A stretch of DNA of 64,000 bases, from assembly GCA_963668625.2 (NCBI GenBank), contig CAXXKA010000006.1, positions 288,001 to 352,000 on the forward strand, read 5' to 3'. Numbering within the stretch: position 1 is the stretch's first letter; every line of letters starts with the position of its first letter. Below the pieces are notes generated by a model that ran no database searches, was not told the origin of the DNA, and worked only from the letters and a program-made list of their open reading frames with translations. Origin of the DNA: an uncultured candidate division Zixibacteria bacterium. Lineage in GTDB: Bacteria; Zixibacteria; MSB-5A5; UBA10806; 4484-95. Below are positions 1 to 64,000 of this stretch, one piece after another. Made by a program: the position numbers and the translations under genes.

Positions 1-1494
1 GAGATAAACTCCGGCGCTTATAGCGATAGCTGGATTGAAAATCCGGGCGGCGCCGAACTTGTTTCGTATAATCCTACGACCGGTAAGCCGATTGCCAAAG
101 TCAAACAGGCCGATGAAAAAGATTACGAGGCTGTCGTGGCTAAAGCCGCCGAGGCTTTTAAATCGTGGCGCATGGTACCCGCTCCAAAACGGGGCGAGGT
201 GGTTCGACAGATTGGCCAGGAACTTCGTAAATACAAAACCCAACTTGGCAAGCTGGTTGCTCTGGAGATGGGCAAGATCCAGGCCGAGGGCGAGGGCGAG
301 GTTCAGGAGATGATCGATATCGCCGATTTCGCGGTCGGCCTGTCCCGTCAGTTGTACGGCCTTTCCATGCACAGCGAACGTCCCCGCCACAGGATGTACG
401 AACAATGGCATCCGCTGGGTGTTGTCGGTATCATCTCGGCATTCAATTTCCCGGTAGCTGTCTGGGCCTGGAATGCCATGATTGCCGCTGTTTGCGGTGA
501 CACCATGGTCTGGAAACCCTCCTCGAAAACCCCGTTATGTGGAGTTGCCGTTCACAATATCATAGATAAAGTTCTCAAAGCCAATGGCGCCGATGGTGTC
601 ATGGGTCTGGTAATAGGTCGCGGCAGTTCGGTTGGTGAGAAGATGATTAACGATCCGAGAGTTCCGCTTATCAGCGCCACCGGCTCGACTCGTATGGGCC
701 AACGGATCGGCAGGGTAGTCGGCGAACGTCTCGGCAGATGTATTCTCGAACTTGGAGGCAATAACGCCATCATAGTCACGGAGGATGCCGATCTGGATAT
801 GTCGGCACGCGCGATATTGTTCGGCGCGGTCGGCACCGCCGGGCAGAGATGTACCTCCACCCGCAGGATAATCGTCCAGGAATCGGTTGCAGAGGATTTG
901 ATCGAGAGGTTGAAAAAAGCCTATGGCCAGGTCAGGATCGGCGATCCGCTCGATACCAACACCCTGATGGGACCGCTTATCGATCAGGATGCCGTGGATA
1001 CCATGATGAACGCTATCGAGCTTATCAAGCGGCAGGGTGGCAAAATCATTCACGGCGGCAATGTGTACAAAGAGGGCGCTTGCGCGGATGGCAGTTTCGT
1101 GGAGCCCACGATTGTCACCACCGATAAGCAGATACAGGTCATGTGTGATGAAACTTTTGCCCCTATTCTGTATATCATCAAGTATAAAGATCTCGATGAC
1201 GCGATTGAAATTCACAACGGCGTCCCGCAGGGATTGTCCTCGGCGATGTTTACCACGAATATGATGAAAGCCGAGAGGTTCTTGAGCCACGAGGGTAGTG
1301 ATTGTGGAATCGCCAATATTAATATCGGTACCAGCGGCGCGGAGATCGGTGGAGCGTTCGGCGGCGAAAAGGAAACCGGTGGTGGACGTGAGGCCGGCAG
1401 CGATTCCTGGAAAGCCTATATGCGTCGCCAGACTAACACGTTAAACTGGTCACCGGAATTACCGCTGGCCCAGGGAATTACATTTGGGGATTAA
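1..1494 (+). CDS. ALDH7/antiquitin-type aldehyde dehydrogenase (piperideine-6-carboxylate dehydrogenase-like), 5'-truncated by the window edge
   Basis: Frame open from base 1; motifs PAPKRGE, FNFPVAV, catalytic ELGGNNA and GTAGQRCT, GAEIGGAFGGEK typical of ALDH7. Confidence 0.9.
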   Translation, partial: EINSGAYSDSWIENPGGAELVSYNPTTGKPIAKVKQADEKDYEAVVAKAAEAFKSWRMVPAPKRGEVVRQIGQELRKYKTQLGKLVALEMGKIQAEGEGEVQEMIDIADFAVGLSRQLYGLSMHSERPRHRMYEQWHPLGVVGIISAFNFPVAVWAWNAMIAAVCGDTMVWKPSSKTPLCGVAVHNIIDKVLKANGADGVMGLVIGRGSSVGEKMINDPRVPLISATGSTRMGQRIGRVVGERLGRCILELGGNNAIIVTEDADLDMSARAILFGAVGTAGQRCTSTRRIIVQESVAEDLIERLKKAYGQVRIGDPLDTNTLMGPLIDQDAVDTMMNAIELIKRQGGKIIHGGNVYKEGACADGSFVEPTIVTTDKQIQVMCDETFAPILYIIKYKDLDDAIEIHNGVPQGLSSAMFTTNMMKAERFLSHEGSDCGIANINIGTSGAEIGGAFGGEKETGGGREAGSDSWKAYMRRQTNTLNWSPELPLAQGITFGD

Positions 1495-1632
1495 CGTATT
1501 TAACCCTTTTGCCCTTATCTGATTAGTTGGTTAGGATTTTAGTGTTTTAGTTGGAAAGGCTGTCTGTTTAATAGGCAAAGCCGATAGTTGGTAGCTATTA
1601 TATCTCATTAGTATACAGTTAAAGGTTTTAAT

Positions 1633-3015
1633 ATGAGTATCCCTTACACAAGTGTACTCTTAAAAGAAAATTATTTTACCAAGCAAAATATATTATTATT
1701 TTCAATTATTCCTTTAATTTCAGCAATTTCAATAATTTCTATCGGATATATAAAACCTTTTTTAATACTATTAGGTTTAGCTGTAGTCGTTATAGGTATT
1801 TTTAATACTAAGTACTTTTTATACTTATATTTATTCTTATTACCCTTCACTTTTATATTCAAATTTTATATAGGCCTTACCCTGTCCCAATATGGATTGA
1901 CAACTTTTTATATAGCTATATGGTTAATGAATGTAATACTGACCAAAAAACGAATTAATTTTCCTCCTCGATGGATGGTGATATTCATTTGTTTATTCGT
2001 AACCTGGTCATTTGTGTCTGACCTTCACGCCGGCATAGGAATTTTACAAGTAAGAACTATAGCATCAAATATAATATTCTTTATTTTCGTAATTGCTCTA
2101 TATGATGTGATTACGGTAGAAAAATATATTGAAATGTATTGGGTCGTGATTATCCCTTTCATATTTGTATTTCTTTTTACATTTATCAAACTACTGGCTG
2201 CCGGCAGTATATTTAGCATGATTTACATGGTGTTAACGAAAGGGTGTGATGATATATTGTATCCTAATATGATCGGCGGAATTTATTTGTTGTTTTGGCC
2301 GATTTCGTTTGCTATGTATCTTTACGAAAAGAATAAAATACGCAGAATTGTATATTTGACTATTGCAATAGCTTTTATCATTGGGATAGTATTGACAAAT
2401 ACGCGCTCAGCATATCTGGGGACATTCGTTGCTATCTTGTATTTTATCTGGTTCTCGAAGAAACGAATGATATTGTTAGGTAGTATGGGAATTATAACAT
2501 TAATTTATTTATTATCGCCAGTTGCATCCATCGTAAATGAATTACTTTTAAGGGTGGAGGCCGGTGTATCTGGTAGGGATATTGTATGGGATGTAGCATT
2601 CAAGCTGATTAAAGAGAACTATATTTTTGGGATCGGATCATATACTTTGCAAATGATAATTAATTATAAATATCCCTTAATGACTTATCAAAATATTTTG
2701 CCACTCATTCGCAATGCCCATAACTACCCGATAAATATGACTCTTCAGATGGGAATTCCGGGATTCTTTTTCATTATATATATATATTATAAATTTGCCA
2801 GGATATCTATTATGGGCCAACTTGCCAACACTGACAATAAAATCAGGGCATTATGTATGGGGAGTGCTTCAATTATGCTTGGTATGTTTGCAAGAGGCAT
2901 GTTTGAAGCTATTGGTATTATAGATAATGGTGTTATATTTCCTCATATTTATTTCTGGGTAATAATGTTATTTACGGTGAAGATATTCAATGGCGAACAT
3001 AAAAAAAAACCTTGA
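1633..3015 (+). CDS. O-antigen ligase/Wzy_C-family polytopic membrane protein
   Basis: Many hydrophobic segments; T-x-T-R-S-A, GR-x-x-W, FGIG and AHN motifs; low GC. Confidence 0.75.
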   Translation: MSIPYTSVLLKENYFTKQNILLFSIIPLISAISIISIGYIKPFLILLGLAVVVIGIFNTKYFLYLYLFLLPFTFIFKFYIGLTLSQYGLTTFYIAIWLMNVILTKKRINFPPRWMVIFICLFVTWSFVSDLHAGIGILQVRTIASNIIFFIFVIALYDVITVEKYIEMYWVVIIPFIFVFLFTFIKLLAAGSIFSMIYMVLTKGCDDILYPNMIGGIYLLFWPISFAMYLYEKNKIRRIVYLTIAIAFIIGIVLTNTRSAYLGTFVAILYFIWFSKKRMILLGSMGIITLIYLLSPVASIVNELLLRVEAGVSGRDIVWDVAFKLIKENYIFGIGSYTLQMIINYKYPLMTYQNILPLIRNAHNYPINMTLQMGIPGFFFIIYIYYKFARISIMGQLANTDNKIRALCMGSASIMLGMFARGMFEAIGIIDNGVIFPHIYFWVIMLFTVKIFNGEHKKKP

Positions 3016-3084
3016 ATATCTCTGGTGATGGATCGCAGGTTTAATGTCTATTCAAATATCTCAGAGTAAAGAACTAATAATATT

Positions 3085-4611
3085 ATGAGACATAATCGCA
3101 ATATTTCTGATAAACAAATCCAAGATATTTTATTACTACTCATTGTAATATCCTTTACCATAACAGTGATTACTATTATTTATGGGATACTACAAGGTTC
3201 ATCGCTCAATCATGTCTCCGGCACTTGGATAAGTCTAGCGTTGGATTTAAGTGATGGTGTATTATATCGTCCGCTATTTTCCGAAACAATCGGTTTTGGC
3301 GGAACTCGTTTTTTCCCGTTATTTTTTTCAATTCATGCATTGTTAATTAAGTTTTTTAATATGCCGATATTGACCGGTCATTTGGTAAGCCTATTTTCCG
3401 GTTTGCTTCTATTTGGGGCTTGCTTAATTCTATTTAGGCAAATGAAAATAAGTATTATTATTGCTGTTGGCCTTTTAGCAATATTGTTTTCCGAATTGAG
3501 TATTAGGTTCGGTATGACCTCAATCCGCGCTGATATTCTGCCGGTTGCCTTTAACGTTATCGGGATAGCCAGTATATTATCAAATCTGGATAAAAAATAT
3601 AAACTGATCATAGCATCTATATTTTTCACGCTGGCATTTTCGGCAAAGATAACAGCTGTTCATGGTATAGTATCCGTGTTTTTATGGTTACTATTTAACC
3701 GTAAAGTGAACGAGGCATTTAAGCTACTGGTATTCACTTCACTCGGTTATGTACTATTTTTAGCCATCCTATACATTGGAACCTCAGGGAGGATTATACC
3801 GATATTTAGTACTTGTTCCTCGGGAGGCACGGAATTAATGTCTATTTTAAACGCGCCAATAATATTTGCCAAGATCATATTGAGGCGGGATATTATAGGA
3901 TTAGTATTTCTAGTTTGGATATTTATCATACTATATAGTAAAAGAAAGAATGTTTTAAATGACTTATTTTTTATTTTCTGGATAGTTTCAATCATGATTA
4001 CGGTTGTTATTTTAGGTTCTCCCGGTACCGATTATAATCACTTTGTCGATTTTGCGACCGCGTCTATTATATTAATTGCTTCAAGGGGATTTATGATTAT
4101 GCCTAAAATCACTAAATATAACTTATCTCTTTTTGTGGTTTTTCTTGTAGTTGCAATCGTGTATAATTCTATTTCGTTATATTCATTGTTTGCCGATGAG
4201 AACAATCGTATGGCTAAACATTATCCCGAAGAGGTCGTTGATTTCATTAAGTCTGAAGATGGTATCGTAATATCCGAGGATCCCTTGTTTCCACTATTGG
4301 CGGATGAACATCCTTATCTATTAGACGCATTCATGCTTCGTTTTATCCTGCTAAAAGATGAAAAAATTAAACTGGTATTAATTAATAAAATCCAAAATAA
4401 AGAGTATTCTGGAATAATATTTAATAAAAACCCGGTTGAGGATATTGAAGGTTATAATAATGCGCATTTTGGATTAGAGTTTACTCAAGCTGTTATTTCT
4501 AATTACACTTTAGGATTCAAAACGGGAGATTATTTTGTCTACTTGCCAGATTTTTTAAAACCTGATGAGAATAAAAAAGCAGAGACGCGGAATCCTATCA
4601 ACGGTCAATAG
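3085..4611 (+). CDS. Polytopic membrane protein, probable GT-C-fold glycosyltransferase
   Basis: Multiple TM segments, LYRP..FFPLFF luminal loop, R-A-D motif, C-terminal soluble domain; low GC; next to Wzy_C gene. Confidence 0.5.
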   Translation: MRHNRNISDKQIQDILLLLIVISFTITVITIIYGILQGSSLNHVSGTWISLALDLSDGVLYRPLFSETIGFGGTRFFPLFFSIHALLIKFFNMPILTGHLVSLFSGLLLFGACLILFRQMKISIIIAVGLLAILFSELSIRFGMTSIRADILPVAFNVIGIASILSNLDKKYKLIIASIFFTLAFSAKITAVHGIVSVFLWLLFNRKVNEAFKLLVFTSLGYVLFLAILYIGTSGRIIPIFSTCSSGGTELMSILNAPIIFAKIILRRDIIGLVFLVWIFIILYSKRKNVLNDLFFIFWIVSIMITVVILGSPGTDYNHFVDFATASIILIASRGFMIMPKITKYNLSLFVVFLVVAIVYNSISLYSLFADENNRMAKHYPEEVVDFIKSEDGIVISEDPLFPLLADEHPYLLDAFMLRFILLKDEKIKLVLINKIQNKEYSGIIFNKNPVEDIEGYNNAHFGLEFTQAVISNYTLGFKTGDYFVYLPDFLKPDENKKAETRNPINGQ

Positions 4612-4951
4612 TATGATTTTTCAATACATAAAATATATTACATTGTCGGGATTTAGTTTGTTGATTTTACTATTCCCCGGTTAATAATCGTCAAAATGAT
4701 TTTTTGATATAATAAGCCAGTTAACGTATTAGGATTCGCTCGGTTTCATTCCGATACATCTTACCAACATAAGCAGTAGTTATAAATCAACCAAACTCAT
4801 CCCAGCCAGATACCTCAGTATTGAAGGTACGATATTCTGAGGTCTACTTCAACCAAAGCCCAGATAGTAGTGGAAATATGTATTTCTAATTATTATCGAG
4901 AAATTAAATCAAAATTGTTGTTATTGGTTTCCCATAATATAAAAAAAAACA

Positions 4952-4979
4952 TTGACTTAAATTAAACTTTACATATAAT
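4952..4979 (+). promoter_or_regulatory. sigma70-type promoter upstream of arcE-like gene
   Basis: TTGACT-N16-TATAAT about 120 nt before the ATG with AAGGAG RBS. Confidence 0.6.
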
Positions 4980-5098
4980 ACCGCCATGATATACTGGTCT
5001 AAAAAACTGTTCGATCATTAGGTCGATGACCTTTTCTATATAAATCACCCCAGAAAAAACAATAGTATACATATTTTAAACTTAAAAGGAGATTCTAA

Positions 5099-6472
5099 AT
5101 GGCATCAAAGCCTAAAAACATAATAATCATGGGCGCGGCCGGACGTGACTTCCATAACTTCAACACGGTTTACCGCGACAATAAAGACTACAACGTAGTC
5201 GCTTTCACTGCTACCCAGATTCCCGATATCGAAGGTCGTAAGTATCCCGCCGTTTTAGCCGGCAAACTTTATCCCAAAGGTATTCCGATCGTAGCCGAGG
5301 AAGAACTCCCGGTCTTGATCGATCAGCACGATGTCGAGGAAGTCATATTCTCGTACTCTGATGTTTCCTACGAGTATGTGATGTCGATAAGCGCCGTCGT
5401 CAATGCCTGTGGCGCCGATTTCAAACTTCTGGGCGGACAGAAGACCATGATCGAATCCAAGAAGCCGGTAGTATCTATCTGTGCTGTCAGGACCGGTTGC
5501 GGTAAATCTCAAACCACTCGCAAGGTTTGTGACGAGTTACAGAAACTCGGCTTGAAAGTAGTCGCTATCCGTCACCCTATGCCGTACGGTGATCTGGCCA
5601 AGCAGACAGCCCAACGTTTCGCCAAGATGTCCGATCTTACCAAGCACAAATGCACGATCGAGGAGCGCGAGGAGTACGAACCGCATATCATGAACGGCGT
5701 TATCTGTTACGCCGGCGTCGACTATGGCGAAATCTTGAAACAGGCCGAGAAAGAAGCCGATGTTATAGTTTGGGATGGTGGAAATAACGATCTTCCGTTC
5801 TATGCTCCCGACCTTCATTTCGTAGTAGTCGATCCTCATCGCCCGGGTGACGAGTTAACTTATTACCCAGGTGAGGCCAACCTCCTGTTAGCCGATGTTG
5901 CCGTGATCAATAAAATTGACACTGCTCCGCTCGAGGGTATCGATGATGTTCGCGAGTCCATCGCTATGTTGAATCCGGAAGCAGCCGTAATCGAGGCCGC
6001 CTCCCCGATTTTCGTAGACAAGCCTGAGCTCATTCGCGGTAAACGCGTCCTCGTAGTCGAGGATGGCCCGACCCTGACACATGGTGGAATGCAGTATGGC
6101 GCCGGCGTCGTAGCTGCTCAGAAATTCGGCGCTGCCGAGTTGGTAGACCCCAGACCGTTCACTGTTGGCACGATTACCAAAACATTCGAAAAATATCCCG
6201 AAATCGGTACATTGCTTCCGGCTATGGGTTATGGCAACAAGCAGGTTAAAGACCTGGAGAAAACAATCGCTAAGGTCAAAGCCGATTCGGTGGTTATCGG
6301 TACCCCGATCGATCTGCGCAAAGTAGTCAAGATTTCCAAGCCTGCCACTCGTGTAAGATACGAACTGCAGGAGATCGGTATCCCGACGGTCGGCATGATT
6401 CTCGAGGAGTTCTTCAGCCCCTCGAAGAAAAAAGCCACGAAGAAAACCGCTAAATCTAAAGCCAAGAAATAG
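5099..6472 (+). CDS. arcE: P-loop NTPase of the cyclic 2,3-diphosphoglycerate synthetase family, probable arginine synthetase ArcE; short Lys-rich tail
   Basis: GAAGRDFHNFN N-terminus, P-loop RTGCGKS, RHPMPYG, TIEEREEYE, WDGGNND, VEDGPTLTHG; adjacent to carbamate kinase. Confidence 0.7.
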   Translation: MASKPKNIIIMGAAGRDFHNFNTVYRDNKDYNVVAFTATQIPDIEGRKYPAVLAGKLYPKGIPIVAEEELPVLIDQHDVEEVIFSYSDVSYEYVMSISAVVNACGADFKLLGGQKTMIESKKPVVSICAVRTGCGKSQTTRKVCDELQKLGLKVVAIRHPMPYGDLAKQTAQRFAKMSDLTKHKCTIEEREEYEPHIMNGVICYAGVDYGEILKQAEKEADVIVWDGGNNDLPFYAPDLHFVVVDPHRPGDELTYYPGEANLLLADVAVINKIDTAPLEGIDDVRESIAMLNPEAAVIEAASPIFVDKPELIRGKRVLVVEDGPTLTHGGMQYGAGVVAAQKFGAAELVDPRPFTVGTITKTFEKYPEIGTLLPAMGYGNKQVKDLEKTIAKVKADSVVIGTPIDLRKVVKISKPATRVRYELQEIGIPTVGMILEEFFSPSKKKATKKTAKSKAKK

Positions 6473-6494
6473 TGTAGTTTAGTATACTAGAGTT

Positions 6495-6523
6495 AGAGGC
6501 GAGTTGTTTTTCAGCTCGCCTTT
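6495..6523 (+). terminator. Rho-independent terminator-like hairpin
   Basis: AGGCGAGTTG-TTTTT-CAGCTCGCCT followed by TT just after the stop codon. Confidence 0.55.
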
Positions 6524-6634
6524 AACGTTTTAATTATCAACAAGTAAATAGTTGTTTTTTTTAAAAAAAAGCATTAACTTGTAAGTTTCGGCAATTCTTA
6601 ACTGTAAACAAGATAAGCTAATTGGTGGTTTGCA

Positions 6635-7579
6635 ATGAACAAGAAAACAGCCGTTGTTGCCCTGGGCGGTAACGCTATTACGGATAAGGACAGGGAAGAT
6701 ACGATCCCGAATCAGTTTATTAATACAGATATCAGCTTATCCGGAATTATTGGTTTGATAAAAGAACAATACAATCTGGTGCTTACTCACGGAAACGGCC
6801 CGCAGGTAGGAAACGCTGTTCTACGAGTGGAAGTTTCACGGGGCAAAGCGCCTGAATTGCCCGTATATATCTGTGTCGCCGATCTTCAGGGCGGAATGGG
6901 ATATATGATCGAGCAGGTTTTACATAACAGGATGGCTAAAGAGGGACTTTCCAGGGAAACAGCTACTATCGTTACCCAGGTTCAGGTCAGTCCGGATGAT
7001 CCTGACTTTCAGGATCCCACGAAATTCATCGGACAGTTTTATGAACTCGAGAAGGCCGAAGATTTGAAAAGAGAATTCGGCTGGACCATGAAACCGTATC
7101 CCGGGGACGGCCGTTTGAGACGGGTTATTGCCTCGCCCTGGCCAACTGCCATAGTCCAGAGAGATGTAATCAAAACGCTTGTCGATAAAGGCGTTATCGT
7201 TATTGCCTCGGGCGGCGGTGGAATACCGGTTATAAAACAGAACGGTGCGTTTATGGGTATCGATGCCGTGATCGACAAAGATCGGGCGGCCTCGGTAATG
7301 GCCAGTGATATAGGCGCGCAGCTTTTAATAATCCTGACTTCGGTGAAAAAAGTATCGCTGAATTTCAGCAAACCGAACCAGCAGGATTTGGATTCGATGA
7401 CTGTAGCAGAGGCTGAAAAATATCTAGCCGAGGGGCAGTTTCCTCCCGGAAGTATGGGGCCGAAAGTTGAAGCGGCGGTCAAATTCATCAAAAACGGCGG
7501 TGAGAAAGTCATAATCGGCTCGATCGAACAAGCATATGAGGCGGTTAAAGGCAACGCCGGTACGGTTATAGTACCTTAA
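6635..7579 (+). CDS. arcC: Carbamate kinase
   Basis: VVALGGNA, THGNGPQVG, PTKFIG, GGGGIPV, AVIDKD, GSMGPKVEAA. Confidence 0.95.
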   Translation: MNKKTAVVALGGNAITDKDREDTIPNQFINTDISLSGIIGLIKEQYNLVLTHGNGPQVGNAVLRVEVSRGKAPELPVYICVADLQGGMGYMIEQVLHNRMAKEGLSRETATIVTQVQVSPDDPDFQDPTKFIGQFYELEKAEDLKREFGWTMKPYPGDGRLRRVIASPWPTAIVQRDVIKTLVDKGVIVIASGGGGIPVIKQNGAFMGIDAVIDKDRAASVMASDIGAQLLIILTSVKKVSLNFSKPNQQDLDSMTVAEAEKYLAEGQFPPGSMGPKVEAAVKFIKNGGEKVIIGSIEQAYEAVKGNAGTVIVP

Positions 7580-7604
7580 CAATCGGGAGCTTAGATTCAC
7601 GAAA

Positions 7605-8975
7605 TTGAATGCGGGAGAATTAACTCTCATTGAAGGCTTGATTAAAGCCATTGATATGGAGGGGGGTAAAATCTATGAGGTCGGCGGGCCCGTTCGTGAC
7701 AGGCTGCTTGGTGTAAAGCACTATAAAGATCTCGATCTGATAGTCTGTGGTTTACCTTTCCAGAGACTGCTCGAAATACTCAAAAAACATGGTGATATAA
7801 ACCTGGTCGGTCAGGCTTTCGGCGTGATAAAGTACAAGCCATACGATCAAAATATCACTATAGATATTTCACTGCCCCGAAAAGAGCTGTCCACCGGCTC
7901 GGGACATCGCGATTTCGAGGTCGATTTCGACCATGCGCTGCCTATCGAGGATGATCTGAAACGTCGCGATTTTACCATTAATGCCATGGCACGCGAATGT
8001 ATCGGCGGAGAGTTGCTCGATCCGTACGGCGGCCGAAAAGATTTGGATGCCAGGTTACTGCGGATAGTTTCGAAAAGCAGTTTTACTGATGACCCGCTGC
8101 GGATGTTGCGCGGAGTGCAGTTCACCGCTCGTTTCGAGTTGGAGGTGGAATCGGATACTTTACGGGCAATGACCGAACATGCTCATCTTATAGAAACGAT
8201 TTCCCCCGAGAGGATAGCCGAGGAGCTCAACAAGTTGCTGGAAAAAGCCGAAAAACCCTCAATTGGTTTCCACCTGATGAACAAAACCGGCCTGCTGAAA
8301 TGTATTTTGCCTGAGCTACAAGCTACGGTCGGTGTCGATCAGCCGGGCGGATATCATCGCTGGGATGTTTTCGAACATACACTTCATGTTATAGATGCAG
8401 CTCCACGGAATTTGTCAATCAGGCTTGCCGCCATGACACATGATATGGGGAAACCCCCTACCAAACAGCTCACAGAAACCGGAGCTTCGTTTTACGGACA
8501 CGATAAATTAAGTCAGAAATTTGCAGAAAATATTTTAAAACGCTTGCGTTATTCCAATACAACTATTAAACAGGTTAGTACATTAGTTGGTAAACACATG
8601 TTCTCGGAGGAGGCAGGCGATAAAGGCATAAGGCGATTGATCAATAAAGTCGGTATTGATTTGATTTTTGATTTGATCGCTTTGCGAAAAGCTGATACAA
8701 TAGGCCAGGGTATGGGCCAGACGATTGATAACGTAAATGAGTTCGAAACTCGGGTGAAAGATGAGATCGGTAAGCGTAACGCTTTCGGGCTTAAAGATTT
8801 AGAGATAAGCGGTGATGATCTGAAAAAGATTCACCATTTACCCGAGGGAAAGTTAATAGGCGAGTTGTTAAATTATCTTTTAGATAAAGTTCTGGATGAA
8901 CCCGCACTGAATACACGTAAAAAATTGTTAACGTTGAGTGCCGATTATTTAAATGAAAGGCAGCTTGACATTTGA
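7605..8975 (+). CDS. cca: CCA tRNA nucleotidyltransferase with HD domain
   Basis: VGGPVRD..DLD, EDDLKRRDFTINA, DDPLRMLRG, ERIAEEL, HDMGKP; the three tRNA genes here lack encoded CCA; start codon uncertain. Confidence 0.85.
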   Translation: MNAGELTLIEGLIKAIDMEGGKIYEVGGPVRDRLLGVKHYKDLDLIVCGLPFQRLLEILKKHGDINLVGQAFGVIKYKPYDQNITIDISLPRKELSTGSGHRDFEVDFDHALPIEDDLKRRDFTINAMARECIGGELLDPYGGRKDLDARLLRIVSKSSFTDDPLRMLRGVQFTARFELEVESDTLRAMTEHAHLIETISPERIAEELNKLLEKAEKPSIGFHLMNKTGLLKCILPELQATVGVDQPGGYHRWDVFEHTLHVIDAAPRNLSIRLAAMTHDMGKPPTKQLTETGASFYGHDKLSQKFAENILKRLRYSNTTIKQVSTLVGKHMFSEEAGDKGIRRLINKVGIDLIFDLIALRKADTIGQGMGQTIDNVNEFETRVKDEIGKRNAFGLKDLEISGDDLKKIHHLPEGKLIGELLNYLLDKVLDEPALNTRKKLLTLSADYLNERQLDI

Positions 8976-9016
8976 GAATAATTTCACTTAATTAGCCTTC
9001 CAATAGGGAGGAGTCA

Positions 9017-10156
9017 ATGAAAATACACGAATACCAAGCTAAAGAGATTTTCGGGAAGTTCGGTTTACCTATTCCTAAAGGTGAGGTCGTAACTACTCCG
9101 GAAGCCGCTCGTGAAATCGCTGTACGTTACGAAAAACCTGTAATGGTTAAATCTCAGGTCCATGTCGGTGGACGTGGTAAAGCCGGCGGAATCAAGTATT
9201 GTGCCGAGCCCGATGATGCCTTCTTCGCCGCCCAGGAAATTCTGGGGATGGATATCAAGGGATTAATTGTCAAAAAGTTACTGGTGACCGAGGCGGTCGA
9301 TATCAAGCACGAGGCTTATATCGGCGTTATCCTCGATCGTGCCACCAAGAAGAACGTGATCATGGTTTCGCCGGCGGGCGGTGTCGATATCGAACAGGTA
9401 GCGGCCGAGACCCCGGAGAAGATCATGAAATACGCGGTCGATCCGATTATGGGTTTACGTTCGTACGAGGCCTTGAAACTGGCCATGTTCGTATATCCCG
9501 ATATCAAAATTGCCCGTCAAGCCGTAGGCATGATAAAGAAATTGTACAATGCCTTCGTACACAGTGATTCATCACTGGCTGAGATTAATCCGCTGGTTTT
9601 GGACGGCAACGACAAGCTTGTCGCTCTCGACGCAAAAATCAACCTTGATGACAACGGCTTATTCAAACATCCCGATTACGAAAACTACCGTGATCACGAT
9701 GCTGAGGATCCGGCCGAGCTCGAGGCTAAACGCAACGATTTATCGTTCGTCAAGCTGGAGGGCAATATCGGTTGTATCGTCAACGGCGCCGGACTGGCTA
9801 TGGCCACCATGGACCTGGTCAAGTATTTCGGCGGACAACCGGCGAACTTCCTCGATATCGGTGGCTCATCCAATCCCGATAAAGTAGTTGCCGCGATGCG
9901 TATCATTCTTGATGATCCTAATGTCGGCGTGATCCTGTTCAATATTTTCGGCGGTATCACTCGTTGTGATGATGTTGCCAACGGTATCGTCGCTGCGGTC
10001 GAAAAACTCAAACCGCGCGTACCGATTGTCGTACGTTTGACAGGAACCAACGAGGAAGAAGGTAAGAGAATCCTTCAGAAAATGGATTTCCCGGCTACTA
10101 ACGAGATGGATGAAGTGGTCAAGATGGCCATTAAAGAGATGGCTCCGGTAGCTTAG
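9017..10156 (+). CDS. sucC: Succinyl-CoA synthetase beta subunit
   Basis: MKIHEYQAK, GGRGKAGG, NGAGLAMATMD, NIFGGITRCD. Confidence 0.97.
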   Translation: MKIHEYQAKEIFGKFGLPIPKGEVVTTPEAAREIAVRYEKPVMVKSQVHVGGRGKAGGIKYCAEPDDAFFAAQEILGMDIKGLIVKKLLVTEAVDIKHEAYIGVILDRATKKNVIMVSPAGGVDIEQVAAETPEKIMKYAVDPIMGLRSYEALKLAMFVYPDIKIARQAVGMIKKLYNAFVHSDSSLAEINPLVLDGNDKLVALDAKINLDDNGLFKHPDYENYRDHDAEDPAELEAKRNDLSFVKLEGNIGCIVNGAGLAMATMDLVKYFGGQPANFLDIGGSSNPDKVVAAMRIILDDPNVGVILFNIFGGITRCDDVANGIVAAVEKLKPRVPIVVRLTGTNEEEGKRILQKMDFPATNEMDEVVKMAIKEMAPVA

Positions 10157-10219
10157 CAAGTTTAACAAAAACGCGATGAAAATAAATCATCTGCAGATAA
10201 ATTAAAAAGAAGGTGTGTT

Positions 10220-11344
10220 ATGGCAATATTCGTTGATAAGAGAACCAAGCTGCTGGTTCAGGGTATTACCGGCCGCGATGGTTCCTTCCATACCGAGCAG
10301 ATGTTGAAATACGGGACCAAAGTTGTTGGCGGTGTTACACCCGGTAAGGGCGGCACCAAAGTTCTTGGCGTACCCGTGTTCGATAATATGAATGAGGCCG
10401 TTAAAGAAACAAAAGCAAATACCTCGATGATATTCGTTCCTCCGCCGTTCGCGGTCGATGCGATCTACGAGGCAGTTGATTCGGGTATTAAGCTTATCGT
10501 ATGTATCACCGAGGGCGTCCCTACCAGTGAGATGGCTGCTGTTTACAAATATGTTAAAGATAAAGGCGCTCGTTTGATGGGACCTAATTGCCCCGGTATT
10601 ATCTCTCCGGGAATGACCAAAGTCGGTATCCTGCCGGCCCAGATATTCAAAAAAGGCTCCATCGGTGTAGTTTCCCGCTCAGGCACCTTGACATACGAGG
10701 TAGTGTTCAACCTGACAATGAAAGGCCTGGGGCAGTCGACTACTATCGGCATTGGCGGAGATCCGATTATCGGTACGAATTTTATCGATACACTCGAAGC
10801 GTTCGAGAAAGATCCGGCCACCAAGGGTATCGTTATGATAGGCGAGATCGGCGGTTCGGATGAAGAAATGGCCGCTCAGTATATCAAGAAATACGTGACC
10901 AAACCGGTTGTCAGTTTCATAGCAGGTCGTACCGCTCCTCCCGGCAAGAGAATGGGCCATGCCGGCGCGATAATCTCGGGTTCCTCGGGTTTGGCCGCCG
11001 ATAAGGTTAAAGCCTTGAATGCAGTAGGTATCCCTGTCGCTGAAATTCCCTCGCAAATTGCCGATCTAATGATAGAGAGGTTGGCCGAGGCTAAAAAGAA
11101 ATCAGCGAAGAAAACGACCAAGAAAAAGGCGACCAAGAAGACAGCCAAGAAAGCAGCCAAGAAAACCGCTAAAAAAGCAGCCAAGAAAAAAGTAGCGAAA
11201 AAGAAAGTGACAAAGAAGAAAGTTGTTAAGAAAGTCGCCAAGAAGGTTGCCAAAAAAGTAGTGAAAAAGGTAACTAAGAAGGTTGCCAAGAAAAAGGTCG
11301 CCAAAAAGAAAGTCGCTAAGAAGAAAGTAGCAAAGAAAAGATAA
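10220..11344 (+). CDS. sucD: Succinyl-CoA synthetase alpha subunit with 83-aa histone-like Lys tail
   Basis: [26 protein letters not shown] phospho-His motif; KKVAKK repeats at the C-terminus. Confidence 0.97.
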
Positions 11345-11391
11345 AAGTGAATTAGGCCACAAATAAGTAAACAACTAGAAGAAGATAAAAA

Positions 11392-11622
11392 ATGGCTGAA
11401 GAACCGACAACCAAGAAACGCTATCAAACTAGACCCGACCCGGTTGTCATCTATAAAAAATGGTGTAAAGCTTGTGGCATATGTGTCGAGCTTTGCCCCA
11501 AGAAGGTGTTTGACACCGATAGAGATGGTTACCCGATAGTTGCTCGCGGGCTGGATTGTACACAATGCGCAATATGCTGGACTCATTGTCCTGATTTTGC
11601 CATAACATCGACGGAGAAATGA
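11392..11622 (+). CDS. korD: 2-oxoacid:ferredoxin oxidoreductase delta subunit (2x[4Fe-4S])
   Basis: CKACGICVELCP and CTQCAICWTHCPD; precedes alpha/beta/gamma subunits. Confidence 0.85.
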   Translation: MAEEPTTKKRYQTRPDPVVIYKKWCKACGICVELCPKKVFDTDRDGYPIVARGLDCTQCAICWTHCPDFAITSTEK

Positions 11623-12770
11623 GCAGATTCATGAATGATTTAACTGGTCCGAATCTTATTCAAGGCAACCAGGCTTGCGCTTTAGGTGCATTAGCGGCCG
11701 GTTGTCGTTTTTTTGCGGGCTACCCTATTACGCCATCAACCGAGGTCGCTGAAATCATGGCTCTGGAGCTTCCGAAACGCGGCGGGCGATTTATCCAGAT
11801 GGAGGATGAGATCGCCTCGATCTCCGCGATTATCGGTGGCTCGATTGCCGGGGTTAAATCTATGACAGCAACCTCCGGTCCGGGTTATTCTTTGATGGTT
11901 GAAAACATCGGCTATGCTGCTATGGCCGAGGTGCCCGTTGTTATAGTTAACGTGATGCGTGGTGGACCGTCCACCGGTTTGCCGACTAAAGTAGGTCAGG
12001 CTGATGTCATGCAGGCCAGGTTCGGCCCGCACGGGGATTACTTCCCAATAGTAATTTGTCCGACATCGGTAAAGGATTGTTACGAAGCTACGATCAAGGC
12101 TTTTAACTTATCGGAAAAGTACCGCGTACCTGTTACGGTTTTATCCGATGAGGTTATCGGTCATATGCGCGAGATGATTCGCCTGCCTGACCCGTCAACG
12201 ATAGAACTGATCGAAAGAACCAAACCCAATGTGCCTCCGGAATGGTATAAACATTTCCAGATCACGCCCGATTTCACCTCACCTATGGCGAAATTCGGCG
12301 AGGGCTACAGGTTCCACACGACCGGCCTTACACATGATGAATCCGGTTTCCCGACCGCTAATAACGAAAAGATTTCCGCCAAGCTCGATAAGCTGAAACT
12401 CAAGATCGAACGTCACCTCGATGACATAGTCGAGGTAAACAAGTTCATGCTCGATGATGCTCATATCGTCGTGTTCGCTTATGGTTCGGTTTCGATGGCC
12501 GCCCGTCAGGCGGTAACGCTGGCTCGCAAGAAAAGATTTAAAGCCGGATTGTTCCAGCCTGTTACGTTATGGCCGTTCCCGGAAAAAGAGCTCAAAGAGG
12601 TACTCGATAAAGCCGATTTGGTGATCGTAGCCGAGCTCAACCAGGGACAGATGATACGCGAGGTACAGAGAATCGCCTCCAGCCGTACCAAAGTAGTAGG
12701 TTTGAACAGGTATGATGGCGAGCTGATGACCCCCGAGCAGATTGTCCAGAAAATAAAAGAGGAACATTAG
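11619..12770 (+). CDS. korA: 2-oxoglutarate:ferredoxin oxidoreductase alpha subunit
   Basis: FAGYPITPSTE, QMEDEIAS, TATSGPG, RGGPSTGLPT; next to sucCD. Confidence 0.9.
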   Translation: MSRFMNDLTGPNLIQGNQACALGALAAGCRFFAGYPITPSTEVAEIMALELPKRGGRFIQMEDEIASISAIIGGSIAGVKSMTATSGPGYSLMVENIGYAAMAEVPVVIVNVMRGGPSTGLPTKVGQADVMQARFGPHGDYFPIVICPTSVKDCYEATIKAFNLSEKYRVPVTVLSDEVIGHMREMIRLPDPSTIELIERTKPNVPPEWYKHFQITPDFTSPMAKFGEGYRFHTTGLTHDESGFPTANNEKISAKLDKLKLKIERHLDDIVEVNKFMLDDAHIVVFAYGSVSMAARQAVTLARKKRFKAGLFQPVTLWPFPEKELKEVLDKADLVIVAELNQGQMIREVQRIASSRTKVVGLNRYDGELMTPEQIVQKIKEEH

Positions 12771-12772
12771 TC

Positions 12773-13657
12773 ATGCAGAAATCTGATGTTACACATAAAT
12801 ACCTTCGTCCGCGAATGGATTTCCCGAATGTCTGGTGTCCGGGGTGCGGTATCGGTATCGTTTTAGGCTCCCTGATCAGAGCCATCGATAAATTAGAAAT
12901 CCCCAAGGATGATATCGCTCTGGTGTCGGGTATCGGTTGTACGGCGAGGGTGCCGGCTTATGTCGATTTCAACACTCTCCATACCACGCACGGGCGATCT
13001 CTGGCGTTTGCAACCGGTGTTAAGCTGGGCAATCCGAGGTTGAAAGTTATCGTGATGTCCGGTGACGGCGATTTGCTGGCTATCGGCGGCAATCACTTTA
13101 TCCACGCCTGCCGAAGGAATATCGATATCACCGTGATCCTGGTAAATAATTACATCTATGGCATGACCGGAGGGCAATATTCGCCGACGACTCCGATCGG
13201 TAAAAAAGCTGCAACAGCACCGCATCTGACCATTGAGCAACCGTTCGATACCTGTAATTTGGCCATGAGTTCAGGGGCATCGTTTGTAGCTAGAAGTAGC
13301 GTATATCATGCGGCACAGCTTACCACCTTCATCGAAAAAGGCCTTCAGAAAAAAGGTTTTTCGGTTATCGAGGCGATGTCGAACTGTGAAACCCAGTACG
13401 GACGCGCCAACCGCGAGGGTACGGCCGTCAGGATGATTCAGAGTATGAAGGAACGCGGCATACCGGTTTCCAAAGCCTCCAAGATGACCGCCGAGGAGCT
13501 TGAAGGCAAATGGCCGATAGGCACGCTTCACGATATCGAACGTCCTGAATACGTAGAGCAATATCAAAAGATTATCGATAAATTCAATCCACCTGAGGAG
13601 GTCTCTCAACCAGAGAACAACAACCAGGAAGAAGAGCAGGCAAAAAAAGAATCTTAA
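12773..13657 (+). CDS. korB: 2-oxoglutarate:ferredoxin oxidoreductase beta subunit
   Basis: WCPGCG, SGIGC, TPP motif GDGD...NN, YGMTGGQYSPT. Confidence 0.9.
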   Translation: MQKSDVTHKYLRPRMDFPNVWCPGCGIGIVLGSLIRAIDKLEIPKDDIALVSGIGCTARVPAYVDFNTLHTTHGRSLAFATGVKLGNPRLKVIVMSGDGDLLAIGGNHFIHACRRNIDITVILVNNYIYGMTGGQYSPTTPIGKKAATAPHLTIEQPFDTCNLAMSSGASFVARSSVYHAAQLTTFIEKGLQKKGFSVIEAMSNCETQYGRANREGTAVRMIQSMKERGIPVSKASKMTAEELEGKWPIGTLHDIERPEYVEQYQKIIDKFNPPEEVSQPENNNQEEEQAKKES

Positions 13658-13684
13658 CTTGATTTAATAGATAATGGTGCAGGG

Positions 13685-14257
13685 ATGACTAAAAATAAAG
13701 ATCAAGACAGATACGAGATAAGGTTATCCGGTTCAGGAGGGCAGGGTTTGGTGCTGGCCGGTGTAATGATTGCCGAGGCTGTCGGCGTGTACGAAGGTAA
13801 AAATGTGGCGCAAACCCAGAGTTACGGCCCCGAGGCCAGAGGTGGTACATCGAGATCGGATCTGGTGATCTCCACGGATGAGATCTACTATCCTAAAACA
13901 TCCAGCCTCGATCTTCTCCTGGCGCTTACGCAGGAGGCTGCTGATAAGTATTACACTCACTTGAAAGACACCGGTGTGATGATTGTCGACTCCGATACGG
14001 TTCGTCAATTGCCGCCGTTCAAACGAATTCACGCTTTGCCGTTCACCCAAACCGCGCGTACGGAAATCGGTACCACGATCGTTGCCAACGTGATCTCCGG
14101 CGCTGCGCTGGTGGTTATTTCGGGTATCTGCAAACCTGAATCGTTCATGAACGCTGTTTTAAATCGCGCCCCTAAAGGAACCGAGTTAAAAAACGAAAAA
14201 GCTTGTAAACTCGGATTCGAGATGGGGAAGAAAGCATTAAAAAATAAGGTTAAATAG
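13685..14257 (+). CDS. korC: 2-oxoglutarate:ferredoxin oxidoreductase gamma subunit
   Basis: GSGGQGLV, QSYGPEARGG. Confidence 0.9.
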   Translation: MTKNKDQDRYEIRLSGSGGQGLVLAGVMIAEAVGVYEGKNVAQTQSYGPEARGGTSRSDLVISTDEIYYPKTSSLDLLLALTQEAADKYYTHLKDTGVMIVDSDTVRQLPPFKRIHALPFTQTARTEIGTTIVANVISGAALVVISGICKPESFMNAVLNRAPKGTELKNEKACKLGFEMGKKALKNKVK

Positions 14258-14259
14258 TA

Positions 14260-14661
14260 ATGGGTCGTTCTCTTTTAATGATAAAGCCGGATGCGGTCGA
14301 GCGCAATTTGATCGGTGAGATAATTTCTCGCCTCGAGAAAGCTCGTTTTATCGTGGCCGCCTTAAAAATGGTTAAGCTTAGTTATGATGATGCCACTAAA
14401 TTCTATGCCGTCCACAAAGGCAAACCTTTCGTGGATGAGTTATGCAAGTTCATGTCATCCGGGCCGATCGTGGCTATGGTGTTAAAATCGGATGGCGATA
14501 CTGTTGCTAAAGTCCGCGAGTTGATTGGTGCTACTAATCCCGAAAAAGCCGCTGCCGGCACTATCAGACACGACCTGGCTGTAAGCCTGACAAAAAATTC
14601 CGTTCACGCGTCCGATTCCGATCAGAACGCTGAACAGGAAATAAGTTTTTTCTTTAGTTAA
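14260..14661 (+). CDS. ndk: Nucleoside diphosphate kinase
   Basis: IKPDAV, GATNP, GTIR, NSVHASDS. Confidence 0.97.
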   Translation: MGRSLLMIKPDAVERNLIGEIISRLEKARFIVAALKMVKLSYDDATKFYAVHKGKPFVDELCKFMSSGPIVAMVLKSDGDTVAKVRELIGATNPEKAAAGTIRHDLAVSLTKNSVHASDSDQNAEQEISFFFS

Positions 14662-15902
14662 TGGAAATAAAGCTGCCATACGGCACCAGCTTCCAAAGTT
14701 TTAATACGGACGACTTATCGCCATCGGTGAAAATCGGTGGGCGCTATAAATGTGATTTTCCAGAGCCTTTAGACAAAAGCACTGTTGCCGCTAAAATAGT
14801 TAACGGTTTTCAATCGTTAGCTCATCTTTTTACCGATAAAAAAATCCTGACCGTGGTTAATGATGGCTACCGCCGCACCCCGACCTCTGATATATTACCT
14901 ATTATCTGGCAATATGTTAAGGATGGTGAATTTATAATTGCGACCGGGTCTCATCGAAAATCAACTGAGACCGAGCTTCAGGAGATATTCGGCGACCTTC
15001 TGGAAACTATCAGGTCTCGGCTTTACATTCACAACTGTTACGATAATTCCTCACTAGTACAGGTAGGAGTCACAAGCAGGCGAACCCCCGTGCTATATAA
15101 CAGTAAGGTGCTGGAGGCTGATGTAATACTGACTATCAACTCGGTTGAGCCGCACTTCTTTGCCGGTTACACGGGCGGGCGCAAATCACTGGTGCCCGGA
15201 TTAGCCGGTTTCGAGACAATACAAACAAACCATCGCCTGGCCAAGAAACTCGATTCGACATCAATGAACCTGGAAACCAATCCGCTTCATCTCGATTTGG
15301 AAGAAGCCACGCAACTTTTGGGCGATAAGCCCATATTAACTATACAGTGTGTAACGGATAGGGATGGCAATATCACGGATATTTTCTCGGGTGATCTTAG
15401 AATGGCTTTCCACCAGGCATGTGAATGCGCCGGTAAATTATACTCGGTTGAGGTTCCTCATAAATACGATATAGTAATCGCCGATTGCGATCCGCCCCTT
15501 GATGTTAACCTGTATCAGCTTCAAAAAGCACAGGAGCACGGCGGCAGGATGGTTAAAGACGGCGGCGTGCTTATCGTGATGGGAGCTTGCCGCGAGGGCG
15601 TCGGCTCGAAATATTTCATGGAATTGGCCGAAAAATACCCGAATCCCGAGATTGTGCTGAAAGAGGGTATCTATGATGACTCTTTCGGAATACACAAACT
15701 TGTTAAGACAGCTAGACAATTGGAAAAATTTCAAATCTTTTATGTTACAACTCTTGACGATTGGGAAGTCAAAAGAGTATATTTCAAGTCCTTCAAAGAT
15801 ATTACCGCCGCGATAAACTCGGCACTGAAGGATTTGCACGATGACATTGAAATCAGCATATTAGAGGATGCAGGCTATACGGTGCCTGTTATCAAAACTT
15901 AA
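14661..15902 (+). CDS. LarA-family nickel-pincer 2-hydroxyacid racemase/epimerase
   Basis: ND-x-x-R-x-TP, IATGSHR, EPHFFAGYTGGRKS, NLYQ-x-x-KA, CREG-x-G. Confidence 0.85.
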   Translation: MEIKLPYGTSFQSFNTDDLSPSVKIGGRYKCDFPEPLDKSTVAAKIVNGFQSLAHLFTDKKILTVVNDGYRRTPTSDILPIIWQYVKDGEFIIATGSHRKSTETELQEIFGDLLETIRSRLYIHNCYDNSSLVQVGVTSRRTPVLYNSKVLEADVILTINSVEPHFFAGYTGGRKSLVPGLAGFETIQTNHRLAKKLDSTSMNLETNPLHLDLEEATQLLGDKPILTIQCVTDRDGNITDIFSGDLRMAFHQACECAGKLYSVEVPHKYDIVIADCDPPLDVNLYQLQKAQEHGGRMVKDGGVLIVMGACREGVGSKYFMELAEKYPNPEIVLKEGIYDDSFGIHKLVKTARQLEKFQIFYVTTLDDWEVKRVYFKSFKDITAAINSALKDLHDDIEISILEDAGYTVPVIKT

Positions 15903-15917
15903 AAAAAGGAGTTTCAA

Positions 15918-16844
15918 GTGAGGAAGAAAGTCTCCATTATTGGCGCTGGCCATGTTGGTGAACATTGTGCTATGTTCTTAGCGCAAATGAATATTTGCGA
16001 TATCACGGTTATCGATATTGTAGAGGATATGCCCCAGGGGAAATGTCTCGATTTATGCCAGGCCGGTCCGATTGTCGGTTACGACGGCAAAATCGAGGGT
16101 TCGAATGATATGGCCGCTATCGAGGGCTCCGAGATAATCGTGCACACCGCCGGTTTACCCCGTAAACCAGGTATGAGCCGCGAGGATTTGCTCAATAAGA
16201 ACGCCAGTATTATCGGCAGTATGGCCGAAGCCGCCAAGAAACACGCTCCAAACGCCATGATCCTCATGGTTGCCAATCCGCTGGATATCATGACTTACCA
16301 TGCCTGGAAAGTCTCCGGTTTCCCGACCAATCGCGTTTTCGGTCAGGCCGGTATTCTGGATTCGACCCGTTTCCGCACTTTCGTTGCCTGGGAACTGGGC
16401 GTTTCAATGAACGATGTGCAGGCTATGGTGCTCGGCGGTCACGGCGATACAATGGTACCGGTACCGTCTTATACCACAGTTAGCGGTATTCCGATTACCG
16501 AGTTACTCGACAAAGCTAAAATCGACGAACTCGCCCAGAGAACCCGTGTCGGTGGTGGCGAGATCGTAAAACTGCTCAAGACCGGTTCTGCTTATTATGC
16601 TCCGGCGGCGGCCTCAATCCAGATGGTCGATTCGGTGCTTAACGATCGCAAACGCATTCTCCCGCTTTCGGCTTATGTCGATGGCCCCTACGGGATCAAC
16701 GGTCAGTATATCGGTGTCCCGGCCGTACTCGGCGCCGGCGGTGTAGAGAAGATTATCGAGCTTAAACTTAATGAAGAGGATGCTAAAGCCTTACAAACTT
16801 CCGCTTCCAAGTACAAAGAAGTATTGGGCGAACTCGGTTATTAA
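15918..16844 (+). CDS. mdh: Malate dehydrogenase (LDH-like)
   Basis: IIGAGHVG, TAGLPRKPGMSREDL, LGGHGD, GSAYYAPA. Confidence 0.95.
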   Translation: MRKKVSIIGAGHVGEHCAMFLAQMNICDITVIDIVEDMPQGKCLDLCQAGPIVGYDGKIEGSNDMAAIEGSEIIVHTAGLPRKPGMSREDLLNKNASIIGSMAEAAKKHAPNAMILMVANPLDIMTYHAWKVSGFPTNRVFGQAGILDSTRFRTFVAWELGVSMNDVQAMVLGGHGDTMVPVPSYTTVSGIPITELLDKAKIDELAQRTRVGGGEIVKLLKTGSAYYAPAAASIQMVDSVLNDRKRILPLSAYVDGPYGINGQYIGVPAVLGAGGVEKIIELKLNEEDAKALQTSASKYKEVLGELGY

Positions 16845-16873
16845 TAGATAATTGTGTTATTTCCGGAGGCTAA

Positions 16874-18691
16874 ATGGGAAAAACCATAGCTGAGAAGATT
16901 ATATCAGAACATATCGGCCGTGATGTTACTACCGGTGAGATAGTTGTGTCAAATGTTGAGCTCTGTCTCGCTCATGATGGCAGTGGACCGCTGGCTATTC
17001 GCCAGATAGGGAAACTGGGAAAAGAGGGAGTAAGCAATCCCTCTAAGACGGTTTTCTTTCTCGACCACTCAGCGCCCGCCGCTCGCAAAGAACTTGCGAA
17101 TGATCATGAATTTGTTCGTAAATTCTGCGCTGACAGCGGTTGTGTACTTGTCGATGAAGGCGAAGGTATATGCCATGTTGTAACAAACGAACGATATGTC
17201 AACCCGGGCGATATCATTATTGGTGGTGATAGTCATACTTGTACCGGTGGAGCGCTTTGCGCTTTCGCTACCGGTATGGGATCCACTGATATCGGCATGG
17301 GCATGGCCATGGGCAAAACCTGGTTTAGAGTGCCTGAGACATATAAGATCTATGTCACCGGGCAATTCCCGATCGGTGTTTATGCCAAAGATTTAATTCT
17401 GCATATAATCGGCCTTATTGGCTCCGATGGCGCGACATATAAAGCGCTGGAATTTTGCGGACCGACTATCGAACGCATGAGTATAGAATCCCGTTTCACG
17501 CTTTCGAATATGGCGGTCGAGGCCGGCGCCAAGGTTGGGCTTATTGCCTCCGATGAAACAACGAGACAATTTTTGGCAAAGATGGGGCGTGCTGACAAAT
17601 GGCGTCCCATCAAAGCCGATAAAGACGCCTCTTACGAGCGGGTGTTCGAAATAAACGTAGAAAAGCTCGTTCCGACTATTTCATTCCCCCATACCGTTGA
17701 TAATACCAGGACTATCGATGAAGCTCAGGGAGTCACAATCGATCAGGTAGTACTTGGAACTTGTACCAATTCCCGTTTAGAGGATTGGGAAATAGTTGCT
17801 CGGATAATACGCGGTAAAAAGAAAGCGCCGGGCGTGAGATTTATCGCCGTACCCGGTTCACCTCTGATACAGAAGCAAGTGCTTGATGCCGGTTACTATC
17901 GCGTCCTGGCGGAATTCGGCGCGATGTTTTTGCCTCCGGGCTGCGGTCCGTGTGTTGGCATACATGGCGGTATTCCCGCCGATGGCGAGAGGGTGTTATC
18001 CACTGCTAATCGTAATTTTAAAGGCAGGATGGGTAATCCTGAGGCTGAGATATATTTAGGATCACCTGCTGCTGTTGCCGCCGCCGCAATCGAGGGCGTG
18101 ATTGCCGATCCTCGCAAATATGAGAAAGAGCTTATTTCAAACACATTTCATGCTGCGGTTAGATCGGAAGCGTTGAAACAAGTCACTATATCAACTGTCA
18201 GCTCAATCGAGCAGGTTGCCTCGGAGACCGCCGAGAGGTTAGGCCCGAAAATCAAAGATACCTCTGAGGTAATCGAAAAGAAAACCCGCGAGGTGATCAA
18301 ACGCTACGAACCTGAAGCTAGAAAAGCCGCTCGGGAGCTGGACAAGACAATTAAAACCCTTGCTACTGATGCCTCAAAAGCTATACGCGATATATTCTCC
18401 TCACGAAAAAGCAGTCCCAAAAAACAAACTCAACCGGAATCTGAGCAAAAGCAGGATACGACCTCAGAAAGCCAAATCGCCTCGGTCAAAACAGCTACTA
18501 AAAAAGTATCGAGAAAGAAAACGGCCAAGCCGGCGGTAAAACGTCGAGCTTTGAAAAAGGTAGCGAAAAAGACTGCAAAGAAAAGAGTGACAGCAAAGAC
18601 ATCCGTGAAAAAGAAAGCAGCCACGAAGAAGATATCAAGAAAATCAGCAGCCAAAAAGAAAGCTGTACGCAGAAAAAACAGAGGGGAATAG
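16874..18691 (+). CDS. LeuC/HacA-type aconitase-family large subunit with about 190-aa C-terminal extension ending in a Lys/Arg-rich tail
   Basis: DH, GICH, DSHTCT, GTCTN, CGPCVG, NRNFKGRMG; the core ends near ADPRKY. Confidence 0.9.
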   Translation: MGKTIAEKIISEHIGRDVTTGEIVVSNVELCLAHDGSGPLAIRQIGKLGKEGVSNPSKTVFFLDHSAPAARKELANDHEFVRKFCADSGCVLVDEGEGICHVVTNERYVNPGDIIIGGDSHTCTGGALCAFATGMGSTDIGMGMAMGKTWFRVPETYKIYVTGQFPIGVYAKDLILHIIGLIGSDGATYKALEFCGPTIERMSIESRFTLSNMAVEAGAKVGLIASDETTRQFLAKMGRADKWRPIKADKDASYERVFEINVEKLVPTISFPHTVDNTRTIDEAQGVTIDQVVLGTCTNSRLEDWEIVARIIRGKKKAPGVRFIAVPGSPLIQKQVLDAGYYRVLAEFGAMFLPPGCGPCVGIHGGIPADGERVLSTANRNFKGRMGNPEAEIYLGSPAAVAAAAIEGVIADPRKYEKELISNTFHAAVRSEALKQVTISTVSSIEQVASETAERLGPKIKDTSEVIEKKTREVIKRYEPEARKAARELDKTIKTLATDASKAIRDIFSSRKSSPKKQTQPESEQKQDTTSESQIASVKTATKKVSRKKTAKPAVKRRALKKVAKKTAKKRVTAKTSVKKKAATKKISRKSAAKKKAVRRKNRGE

Positions 18692-18694
18692 TCA

Positions 18695-19195
18695 ATGGCC
18701 TTAACGGGTAAAACTTTTAAATTCGGTGATGATATCTCCACCGATCATATCACTCCCGGAAGATTTTTTCATCTCCGCTCAGATCTTCCCGAACTGGCAA
18801 AGCATGTTTTAGAGGATGCCGACCCCGATTTCGCCTCAAAGGTGCAACCAGGAGATTTCGTTGTTGGCGGTAGAAATTTCGGCCTTGGCTCCTCGCGCGA
18901 ACACGCGCCGACTATCATAAAGCTGGCGGGAGTGAGCGCGGTGTTGGCTAAATCGTTCGCCCGAATATTTTACAGGAATTCTATCAACGTCGGTTTACCC
19001 GTATTAATTTGTGATACGGATAGTATCGATAACGGGGATGAACTGGAAATCGATCTCGAACGGGGAAGTATCAATAATAAAACCAAATCAATTGAAATAT
19101 TATTTACGCCGTTACCAAAATCCATGGTAAATATTCTTGAGGATGGTGGACTGGTATCACATATTAAATGTCATAATGGTTTTAAACTGGATTGA
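18695..19195 (+). CDS. LeuD/HacB-type aconitase-family small subunit
   Basis: GDDISTDHITP, NFGLGSSREHA, SFARIFYRN. Confidence 0.9.
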   Translation: MALTGKTFKFGDDISTDHITPGRFFHLRSDLPELAKHVLEDADPDFASKVQPGDFVVGGRNFGLGSSREHAPTIIKLAGVSAVLAKSFARIFYRNSINVGLPVLICDTDSIDNGDELEIDLERGSINNKTKSIEILFTPLPKSMVNILEDGGLVSHIKCHNGFKLD

Positions 19196-19779
19196 TTATA
19201 GTGAATAAAATCTCCGGACAGATGATACTCGGTATAATAATTATCGCTATTGGAGTGCTGTTTCTTTTTGATATTAATGTATTTGGATTGATTGGCAAAC
19301 TCTGGCCGTTTCTACTTGTCGTTTTCGGATTGTACCTGATCTTCGCTCACAGGGGAAAATCGGATAGAGTCGAACACACAGCCGATGGCAGAGTGAAAAA
19401 TGGTCAGTCGGGCATCCCCGGCTTGATCGGCGATATCAGGGTAGCTGGTTTAAGCGATGGTGTAGGGACTATCGAGAGAAAACTACTTATTGGTGATATA
19501 GTAATCGATCTTGTAGATTCGAAACTTTTAGATGGTGTAAACGTTATCGATGTCGCCCTGTTGTTCGGCGATGTCACGATAATCCTTCCCGAGGATTACC
19601 CCGTTAAAATCGATATTGCAGCCTGCGTGGGAGACCTTGAATACAAGGGCAAACGTGCGGATGGATTTTTCCCAAGCATAAAAGAATCAGATGAGGCTTA
19701 CGATAGATCATCATCAAGATTACATATCCTGGGGAAAATATGCTTCGGTGATATTAAAGTTTTCACGAATTCAAAATAA
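19192..19779 (+). CDS. LiaF-like membrane protein (cell-wall stress response family)
   Basis: Two N-terminal TM helices with LWP motif, then repeated G-D-I/V beta-rich C-terminal domain; start uncertain. Confidence 0.65.
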
Positions 19780-19792
19780 TAAAGGAGATGAG

Positions 19793-21040
19793 ATGGCAAA
19801 GAAATTTAAGATGATTACCCCTCCTGCTGACGGCGAAAGAATTACCGTGGTAGATAAACAATTGCAAGTTCCGGATAACCCGATTATTCCCGTAATAGAG
19901 GGTGACGGTATCGGTCGTGATATCATGAAAGCTACCCGTCGCGTTGTTGATGCCGCTGTTGAGAAAACTTTTAACGGTAAAAAGCGCGTGGTATGGCTTG
20001 ATGTCTACGCCGGTGAAGCCGCCAATGAAAAATACGGTGAATGGCTTCCCCAGGACACCCTGGATGCTATCAAGTACTATGTCGTCGCTCTCAAAGGCCC
20101 GCTTACCACACCGATCGGCGGTGGTTTCCGTTCGTTGAACGTTTCGCTTCGCCAGCTTCTGACATTGTATGCCTGTGTTCGTCCCGTTCGCTGGTTCGAT
20201 GGTGTGCCGTCTCCGGTGAAACGTCCGGATAAACTCAATGTTGTTATTTTCCGTGAAAACACCGAGGATGTCTACGCCGGTATCGAATGGAAAAAAGGCA
20301 CCAAGGATGTCAAGAAAGTTATAGATTTCCTGAATAACGAGATGGGCAAAAACATCCGCGCCGATTCGGGTATCGGCATCAAACCGATCTCGGTTAAAGG
20401 CACCGAACGCCTGATGCGTAAAGCTGTAAATTACGCTATCGATAACAAGCTCAGATCGGTGACCCTGGTGCATAAAGGCAATATCATGAAATTCACCGAG
20501 GGCGCGTTTAAGGATTGGGGTTACAAATTAGCCGCCAAGGAATTCCCCAAACAGACGATCAGTGAGGATGAACTCTGGGATAAATACGATGGCAAATGCC
20601 CCGAGGGAAAAGTCATCATCAAGGATCGTATCGCCGATTCGATTTTCCAACAAGTACTTACCCGTCCCGATGAGTACGATGTTCTGGCTACACCGAATCT
20701 CAATGGCGACTATCTCTCCGATGCCTGCGCAGCTCAGGTCGGCGGTCTGGGAATGGCACCGGGCGCGAATATCGGTGACTACATCGGCCTGTTCGAGGCG
20801 ACTCACGGCACGGCCCCGAAATATGCCGATAAGGACATGGTCAATCCCGGCTCGCTTATCCTCTCAGCGGTCATGATGCTCAATTATCTCGGCTGGAAAG
20901 AGGCCGGTGAGGCTATCGAGAAAGCGATCGAGACCACTATCCAGAAGAAAACAGTCACCTACGATCTGCATCGCCAGATGGAAGGCGCGACCAAGGTTTC
21001 GACCTCAGAGTACGCCACTCATATTATCAACAATCTCTAA
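19793..21040 (+). CDS. icd: Isocitrate dehydrogenase (homodimeric, E. coli-type)
   Basis: IEGDGIG, KGPLTTP-x-GGG-x-RSLNV, [35 protein letters not shown]; AAGGAG RBS before ATG 19793. Confidence 0.96.
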
Positions 21041-21060
21041 GTCACTAGATAGATTTCTCG

Positions 21061-21088
21061 AAGAGGGTCGTTAAACGGCCCTTTTTTT
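21061..21088 (+). terminator. Rho-independent terminator of TCA operon
   Basis: AGGGTCGTT-AAACGGCCCT followed by a T run. Confidence 0.8.
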
Positions 21089-21221
21089 ATTGATCCTAAA
21101 AACCACCGGTTCAGCCGGTGTGTACGTTTAAAGCGAAGCGTTTGCAGAAAGTTTTATTATTAACAGCGACGACAGAGTCTCTCAATAGCGTCACTATCCT
21201 ATATCTGTCACTACCTTGGAG

Positions 21222-21369
21222 GGGGTTATTGAAAAAGCCATTTGCATGAGTCGCTGGGCGGACGAAGTCCTTTATTCATCCTTTCCCGGCGACATGCCGC
21301 ATGAAATCAGGTGTCAGGAATGGATTCCTGACACCACCGTTATCCAACAAGGACTTTTTCAACAAGCCC
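21222..21369. mobile_element. 148-bp MITE with imperfect 19-bp terminal inverted repeats and 4-bp target duplication
   Basis: Left GGGGTTATTGAAAAAGCCA vs reverse complement of right end GGGCTTGTTGAAAAAGTCC (15/19); GGAG at 21218-21221 and 21370-21373; no ORF. Confidence 0.65.
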
Positions 21370-21759
21370 GGAGGCGGTAATCCAGTATGGCCTTTTTCCT
21401 TATGATACAAAATTCTATATAATTAGCTTTTATGGAGGGGAGACAAAACGAAATATTTAGAATACGGTGGGTTTCAAAATCGGAGTTTTGTAATAGGTGT
21501 GTGTTCAACTTGAATCGTAATTACCTGCTAATATCCAAACGATTATTTTATGGGCGGCACATGCCCCCGTGTGCCCCTTAGCAGTAAATGCGAGGCAGTG
21601 AATTCAGCAGGAATAGGGCAGAACCAATGCGGTTTTGATGATTTGGCTGTCTCATCAGCAGATGACGTCATCTAACGCCCACAGAACGATCGTATTTTTT
21701 ATTTGGGAAACTATCGTAACATTGCTTATGTTGTGAGGGTATATGATAAGCGAGGTGAA

Positions 21760-22519
21760 ATGATGTTTGATTTCAAAGGTAAAACCGTTCTGGTTACGGG
21801 TGCCTCTCGCGGAATAGGCGCCTCGGCCGCGAGTCTATTCGCCAGATTCCGGCGCTAACGTGGTTATTAATTATTGTTCTAATGAAACGCAGGCTCGAAA
21901 AGTACTTGAGCAAATCGAGGCTGATGGCGGTTCGGCAAAGCTATTCAAAGCTGATGTTGCCGATAACAATCAATGTCACGATATGGTCCGATTCACGGTC
22001 GAGCAGTTCGGTTCTATCGATATTCTGGTGAATAACGCCGGTATCTGGAAAGAGTCCGCGATCGAGGAGATGACTCATGACAAGCTGGCAGAGACTTTAA
22101 ACTGCAATATAAACGGATGTTTCTACACCACCACGGCCGCCGTGCCTTACATGAAAAAGCAGAGTTCGGGTAATATCGTATATATCGCCTCAACGGCAGG
22201 CCAGAGGGGAGAAGCTTTTCATTCGCATTACGCCGCCTCTAAAGGAGCCTTAATTTCGCTGACTAAATCGCTGGCTACGGAGTTAGCCTCGCACAATATC
22301 ATGGTCAACTGTGTCGCTCCCGGTTGGGTCGATACCGACATGAGCCATGACATTATAATCTCGGAGGATAGCTCTAAGTACTTATCCCTTATACCGTTGG
22401 GAAGAGCGGCCTCAGTTGAGGAGATCGCCTGGCCGATTTTATTCATGGCCTCCCCGATGGCCGGTTTCATTACCGGCGAAATTTTGAATGTAAATGGCGG
22501 TGCTGTGCTAATTGGCTAA
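21760..22519 (+). CDS. FabG-like short-chain dehydrogenase/reductase with a +1 frameshift near 21845-21855
   Basis: GAGGTG RBS, ATG 21760 gives MMFDFKGKTVLVTGASRGIG; the remainder (NNAG, YAASK, VAPG) is in the next frame. Confidence 0.85.
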
Positions 22520-22528
22520 TGATTTGAA

Positions 22529-22557
22529 TTGACATTGAAACGGTCTTTTAATATTAT
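22529..22557 (+). promoter_or_regulatory. sigma70-type promoter
   Basis: TTGACA-N17-TATTAT upstream of the polyprenyl synthase gene. Confidence 0.5.
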
Positions 22558-22571
22558 CCTAACCGGTTGAT

Positions 22572-23543
22572 ATGAGTAAAGAGTTTAAGAAAATTTTCAC
22601 CCCGGTGGAATCGTGGATCGAGCAGTACGAGGAATTGCTTAAGCAATCACTTAGTACAGATTCCAGTTTCATCTATACAATAACCGAACATTTGTTTTCC
22701 AGCTCAGGTAAAGGGCTTCGGCCGGGTTTGATATTCTTGAGCGCCGGCAGACATGCCAATAAAGCCTCACTGTACGCCGCAGTCGCGATCGAGTTGATTC
22801 ACGTAGCTACGCTTCTTCATGATGATGTCGTCGACGAATCCGATAAACGTCGCGGAATACAAACTGTAAATTACAAGTGGAATAATCTGGTTTCGGTTTT
22901 GATGGGTGATTACTTGTTCGCCAAATCTTTCAAACTCCTGGTCGACTCGGAATCGACCAAGCTTCTAGATCGATTCTCGAGAGCTACCGAGCGTGTCGCT
23001 ACCGGCGAGCTTAACCAGGTGTACGCTACCGGCGATTTCGATTTGGCCGAGAAAGTTTATTTCGAAATTATCGCCGATAAAACCGCCGCCCTGTTCGCCT
23101 GTGCTTGCGAGGCTGGAATTATTTCAAATGGCGGTGATGAGAAGAAAGAAAAAGCCCTGCGTGATTTCGGAGAGAACCTTGGTATAGCGTTTCAAATAAC
23201 CGATGATTTGCTCGACCTGGTAGGCGAGACCAACAAGACCGGCAAACAACTCGGCTCTGATATAAGAGAGGGTTGGGTGACACTGCCTTTAATCTATGCT
23301 CTGCAGAACGGTGGAAACTCTTACAAGGATCAACTGGTAAAACTGTATAAGGATGGTTTTAATAACGATGAGTTCGAGGATGTTGTCAGGTTCGTCAGGG
23401 ATTCCGGTGGTATCGACTATGCTGACAGGCAGGCCAGAAAATACAGTGAACGCGCCAAAGATGCGGTCGCCGGTATCAGCGACCTGGATTATAAAGACAA
23501 TCTCATTCAACTGGCGGATTTTGCGGTTATTCGCGAAAAATAA
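22572..23543 (+). CDS. Trans-polyprenyl diphosphate synthase (IspB/HepT-like)
   Basis: GKGLRP, LLHDDVVD..RRG (FARM), KTA, FQITDDLLD (SARM). Confidence 0.93.
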   Translation: MSKEFKKIFTPVESWIEQYEELLKQSLSTDSSFIYTITEHLFSSSGKGLRPGLIFLSAGRHANKASLYAAVAIELIHVATLLHDDVVDESDKRRGIQTVNYKWNNLVSVLMGDYLFAKSFKLLVDSESTKLLDRFSRATERVATGELNQVYATGDFDLAEKVYFEIIADKTAALFACACEAGIISNGGDEKKEKALRDFGENLGIAFQITDDLLDLVGETNKTGKQLGSDIREGWVTLPLIYALQNGGNSYKDQLVKLYKDGFNNDEFEDVVRFVRDSGGIDYADRQARKYSERAKDAVAGISDLDYKDNLIQLADFAVIREK

Positions 23544-23579
23544 TCCGAACTCAATTAATTTTATTGACTATAATAATAA

Positions 23580-25709
23580 ATGAATAACCTCTCGATTAGT
23601 TTTCAAAGCAGCCTGATTGCTATATATGTAATTATCGGATTGGTAGCCCTGGCCGTATCATGGTGGAGCTATCGTAATCTTGTGCCGCATATATCGCAAT
23701 TTAAACGCATTTTCCTGATAACGCTGAGATCGCTGGGGATATTCTTTCTGGCCCTGCTTCTTGTAGAGCCGCTTCTGACACGATACTCCGAGAAAACAAT
23801 CGGCAACAGGCTGGGAGTTGTATTCGATTTATCCACCAGTATGTGTATTGAGGATGATAATTCCAGTCGTGTTAACATGGCCCGAAACGCTTTCATTCAA
23901 CATGCTGATATCGACTACGGCGCCAATTACTACGGTTTCTCGGATTCTTTGATCGACATCAATCACATCCCCGACTCCGCTGACTGCAGTGGCCGCGCCA
24001 CCGATCTGGCACTGGCGATTAGCGAACCGCTTGCTCGTGATGGCGACGAACTGGGCGCGCTGCTGGTTATCAGTGATGGCGCCGGTAATATAGGCGCCGA
24101 CCCGCTGCCCTCGGCTATGGAGGCCTCGGTACCGATTTACTCGCTGGTAGTTGGCAAACGAATCAGTTTCAACGATATCGCGATCACCACTGTCGACTAC
24201 CCGCCGGTCAGCTATATCAACACCGAGATCAGCCTGACGGCCGAGGTGAAATCATCGGGCTACGCGGGCAAAGTGGTCCTGCTCGAAATTAAAGATGGCG
24301 GCAAAATAATCGGCTCGAAACGTATCACCTTACCCGGTGATGGCGCGCATACCACGATTGATTTACCGGTCACGTTCACCGAGGAGGGAGTTCATTCCCT
24401 GGAAGCCTCGATAGGCGTGTTGGAGGATGAGGTATACGCCGATAATAATGTCAGGAATTTCACGATAAAATTATTGAAAGATAAAACCTCGATATTGCTG
24501 TTATCCTCCTCGTTAAACTGGGAGTACACGTTTATCCAAAGAGCGTTAAGCTCAGATGAACATTTCGAGGTGCAATCGGCAATCGCCGGCGGCAACAATA
24601 CCATACCCGGGCGTGAGTTACCCACCGGCCTCGAAAGCTGGAAAAATATCGACCTGATAGTTGCGATAGATATACCCTCCAGGTCGGTTGGTTCTCAAAT
24701 CAATGTTTTGAAGCAAGCGGTGGAATCCGGCACGGGTTTCCTGTTTATTGCCGGTGATAAAACGCGGTTGATGCCACTGGCGGGTTGGGATGATATTCTG
24801 CCGTTGGAATCCTCCCCGAGAATATCACTCGAGACCGGTGAGTTCTTCCCAGTACCCGGCGAGCAGGCCATAGTCAAAACGATCACCGATATCGAGGATT
24901 TACGCTGGAGCGATCTTAGTCCGCTCGAGTTCGTGTTCAAGGGATTTAATATCAAACAAAACGCTGTTATATTTTTGGATGCCGTTGATATTACCGACAG
25001 CCATTACCCCGTGCTGGTGGGCGGCGCTTACAAAACCGGCAAAACCGCCGCGATGGTGGGTTACCCGTGGTGGAAAAGATCGTTTCGACCGGCTACGAGC
25101 GAGCAAGCCTCGCAGGGTATGATCAAGTTCTGGGGTAATCTGGTGAGATGGCTGGTGGCGCGTGAGGACCTGGATAAGTTCAACCTGGTGTCCGATAAAT
25201 CGGTATACCGCCTGGGCGAACCGGTGAAATTCAACGCGATCCTATTCGATGACAGCTATAATCTTCTGAGCGGTTCGCAAATAAATGTCGATATCGCCGA
25301 CTCCAACGGCAGCAAACGCGAGTTCCGCTTGACCTCGACCGAGGCCGGCAAATACACCGGCGTTTATGGTTCGCCGGCGGCGGGTAAATACGATTTCAGG
25401 GGCTATGCTATCAGCGAGGGGGATACGCTCGGCGTTACTGATGGTAGTTTCATTGTCGAATCATTCAGCCTGGAGATGGAAAATCCCTCGGCAAATTTTG
25501 CCGTGATGAGCCAGATCGCCTCGGTGACCGGAGGTGTAAGCTACACTGTCGATAATTTCGATGAATTCAAAAACGATTTGAAACTGAATACGAAAACAGC
25601 TAACATTTTCCGTGAGTATTCGCCGACCGGAAATTTATATATTCTGATTCTGGTAATTCTGCTTTTCACGTTGGAGTGGGGGATAAGAAAGTTCAGTCAG
25701 CTCGCTTAA
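23580..25709 (+). CDS. Membrane-anchored vWA-domain protein with Ig-like and GATase-like segments
   Basis: N-terminal TMs with LR motif, DLSTSM MIDAS, TDL, ISDG, C-terminal TM ending EW-x-x-RK. Confidence 0.7.
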   Translation: MNNLSISFQSSLIAIYVIIGLVALAVSWWSYRNLVPHISQFKRIFLITLRSLGIFFLALLLVEPLLTRYSEKTIGNRLGVVFDLSTSMCIEDDNSSRVNMARNAFIQHADIDYGANYYGFSDSLIDINHIPDSADCSGRATDLALAISEPLARDGDELGALLVISDGAGNIGADPLPSAMEASVPIYSLVVGKRISFNDIAITTVDYPPVSYINTEISLTAEVKSSGYAGKVVLLEIKDGGKIIGSKRITLPGDGAHTTIDLPVTFTEEGVHSLEASIGVLEDEVYADNNVRNFTIKLLKDKTSILLLSSSLNWEYTFIQRALSSDEHFEVQSAIAGGNNTIPGRELPTGLESWKNIDLIVAIDIPSRSVGSQINVLKQAVESGTGFLFIAGDKTRLMPLAGWDDILPLESSPRISLETGEFFPVPGEQAIVKTITDIEDLRWSDLSPLEFVFKGFNIKQNAVIFLDAVDITDSHYPVLVGGAYKTGKTAAMVGYPWWKRSFRPATSEQASQGMIKFWGNLVRWLVAREDLDKFNLVSDKSVYRLGEPVKFNAILFDDSYNLLSGSQINVDIADSNGSKREFRLTSTEAGKYTGVYGSPAAGKYDFRGYAISEGDTLGVTDGSFIVESFSLEMENPSANFAVMSQIASVTGGVSYTVDNFDEFKNDLKLNTKTANIFREYSPTGNLYILILVILLFTLEWGIRKFSQLA

Positions 25710-25738
25710 TCGAAGCGCGAGAGAGAGGGAATAGTCAC

Positions 25739-26266
25739 ATGGCTAACAAACTGGTTATGAAAAAAACAAGCTCGCCTTATATAGTCGTCAAAAAATCAAG
25801 CATCCACAGCAAGGGGGTTTTCGCTAAAAAGGATATCCCCGCCGAAACCGAGATCATCGAGTATGTCGGCGAACGTATCACCAAGAAAGAGGCTGATATT
25901 CGCGGCGAGCGGGTGTTGAGCAGGTCCAAAACCGATGTTACCCGTGGAGCTGTTTACATTTTCGAGCTCAACAAGCGTTTCGATATCGATGGCAACGTGT
26001 CGTGGAACACAGCCGGTATAATCAACCACTCCTGCGATCCAAACTGCGAGGCGGTCAACATCGATGGCCACATCTGGATCTGCTCCAAGCGAGATATCGA
26101 CAAAGGCGAGGAACTGACCTACAACTACGGCTACAATTTCGACAACTACGAGGAGCACCCTTGCAGATGCGGTTCCGATAATTGTGTTGGCTTCATCCTG
26201 GATGAGGAACAATGGCCAAGACTGAAACGCGAGTTGGCGAAAAAGGCGAAGGCGGGGAAGAAGTAA
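25739..26266 (+). CDS. SET-domain protein-lysine methyltransferase with post-SET Cys cluster
   Basis: SSIHSKGVFA, IIEYVGE, INHSCDPN, GEELTYNY, CRCGSDNC. Confidence 0.92.
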   Translation: MANKLVMKKTSSPYIVVKKSSIHSKGVFAKKDIPAETEIIEYVGERITKKEADIRGERVLSRSKTDVTRGAVYIFELNKRFDIDGNVSWNTAGIINHSCDPNCEAVNIDGHIWICSKRDIDKGEELTYNYGYNFDNYEEHPCRCGSDNCVGFILDEEQWPRLKRELAKKAKAGKK

Positions 26267-26487
26267 CGGTATAATTGTTCGTTTTGGTTAATATCTCATT
26301 ATTGATAATTGAAAATGTAATATAACGATAAGAGGCGGGACATTCTTGTCCCGTATAAGAACTGTAAGTAAGGATAAATCGAGGTGAAGTTAATTATGTT
26401 TATTATAATCAAATAATATATCTCACAGTAATATAAGTAAGGCACTAAGCGATTTGTTAGATTTTAGTTTTAAATACGAAGATTGAG

Positions 26488-27267
26488 GTGATTATGTGTA
26501 TTGAAAAACCTCTAAATGAGATTTTGAGGCAGGATTTCATTGAAACTTATAAACTTGAAGTCAAAGTAATATGGGATCAAATAGTAGTACTGAATTCATA
26601 TTTATATATTCTAAAAACAATATTAAAGTTTCCTTTATCATTATTCAAGCCATTAAAACTTCTATTTTGGAGATTGGTAGTAAGAAGCCTGTATGAATCA
26701 TCAATCTTAATTTGTTTTAAGTTGATTTTTGATACTGATAGTAAATCTTTAACAATTTCTAAGTTAAAAAACAAGATTATTAGTAATCTTGTTGATGATA
26801 GTATTAAATCTGAAGTCATACAAAATTTAAAGCAAATTGATTTTAGCAAAAAGAATGAAGAATTAGGTAGAAGAATTAATAAAATTAGAAATAAATTCGT
26901 TGCTCATATTGATCGAGATTGGAATACTATAGTAGAAAAAGAAAGCTTGAATGATATTGTATTAAATTTTAATGAATTATTCGAACTAAGTGAATCGATT
27001 GATGAATTATTTGAAATTCTTTGTTTTAATGAGCAGAGATTGACTCATTATCCAGAATATGCGCCTTCTAGCAAAGTTAAATACCAAACTAGACAAGAAA
27101 CGGATATTGAAGAAATATTATTACTATTAGTTAAGAACAGTAATCTTCTAAATATGCCCGAAAGCCAACCAGCTTTTTGGCCAATTTATAAAAAAACGAA
27201 TTTGTCTTTAGATGATTTAGAATTACTCAATCAGTATCGAAATAGGTTTGGTTTGCCTGATGCTTAA
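26488..27267 (+). CDS. HEPN-domain protein (AbiU2-like), putative RNase
   Basis: RNKFVAH (Rx4-6H) motif in an all-helical-looking protein; very low GC relative to flanks. Confidence 0.55.
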   Translation: MIMCIEKPLNEILRQDFIETYKLEVKVIWDQIVVLNSYLYILKTILKFPLSLFKPLKLLFWRLVVRSLYESSILICFKLIFDTDSKSLTISKLKNKIISNLVDDSIKSEVIQNLKQIDFSKKNEELGRRINKIRNKFVAHIDRDWNTIVEKESLNDIVLNFNELFELSESIDELFEILCFNEQRLTHYPEYAPSSKVKYQTRQETDIEEILLLLVKNSNLLNMPESQPAFWPIYKKTNLSLDDLELLNQYRNRFGLPDA

Positions 27268-27286
27268 CATCGTAGATCAGGTTCCC

Positions 27287-27419
27287 CTGGTTCCAAAACT
27301 CCGATTTTGAACACCACTGTATTCTAAAAATTTCGTTTTGATTTTTTATAACCTGCAAGACTAAATCGAAACAGAGTTTCTCAAACACGGTCATTCCCAA
27401 ATCGCAGTTTGGGAACGAG
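27287..27419. repeat. REPIN/MITE-like element with terminal palindromes
   Basis: CTGGTTCCAAAACT...AGTTTGGGAACGAG inverted ends (12/14); internal GAAAC-AGA-GTTTC hairpin. Confidence 0.55.
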
Positions 27420-27484
27420 TTGATAATTATTTATATAGAGTTTCATTCATACTGACATATCCTGCCGATGATAGGCTTGGTTTC

Positions 27485-27582
27485 CTGGTTTCCAAGCGCT
27501 GCTTGTAAACCTTCTTGAGTCATGTAGAATGCGCATTCTGCAGGCAAACAAGCCACGTTGCGAAGCAGCGCTTCGCAACGAG
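27485..27582. repeat. Second REPIN/MITE-like element of related design
   Basis: CTGGTTTCCAAGCGCTGC...GCAGCGCTTCGCAACGAG inverted ends (15/18); right end is itself a hairpin. Confidence 0.5.
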
Positions 27583-27783
27583 ATGGAAAGACCGGACAGT
27601 AGTGTTGTAAAAAAATGATATACATCTTTTTAATATTAATCTGAGCTTCTAATGTAACGATATTAGGACTAATCGGCCTCATTATTAACACTAAAGCGTT
27701 CACATTGAGACCTGTTACATATTTCCCTTGCCCTTGAACTTAATATGTATTAAAATCACCCGAAATTGATTATATGAATATAA

Positions 27784-29079
<1,296 letters not shown>

Positions 29080-29095
29080 GAATTATACCGGCACA

Positions 29096-29222
29096 GTAGG
29101 GACATGGCATGCCGTGTCCCTACTGCTATGGTCAATCGATAAATTCGCGGTTGGGATCGTCCTCGTGCCCCAACCGGCATGTTAGCAAATGAAGCCGGCA
29201 AACGAGGACGTTTGGCGGCAAC
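29096..29222. repeat. Cluster of REP-like palindromes
   Basis: GTAGGGACATGGC-AT-GCCGTGTCCCTAC (29096-29123), then two hairpins with inverted CGTCCTCGT/ACGAGGACG cores. Confidence 0.6.
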
Positions 29223-29297
29223 GAGGTTACTTTTTAAATCAGGTTCCATGCCGCGTCTTTAAGGCCGTGAGCATGATGTACTCGAAAAATTCGTTTC

Positions 29298-29681
29298 GTG
29301 AATCGAAATGAAATTTCTCAGGCAAGGCAAGCAGTGGAATTTCCAAAAATCTCGAAGGCATTCCTAAAGAAAATCAAAACCGAAAAGTACGGCAGGCTTA
29401 AAAAGAGCCTAACCGTCTCGGTGTTCGTGCTTATTGCCGTGATGTTTACTCGTGGCGAGTATGGCCTTCTTAAGATATACCGCCTTCACAATAAAGTCGA
29501 TACCGCCCGCAAGGAGATCGTTCATTTGAAAGTGAAATCGGAGGATCTCAACTGGGAAATCCATAAGCTCAAATACGATTCCACCTATATCACCCTGTTC
29601 GCCGCCGAGCAGTTCGGTTACGCCTGGCCCGATCAATCGATAATTCAGTTTTTACCCACCCCTGAAGATACAACTAAATAA
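29298..29681 (+). CDS. ftsB: Septum formation initiator FtsB/DivIC family
   Basis: One TM helix, G-x-x-G, coiled coil, AAEQFGY; follows eno as usual. Confidence 0.7.
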   Translation: MNRNEISQARQAVEFPKISKAFLKKIKTEKYGRLKKSLTVSVFVLIAVMFTRGEYGLLKIYRLHNKVDTARKEIVHLKVKSEDLNWEIHKLKYDSTYITLFAAEQFGYAWPDQSIIQFLPTPEDTTK

Positions 29682-30448
29682 TGGCACGCTATACCACCAG
29701 CGCCTATATCATCCGGGGAATCTCCACCGGTGAGAGTTCACGGGTTATCACGTTGTTTTCTGAGGATAACGGCAAACTCAAGTGTATGGCTAAAGGCGTG
29801 CGCAAGTCGGCCTCCTCGAAAGGCGGCGCGCTGGAGTTGTTTTCTCATGTTAGATGTAATGTTTACCTGAAAGAGAATGTCGAGCTAGGCCAGATATCCT
29901 CTGTCGATATCCTGGATGATTATTCGAAAATAGCGGCCGATCCCAATCGTTTCGGTTATAGTTCCGCGATGTGTGAAATTATCGACAAGATGACGATCGT
30001 GAACCATCCCATAACCGAGTTGTACGATTTGATGGGCGAATTTCTAAAATATATATCATGCGCCGAGGGATGCGCATCCGCTATGATATTCTGGGCGACA
30101 TTTCTGAAAACGCTCTCGATTACCGGTTATCAACCACGTCTTTTCGAGTGCGTAACCTGTGGCAAACAAAATCAGGGTAAAGCGGCATATTACGATTCCC
30201 AGAAAGGCGGCATTATTTGCAGGGATGATTTAAACGGTGCGGTACAGTATGGCAAAGTGGCCGCTTCAAGCCTTCGGGCCATGCAGATGGCGTTAACCGA
30301 GCCGCTGTCAAGTTTATCCGATTTGGCGGTTACTCCTAAGATGTTGGGGGAGATAGAACAATTCGTAATGTCGTTCACCGATTATCATACGGGCTTGCGT
30401 CGCAACCTAAAATCATTTAAATTCCTTTCTCAGTTGAAACCGGACTAA
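29681..30448 (+). CDS. recO: DNA repair protein RecO
   Basis: [23 protein letters not shown]-x-x-C zinc motif, final LKS. Confidence 0.88.
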
Positions 30449-30461
30449 AATCGGAGGAGAA

Positions 30462-31778
30462 GTGGCTAAGAAGAAAAAAAGTGTCGACCCCTTTATGGAT
30501 AAGTTAGTCTCGCTGTGCAAACGGCGGGGATTCGTATTTCAATCCTCAGAGATCTACGGCGGTCTCGGCTCATGCTGGGATTACGGTCCGCTGGGCGTCG
30601 AATTGAAAAATAATATCAAGCGATTTTGGTGGGAGGTCATGACCCATCGTCGGGATGATGTCGAGGGTGTAGATGCCGCTATCCTGATGTCGCCGAAAGT
30701 CTGGGAGGCTTCCGGTCATGTCGAGGGTTTCACCGATCCGATGGTCGACTGCAAAAAATGCAAGCGCCGTTTCCGTGCCGATACGCTAGAGTCCGAGAAT
30801 TGTCCCGAATGCGGCGGCGAGTTTACCGAACCGCGCCAGTTTAATTTGATGTTCAAAACATTCATGGGCCCGGTCGAGGATAGCTCGGCAACAGTATATA
30901 TCAGGCCGGAAACCGCCCAGGGGATCTATGTCAATTTCCAGAACGTGATGGGGCCATCCAGGCAGAAAATTCCGTTCGGTATAGCTCAGATCGGTAAAGC
31001 GTTCCGTAATGAGATAACCCCCGGTAATTTCATCTTCCGTACCCGTGAGTTCGAGCAGATGGAGATGCAGTTTTTCGTTCATCCCTCCGAGGATGCCAAA
31101 TGGTTCGACTACTGGAAAGAACAGCGCTGGAACTATTATCAGGAGCTTGGTATCAGGCAGGATAAATTAAGATGGCATGAGCACGGCAAAGATGAGCTGG
31201 CTCACTACGCCAAAGCCGCCTACGATATCGAGTACGAATTCTCGTTCGGTTGGAAAGAGATCGAGGGAGTGCATAATCGTTACGATTACGATTTGACCGC
31301 CCATATCAAGCATTCCGGCAAAGACCTGCGTTATTTCGATGACCAGGCTAAAGAACGCTATGTCCCATATATTATAGAAACCTCCGCAGGCGCCGACCGT
31401 ACCGCGCTGGTGTGCCTGGCCGATGCTTACCGCGAGGAGGAGGTTAAGGGGGATACACGAGTGTCGCTTAGCCTCTCGCCCAAAATCGCCCCGATAAAGG
31501 CCGCTGTATTCCCGCTGGTTAAAAAAGAGGGCATGCCGGAGATAGCCCAGAAAATCTATCAGGATTTAAAAAAGCATTACAAGGTGTTCTATGATGCCGG
31601 TGGGGCTGTCGGCAGACGCTACCGTCGCATGGATGAGGCCGGTACGCCATACTGTATCACTGTAGATGGCCAAACCAAAGAGGATGAGACGGTTACGGTA
31701 CGTGAGCGCGACAGCATGGAGCAGAGCCGGGTTAAAATTGATGAGTTGGTTGATTTGGTAGGGAAGAGGATAAAATAA
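30462..31778 (+). CDS. glyQS: Glycyl-tRNA synthetase, homodimeric type
   Basis: [48 protein letters not shown]. Confidence 0.96.
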
Positions 31779-31970
31779 ATCCTTTTTCTGTTCCGATTAT
31801 AAGTAAATAATAGAATTGTTATACTTTTTATTGATTTATTCATAAACTGTATTATTATATAAATATGAATACGGTTATCCATGTGACAATTACTAAAATA
31901 GGCATGTAATTAGTATTTGTAACATTTTTACTTGCATTTAGTATTAAATATAGTATCATAGGTTAAATGA

Positions 31971-32246
31971 GTGGCAAAAGCGACCGATATACTTAAGAGA
32001 TGGCGGGATTATATTCAGCCACAAGAAGATTTTGATGAAATAGTAAAAGTATTGGAATATTATGGATTTGAAATCAGGCCTGGTAAGGGAAGTCATTGGG
32101 TTGTTAATCATAAAGATTTAGACCGGGAAAAATGCAAAGAATTAGGTGGGAGAAGTGAGTTTACCGTTCCCACAATAAAGGGTCGCAAAGTAATTAAAGT
32201 GTATGTGAAAAGAATACAAAAATATATCGATCTATTGGAGAAATAA
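31971..32246 (+). CDS. hicA: HicA-family mRNase toxin
   Basis: 91-aa basic protein, LEYYGF..GKGSHW catalytic His motif, TVP, VYVK. Confidence 0.8.
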   Translation: MAKATDILKRWRDYIQPQEDFDEIVKVLEYYGFEIRPGKGSHWVVNHKDLDREKCKELGGRSEFTVPTIKGRKVIKVYVKRIQKYIDLLEK

Positions 32247-32774
32247 ATGAGTAGTCAATTAAAAGATTTAGCTAAATACATGGCATATAACTACCCAATA
32301 GAGATACTGAAATTGGATGATAACGATGGCGGAGGTTACATTGCAGAAATCCCTTTTCTGGGCAAGGATGCTTTTACCGGACATGGTGAGACAGTCGAAG
32401 AAGCATTAATAAGCTTGAATGAAATTAAAGAATTTTTATTTGAAGATTATCTTAAAAACGGCATAGAAATTCCTCCTCCGCCAAAAGATGAAAATTATAG
32501 CGGGAAATTCGTTGTTCGTGTACCAAAATATTTACATCGTGCTCTTTCGGATAAAGCCAAAACTGATGGCGTTAGCTTGAATACCCTATGCGTTTCTCTA
32601 TTAAGTCAAGGCTACGGTGTTGATGATATTAAAAAATATTTTGAGACAATGTGTATAGAAATGAGAGGAATAAAATCTAAAATTGAGCAATACGCTTTCT
32701 CTGAAGATCTGATAGAACCGTTTCCTCGCAATGTAGCTTATTTCCCATCAAAGGATTTAAAAAATGCCTCGTAA
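32247..32774 (+). CDS. hicB: HicB-family antitoxin with RHH domain and C-terminal extension
   Basis: GGYIAEIP..GETVEEA..IPPP, YSGKFVVRVPKYLHRAL..GVSLN. Confidence 0.85.
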   Translation: MSSQLKDLAKYMAYNYPIEILKLDDNDGGGYIAEIPFLGKDAFTGHGETVEEALISLNEIKEFLFEDYLKNGIEIPPPPKDENYSGKFVVRVPKYLHRALSDKAKTDGVSLNTLCVSLLSQGYGVDDIKKYFETMCIEMRGIKSKIEQYAFSEDLIEPFPRNVAYFPSKDLKNAS

Positions 32775-33213
32775 CTATGAATATAATATATCACCAGAAG
32801 ATTATCAGGAAATCCTTAAGGATTTAGAAATTCGATCATTATCTCTTGTAGATTTGTCATATAGTTGTTTAAAGGATGAAGTTGAAAAGAATCCCGTAAA
32901 GCTCGATTTAAAAACTGATGCGTCATTAAAAAAGCAAGCGGAAGGCATTGCTACTATTATATATAATTTCACTTTAACAGGTATGATTAAACAGAAATCA
33001 GCATTAAAGATAAGTGGCAAATATTTTGTTGAATTTAATACGGTAAGTGAAGTAACTAAAGAATTTCTGGAAGTATTTAAAGAGTATTCCTTAAGGCTCC
33101 TGATGACACCTTATTTGAGAGATTTATTTTATAATTTATCCATGCGTTCTGATTTACCTGGTATTGTACTCCCGTTAATGAAATTCTTCCCAACCGATAA
33201 AAAACTGGCATAA
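32764..33213 (+). CDS. SecB-like chaperone of a TAC system
   Basis: 149 aa, beta-strand pattern, C-terminal PYLRD...LPGIVLP signature of SecB-like proteins; overlaps the hicB stop. Confidence 0.7.
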   Translation: MPRNYEYNISPEDYQEILKDLEIRSLSLVDLSYSCLKDEVEKNPVKLDLKTDASLKKQAEGIATIIYNFTLTGMIKQKSALKISGKYFVEFNTVSEVTKEFLEVFKEYSLRLLMTPYLRDLFYNLSMRSDLPGIVLPLMKFFPTDKKLA

Positions 33214-33242
33214 AAAAAGCGGAAGTTACCCCTCCGCCTTTT
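33214..33242. terminator. Bidirectional terminator
   Basis: A-run, GCGGA..TCCGC stem, T-run between convergent genes. Confidence 0.6.
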
Positions 33243-33265
33243 GCGCATTGCCCTCCCTGGCGTTG

Positions 33266-33817
33266 CTAGAAATCTAATTTTACATTATCTGTCTTTTCAA
33301 ATAGGTATTGGCCAGCGCCTACGAATATCCTGAAACTGGTTGGCGATAATTGCTCGTATTCCGCGAAATAATCACGCTCGCCATTGGGTTGGAAATATAT
33401 ATCGGTTATCTGGAAATCATACTTACCTTTCTCGGTAATATCACCCTCGATATTGTCATTTATCATTATCCAGTATCGGTTATTGGTAAATTTTGCCATG
33501 GCTATTTTCGTATTGGCGCCTTTGAGTACTCCCAGGTATGTGCCATTGGGCCTTATGGGGTTCTGTGATGCTTTAGGCTCGTACTCCTCGGGCGCTACCA
33601 TTTTCATGACCTGTTTGTAGATATCTTCATCTGTCCCCAACTCTGGAGTGTCTTCCTGCATCAACTTGCTTACCTGTTCCTGTCGCTCGAATATGAATTT
33701 CTTTTGCTGTTCGATTTTAGGCTTAACCTTCTCGTAACCCTTGTCGGTAACATAAGTCCAGGCGAACATCAACAAAGCAAATGTTACCAGCGAGGATAAT
33801 ACTATTCTCATATTCAT
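33266..33817 (-). CDS. Hypothetical membrane-anchored protein
   Basis: 183-aa ORF, N-terminal TM helix, GGAG RBS. Confidence 0.65.
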   Translation of the reverse strand: MNMRIVLSSLVTFALLMFAWTYVTDKGYEKVKPKIEQQKKFIFERQEQVSKLMQEDTPELGTDEDIYKQVMKMVAPEEYEPKASQNPIRPNGTYLGVLKGANTKIAMAKFTNNRYWIMINDNIEGDITEKGKYDFQITDIYFQPNGERDYFAEYEQLSPTSFRIFVGAGQYLFEKTDNVKLDF

Positions 33818-34017
33818 ACGATCTCCTGACTGGTTTCTTTTACTTTGTATCGGTAATTGTCAAATTATTTTTAGGATTATATAGGATTATAAATGTTGGA
33901 TGTATCGAGGTTGACATGATATGAGTTTATAGCGTCCCATTGTTATATTATTCGGATACCGGGGAATATAATTCAATCGTGCGGCATCCAGGCTTCGAAA
34001 ATTAGGAGAGATGGGAA

Positions 34018-35598
34018 TTACATTCGCCTGAATACCGCTATATCGTAGTCATCTAAATCTATGCTCCATTGATCAAGATCGATACTGAACTTTATCGATT
34101 TGCTATTGTCATCGATAAAACCTGATTTAGGAGTAAATCCGTGAACATACTTTGCCAGCAAAGTATTAGTGTAATAATCGTATAATCCTATTTCGCCTTT
34201 ATCGAAACATATACCATAATGAATATCGCTCGAATAATTATTACCGGTTTGCTGTTCGTACTGCCAGCTTGAGTATTTTGGCTCGTGTGTATCATCCAAT
34301 TCTCCAATCAGGAGAATCCCTTTATCGCCTTCGGAGTTCGATTGAGTAATAAAATGGGAAGTCAGCGAATCCTCTATAATAGTGACTGTGAATTCCTCGC
34401 ACAAGTATCTATATTCGGAGTTATGTTTTCCTGATGGTTGATTGACCAAAACACCGCAACTGAGATTTGCTTCAGCGCAGTTATCATAAATGCGCGATAT
34501 ATCCTCCCAGCTTGCGTTGCAGATTTTGCATATTATCTTTTGAATATCTTCCGGCGAAAGGTTTGTAACATAACTTTCATCTCCGGATAGCCGCTGGTAT
34601 ATTTGCCGGAATGTATCGAATCCGTAATTTTCGATGATAGCCTCAACCAACAGCGCGCTTGAGGCATACGCGCCATCCACGCCGACCGAACAGGTGTAGA
34701 AACCGTTTACACTCAGGATACTGTCGATATCGATCAAATCCAGATTGTTCATCGCTGCGCCCCAATATTTTATCACAGCAGGCGATTTGCCCCATCTCCC
34801 GCCGAGACAGCAAGCTAAACCCTCTTGCACCAGGGGCAGTGTAAATAACGGAATTTCCTCTAAAGCGTAGTTTATTAATAGATGAGTTATTTCATGCGGG
34901 TGAGGCAGGTGACGGGTTATGATAGCATCGAAAGGAAAGCTGGTCATCCCGTGCGCGTCATGGCCGGTAAGTAATTTCATCTGATCTTGGTCGCACAGGT
35001 AATATTCGATCTTTCTTTCCGCCAAATATTCCATTTTTTCATCGGATATATCGAAAACCTCAGCCAGAGAATCGGTGTAATTATCAATAGCCTCGATGGC
35101 ATAGCTGTTTATCAGAGTGGAATCGGAGAAGATGATTTTGTAATACTGGGATTCTATAGTGTACCAACCTTTGGTAAAAAGATAGAGCGGCGAGCACAAC
35201 CGCCATCGTCCGTTTTCCTTCGTCAAGTAATAATTACTAACGATGGAATCACCATTAGAACAGATAGTGCTAATTGAGCCATGTGCAGTAACCGAATCTA
35301 ATATATCGGAGCTTATACGATGGTTCCATGAGTCGGTCGATAGATATTTCTTACCATATACATGCGGCGAGGCACAATCTATTTTTAAACTAACTCCCTC
35401 AAATGTTATCCCCAGGCTCTTAGATCTGGCAATATCGGTTTCTACCCATACGGATTCAGGAGGCATAATCTGGTTATCATGTAAAGCAATAAGATATCGA
35501 TGCAATAAATCATCAGGGGAGTTTTGAGCTATGGTTGGAGTGCTTGAAGATGCCAGTGTAATAAATATTGATATAATGACGTTTTTTAATATCTTCAT
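34018..35598 (-). CDS. Secreted protein with gluzincin-like HExxH...E motif
   Basis: Signal peptide; HEITH followed by QEGLA. Confidence 0.55.
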   Translation of the reverse strand: MKILKNVIISIFITLASSSTPTIAQNSPDDLLHRYLIALHDNQIMPPESVWVETDIARSKSLGITFEGVSLKIDCASPHVYGKKYLSTDSWNHRISSDILDSVTAHGSISTICSNGDSIVSNYYLTKENGRWRLCSPLYLFTKGWYTIESQYYKIIFSDSTLINSYAIEAIDNYTDSLAEVFDISDEKMEYLAERKIEYYLCDQDQMKLLTGHDAHGMTSFPFDAIITRHLPHPHEITHLLINYALEEIPLFTLPLVQEGLACCLGGRWGKSPAVIKYWGAAMNNLDLIDIDSILSVNGFYTCSVGVDGAYASSALLVEAIIENYGFDTFRQIYQRLSGDESYVTNLSPEDIQKIICKICNASWEDISRIYDNCAEANLSCGVLVNQPSGKHNSEYRYLCEEFTVTIIEDSLTSHFITQSNSEGDKGILLIGELDDTHEPKYSSWQYEQQTGNNYSSDIHYGICFDKGEIGLYDYYTNTLLAKYVHGFTPKSGFIDDNSKSIKFSIDLDQWSIDLDDYDIAVFRRM

Positions 35599-35745
35599 TT
35601 AATTAACGATTGCCATAAATATAATATCATTATATCTTTTTTACCGGCTTTGATAAATTTGGTTCCCACCGTTTCGCCACTATGTTCGGAACCGGTTATA
35701 ATAATCAAACGTTGTTTTTAAAGCCACTGACAGTGAGGAGATAAT

Positions 35746-36660
35746 ATGCGTGTCGAAAATATACTTGATGCAATCGGCAGAACGCCGCTGGTAAAACTTA
35801 ATCGACTGGTCAAACCCGGTTCAGCCTCGGTCTGGGGAAAGCTCGAAAGTATGAATCCCGGACATTCGGTAAAAGATCGTATTGCTTTTTCCATGGTCAA
35901 AACCGCCGAGGACAATGGCACATTAAAACCGGGTATGACAATAGTCGAACCGACCTCAGGCAACACTGGTATCGGCCTGGCTATGGTGGGAGCGGCTAAA
36001 GGCTATAAGGTGATTTTGACCATGCCGGAAACCGCCTCTGTCGAACGCCGCAACCTCATGAAACTGCTCGGAGCGGAACTCATATTGACTCCGGGGAATG
36101 ATGGTATGAAAGGCGCGATTGCCAGAGCCGAGCAACTGGTAAACGAGCACGGTTATTTTCAGCCGATGCAGTTTTCCAATCCGGCTAATCCCGAAATTCA
36201 CCGCCTGACGACCGCCAAGGAGATTATCCAGGATTTGGACGAGCTCAATCTCGATGCTTTCGTGGCCGGGGTCGGTACGGGAGGCACGATAAGCGGCTGC
36301 GGTGAGGTTCTAAAAGGCGTGTATAGCTGCAAGGTTTATGCTGTCGAGCCGGCGGATTCGCCGGTGCTTTCGGGCGGGCAGCCGGGTAAACATCCCATAC
36401 AGGGCATAGGCGCCGGTTTCATACCCGAAAATTATAATGAAAGCTTCGTTGATGATATTATCCCGATAGATAAAGATGATGCCATAAAAACCGCTCGTGA
36501 GCTTGCCCGTAAAGAGGGCATTCTTGCCGGTATATCAGCGGGGGCAAATGTCCGGGCCGCTCTGCAGGTGGCGGATAAACTGGGCGAGGGCAGTAACGTT
36601 GTCACCATCATTTGCGATACCGGCGAACGCTACTTATCCACAGCCTTAATCGAAAATTGA
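35746..36660 (+). CDS. cysK: Cysteine synthase A
   Basis: NPGHSVKDR PLP lysine, EPTSGNTG, GVGTGGT, IQGIGAG, DTGERYLS. Confidence 0.95.
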   Translation: MRVENILDAIGRTPLVKLNRLVKPGSASVWGKLESMNPGHSVKDRIAFSMVKTAEDNGTLKPGMTIVEPTSGNTGIGLAMVGAAKGYKVILTMPETASVERRNLMKLLGAELILTPGNDGMKGAIARAEQLVNEHGYFQPMQFSNPANPEIHRLTTAKEIIQDLDELNLDAFVAGVGTGGTISGCGEVLKGVYSCKVYAVEPADSPVLSGGQPGKHPIQGIGAGFIPENYNESFVDDIIPIDKDDAIKTARELARKEGILAGISAGANVRAALQVADKLGEGSNVVTIICDTGERYLSTALIEN

Positions 36661-36699
36661 GGTTAACCAAAAACTACATTAACCGATCTATTTACAAGT

Positions 36700-37281
36700 A
36701 TGTTTAAGATTTATGATGATATCAAAGCGATCTATAAGAATGATCCCGCCGCGCAAAATATAGAATTTCTGCTGTATCCGAGTTTTCATGCGATTTTCTT
36801 TCATCGCTTCATTCACTGGATGTGGAAAACTCATGTGCCGTTTTTCCCGCGCTTGTTCTCGCAGTTAACACGATTTTTTACCGGCCTGGAAATTCATCCC
36901 GGGGCAACTATCGGCCGCGGCTTTTTCGTGGACCATGGCGCCGGTGTGGTTATCGGCGAGACAACGATTATCGGCGATAACTGTGTGCTTTTTCATAATG
37001 TGACATTGGGCGGAACCGGGAAACATCAGGGCAAAAGACACCCTACTATAGGAAATAAAGTTCTGATTGGCACCGGCGCTACATTATTGGGGCCGCTAAC
37101 GGTCGGAGATAATGTCAAAATCGGCGCCGGCAGTTTCATATTCATGCATGATGTTCCCGACAACTGCACTGTTGCCGGAGCGCCCGCGCGCATAGTCAAA
37201 CGGAATGGCAAGCGTGTCGATCAGCCGTTGCCGGAGACCAAAGTTGACCGGGCTCAGTTCGAGAATAACTCGGAACATTAA
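36700..37281 (+). CDS. cysE: Serine O-acetyltransferase
   Basis: EIHPGA, FVDHGAGVVIGET, TLGGTG..RHPT hexapeptide repeats. Confidence 0.93.
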   Translation: MFKIYDDIKAIYKNDPAAQNIEFLLYPSFHAIFFHRFIHWMWKTHVPFFPRLFSQLTRFFTGLEIHPGATIGRGFFVDHGAGVVIGETTIIGDNCVLFHNVTLGGTGKHQGKRHPTIGNKVLIGTGATLLGPLTVGDNVKIGAGSFIFMHDVPDNCTVAGAPARIVKRNGKRVDQPLPETKVDRAQFENNSEH

Positions 37282-37429
37282 TCGAAGTCATTGTAAATAT
37301 GTATATTCATCAGTTTTGAGGGAACGATATCATCGGGATATTCTCTCGATTATTAAAGTCTCTTGACAAATCAATCGATTCAATAATACAAAACGGTTAA
37401 TTAAAAATAATTAGCGAAATGTATTTATC

Positions 37430-38515
37430 ATGACATACGACCGCTCTAAACCATATAACGATTTACCGCTCCTGCCACCGAGGGCCGAGATCGAAACGAA
37501 AGCCGTTCTCAAAAAGTGTATTGATGCCAACAAGGCCCTGGCCGAGTTGAAAGGCGCCGGCGATTTGATACCCAACCAGGCGATTTTGATTAACGCTATC
37601 CCTCTTCAAGAGGCGAAAATGAGTTCGGAGATCGAGAATATCGTGACCACCCAGGATGAACTATTCCGGGCGGCTATGGGGGATTCCTCCAGCGTTAACC
37701 CGGCCACTAAAGAGGTTGTCCGCTACAGAACCGCCTTGCGCTATGGTTTCGAGCAGGTTATGACCGGTGAACTGACCATGGAACTGTTGGTGAAACTCTG
37801 CGGGATTATCCGTAACGAGGAGGACATGACCATCCGCAATAACGAGGCGATTATCATACAGAACAGCGCTACCGGCGAGACTATATACACACCTCCACGA
37901 GGATTCGAGATCATACAATCGAAACTTCAGAACCTGGTTGAGTTTTTGGCTATGCAAGATCAACTCGATCCGTTGACCAAAATGGCAGTATCGCATTATC
38001 AATTCGAGGCAATTCACCCGTTTGAGGACGGCAATGGCCGAACCGGGAGAATCCTCAATATATTGTATCTTCTACAAGAAAAGATGTTGAACCTGCCTGT
38101 TCTGTACTTGAGTCGATTTATAATAGAGAATAAACAGGATTATTATAAGAAAATCCGGGCCGTAACCGAATCGGGGCAATGGGAGGACTGGATACTATAT
38201 ATATTGTCAGGTGTCGAACAAACCGCAAAGTGGACAACTGGCCGAATTAACGCCATTCGAGAGTTATTCGAGGCCACGGTCGAATATTGCCGTCAGTACT
38301 TGCCTTCTAATGTCTATTCCAAAGAGTTGATTGAACTTATATATGCCCAACCATATTGTAAAATCAAGTTCCTGGTAGATAAAGGCATAGCCAAACGCCA
38401 GGCGGCCTCGGAATACCTCAAGGAATTCGAGAAAATCGGCGTATTGAAAGGCGAAAAAAGGGGGCGAGAGGTTATCTATAAGTATCCCAAGCTGTTAGAG
38501 GTTTTGAACAAGTAA
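37430..38515 (+). CDS. fic: Fic-family adenylyltransferase (class II, SoFic-like, C-terminal HTH)
   Basis: HPFEDGNGRTGR catalytic motif, SSEIEN inhibitory motif, PYNDLPLLPP N-terminus. Confidence 0.92.
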   Translation: MTYDRSKPYNDLPLLPPRAEIETKAVLKKCIDANKALAELKGAGDLIPNQAILINAIPLQEAKMSSEIENIVTTQDELFRAAMGDSSSVNPATKEVVRYRTALRYGFEQVMTGELTMELLVKLCGIIRNEEDMTIRNNEAIIIQNSATGETIYTPPRGFEIIQSKLQNLVEFLAMQDQLDPLTKMAVSHYQFEAIHPFEDGNGRTGRILNILYLLQEKMLNLPVLYLSRFIIENKQDYYKKIRAVTESGQWEDWILYILSGVEQTAKWTTGRINAIRELFEATVEYCRQYLPSNVYSKELIELIYAQPYCKIKFLVDKGIAKRQAASEYLKEFEKIGVLKGEKRGREVIYKYPKLLEVLNK

Positions 38516-38525
38516 TAAATTTGCC

Positions 38526-38731
38526 ATCGACATATATTTGTAATATGTCGATATTTTGAGTAATTATCGACATGTTATAGCGATATACCATTTCATCGAC
38601 ATGTTTTTGAGATATGTCGATAAAACTTCCACAGATCGACATATCTTGTAGAAATATACATTTCATCGACATATTTATATGACATGTCTATATATATATT
38701 CTTAATCGACATGATTTCATAATGTGTCGAA
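38526..38731. repeat. About 70-bp-period array of ATCGACAT motifs and ATCGACAT-N11-ATGTCGAT palindromes
   Basis: ATCGACAT at 38526, 38566, 38595, 38635, 38665, 38705; inverted copies at 38545, 38614, 38684 (1 mismatch), 38724 (2 mismatches). Confidence 0.8.
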
Positions 38732-38796
38732 AAAGAAGTGTGATATTCTTTTATCACTTTACCGAATATACATTTGAATGTATTTTCATTTTCTAT

Positions 38797-38840
38797 GCGG
38801 GAGTAGCTCAGTTGGTAGAGCACCCATCTGGGTTGTCGTG
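38797..38840 (+). pseudogene. tRNA-Gly 5' fragment, copy 1 (anticodon arm replaced)
   Basis: 26 nt identical to tRNA-Gly start, then CCCATCTGGG, then TTGTCGTG. Confidence 0.8.
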
Positions 38841-38857
38841 GACAATACTTAACTTGT

Positions 38858-39145
38858 ATGTTATATTATACTTACGTTTTATATAGTCTAAAAGATGGTA
38901 AATTATATATAGGCTCTACCTCAGATATTCTCAGGCGTATATCCGACCATAATCGAGGCAAGGTGAAATCTACCCGATACAGAGTGCCTTTTAATCTAGT
39001 GCATTATGAATCATTTGACTCTAAATCCGCATCACTAGCTAGAGAGCGAGAGTTAAAAAGTATCAAGATGCGTGATTTTAAGCGGGAACTGCGCAGTCAG
39101 GGCAAATTCGGTCAATTTTTATCACTTGACGATTTAACTAATTAA
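38858..39145 (+). CDS. Small GIY-YIG nuclease (UPF0213/SLX1-like), copy 1
   Basis: YTYVL..LYIGST..RR..HN.G..ST....P..LV.YE......A...E..LK. Confidence 0.9.
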   Translation: MLYYTYVLYSLKDGKLYIGSTSDILRRISDHNRGKVKSTRYRVPFNLVHYESFDSKSASLARERELKSIKMRDFKRELRSQGKFGQFLSLDDLTN

Positions 39146-39164
39146 GTGTATTTTTATTTTCTAT

Positions 39165-39208
39165 GCGGTAGTAGCTCAGTTGGTAGAGCACCCATCTGGG
39201 TTGTCGTG
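39165..39208 (+). pseudogene. tRNA-Gly 5' fragment, copy 2
   Basis: GCGGTAGTAGCTCAGTTGGTAGAGCA (one G>T change), then CCCATCTGGGTTGTCGTG. Confidence 0.8.
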
Positions 39209-39225
39209 GACAATACTTAACTTGT

Positions 39226-39513
39226 ATGTTATATTATACTTACGTTTTATATAGTCTAAAAGATGGTAAATTATATATAGGCTCTACCTCAGATATTCTC
39301 AGGCGTATATCCGACCATAATCGAGGCAAGGTGAAATCTACCCGATACAGAGTGCCTTTAAATCTAGTGTATTATGAATCATTTGACTCTAAATCCGCAT
39401 CACTAAATAGAGAGCGAGAGTTAAAAAGTATCAAGATGCGTGATTTTAAGCGGGAACTGCGCAGTCAGGGCAAATTCGGTCAATTTTTATCACTTGACGA
39501 TTTAACTAATTAA
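39226..39513 (+). CDS. Small GIY-YIG nuclease, copy 2
   Basis: As copy 1 with F>L, H>Y and A>N changes. Confidence 0.9.
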   Translation: MLYYTYVLYSLKDGKLYIGSTSDILRRISDHNRGKVKSTRYRVPLNLVYYESFDSKSASLNRERELKSIKMRDFKRELRSQGKFGQFLSLDDLTN

Positions 39514-39532
39514 GTGTATTTTCATTTTCTAT

Positions 39533-39576
39533 GCGGGAGTAGCTCAGTTGGTAGAGCACCCATCTGGGTTGTCGCG
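39533..39576 (+). pseudogene. tRNA-Gly 5' fragment, copy 3
   Basis: 26 nt identical, then CCCATCTGGG, then TTGTCGCG as in the intact tRNA. Confidence 0.8.
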
Positions 39577-39593
39577 GACAATACTTAACTTGT

Positions 39594-39893
39594 ATGTTAT
39601 ATTATACTTATGTTTTATATAGTCTAAAAGATGGTAAATTATATATAGGCTCTACCTCAGATATTCTCAGGCGTATATCCGATCATAATCGAGGCAAGGT
39701 AAAATCTACCCGATACAGAGTGCCTTTTAATCTAGTGCATTATGAATCATTTGACTCAAAATCCGCATCACTAGCTAGAGAGCGAGAGAGTAAGCAAGAG
39801 TTAAAAAGTATCAAGATGCGTGATTTTAAGCGGGAACTGCGCAGTCAGGGCAAATTCGGTCAATTTTTATCACTTGACGATTTAACTAATTAA
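39594..39893 (+). CDS. Small GIY-YIG nuclease, copy 3 (in-frame 4-aa insertion SKQE)
   Basis: As copy 1 plus a 12-nt insertion and several synonymous changes. Confidence 0.9.
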   Translation: MLYYTYVLYSLKDGKLYIGSTSDILRRISDHNRGKVKSTRYRVPFNLVHYESFDSKSASLARERESKQELKSIKMRDFKRELRSQGKFGQFLSLDDLTN

Positions 39894-39902
39894 GTGTATT
39901 TT
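39874..39902 (+). promoter_or_regulatory. sigma70-like promoter for tRNA-Gly embedded in the GIY-YIG 3' end (repeated in each unit)
   Basis: TTGACG-N17-TATTTT ending 10 nt before the tRNA 5' end. Confidence 0.6.
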
Positions 39903-39912
39903 TATTTTCTAT

Positions 39913-39985
39913 GCGGGAGTAGCTCAGTTGGTAGAGCAGTAGCCTTCCAAGCTACTTGTCGCGAGTTCGAACCTCGTCTCCCGCT
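39913..39985 (+). tRNA. tRNA-Gly(TCC)
   Basis: GCGGGAG/CTCCCGC acceptor, GTAGC-CTTCCAA-GCTAC anticodon arm, TTCGAAC T-loop; no CCA. Confidence 0.96.
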
Positions 39986-39994
39986 TTGTTATCC

Positions 39995-41395
39995 TTAACT
40001 GAAATCCTTGCCTAATAGTATCACCGCTAAAATCACCGCTAATATCGCGATCGGGGCGGTAAATCTTATAAAGAATCTGAACATCTTATATACGAAAGTA
40101 GGATTTCCGTTTTTATCATACATTCCCAGTTCTTTCTCGACAATCTTTTTATCCAGTGTCCAGCCGACGAATATAGTAATTAATAATCCGCCCACCGGCA
40201 ACATCCAGTTGGCTGCGAGATGATCGAGGGTGCTTAATATACCCTCTTTGCCGGGGCCAAATATCGACCAGCTCGATAGAAAGCCAACCGCGCCAAGCGA
40301 TAACGCCGATAGTATAGAGACAAAATATGCCAGACCAGCGCCAATTAAAGTTGCCGTGTGGCGTTTTACGCCTAGCTTATCGATGAATAGTGATACTATC
40401 ACCTCCAGCAAAGAAATAGTGGAGGAGAGGGCGGCGAATGCCACCAGTATATAAAATATCGGGGCGATTATCGGTCCGAATGGAATGTGAGTGTAAAGCA
40501 AATCGGGAAGAGTGATAAACAGCATTCCAACGGTCGAACCGGATACGCTTTCAGCCACCTGTGGAACCGAGAATATGATCGTATACATGATTATACAGGC
40601 GCATATAGCGACGAAAGTATCCAGGAAAACCACCATAGTCGCGTTGCGTGCAATCGATTCTTTTTTGCTGATATATGAACCGTAGGTTATCATCACGCCC
40701 ATACCCAGCGATAGAGTAAAGAATGCATGACCAACTGCCTCAAGCACTCCCTCCCAGGGAAGCTGTCCGAAATTCGGCCTGAAAAGAAACTGGAAAGTTT
40801 GTTCGCGGCCGGGTAGAAACATGACCATAATTACCAGGTAAATAAGTATTAAAAACAAAATCGGCATCAGTATTCGTGTCGATTTTTCGATACCCTTGTT
40901 AATTCCGCGCCAGACAATGAATGCCGTGGCGGACAAGAACAGGAATGAGAGTAACAATTGAAGCCGGCCGTTGCCGATGAATTCACCGAAAGCGGTATCC
41001 GGCGGTTTGACATATCCGGAGATACTCCATCTGATGCAATCTATGAATGAGGTTATTGTCCAACCGGCTATAACCGAGTAATATCCGAGGATGACGAAAC
41101 CGGTGAGCACTCCCAGCCAGCCGACCAGGCTCCAACCTTTGGTGCTGATTTTCTCGAATGCCGGCACAGGGCTTTCCTGTGTTTTGCGGCCGATCAGTAT
41201 TTCGGCCATCATGATAGGCCAACCGATAAGCACCACGCTTATCAGGTAGACTATAACGAATGCGCCGCCATTGTTATGCCAGGTGATATAAGGGAATTTC
41301 CACAGATTGCCAAGGCCAACCGCACTGCCCGTGGCTGCCAGTATGAATCCGATTTTACTGCGCCAATGATCTCGCTCTGTTTGTTGCATCCTCAC
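39995..41395 (-). CDS. Neurotransmitter:sodium symporter (NSS/LeuT) family transporter
   Basis: W.SK.GFILAA.GSAVGLGNLWKFPY, GGAF, FFTLSLGMG..ITYGSY, AALSS.ISLLE. Confidence 0.95.
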   Translation of the reverse strand: MRMQQTERDHWRSKIGFILAATGSAVGLGNLWKFPYITWHNNGGAFVIVYLISVVLIGWPIMMAEILIGRKTQESPVPAFEKISTKGWSLVGWLGVLTGFVILGYYSVIAGWTITSFIDCIRWSISGYVKPPDTAFGEFIGNGRLQLLLSFLFLSATAFIVWRGINKGIEKSTRILMPILFLILIYLVIMVMFLPGREQTFQFLFRPNFGQLPWEGVLEAVGHAFFTLSLGMGVMITYGSYISKKESIARNATMVVFLDTFVAICACIIMYTIIFSVPQVAESVSGSTVGMLFITLPDLLYTHIPFGPIIAPIFYILVAFAALSSTISLLEVIVSLFIDKLGVKRHTATLIGAGLAYFVSILSALSLGAVGFLSSWSIFGPGKEGILSTLDHLAANWMLPVGGLLITIFVGWTLDKKIVEKELGMYDKNGNPTFVYKMFRFFIRFTAPIAILAVILAVILLGKDFS

Positions 41396-41780
41396 TCCTC
41401 ATCGTACGAATACTGTATTTCTCAAAATTCGATTTAAAGGCAATAAACCGGCTAAGAAAGAGCTTATTTCAAAATTATTTAGCTGGAATATGATTAAATA
41501 ATTAATTGCATTTTTTGTCAAGACATTTCCCGAGACTGGCTGACATGAAGCATTTGCGAGGGAAACTGATAGCTTTTTGTAATTATTTATCTCATTTTGG
41601 AACAATCATTCAGGGGGAAGTGTTAATAATAGCGTTTAGTATACTATTATAGACCGCTGGAGTGATTATTGGTGGCCGGGGGTAGTTGCATATAAGTCGT
41701 TGTATTAATTGTCAGTTATGCCGGTTAAGCAATTGACTTGCCAACCGATAAAAATATTTATTGATAGGGTGAAAAAGTCC

Positions 41781-41808
41781 TTGACAGACTTTTGCTTATT
41801 TCTATATT
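41781..41808 (+). promoter_or_regulatory. sigma70 promoter of tRNA-Thr/tuf operon
   Basis: TTGACA-N16-TATATT. Confidence 0.6.
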
Positions 41809-41856
41809 GCAGGTCTGTCTATTAGAGGGGTTTTACTCCTCTGAATGGATCAGTAC

Positions 41857-41929
41857 GCCCATGTAGCTCAGTAGGTAGAGCACATCCTTGGTAAGGATGA
41901 GGTCACCAGTTCAATCCTGGTCATGGGCT
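41857..41929 (+). tRNA. tRNA-Thr(GGT)
   Basis: GCCCATG/CATGGGC acceptor, CATCC-TTGGTAA-GGATG anticodon arm, TTCAATC T-loop. Confidence 0.96.
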
Positions 41930-42018
41930 TTTTAGAGTTTTAAAGTGTTAATCAAACCGCAAGGGACTATGGCCGAGGCGGTTAAGGCTTTGGATAAACA
42001 GGCAGGAGAAAAGTACGG

Positions 42019-43227
42019 ATGGCGAAGGAGAAATTTGAGCGTACGAAGCCGCATGTTAATGTAGGCACGATAGGTCACGTGGATCATGGCAAGACCACTT
42101 TGACGGCGGCGATCACGATGGTTTTGGCTCGCAAGGGTGGAGCCAAGGTAAGGGACTTTGATTCGATTGATAACGCTCCTGAAGAGAAAGAGCGTGGCAT
42201 AACGATTGCGACTGCTCACGTGGAGTACGAGACGGATAATCGTCACTATGCTCACGTCGACTGTCCTGGTCACGCCGATTATGTAAAGAACATGATAACC
42301 GGCGCCGCCCAGATGGACGGTTCGGTACTCGTTGTCAGCGCAGCTGATGGTCCGATGCCTCAGACTCGGGAGCACATCTTGTTGGCTCGTCAGGTTGGCG
42401 TACCTTACATCATCGTTTACATGAATAAGGTAGATCAGGTTGACGACCCTGAGCTTCTGGATTTGGTAGAGTTAGAGGTACGAGATCTTTTGAGCCAGTA
42501 CCAGTTTCCCGGCGATGACATTCCGATCATTCGTGGTTCGGCCCTTGAGGCGATGACCAAAGGTTCGGATCCTAACACCGCTCTTGATGATCCTGCTTTC
42601 CAGAGCATTTACGAGCTTATGGAGGCTGTTGACACTTATATTCCCGAGCCGAAGCGTGACACGGACAAGCCTTTCTTGATGCCTGTAGAGGATGTTTTCT
42701 CTATCACTGGTCGGGGTACAGTTGGAACCGGTCGTATCGAGCGTGGCATAGTCAAGGTTGGTGATCCTGTTGAGCGTATCGGAATCCGCGAGACCAAGAA
42801 GACGGTTTGCACTGGTGTCGAGATGTTTCGGAAGATGCTCGATTCGGGTCAGGCCGGCGATAACGTAGGTTTGCTTCTTCGCGGTATAGACAAGACCGAT
42901 CTTGAGCGTGGTATGGTAATCGCGGCTCCCGGCAGCGTAACTCCTCACACGAAATTCAAAGGCGAGGTTTACGTTCTTACGAAAGAAGAGGGAGGCCGTC
43001 ACACTCCGTTTTTCAATGGCTACCGTCCGCAGTTTTATTTCCGTACGACTGATGTAACGGGTACGGTACAGTTGCCAGAAGGCGTAGAGATGGTCATGCC
43101 CGGTGATAACGTGACCGTGGTAGGAGAGCTCATTACCCCGATCGCCATGGAAGATGGTTTACGTTTCGCGATACGTGAAGGCGGACGTACCGTAGGAGCC
43201 GGCGTTGTCGGTGAAATTATAGAGTAA
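42019..43227 (+). CDS. tuf: Elongation factor Tu, copy 1
   Basis: [26 protein letters not shown]. Confidence 0.99.
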
Positions 43228-43237
43228 GAGGTTTACA

Positions 43238-43402
43238 GTGGCTAAAGATAGACGACGCCCGACGGTAATTCTTTCTTGCAATACCTGTAAAGAAAGAAAT
43301 TACACGACGACGAAGAATAAAAGAAAGCATCCGGAACGTGTAGAGTACAAAAAATACTGTCCTAGATGCGATAAGCATACAATGCACAAGGAATCAAGAT
43401 AA
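43238..43402 (+). CDS. rpmG: 50S ribosomal protein L33 (zinc-binding type)
   Basis: Read manually: [54 protein letters not shown]; not in the ORF track. Confidence 0.93.
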
Positions 43403-43412
43403 AAAATTAAAC

Positions 43413-43486
43413 AGGACAGTAGCTCTAATTGGTAGAGCGCCGGTCTCCAAAACCGGATGCTGGGGGTTCGAGTCCCTCCTGTCCTG
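43413..43486 (+). tRNA. tRNA-Trp(CCA)
   Basis: AGGACAG/CTGTCCT acceptor, CCGGT-CTCCAAA-ACCGG, TTCGAGT T-loop; canonical place before secE. Confidence 0.96.
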
Positions 43487-43498
43487 CTTGGAGCTTTT

Positions 43499-43684
43499 AT
43501 GATTAAAAAGATAACGAAATACTTTAAAGAGACCAAAATCGAACTGGCAAAAGTAGCTTGGCCGACAAAACTTGAACTTCGTGATTCAACGGTAGTGGTG
43601 GTTGTCCTGACTATTCTTATGTCCGTCTTTATTGGCGTAATTGATTACGCGCTCTCGCGTGCATCAACAATAATTTTTAGGTAA
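43499..43684 (+). CDS. secE: Preprotein translocase SecE
   Basis: ELAKVAWPT motif plus one TM helix. Confidence 0.93.
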   Translation: MIKKITKYFKETKIELAKVAWPTKLELRDSTVVVVVLTILMSVFIGVIDYALSRASTIIFR

Positions 43685-43690
43685 GTGATT

Positions 43691-44221
43691 ATGGCAATGC
43701 GTTGGTACGTGGCTCATACTTACTCCGGGCATGAGTACAAAGCTAAGAAGTATCTTGAGAGCGCCATCGAGTCCACCGATTTTCAGGACTTGTTCGGCCA
43801 GATCCTGGTTCCGACTGAAGAGATAGTCGAAATGAAGCAGGGGAAAAGGTCTACCTCGGTAAAGAAATTCCTTCCCAGTTATATACTGGTTGAAATGGAG
43901 TTAAGCAAGGAGACCCAGAATTTGGTGACCTCCACGCCGGGTATTACTAATTTCGTTGGAGCTTCTGGTAAGCCGGTACCTCTTCGTCAGGCCGAGGTTA
44001 ACAGAATCCTTCAGCAGGTAGACCGCTCCAAAAACAGGGATGTGTTGGATATTCCCTACAAAATCGGAGAGGCGGTTAAGGTTGTTGATGGTCCGTTCGC
44101 GGATTTCTCCGGTACCGTAAGCGAGATAAATCCCGAACGAAGGAAATTAAAAGTTATGGTCTCGATTTTCGGCCGTCCAACGCCGGTCGAGTTAGATTAT
44201 CTTCAGGTAAAAGCACTTTAA
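43691..44221 (+). CDS. nusG: Transcription factor NusG
   Basis: WYVAHTYSGHE, PSYILVEM, KOW GPFADF.G, IFGRPTPVEL. Confidence 0.97.
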   Translation: MAMRWYVAHTYSGHEYKAKKYLESAIESTDFQDLFGQILVPTEEIVEMKQGKRSTSVKKFLPSYILVEMELSKETQNLVTSTPGITNFVGASGKPVPLRQAEVNRILQQVDRSKNRDVLDIPYKIGEAVKVVDGPFADFSGTVSEINPERRKLKVMVSIFGRPTPVELDYLQVKAL

Positions 44222-44243
44222 TAATAAGGTTTAAGGAGCTATC

Positions 44244-44666
44244 GTGGCTAAAAAAGTAGTTGGTATGGTAAAACTCCAGATTCCTGCTGGAAACGCCACA
44301 CCTGCGCCGCCAGTCGGACCGGCTCTCGGTCAGGCGGGCGTAAACATCATGGAATTTTGTAAAGCCTTCAACGCTCGAACCCAATCGCAGAGCGGGATGA
44401 TAATTCCGGTTGTCATCACTGTCTACGCTGATAAATCTTTCACGTTTATCACCAAGACGCCGCCGGCCGCCGTTTTATTGAAAAAGGCCGCCAAGCTGCC
44501 GAAAGGATCGGGCGAACCGAACAAAATCAAGGTGGGCAGGGTGACCAAAAAGCAGGTCGCGGAGATTGCCGAGCTTAAGATGGAAGATCTCAATGCCAAC
44601 GATATCGAGATGGCCTCAAGAATGATTGAGGGCACTGCTCGTAGCATGGGTATCGAGATTAAGTAA
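44244..44666 (+). CDS. rplK: 50S ribosomal protein L11
   Basis: [21 protein letters not shown]. Confidence 0.98.
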
Positions 44667-44736
44667 AGCAAACCATCAAGAAAAAATTTCACTCTAATTT
44701 AAAAATGGTCGTTATGGGGAGACCAGGGAGTAAGGT

Positions 44737-45438
44737 TTGAAACGAGGAAAACGCTACGAAGAGGCAGCCGCGAAAGTTAACAGGCAGGAAGTCTATACCC
44801 TTGATAATGCCTTGAAACTTGTTCGCGATGCAGCCAATGCAAAATTCGATGAGACAATAGAGGTCTCATGCCGCCTGGGAGTCGATCCCAGAAAGGCGGA
44901 TCAGATGGTACGCGGCACTGTTGTGCTGCCGCATGGTACCGGTAAGTCGGTAAGGGTTCTGGTACTAACGAAGGGTGAGAAGGCCTCCGAGGCCACCGAG
45001 GCCGGCGCCGATATGGTCGGCTCCGATGAGTATATCGAGAAAATACAGGGCGGCTGGGCCGAGGTTGACGCTATCGTGGCGACCCCGGACATGATGAGCA
45101 GTATCGGCCGTCTGGGTAAAATTCTCGGTCCGCGTGGTTTGATGCCGAATCCAAAAGCCGGTACGGTGACACAGGATGTTGCCAAAGCGGTGAAAGAATT
45201 GAAAGCTGGTAAAATCGAATACCGTGTTGACAAGACCGGTAATGTTCACTGTGGCGTAGGTAAAATGTCGTTCAGTGACGATCAGCTTACGGAAAACGTA
45301 AAATCGTTTTTAGGCGCCATTGTCCGGGCCAAGCCGGTCGCGGCCAAAGGTACATATATGAAAAACGCCTCTATCTGTTCGACGATGGGGCCTGGAGTTA
45401 AACTTGACACCGCTGAAGCTATTTCATTTGGCAGGTAG
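44737..45438 (+). CDS. rplA: 50S ribosomal protein L1
   Basis: [29 protein letters not shown]. Confidence 0.98.
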
Positions 45439-45445
45439 GTGAGTA

Positions 45446-45967
45446 ATGCCGACACAAGAAAAAGTAAACACAATAGATGTTTTAAAAGATAGATTTGAGA
45501 AATCAAATAGCTACATCATTGCCGATCATACCGGCATTAACGTGGCCGATTTAACGGTACTGCGCCGTGATCTCAAGAAGGCCGACGCTGAATTCAGAAT
45601 CGCCAAGAACACCTTGCTCAAAATAGCGGCCAAAGAAACAGGTCATGATCAGATTAACGAGTATTTCGTTGGCCCGACCTCGATGGTGTTTGGTTTCGGT
45701 GATGCTTCGGTTCCGGCTAAAATCCTTTATGAATTCGCGAAAAAAACTGATATTCCTAAAGTAAAAGCCTACGTTCTCGAAAATCAACTATATACAATTG
45801 AAGAGTTTAAGAGAATTGCCCAGTTACCCGGCCGTGAGCAGGTACTGGCTACTCTGTTGGGCGCCGTAGAGGGCCCGATTGTTAAATTTATTAACATGCT
45901 TGAAGGAACCACCCGTGAGTTTATCGGGTTGGTTGACGCGTTAGCTGAAAAGAAAGAAAACGAATAG
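45446..45967 (+). CDS. rplJ: 50S ribosomal protein L10
   Basis: KNTLL, GPT, LP.REQ; position. Confidence 0.95.
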   Translation: MPTQEKVNTIDVLKDRFEKSNSYIIADHTGINVADLTVLRRDLKKADAEFRIAKNTLLKIAAKETGHDQINEYFVGPTSMVFGFGDASVPAKILYEFAKKTDIPKVKAYVLENQLYTIEEFKRIAQLPGREQVLATLLGAVEGPIVKFINMLEGTTREFIGLVDALAEKKENE

Positions 45968-46109
45968 CGGTTTGCAGAGAAACGGCGAAGCTTCTGGCTG
46001 AAGGGCAAATGCCACCGCCCAACGGTCCGTCCGAGTATCTGTAGGCTTTAGATTATGGTGGCTTCGGTTAAATAGTAAAAGTAGAACTTAAGTAATAGTC
46101 GAGGTTAAG

Positions 46110-46481
46110 ATGTCTGGTAAAGTAGAAGAAGCATTTGAGATCATCAAGGGAATGACTGTATTGGAACTTTCCGATCTCTCAACGAAAATGCAAGATGAAT
46201 TCGGTATTACCGCTGCTGTCGCGGCCGCTCCCGTAGCTGCTGCCGGCGCCGCCGCCGTTGAGGAAGAACAGACAGAGTTTGATGTTGTTCTCGAAGCTGT
46301 TGGCGATAAGAAGATTCAGGTTATCAAAGCCGTACGTGAGCTCACCAGCCTGGGCCTGAAAGAGGCGAAAGAGGTTGTTGACAGCGCTCCGAAAGCGGTT
46401 AAAGAAGGTGTTTCCAAGGAGGACGCAGAGGCTGCTAAGACCAAATTAGAGGAAGCCGGCGCTTCTGTTCAAATAAAGTAA
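46110..46481 (+). CDS. rplL: 50S ribosomal protein L7/L12
   Basis: [18 protein letters not shown]. Confidence 0.98.
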
Positions 46482-46508
46482 TATAAAGAGCATTCCGGGA
46501 GGAACTTA

Positions 46509-49500
46509 GTGAGTTCTAATAACGGAAACGGACGTGTCTTTTTCTCAAAATTGGACAACGTCCTGGAACTTCCGCATTTGCTGGAGGTTCAAACGCAATC
46601 ATTCGAGGACTTCCTGCAATCCAAAGTCGATCCGGCCAAACGTCTGGATCAGGGACTGCAGTTAGTCTTTACGTCTATTTTCCCAATTACCGATGTCCAC
46701 GAGACTCGGTCTTTGGAATTCGTGCGCTATAATTTTGACGAGCCCAGGTACACGATCGTCGAGTGCCAGGAGCGTAATATGACTTATGGCGCGCCTTTGA
46801 GGGCGACTCTACGACTGATTTCACGCGAGCCCGAGGAGGATGGCGACCCGCAAAACGCCAAGGTGAAAGATATTATCGAGCAGGATGTTTTCCTTGGGGA
46901 ATTGCCGATAATGACCGAGCGGGGAACCTTCATTATTAACGGCGCCGAACGTGTTATTGTCAGTCAGCTTCACAGGTCGCCGGGTGTGTTTTTCGATGAG
47001 AGTATTCACCCTAACGGCAAAAAGCTGTTCTCCGCAAGGATTATCCCTTATCGCGGTTCATGGGTCGAATTCACTCTCGATGTCAACGACATCATGTACG
47101 TTCATATCGATTCCCGTCGAAAATTGACCGCTACCACGTTACTCAGGGCCATCGGCTTATCCACGGATGAGGAACTGATCGCTGAGTTCATGAGGGTGGT
47201 CGATGAGCCTTTCACGGCCAAGAAAGCTCCCAAGCATATCGACCGTTATACCGCCGCTCCTATCATCGATCCGGAAACCGGTGAGGTGATTATCGAGGCC
47301 GGCGAGAAACTGTCGGAGGCCGATGTCACCAAGATGATTGACATGGATATCGACAGCTTAAAGCTTATCGAGATCGACATTTCGAAAGAATCACCGATCA
47401 TCGCTAACACCATCACCAAGGATAAGAAGGATAAAATCCGAAGTAACGAGGACGCCTTACACAGGCTTTATTCGTTAATCCGTCCCGGTGATGCTCCTAC
47501 TACCGATCTGGCCAAGGGCTTGCTCGAGAAGATGTTCTTCAACCCCAAACGTTACGATTTGGGCGATGTCGGACGCTACATGATCAACCACAGGCTACAG
47601 CTGGATATTCCTATCGAACAAACAGTTTTAGATAAAGCTGATTTTATCACGATAGTCAGATACCTTATCGACCTGCGTAACGGTCTGGGTGATGTCGATG
47701 ACATCGATCATCTGGGCAACAGGCGCGCCCGTTCGGTCGGCGAATTGCTGGGCAACCAGTTCTCCGTCGGTCTGTCGCGTATGGCGCGTACTATTAAAGA
47801 GCGTATGAGCCTTCGCGGCGATGAGACGCCGACACCGCACGAACTGGTTAATGCCAGAACGGTGTCATCGGTGATCGATACGTTCTTCGGCTCGTCCCAG
47901 CTTTCGCAGTTCATGGACCAGACGAATCCTCTGGCAGAGTTGACGCACAAACGCCGTCTCTCCGCGCTTGGCCCCGGTGGTTTAACGAGGGAAAGAGCAG
48001 GCTTTAAGGTTCGTGACGTACATCACACGCATTACGGACGTATGTGCCCGATCGAGACTCCTGAGGGTCCGAATATCGGTCTGATAACCTCGCTGGCTTC
48101 TTACGCGAGAATCAACAAATTCGGCTTCCTGGAAACTCCGTATCGTAAGGTCATCAAGGGTAAAGCTACGAAAGAGATCGCCTATTTGACCGCCGATGTC
48201 GAGGACAGGTTCTTTATCGCCCAGGCGAACGAACCTCTCGAAGAAGACGGCAAATTCACTAACGAGATAATCAATGCTCGTAACAAAGGCGATATTATTC
48301 CGATTGACCCGGCTGAGATAGCGTATATGGACGTTGCCCCGGTACAGCTCGTATCCGTGGCCGCTTCGCTTATTCCGTTCCTGGAGCATGACGATGCTAA
48401 CCGTGCCTTGATGGGCTCGAACATGCAACGTCAGGCGGTTCCGCTTCTGATTACCGACTCGCCTGTGGTGGGCACGGGTGTTGAAGGCAAAGCCGCTATC
48501 GACTCCTACGCCGTTACGACGGCAAGGCGTGCCGGTGAGGTCGAGTATGTTGATGCCGAGCGCGTTATTATCAGGCCGATTAAAAAAGGCGTTACCAAAG
48601 AATTCGAAATCGTCGATGTTGACGAATACAGGATGATTAAATACGCCCGTTCCAACCAGGACACTTGTATAGATTACAAGCCAATGGTCAAGCCCGGCCA
48701 AAAAGTGGAGGTCGGACAGCCTATCGCCGACGGCCCCGCTACCGATAAAGGTGAGTTGGCTCTGGGTAAGAACGTGTTGGTTGGTTTCATGCCCTGGCGT
48801 GGATATAACTTCGAGGACGCTATCATTTGCTCCGAGCGGATGATTACCGATGATATCTTTACCTCGCTGCATATCGAGGAGTTCGAGATACAGGTACGCG
48901 ATACCAAGCGTGGAGCGGAAGAAATTACCCGAGAGATTCCCAATGTCTCCGAGGAGGCGCTGGTCAATCTGGATGAGACCGGTATTATCCGCCTTGGCGC
49001 GGAGGTAGAAGCCGGCGATATCCTGGTGGGTAAGGTAACCCCGAAAGGTGAAACCGAGCTTTCGCCGGAGGAACGCTTGCTTAGAGCGATATTCGGCGAG
49101 AAAGCCGGAGATGTTCGTGACGCCTCGCTGAAAGCTCCCCCGGGTATGAGAGGTATCGTTATCGACACCAAGCTTTTCTCCAGGAAGAAACGCTCCGAGG
49201 AGGCAAAAAAGCAGGAACGTAACGAAATCTCCAGGATTAAAAAAGAATTCGGTAAACAGATAGATTACATAATCGATCTGAGAAATGCTAAATTAAGTGA
49301 GTTATTGGTCGAACAAACCGCTCGCTCCATCAGGAGTGACAACGGCGAGATTATCGTTAAACCCGGTACTAAAATCAAGGATGATACTTTCACTAATATC
49401 AAAAGCCGTGACCTGATTACGGATAATGGTTTCTGTGCCGACGACCAATTAAATGATAACGCCTCACAGATTTGCTATAAAGCCAAAGAGCTGATCCTGA

Positions 49501-50300
49501 AGAAAGATCATCAGCAAGAGATAGAGATTGAAAAAGCGGTCAGAGGCACGGAATTGCCTCCGGGCGTCGTGCAACTGGTGAAAGTAAAGATTGCCACCAA
49601 ACGTCATCTCTCTGTTGGTGATAAAATGGCGGGTCGTCACGGCAACAAAGGTGTCGTGTCGAGGATTGTCCCGATAGAGGATATGCCGTATCTGCCGGAT
49701 GGTCGTCCGCTGGATATCATTTTGAATCCTCTGGGCGTTCCGTCTCGTATGAATGTCGGTCAGCTACTTGAGATCCACCTTGGTTGGGCGGCCTCGGAGG
49801 CAGGCATTAAGGTTGCCACTCCCGTATTCGACGGCGCCAGCGAGGAAGAGATAAAAGAGCTTCTGATGAGTACCGGTTTACCGTCGACCGGCAAAAGTGT
49901 CGTTTATAACGGCCTGACCGGTAAAGCTTTCGAGAAGGAAATTACTGTCGGCGCGATGTATATCATGAAATTATCTCACCTCGTTGATGATAAAATTCAT
50001 GCACGTTCGATTGGCCCGTACTCGCTCGTTACTCAGCAGCCTCTGGGCGGTAAAGCTCAGTTCGGTGGTCAGAGATTCGGTGAGATGGAAGTCTGGGCGC
50101 TCGAGGCGTACGGAGCCTCACATATCCTTCAGGAGATGCTGACAGTCAAGTCCGATGATGTAACCGGTAGGTCACGGATTTACGAGGCTATAGTCAAGGG
50201 CGAAAATCCGCCCGAGCCCGGTGTTCCGGAATCGTTCAACGTATTGGTTAAAGAGCTTCAGTCTCTGGGCCTGGATGTTGAACTCGTTGAGAAAGAATAA
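46509..50300 (+). CDS. rpoB: RNA polymerase beta subunit
   Basis: [42 protein letters not shown]. Confidence 0.99.
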
Positions 50301-50339
50301 ATTCGAGGGGATATTAATACCTAAGCAAAGGAGCCTTCA

Positions 50340-54413
<4,074 letters not shown>

Positions 54414-54420
54414 AAAGTGC

Positions 54421-54448
54421 TTGACTTGCAAGCCAGCAAGTTTATATT
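54421..54448 (+). promoter_or_regulatory. sigma70 promoter of str operon
   Basis: TTGACT-N16-TATATT before rpsL. Confidence 0.55.
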
Positions 54449-54493
54449 GAGAATCTATTTTTAATTGGTGGCTTTGGAATGATGGAGGATTAG

Positions 54494-54868
54494 TTGCCGA
54501 CAATTTGCCAGTTAATAAGAAAACCGAGAAAACGAATTCTGGAAAAGCCGAAAACCCCGGCCCTCAAAGCCTGTCCTCAGAGACGCGGCGTGTGTACGAG
54601 AGTGTATACATCCACACCAAAGAAGCCGAATTCGGCTTTGCGCAAAGTGGCGCGTGTCAGGTTGACAAACGGTATTGAGGTAACAGCCTATATACCGGGT
54701 GAAGGTCACAACCTCCAGGAGCACTCAATCGTACTGATTAGAGGTGGCCGTGTAAAAGATCTACCCGGCGTTCGTTATCACATTATCCGTGGTTCGCTCG
54801 ATACAGCCGGCGTTGCCGATCGTACTCAGAGCCGCTCCAAGTACGGAGTGAAAAGGCCTAAAAAGTAA
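54494..54868 (+). CDS. rpsL: 30S ribosomal protein S12
   Basis: [22 protein letters not shown]. Confidence 0.99.
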
Positions 54869-54883
54869 TTTGTTGAGGTTCTA

Positions 54884-55354
54884 GTGCCAAGAAGAAATGC
54901 ACCGCAAAAACGGGAGAAAATGCCCGATCCCCGCTACAATTTGACTCTGGTAGCCCAGTTTGTCAATAATCTGATGGAACGGGGTAAAAAACAGGTTGCC
55001 GAAAGAATCTTCTATGATGCTATGGATATCATTGAGAAGAAGAGCAATCAGCAGCCTATTGATGTTTTTAACAAAGCTTTGAACAATGTAAAACCCTTAT
55101 TGGAGGTCAAGTCCCGCCGTGTAGGTGGCGCTAACTATCAAGTGCCGGTTGAAGTCAGACCCGATCGCCGTACCGCTTTAGCTATCAGATGGTTGATAAG
55201 CTATTCGGTTTCAAGATCGGAAAAGACCATGGCCGACAAGCTAGCCAGCGAAATCCTTGCCGCAGCCAAGAACGAAGGCGCGGCCATCAAGAAAAAAGAG
55301 GATACGCATAAAATGGCTGAAGCTAATAAAGCGTTTGCGCACTTCCGTTGGTAG
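54884..55354 (+). CDS. rpsG: 30S ribosomal protein S7
   Basis: [24 protein letters not shown]. Confidence 0.99.
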
Positions 55355-55482
55355 GTGGGAACTAGCTTGTATTTAGACGATTCTTTTTACATATTTGGAA
55401 ACTAAATAACCGGATGCGATCCACTGCATTGTTGACCGGAATTTAGTTTCCACGAATGGTCTAAGCAAGCAGTGGATTTTTT

Positions 55483-57570
55483 GTGCCTATGAGTCTGGAA
55501 AAAACTAGAAATATTGGGATTATGGCTCACATCGACGCCGGTAAAACTACAACTACCGAGCGTATTTTGTATTATGCCGGAAAAACTCATCGCCTGGGAG
55601 AAGTTCATGACGGAGCCGCGGTCATGGACTGGATGGATTTAGAGAAGGAACGCGGCATAACGATAACCTCAGCCGCAACGACCGTATACTGGAGCGATTA
55701 CCGTATCAATATCATAGATACCCCGGGTCATGTCGATTTCACGGTCGAGGTGGAAAGGTCACTGCGCGTTCTCGATGGCGCCATAGCTTTATTCTGCGCT
55801 GTCGGTGGAGTCGAGCCGCAATCGGAGACGGTCTGGCGTCAGGCCGATAAATACCACGTTCCGCGTATTGCTTTTGTCAATAAGATGGATCGTGTCGGCT
55901 CGGATTTTTATGCGGTGGTCGAAATGATGAAGCAGAAGCTCGGCGCTAACGCCGTACCGATTCAAATCCCAATGACAACCGGCGATATATTTAACGGTAT
56001 TATCAACCTGATCGATATGACCGCCCGCGTTTATAATGATGAGTCGCTGGGTCTGGAGTATCATGACGGTCCGATACCGCAAGCCCTTCAGGCTAAAGCC
56101 GATGAATACCGCGAACTGCTTTTGGAAAATCTCTCGGATTATGACGATAACTTGATGACGAAATTCTTGGATAACGAACCGATAGAAGTGGAAGAGATCA
56201 ATGCCGCGCTGCGTAAAGCGGTGCTGGAGTTGAAGGTGTTTCCGGTCCTCTGCGGAACGTCATTCAAGAACAAGGGCGTACAGAAATTGCTTGATGCTGT
56301 CGTGGACTACCTGCCCGCGCCGATCGATATGCCTCCTGTTGAGGGCGTCGATCTCAAAACCTCTGAAAAGATATTACGCAGGGCGTCGAAAGAAGAACCA
56401 TTCTCCGCGCTCGTATTCAAGATTATCACCGATCCCTATGTCGGTAAGCTGACATATTTCAGGGTATATTCGGGGAATTTAAAAGCCGGTTCCTATGTTT
56501 ATAATTCAACCAAAGATAAAAACGAAAGACTGTCGCGTTTGCTTTTGATGCATTCCAATAAGAAAAATGATGTCAGGGAGATCACTGTCGGTGATATCGT
56601 TGCCGGCATCGGTTTCAAGCATACCTCGACAGGAGATACCATATGTGATAAAAATCACCCGTTGTTGCTCGAACAAATGATTTTCCCGGAGCCGGTTATC
56701 TCGATCGCGATCGAGCCGAAAACAAAAGCCGATCAGGAGAAATTGAGCAACGCATTAGCTCGTTTGATAGATGAGGATCCGACTTTCAGGCTCAAGCAAG
56801 ATGAGGATACAGGTCAGACTATCATCTCGGGTATGGGTGAACTTCACCTGGAAATTTTGATCGATAGAATGTTCCGTGAATTCAATGTCGCGGCCAATGT
56901 AGGTAAACAGCAGGTTGCTTATAAAGAGTCTATTACTCGCGCTACCGAATGCGAAGGACGTTTCGTCCGTCAGTCCGGCGGTCACGGCCAGTACGGTCAT
57001 GTCAAGCTGAAAATCGAGCCGGGTGAGCAAGGCTCAGGGCTGGTTTTCGAAAATGCAATCGTTGGCGGTACCATACCAAAAGATTTTATCCCGGCTATCA
57101 AGCAGGGAGTTAAAGAGTCTATGGAAAATGGCGCCCTGGCCGGCTACCCTACCGTTGACTTGAAGGTGGTTCTTTATGATGGCAGTTATCACGATGTCGA
57201 CTCATCCGAGTTGGCTTATCGCGTGGCGGCCTCGATGGCTATTCAGGATGGCATGAAGAAAGCCTCGCCGGTTCTTATCGAGCCGATCATGGATGTGGAG
57301 ATTGTCGTGCCCGAGGAGTACCTCGGAGATATCATGGGTGACATTCAAAGCAGGCGTGGAAAAATCGAGGGAATAGCCCAGCGTCCTGATGCCAAGCTGG
57401 TTGCCGCCGAGGTGCCGCTTTCGGAGATGTTCGGATACGCCACCCGGTTAAGATCGTTGTCTCAGGGGCGCGCGGTTTATTCGATGCAATTTTCGCATTA
57501 CGCGAAAATGCCCGATCAAGCCAGCAAGAAGATCGTTAATCGTATGAAAGGTTATGCGTTCCAGGATTAA
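55483..57570 (+). CDS. fusA: Elongation factor G
   Basis: [28 protein letters not shown]. Confidence 0.99.
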
Positions 57571-57630
57571 TTGATAAAATCAAGTTAAACTAGAAGATAA
57601 ATAATAAGAATAAATCTAAGGAGTAAGCGG

Positions 57631-58839
57631 ATGGCGAAGGAGAAATTTGAGCGTACGAAGCCGCATGTTAATGTAGGCACGATAGGTCACGTGGATCATG
57701 GCAAGACCACTTTGACGGCGGCGATCACGATGGTTTTGGCTCGCAAGGGTGGAGCCAAGGTAAGGGACTTTGATTCGATTGATAACGCTCCTGAAGAGAA
57801 AGAGCGTGGCATAACGATTGCGACTGCTCACGTGGAGTACGAGACGGATAATCGTCACTATGCTCACGTCGACTGTCCTGGTCACGCCGATTATGTAAAG
57901 AACATGATAACCGGCGCCGCCCAGATGGACGGTTCGGTACTCGTTGTCAGCGCGGCTGATGGTCCGATGCCTCAGACTCGGGAGCACATCTTGTTGGCTC
58001 GTCAGGTTGGCGTACCTTACATCATCGTTTACATGAATAAGGTAGATCAGGTTGACGACCCTGAGCTTCTGGATTTGGTAGAGTTAGAGGTACGAGATCT
58101 TTTGAGCCAGTACCAGTTTCCCGGCGATGACATTCCGATCATTCGTGGTTCGGCCCTTGAGGCGATGACCAAAGGTTCGGATCCTAACACCGCTCTTGAT
58201 GATCCTGCTTTCCAGAGCATTTACGAGCTTATGGAGGCTGTTGACACTTATATTCCCGAGCCGAAGCGTGACACGGACAAGCCTTTCTTGATGCCTGTAG
58301 AGGATGTTTTCTCTATCACTGGTCGGGGTACAGTTGGAACCGGTCGTATCGAGCGTGGCATAGTCAAGGTTGGTGATCCTGTTGAGCGTATCGGAATCCG
58401 CGAGACCAAGAAGACGGTTTGCACTGGTGTCGAGATGTTTCGGAAGATGCTCGATTCGGGTCAGGCCGGCGATAACGTAGGTTTGCTTCTTCGCGGTATA
58501 GACAAGACCGATCTTGAGCGTGGTATGGTAATCGCGGCTCCCGGCAGCGTAACTCCTCACACGAAATTCAAAGGCGAGGTTTACGTTCTTACGAAAGAAG
58601 AGGGAGGCCGTCACACTCCGTTTTTCAATGGCTACCGTCCGCAGTTTTATTTCCGTACGACTGATGTAACGGGTACGGTACAGTTGCCAGAAGGCGTAGA
58701 GATGGTCATGCCCGGTGATAACGTGACCGTGGTAGGAGAGCTCATTACCCCGATCGCCATGGAAGATGGTTTACGTTTCGCGATACGTGAAGGCGGACGT
58801 ACCGTAGGAGCCGGCGTTGTCGGTGAAATTATAGAGTAA
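57631..58839 (+). CDS. tuf: Elongation factor Tu, copy 2
   Basis: Protein identical to copy 1. Confidence 0.99.
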
Positions 58840-58844
58840 GGATT

Positions 58845-59153
58845 ATGGAAGGACAAAAAATAAGAATTAGGCTCAAAGCGTACGATCATGTCGCTTTAGA
58901 CCGGTCGGCCGTTGAGATTGTCAATACGGTTACCCGCACTGGCGCGAAGATCGCCGGCCCGGTTCCGTTGCCGACCAAAAGAACGATGTATACGATTCTT
59001 CGTTCACCCCACGTCGATAAAAAGTCGCGTGAGCAGTTTGAAACCAGGATTCATAAACGCTTGATCGATATTTACGATTCGAATCCGCAAACTGTAGATT
59101 CTTTGATGAGGCTTGATTTACCGGCCGGTGTCGATGTTGAGATTAAAGTTTGA
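58845..59153 (+). CDS. rpsJ: 30S ribosomal protein S10
   Basis: [22 protein letters not shown]. Confidence 0.99.
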
Positions 59154-59168
59154 GGATAAAACGTTAAA

Positions 59169-59789
59169 ATGAAAACTTTGTTTGGCAAAAAAATAGGCAT
59201 GACCAGAATCTTCGATGAAATGGGAAACATGATTCCCGTGACGGTCATCAAAGCCGATCCCCACACTATCCTTGATACACGTACCAGGGATAAACATGGC
59301 TACGACGCCATAAGGGTGGCTTTCGGTGATATCCGTAAGAAGCTTCTAATTAAGCCTGTAGAGGGACAATATAAAAACGCCGGTCTGGAACCGACCCGAT
59401 ATATACGCGAAATCAGGCTTGCCTCAGGCGAGGAATTTAATGTTGGCGATAAGCTCAACGTCGATATCTTCGCTGCCGGTGAGAAGGTGAAAGTCACTGG
59501 AATCTCCAAAGGTTTGGGATTCCAGGGTACGGTTCGTCGCCATGGTTTTGGCGGCGGCCCCAAGACTCACGGTCAATCCGACCGCCTGCGCGCACCGGGC
59601 TCGATCGGCCAGTCTTCATATCCGTCAAGAGTGCTTAAAGGCATGCGCATGGCGGGCCATATGGGCAATGAAAAAGTCACAGTGAAAAACTTACGGATCA
59701 CAGCGGTAGAGCCCGAGCACAATTTATTGTTGATTCGCGGCGCCGTTCCCGGAAAACCGGGCGGTCTGTTAAGGATAGAGAAGGCGTAG
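59169..59789 (+). CDS. rplC: 50S ribosomal protein L3
   Basis: GKKIGMT, HGQSDRLRAPGSIG. Confidence 0.98.
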   Translation: MKTLFGKKIGMTRIFDEMGNMIPVTVIKADPHTILDTRTRDKHGYDAIRVAFGDIRKKLLIKPVEGQYKNAGLEPTRYIREIRLASGEEFNVGDKLNVDIFAAGEKVKVTGISKGLGFQGTVRRHGFGGGPKTHGQSDRLRAPGSIGQSSYPSRVLKGMRMAGHMGNEKVTVKNLRITAVEPEHNLLLIRGAVPGKPGGLLRIEKA

Positions 59790-60428
59790 GTGATGGCAAT
59801 GTCTGAAGCTAAAATATTTGATATTCAGGGAAAATCAACCGAGAGCAAGCAGTTGGAAGGCCCGCTGTTTAACTCCGAGGTTAAGCCGCACCTGCTGCAC
59901 GAGTACGTGATCGGTTACCAGCGTAACCTTCGCCAGGGAACCTCCGCGACCAAAACCAGAACGATGGTCAGAGGCGGCGGACGTAAACCGTGGCGTCAAA
60001 AAGGAACCGGCAGAGCTAGGTCCGGCACGAAAAACTCGCCGGTATGGGTCGGCGGCGGTATCGCCTGGGGACCACATCCCCGTATCTATTACCGTCCCAT
60101 GCCCAAGAAATTCAAAAGGGCGGCCATTCGTTCGGCTTTCTCGAACCAGGCTGCGTCCGGTAATATCCGGGTCGTCGTGGTTCCTGAGATCACCGAGCCG
60201 AAAACCAGGGCAATTGCCGATTGGCTGAAGTCCCACGATATTTACCATCAGCGAGTGCTGATTTTAACCGAGAGCAAGAATGTCGATTTCGAGAGATCTT
60301 GCAGTAACATCAAATACGTCGTAACCAAACGTTCGATACTGGTCAACCCGTTTGACCTGGTGTGGGCCGAGCATGTACTGGTTACCCCTGATGCCCTGCA
60401 GAAGATCGAGGAGGTATTTGGCAAATGA
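59790..60428 (+). CDS. rplD: 50S ribosomal protein L4
   Basis: GGGRKPWRQKGTGRAR; exact start uncertain. Confidence 0.97.
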   Translation: MMAMSEAKIFDIQGKSTESKQLEGPLFNSEVKPHLLHEYVIGYQRNLRQGTSATKTRTMVRGGGRKPWRQKGTGRARSGTKNSPVWVGGGIAWGPHPRIYYRPMPKKFKRAAIRSAFSNQAASGNIRVVVVPEITEPKTRAIADWLKSHDIYHQRVLILTESKNVDFERSCSNIKYVVTKRSILVNPFDLVWAEHVLVTPDALQKIEEVFGK

Positions 60429-60715
60429 GATCAGCTCATCAGTTAATTTACCAGGCCATTATCTCGGAGAAAGGCACCATTCTCAGGGACAACGAGAACC
60501 GATACGTATTCAAGGTTCATCTGTCGGCCAATAAAATCGAAATAAAAAAAGCGATTGAAACCGCTTTCTCGGTTAAGGTGCTTGATGTTAAGACTATTGT
60601 TATGAAAGGCAAGACAAAAAGGCTCGGCCGTTTTCAGGGCAAACGCTCTGATTGGAAAAAAGCCATTGTCAGGCTTAAAGAAGGCGATTCAATTGATATC
60701 TTTGAAAGCGTTTGA
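60425..60715 (+). CDS. rplW: 50S ribosomal protein L23
   Basis: ANKIEIKKA, WKKAIV. Confidence 0.97.
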   Translation: MRSAHQLIYQAIISEKGTILRDNENRYVFKVHLSANKIEIKKAIETAFSVKVLDVKTIVMKGKTKRLGRFQGKRSDWKKAIVRLKEGDSIDIFESV

Positions 60716-60724
60716 GGCAGATAA

Positions 60725-61546
60725 ATGGGTATGAAGAAATTTAAACCGATTACTCCCAGCCGCCGTTATATGACCGTTTCGGATTTTGCCGAGGTGACTC
60801 ATGCGTATCCGGAGAAGAGCCTGTTGAGGCCTTTAAAGAAAAGCGGTGGTCGCGGTAATACGGGAAGGATAACCTGTCGCCACAAGGGCGGAGGTCATAG
60901 AAGACATTATCGAGTTATAGATTTCAAGCGAGATAAGATGGGCATTCCCGCACGCGTTGCCTCGATCGAGTACGATCCTAACCGTTCGGCCAGAATCGCG
61001 TTATTGCATTATGCCGATGGCGAGAAACGCTATATCATAGCTCCAGCTAATCTTAAAGTCGATGATGTTATCAAAGCTACCGAGGAACTCGATATCGCTA
61101 TCGGCAATACATTGCCGTTATCGATAATTCCGATGGGCACTGGTATTCACAATATCGAGCTAAAGCCCGGCAAGGGGGCTCAGATGGTTCGTTCCGCCGG
61201 CGCTATTGCCACACTGATGGCTAAAGAAGGCGATTACGCTCAGATCAAGTTGCCCTCGGGAGAGGTAAGATTAGTGGCTCTCAGGTGCAAAGCGACAATC
61301 GGCCAGGTCGGTAATATCGACCATGAAAATATCAGTATCGGTAAGGCCGGCAGAAAACGCTGGATGGGTGTTCGTCCCACCGTTCGCGGTGTGGCAATGA
61401 ACCCGGTAGACCACCCGATGGGTGGTGGTGAGGGCCGATCATCCGGTGGCCGTCACCCTTGCAGTCCCTGGGGGCAGCCCTCGAAAGGGTATAAAACCAG
61501 GAAGAAAAAAGCATCCGATAAAATGATAGTTAAACGTCGTAAATAA
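60725..61546 (+). CDS. rplB: 50S ribosomal protein L2
   Basis: [25 protein letters not shown]. Confidence 0.99.
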
Positions 61547-61573
61547 TACTTTGATGATAATGGGAGGTTGTTA

Positions 61574-61861
61574 ATGTCCAGGTCTTTGAAGAAAGGCCCA
61601 TATATTGAGGATAGCTTGATGAAGAAGATTCAGGCGCTCAATGATAGCGGCGAAAAGCGCGTGATCAAAACCTGGTCGCGTCGTTCGACAATTCCGCCGG
61701 AATTCGTGGGTCACACTCTGGCAATACACAATGGTAATAAATTTATTCCTGTGTATATCACCGAGAATATGGTGGGGCACAAGCTAGGCGAATTCTCGCC
61801 CACCCGCATATTCAGAGGTCATGCAGGGAAATTAACCGAGCGCTTGACCGCTATTAAATAG
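61574..61861 (+). CDS. rpsS: 30S ribosomal protein S19
   Basis: RSLKKGP, TWSRRS, GHKLGEF. Confidence 0.98.
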
Positions 61862-61873
61862 GTTGATGGTGAT

Positions 61874-62245
61874 ATGGAAGCTAAAGCTACTTTAAGATAT
61901 GTCAGGATGTCGCCGCGAAAAATTCGCCAGGTTGCGGAACTGATAAAAGGGCGCAATTATATTGACGCCAAAGGTGTGTTGACTTTCACGCCTAAAGCCG
62001 CCAGCAAAGTCCTGATGGATACCATGAAATCGGCGGCGGCCAACGCTATAGCCCAGGAGGGCTCGACAAAGGTCAGGGTTGAAAATCTGTATGTCAAAAA
62101 TGTTCAGATTAACAGCGGACCGGTCATGAAAAGAATTATGCCAAGGTCTATGGGGCGAGCATATAGAATTCGTAAAAGAACCTCCCATGTTAATATTGTG
62201 CTGGCCGAAAAACCCACAGCTAAAAGCTCAGAGAAGGAGGCTTAG
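61874..62245 (+). CDS. rplV: 50S ribosomal protein L22
   Basis: SPRKIR, SAAANA, RKRTSH. Confidence 0.98.
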
Positions 62246-63184
62246 TGGGACAGAAGACTCATCCATATGGAATACGGCTCGGTATCATAAAAGGCTGGAG
62301 ATCTCGCTGGTTTGCCAGTAAAAATTTCGCGGATCTTTTACATGAAGATCTGCTGATCAGACGTTACACTTTCAAACGTCTGGAGCACGCCGGTGTAGCT
62401 GAGATTCAGATACTAAGAGCGTTAAAAAAAGTTACTATCGATATTCACACGGCCAAGCCGGGTATCGTTATAGGCAGAAAAGGCGCCGAGGTTGATAAGC
62501 TTAAAGAAGAGTTGCAGATGCTTTCGGGTAAAGATATTCTCCTCAATATTATCGAGGTAAAGAAACCCGAGCTCTCTTCATCGCTGGTCGCTCAGTCGAT
62601 CGCTCAGCAGCTTGTCGGTCGTGTCTCGTTCCGTCGCGCCATGAAAAAGGCTGTCGCCGCCGCTATGAAAAGTGGCGCTGATGGTATCAAGATTGTCTGT
62701 AGTGGTCGTCTTGGTGGAGCAGAGATTGCCCGTGCGGAGAAATACCACAAAGGCAGAGTTCCGCTTCATACCCTGAGAGCCGACATCGACTACGCCACTG
62801 CGACCGCTCATACCACTTATGGCTGTATTGGCGTAAAGGTCTGGGTCTGCCGCGGCGAGATCGTCGAAAAAGAAAAAGCTCATGCTAAATTGCTGGGTGA
62901 AAACCCTTCCCGATGCCGACGATAGATCCTCGTCCAGGCAGCAGAAACCTCGCCGTAAACGCGGCGATTTCAAAGGCAAACCCAGAAGACAGTCGGGTAA
63001 GAAACCGTCCGCCAGAATGGCCGATAAATCGAGACGTTATGACGGCAGACCTGATAATCGGGGACCGGCTAAACCGCATGATGACAAAAAGCCCAGGACT
63101 CAGGGGAAACCCGACAGCAGGGGCGCGAAACCTCAAGCATCGGCTGACAAGAAAACCGATAGCTCGTCTAATAAGGAGAATTAA
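62245..63184 (+). CDS. rpsC: 30S ribosomal protein S3; basic C-terminal tail is in the +1 frame (the in-frame ORF stops at 62925)
   Basis: [27 protein letters not shown]; the tail ORF 62882-63184 runs up to the rplP RBS. Confidence 0.9.
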
Positions 63185-63186
63185 AG

Positions 63187-63609
63187 ATGCTATCTCCGAA
63201 GAGAGTTAAATTCAGAAAGCAGCAGCGTGGCCGTCGCAGAGGAAAAGCGTACCGCGGTAGTAATATCGATTTCGGTGAATTCGGTCTCAAGGCTCTAGAG
63301 CCGGCATGGATCACCAACCGCCAGATCGAGGCCGCTCGTGTGGCCCTGACCAGGTATGTGAAGAGGGGCGGTAAGGTTTGGATAAGGATATTCCCCGATA
63401 AGCCGGTTACCATGAAACCCGCCGAAACAAGGATGGGTAAAGGTAAGGGCTCGCCGGAATACTGGGTAGCCGTTGTCAAACCGGGCCGCATTATGTTCGA
63501 ACTCGAAGGTGTTGCCGAGGATGTCGCCCGTGAGGGGATGAGACTGGCGGCGGCGAAATTGCCGATTAGAACCAAGTTTGTCACTCGTAAAGATATTTTG
63601 AAGGATTAA
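63187..63609 (+). CDS. rplP: 50S ribosomal protein L16
   Basis: QIEAAR, RMGKGKG. Confidence 0.99.
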
Positions 63610-63869
63610 TGATGAAAGCCCGTGAGTTGAGAGACCTCACAATCGAAGAGGTCATCCAGAAAAAAGAAGAGCTATCCAAGGAAAAATTCAATTTGACCTT
63701 GAGACTGGCTACTCGTCAGGTGGAAAATCCCCTGAGAGTCAGAGTGCTCAGGCGCGATTTGGCGAAGATCAATACTATCTTGAAAGAGCATGAGCTTGGT
63801 TTAAGAAAGTTGGCCGAATCTGAGGGCATAACCTCTGATAAGAACAGGCAGGCAGATGATGAGAAATAA
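63609..63869 (+). CDS. rpmC: 50S ribosomal protein L29
   Basis: [15 protein letters not shown]; position. Confidence 0.93.
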
Positions 63870-64000
63870 ACGTAAAACCAGAATCGGCACGGTTACCTCC
63901 AGCAAGATGGATAAAACCATCGTGGTGGCGGTAAAGCGTATCATGAAGCACCCCCAGTTTGGCAAGATCGTTAACAGGACTGCCAAGGTATATGCTCATG
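63856..64000 (+). CDS. rpsQ: 30S ribosomal protein S17, 3'-truncated by the window edge
   Basis: [37 protein letters not shown]. Confidence 0.93.

Follow-up and report, generated by a model that had tools for sequence, protein, structure and literature searches.

Why should a bacterial tRNA gene be preceded by several copies of a small nuclease gene, each led by a broken piece of that same tRNA? The question is raised by a stretch of 64,000 nucleotides from a Zixibacteria genome (hereafter the window), in which a tRNA-Gly(TCC) gene closes a tandem array of three such units. The reading that we favor, with a probability of about 0.5, is that the array is made of a tRNA-gene-resident, hairpin-linked mini-nuclease cassette that spreads and multiplies through recombination between its tRNA-derived repeats. 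Below, the anatomy of the array, the properties of the protein and the distribution of similar loci are set out together with the explanations that compete with this reading.

Anatomy of the array

Tandem Repeats Finder places the array at 38779-39938, with a period of 368, 3.1 copies, 96% matches and a score of 2114, and a repeat search of the window gives start-to-start spacings of 368/368 and 368/380, with the left end of the repeat already at 38749, within the promoter. Together with Pfam, these searches bear out the initial annotation of three units of 368, 368 and 380 bp, each with a tRNA-Gly 5' end and a GIY-YIG frame of 95-99 aa. ARAGORN and Rfam likewise agree with its description of the fourth period as an intact tRNA-Gly(TCC), which is the sole Gly-TCC gene among the 46 tRNAs of the genome. 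Each unit (Table 1) holds a copy of the tRNA promoter, a disabled copy of tRNA-Gly and an intact single-domain GIY-YIG gene; the units are 94-99% identical to one another, direct repeats of about 74 nt (promoter plus tRNA front) border every one of them, and the non-coding share of one unit is only about 80 bases. The final ~13 codons of gene copy 1 overlap the promoter copy that follows. Each unit ends in a new promoter and tRNA front, so that the last one restores a complete and presumably expressed tRNA-Gly(TCC), and the earlier proposal that the tRNA is kept intact by such a spare front in each unit holds.

Table 1. Coordinates of the features of the array within the window.
Feature	Position	Strand	Evidence or remark
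Native tRNA-Gly promoter region, unit 1	38749..38796	+	Repeat search and unit alignment; left end TTTTATCACTT, -35/spacer diverged from the internal copies, then TGTATTTTCATTTTCTAT in common
Pseudo-tRNA-Gly 1	38797..38840	+	tRNA bases 1-26 at 38797-38822; mini-hairpin CCCATCTGGG at 38823-38832, where the anticodon arm would be; TTGTCGTG at 38833-38840, similar to tRNA 44-51
GIY-YIG gene copy 1, 95 aa	38858..39145	+	PF01541, E 3.6e-15
Unit 2 promoter-like site TTGACG-17-TATTTT	39126..39154	+	9/12 consensus positions
Pseudo-tRNA-Gly 2	39165..39208	+	GCGGTAG variant, 25/26 over tRNA 1-26; mini-hairpin as in unit 1
GIY-YIG gene copy 2, 95 aa	39226..39513	+	Open frame; F45L, H49Y and A61N relative to copy 1
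Unit 3 promoter-like site	39494..39522	+	Promoter scan
Pseudo-tRNA-Gly 3	39533..39576	+	TTGTCGCG, exact match of tRNA 44-51
GIY-YIG gene copy 3, 99 aa	39594..39893	+	PF01541, E 1e-15
Promoter-like site of the true tRNA	39874..39902	+	Inside the 3' end of GIY-YIG copy 3
Intact tRNA-Gly(TCC)	39913..39985	+	ARAGORN and Rfam (70.6 bits)

A repeat of this kind can be made by an assembler, and the first matter to be weighed is whether one unit has been mis-assembled into three. The whole array is spanned by no read or contig examined. Against such an artefact, the units are told apart by specific sites and a 12-nt indel, and in short-read contigs of what is probably the source sample, unit 1 and the junctions unit-2/3 and unit-3/tRNA are found unchanged (the stretch is present in 2 of the 4 listed sequencing runs, all from one study and with no RNA run among them). 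The contig depth of the units is about twice that of the flanks (6.5 versus 3-4.3 and 12.8 versus 3.7-7.1), although depth here is not a copy number, and arrays recur in other genomes, as described below. Mis-assembly is thus an extremely improbable source of the array.

The pseudo-tRNA, its hairpin and the promoters

Copies of tRNA bases 1-26 start at 38797, 39165 and 39533 and match the tRNA at 26/26, 25/26 and 26/26 positions. The 61-nt leader of each gene does begin with these bases, as annotated, but the rest of it is not the unrelated sequence it was taken to be: the 10-nt CCCATCTGGG replaces the 17-nt anticodon arm and is followed by TTGTCG(T/C)G, which is tRNA 44-51 and breaks off within the T arm. 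Entry of the unit "after base 26", as originally suggested, has to be abandoned, since the duplicated tRNA piece reaches the T loop and the anticodon arm has been swapped for a hairpin. The case of a same-genus relative is similar, with tRNA homology that extends to base 58, in the T loop. In the window, DNA folding of both strands of the leader and of the mini-hairpin was no better than that of shuffles (-1.9 kcal/mol and z -0.46 for the mini-hairpin), and a stable structure is therefore not claimed here.

Promoter-like sites of the form TTGACG-17-TATTTT lie 5' of units 2, 3 and the true tRNA. For these, the promoter that had been assigned to every unit is recovered by the scan; unit 1 has instead the diverged native form at the homologous offset, which the scan did not call. 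Over all such sites there is no enrichment (10 versus 6.6 +/- 2.4 in shuffles). A second promoter-like site, TGGACA-17-TATATT, lies across the start codon, at 38839-38867 and in its repeats, and was treated as chance.

A tRNA-like leader downstream of a tRNA-type promoter could also act at the level of RNA, as a processing or stability signal (an RNase P or RNase Z substrate) that would release or mark the nuclease mRNA. Such a device would be in keeping with the promoters at the unit starts, with the C(UUCG)G-type loops of some replacement hairpins and with another layout found in relatives, in which the gene lies between the true tRNA and a full-length pseudo-tRNA whose acceptor stem is intact. 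The pseudo-tRNA of the window, however, has neither the T-arm 3' half nor the 3' strand of the acceptor stem, and its folding does not surpass that of shuffles (z -0.15). None of its copies scores as a tRNA in Rfam, which over 38300-40100 at E<=1 returned the true tRNA alone and no intron, tRNA-like family or other RNA. In addition, the SsnA nuclease of Neisseria meningitidis is described, in the available text on it, as having no RNA binding (PMC11893778). An RNA-level role of the leader is accordingly very unlikely.

The GIY-YIG protein

Copies 1 and 3, those submitted to Pfam, score 56.5 and 58.2 bits with PF01541 (cut-off 22.6); copy 2 differs from copy 1 by three residues. Across 26 homologues there is no variation at Y6, Y17, H31 and E63 and almost none at R27, and the protein has the catalytic Tyr/Tyr, Arg, His and Glu residues as well as the alpha/beta fold of the GIY-YIG superfamily, the AlphaFold model reaching a pLDDT of 95.4. 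Judged by residues and predicted fold, the nuclease copies look intact. By fold, the closest matches are BH0048 of UPF0213 (42% identity over 76 columns) and the nuclease domains of Slx1 (30-38%), with TMq of about 0.6, and I-TevI is a weak structural match only. Among solved structures, the top sequence matches are the UPF0213 proteins BH0048 (1zg2) and EF2693 (1ywl), with E values of 1e-9 and 4e-6. A sub-threshold NCBIfam match to a group-I-intron endonuclease (18.7 bits versus a cut-off of 56) and weak "homing endonuclease" matches in PHROGs are uninformative. The protein is nearest to UPF0213/Slx1 and to the hairpin-flanked Ssn-type nucleases that act on single-stranded DNA. To our knowledge, UPF0213 has no established function and no known linkage to tRNA. 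Slx1 partners Slx4 and bears a RING/PHD domain, which is absent from the array protein; the latter consists of the catalytic domain and a short tail, with no separate DNA-binding domain of the kind found in SegB-type homing enzymes, which is a point against the reading we favor.

The gene is under purifying selection. Against a same-genus homologue, dN is 0.33 and dS 1.75 (dN/dS ~0.19), and copies 1 and 3 are separated by 4 synonymous and 0 non-synonymous changes, apart from an in-frame 12-nt insertion (SKQE) after residue 65 of copy 3. This 4-residue insertion adjoins the catalytic Glu, and the changes of copy 2 relative to copy 1 (three residues) are all non-synonymous, so that not every copy need be active, a further reservation about the reading we favor.

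The differences among copies bear on another history, in which the gene landed once by tRNA-Gly and was then multiplied by ordinary unequal crossing-over or by slippage during replication, with the nuclease uninvolved and perhaps inert. The ~74-nt direct repeats, the close likeness of the units, the changes in copies 2 and 3 and the vertical inheritance of the site within its clade would all be expected from such a passive relic. What it does not account for are the open frames, intact in all four clade members, the low dN/dS, and the same architecture with a common hairpin at many tRNA types and in many phyla, which chance duplications would not yield; we consider it improbable. It can be added that unequal crossing-over alone yields an array without any nuclease, a point that counts against the reading we favor.

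The site in related genomes

Empty sites in relatives, for which the initial annotation had called, do exist. Among the tRNA-Gly(TCC) sites of 24 relatives, 6 are occupied, 13 are gene-less and 1 is a gene-less relic, and in 10 of the gene-less loci the 200 nt to either side are clean. The cassette adjoining cysE is common to four taxa, and at this site it goes back to the ancestor of a clade comprising at least four taxa; it is therefore old. The number of units varies among close relatives, with three here and one plus a far-end remnant in each of G001, L151 and L152, which agrees with the copy-number variation that had been anticipated. L151 and L152 were found by an exact metagenome search with the hairpin itself and G001 by a protein search; the hairpin identity of the first two is thus by construction, and only G001 counts toward hairpin conservation. 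Since the cassette is old and its gene is under purifying selection at this site, domestication is possible, and an ancestral, selected cassette fits a domesticated nuclease equally well. An old site under purifying selection is as compatible with a gene useful to its host as with a selfish one, which also weighs against the favored reading.

A recurrent link to tRNA genes

Loci from many phyla were collected with 7 close sequences as queries, giving a set of 80. In 55 of these the nuclease gene has a tRNA or tmRNA gene no more than 300 nt away, and in 31 no more than 50 nt away; the tRNA is on the same strand as the nuclease gene in all but one of the linked loci. By comparison, only about 0.7% of the positions in the source genome are within 300 nt of a tRNA (simple arithmetic from 46 tRNAs and 4.3 Mb). 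Within the class of the source genome, 18 of the 29 best loci include a tRNA or tmRNA gene, the nearest one being on the strand of the nuclease gene. Additional partial copies of the adjoining tRNA are found in 50 of 65 tRNA-linked loci, and their borders fall in preferred places: 28 of 59 copies end at tRNA bases 24-30 and 21 of 58 start at bases 42-48, the borders of the anticodon arm, and T-loop breakpoints account for a further 15/59 ends and 16/58 starts. The cassette family is widespread and tRNA-linked and is not a one-off duplication, the outcome that would have undone the original proposal.

A conserved GC-rich hairpin accompanies the gene. Hairpins with a [CT]CC(C)G stem have a density of 2.45 per kb up to 300 nt from the gene (53/102 loci) and of 0.16 per kb more than 700 nt from it (16/102 loci), a roughly 15-fold enrichment next to the gene. 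At 10 loci the hairpin takes the place of the anticodon arm and at locus L053 that of the D arm; elsewhere it lies within the T loop. Tandem arrays were found at 12 places in 11 of 60 other genomes, in addition to L053. When tRNA types are placed on the gene tree, 22 label changes are needed, close to the minimum possible of 20 and well below the 37-47 seen in 200 shuffles; the tree follows tRNA type, in line with the favored reading. Its clades also largely match host groups, which may reflect vertical descent with losses and counts against that reading.

No vehicle of transfer is evident, a further point against the favored reading. Relatives of the gene are scarce in phage and viral collections (6 of 50,697 phage records and 7 viral-contig loci), and a Pfam scan of 17 frames of at least 110 aa between 27.8 and 50.3 kb found no integrase, transposase or reverse transcriptase; a further 9 frames, outside the scan, either overlap scanned ones or are tuf, nusG, rplK and rplA. 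The Rfam search of 38300-40100 (E<=1) likewise found no group I/II intron core around the frame, as an intron-encoded homing endonuclease would have. The initial annotation was therefore right that integrases and intron cores are missing from these frames and this interval. The GlyRS gene 8 kb upstream (30462-31778) was considered as a functional partner and dropped, as there was no evidence for it.

Relation to known systems

Islands and prophages that target tRNA genes use an integrase and duplicate the 3' end of the tRNA. Like the units described here, they insert at a tRNA gene with a replacement piece that leaves the tRNA intact. In contrast, the scanned frames within ~10 kb of this array hold no integrase, the duplicated piece is the promoter plus the 5' part of the tRNA, and the element measures only ~370 bp.

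Another parallel is SegB of phage T4, a free-standing GIY-YIG homing endonuclease that resides in the phage tRNA gene cluster and recognizes a conserved motif of the T-psi-C stem-loop of tRNA genes, according to the part of the report available (PMC2330249). Shared features include a GIY-YIG gene among tRNA genes, many junctions in the T loop and a patchy presence with empty sites. SegB, however, is described there as a phage enzyme of several domains, with double-stranded DNA as its substrate and inheritance through phage crosses (PMC2330249), whereas here a lone 95-aa catalytic domain, with no separate DNA-binding region, is found in bacterial chromosomes together with tRNA pseudo-copies, hairpins and tandem arrays.

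A further parallel is offered by the Ssn nucleases, site-specific enzymes of single-stranded DNA that go with NTS/SRM hairpin repeats (Chenal et al. 2025). In the available text they are likewise single-domain GIY-YIG proteins of ~94 aa, comparable to the 95-99 aa here, whose genes are flanked by GC-rich hairpins (PMC11893778), and the palindrome core YCCCG..CGGGR of the present family resembles the core of the published motif. An Ssn-like gene of the same bacterial family, flanked by hairpins like the published motif, matches only the three array copies in this genome (E 5e-12, 42-44% identity), this homologue being the sole proxy for cd10448 and N. meningitidis SsnA by which Ssn membership was gauged. 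There are also differences. The best solved-structure match is UPF0213 and not a named Ssn, and the hairpins are embedded in partial copies of the adjoining tRNA, where they replace a tRNA arm; relatives carry the related palindrome core, but in tRNA flanks. The published SRM search pattern has no match in 38000-40200, and the motif flanks (HGTCWY .. RNCYNB) are absent in the window. The mini-hairpin, weak as DNA and without these flanks, is a further observation that does not favor our reading. In the main text of the Ssn report tRNA is absent, and in 12 of its 14 supplementary files "tRNA" is mentioned only in gene descriptions (PMC11893778). The layout matches no named system, as first stated, with the qualification that Ssn and T4 SegB, neither of which shares it, are close named relatives. 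No paper describing the cassette family was found in the literature searched, and this tRNA-resident family is apparently undescribed.

The likeness to Ssn suggests an alternative in which the gene is a domesticated nuclease of use to the host, which might for instance cut single-stranded DNA, incoming or mobile, that carries the dispersed hairpin repeats of the genome; it would be parked under strong tRNA promoters, and the array would raise its dosage. The genome has 21 dispersed hairpins of the published-motif type (TGTCATCCCGG..CCGGGATCC), some of them in tandem, and the three array copies are its only Ssn-like genes. Purifying selection and retention of the site across the clade would be expected of such a gene, and N. 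meningitidis SsnA is reported, in the accessible part of the study, as a 94-aa single-domain enzyme that modulates transformation (PMC11893778). Left unexplained are the different tRNAs across phyla with matching partial copies and arm-replacing hairpins, the empty sites and relics, and the fact that the array hairpin is unlike the dispersed repeats. Domestication is, on balance, somewhat unlikely.

How the cassette may multiply

The mechanism that we favor begins with the protein, which as a UPF0213/Slx1/Ssn-like enzyme would be a structure- or hairpin-directed nuclease, as Ssn is on single-stranded DNA. It would cut or nick tRNA-gene DNA or its own hairpin, and homologous recombination would mend the break, its homology arms being supplied by the tRNA-derived repeats. 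If the template is a cassette-bearing copy and repair is in register, an empty tRNA gene could be converted, resulting in a homing-like spread. Alternatively, out-of-register repair or unequal crossing-over between the ~74-nt repeats of promoter and tRNA front could gain or lose units, which may lead to arrays stacked on a regenerated tRNA with decaying remnants at the far end. Self-amplification by nicking, as proposed in the initial annotation, is plausible as a hypothesis.

A broader and more tentative claim, which we would put somewhat short of even odds, is that the family represents a new class of minimal mobile element, made of a catalytic-domain-only GIY-YIG protein and a GC-rich hairpin, that colonizes tRNA and tmRNA genes across many phyla through an arm-for-hairpin swap and partial tRNA duplication. 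In such an element, the tRNA sequence would supply portable homology arms and the tRNA promoter would supply expression; the working tRNA, which is the target, would be regenerated each time and multiplication into tandem arrays could therefore follow. Ssn/hairpin pairs have been likened by their authors to REP elements with RAYT transposases, in the text available (PMC11893778). These domesticated IS200/IS605-type systems likewise combine a small nuclease gene with hairpin repeats recognized as single-stranded DNA, but they have the HUH fold rather than GIY-YIG and no tRNA scaffold.

If this is true, tRNA genes harbor a widespread, overlooked and very small selfish or semi-domesticated element that needs neither integrase nor transposase. 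Such elements would account for many of the "pseudo-tRNA" fragments and of the assembly breaks seen at tRNA loci of uncultivated bacteria, the large orphan group of ~90-aa GIY-YIG (UPF0213-like) proteins would gain a testable role, and the hairpin-nuclease principle of Ssn would be extended to tRNA-shaped DNA. As tools, too, enzymes that recognize the hairpins of tRNA genes in single-stranded DNA could be of use.

The array and its surroundings

Three tandem units in front of a tRNA-Gly gene were described in the initial annotation, and the array proves real by repeat finders, ARAGORN and Rfam, reading frames and Pfam. Tandem Repeats Finder returns a single tandem array at 38779-39938 (period 368, 3.1 copies, 96% matches), while a repeat search places the start of the repeat at 38749, with unit spacings of 368/368/380. 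The window corresponds to G000:C6:288001-352000, G000 being the source genome. tRNA-Gly(TCC) occurs once among the 46 tRNAs of that genome, whose small GIY-YIG frames are the three array copies only; a fourth Pfam GIY-YIG match is a 619-aa frame outside the array. That the tandem copies arose in assembly is scarcely credible: no short-read contig from the probable source sample spans the array, but such contigs reproduce unit 1 and two junctions, and in them the depth of the unit is about twice that of the flanks.

Features of the array at tRNA-Gly(TCC), in window positions
Feature	Position	Details
GIY-YIG copy 1	38858-39145	95 residues; Pfam GIY-YIG, E about 1e-15
GIY-YIG copy 2	39226-39513	95 residues
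GIY-YIG copy 3	39594-39893	99 residues; Pfam GIY-YIG, E about 1e-15
tRNA-Gly(TCC)	39913-39985	ARAGORN, Rfam

The upstream gene order is cysK, cysE, Fic gene, array, and downstream of tRNA-Gly lie an SNF-type transporter (opposite strand), tRNA-Thr, tuf and ribosomal genes. As first noted, integrases, transposases and reverse transcriptases are absent, judged from the 17 frames scanned over 27.8-50.3 kb. At 30462-31778, 8 kb upstream of the array, lies the gene of a class II tRNA synthetase that has an anticodon-binding domain and is, to judge by its domains, probably glycyl-tRNA synthetase; its nearness is probably a coincidence. G+C falls to 0.34-0.36 at 2001-4000, 26001-28000 and 32001-34000, against 0.47-0.50 for most of the remaining window, and, besides frames without a Pfam match, the last of these stretches contains a HicB-like gene (32247-32774).

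Anatomy of the unit and its nuclease

Each unit is headed by a promoter-like TTGACG-17-TATTTT site, of which a diverged native version stands upstream of unit 1. Bases 1-26 of tRNA-Gly recur in the units with 26/26, 25/26 and 26/26 identity, the 10-mer CCCATCTGGG then takes the place of the 17-nt anticodon arm, and the TTGTCG(T/C)G that follows corresponds to tRNA 44-51. In the same-genus relative G001, the identical construct extends as tRNA 45-58 and reaches the T loop before the gene start. From the window units and the G001 construct together, the duplicated piece therefore runs to the T loop with its anticodon arm swapped out, and does not end at base 26 as had been proposed. In an Rfam search the pseudo-tRNA copies of the window do not score as tRNA, and shuffled sequence folds at least as well as the unit leader and the mini-hairpin; a role in RNA processing is very unlikely. 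Relative to copy 1, copy 3 has four synonymous changes and an insertion of 12 nt that keeps the frame; in copy 2 three residues are changed and there are no synonymous differences.

Across an alignment of 26 homologues, Y6, Y17, H31 and E63 never vary, and R27 almost never does. The AlphaFold model of the array protein is confident (pLDDT 95.4), and its nearest solved proteins, by sequence and fold, are UPF0213 BH0048, EF2693 and the Slx1 nuclease domain; the match to the I-TevI catalytic domain is weak. The protein is too small for a separate DNA-binding domain.

A family linked to tRNA genes

Among named organisms, the source genome is most closely related to Zixibacteria, and homologues occur in 51 of 61 genomes of the class, the source genome included. 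A tRNA or tmRNA gene is present in 18 of the best 29 loci, the nearest one on the gene's strand. A scan of species-representative genomes gave 80 loci from Zixibacteria, Ignavibacteria, Bacteroidota, many Patescibacteria, Margulisbacteria, Omnitrophota, Chloroflexota and others, a biased sample because the peptide pattern used came from the tRNA-Gly clade. In all but one locus of this set the nearest tRNA or tmRNA shares the gene's strand. Its distance from the gene is at most 50 nt in 31 loci and at most 300 nt in 55; by arithmetic from the tRNA count, about 0.7% of source-genome positions are that near to a tRNA. A same-strand tRNA lies within 400 nt in 65 of 102 non-redundant loci, and in 50 of these 65 the same tRNA is also present as additional partial copies. 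The link to tRNA fragments, for which a search of other genomes had been suggested, thus recurs. Tandem pairs or triples of homologues were counted at 12 places in 11 of the 60 other genomes of the class. Passive duplication, as a reading of the array, is unlikely. In a tree built from 81 proteins, the label for the neighbouring tRNA changes 22 times (minimum possible 20; 37-47 in 200 shuffles), and some clades bring together members of different phyla whose neighbouring tRNA is of a single type, such as Pro(CGG) for Bacteroidota and Calditrichota, a pattern that is no proof of target specificity because relatives share labels. In two homologous loci, L011 (1029-1800) and L109, the same small gene directly follows tmRNA genes, and in L011 it is flanked by tmRNA 3'-end copies whose T loop holds a long GC-rich insertion.

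Custom scripts were used to count breakpoints and hairpins. The breakpoints of class-I tRNA copies concentrate at the anticodon-arm borders (28/59 ends at bases 24-30, 21/58 starts at bases 42-48) and in the T loop (15/59 ends at bases 54-60, 16/58 starts at bases 53-61). In 10 loci a palindrome, such as TCCCGACCTTCGGTCGGGA, CCCCGATTTCATCGGGG or CCCCGCCTCGGCGGGG, stands where the anticodon arm would be. Locus L053 (1380-2330; a Prolixibacteraceae MAG, Bacteroidota) has three tandem units of about 358 bp, each a tRNA-Pro(CGG) with a GIY-YIG gene; the arm replaced by CCCCGCCATCGGCGGGG in units 2 and 3 is the D arm, not the anticodon arm, and ARAGORN still calls tRNAs there. In tmRNA loci and several tRNA-Gly loci a hairpin sits inside the T loop. 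Within 300 nt of the gene the density of hairpins with a [CT]CC(C)G stem is 2.45 per kb (53/102 loci), versus 0.16 per kb beyond 700 nt (16/102 loci); the hairpin therefore moves with the gene, and the tRNA pieces copy the local tRNA.

Empty sites, relics and selection

Two layouts are found in the tRNA-Gly(TCC) clade: pseudo-tRNA, gene, promoter and true tRNA (window, G001, L010), or true tRNA, gene and pseudo-tRNA (L005-L009, L041). Empty sites, which the initial annotation proposed seeking in relatives, do exist: the tRNA-Gly(TCC) site holds the gene in 6 of 24 relatives and lacks it in 13, and at 10 of the empty loci the 200 nt to either side are clean. In one relative a pseudo-tRNA relic persists without a gene; its hairpin is TCCCGCCTTCGGCGGGA.

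G001 is syntenic with the window through cysE at 74% nucleotide identity and carries one full unit and, at the far end, the 3' remnant of another; it has no Fic gene. Two metagenome contigs share the cysE-linked layout, each with one unit and a far-end remnant, and are uninformative on hairpin conservation because the hairpin was the search query. Between the gene and its G001 homologue, dN is 0.33 and dS 1.75; together with the shared layout, this indicates that the cassette is old at the tRNA-Gly site and kept under selection, with a variable number of units. Domestication of the nuclease is a possible, if doubtful, explanation. The far-end remnants in all three clade relatives are consistent with arrays that grow next to the tRNA and decay at the opposite end. 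In the window, a Fic/SoFic-like gene (37430-38515) is followed at 38520-38740 by at least four palindromes, ATCGACAT-N11-ATGTCGAT, possibly operator sites. Since three relatives run from cysE directly into cassette remnants, this block of the source genome seems to have been inserted at the array's far end.

Proposed mechanism and relation to Ssn

In the reading we prefer, with a probability of about one half, the array protein would be a nuclease guided by a hairpin or structure, and the breaks it makes would be mended through recombination between tRNA-derived repeats. Empty tRNA genes might be converted in a homing-like manner, and out-of-register repair could let arrays grow and shrink beside a regenerated tRNA.

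Among named systems, those closest to the cassette are the Ssn/SRM pairs and SegB of phage T4, an enzyme that recognises the T-psi-C motif of tRNA (PMC2330249). Ssn proteins are 94-aa single-domain GIY-YIG enzymes that cleave only ssDNA; the cut is made upstream of a hairpin repeat, at a distance of a few bases, and this repeat flanks their genes as well (PMC11893778). tRNA is absent from the main text of that paper, and in 12 of its 14 supplementary files 'tRNA' stands in gene descriptions only (PMC11893778). In the literature searched, no description of tRNA-embedded mini GIY-YIG cassettes was found. More distant homologues (L025, L028, L029, L031) are flanked by Ssn-type hairpins, and one homologue so flanked, from the same bacterial family, matches only the three array copies in the source genome (E 5e-12, 42-44% identity); these copies are also the only Ssn-like genes of that genome. 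The published Ssn search pattern has zero matches inside the array. The source genome (G000) holds 21 dispersed hairpins, TGTCATCCCGG..CCGGGATCCAGGG, of the published Ssn-related motif type and none in the window; sites include G000:C6:138876-139248, C5:113999-114183 and C1:9788, and some are tandem with a spacing of about 186 bp.

A gene-less relic of the same kind as the cassette lies right after tRNA-Ala (G000:C4:248560-248731, minus strand), where hairpin TCCCGCtagtaaGCGGGA is joined to copied tRNA-Ala sequence, namely the T-loop and the 3' end of the acceptor. Partial tRNA copies also occur 590 nt after tRNA-Arg (bases 1-27, G000 C5:204082) and about 1 kb after tRNA-Pro (G000 C6:768630).
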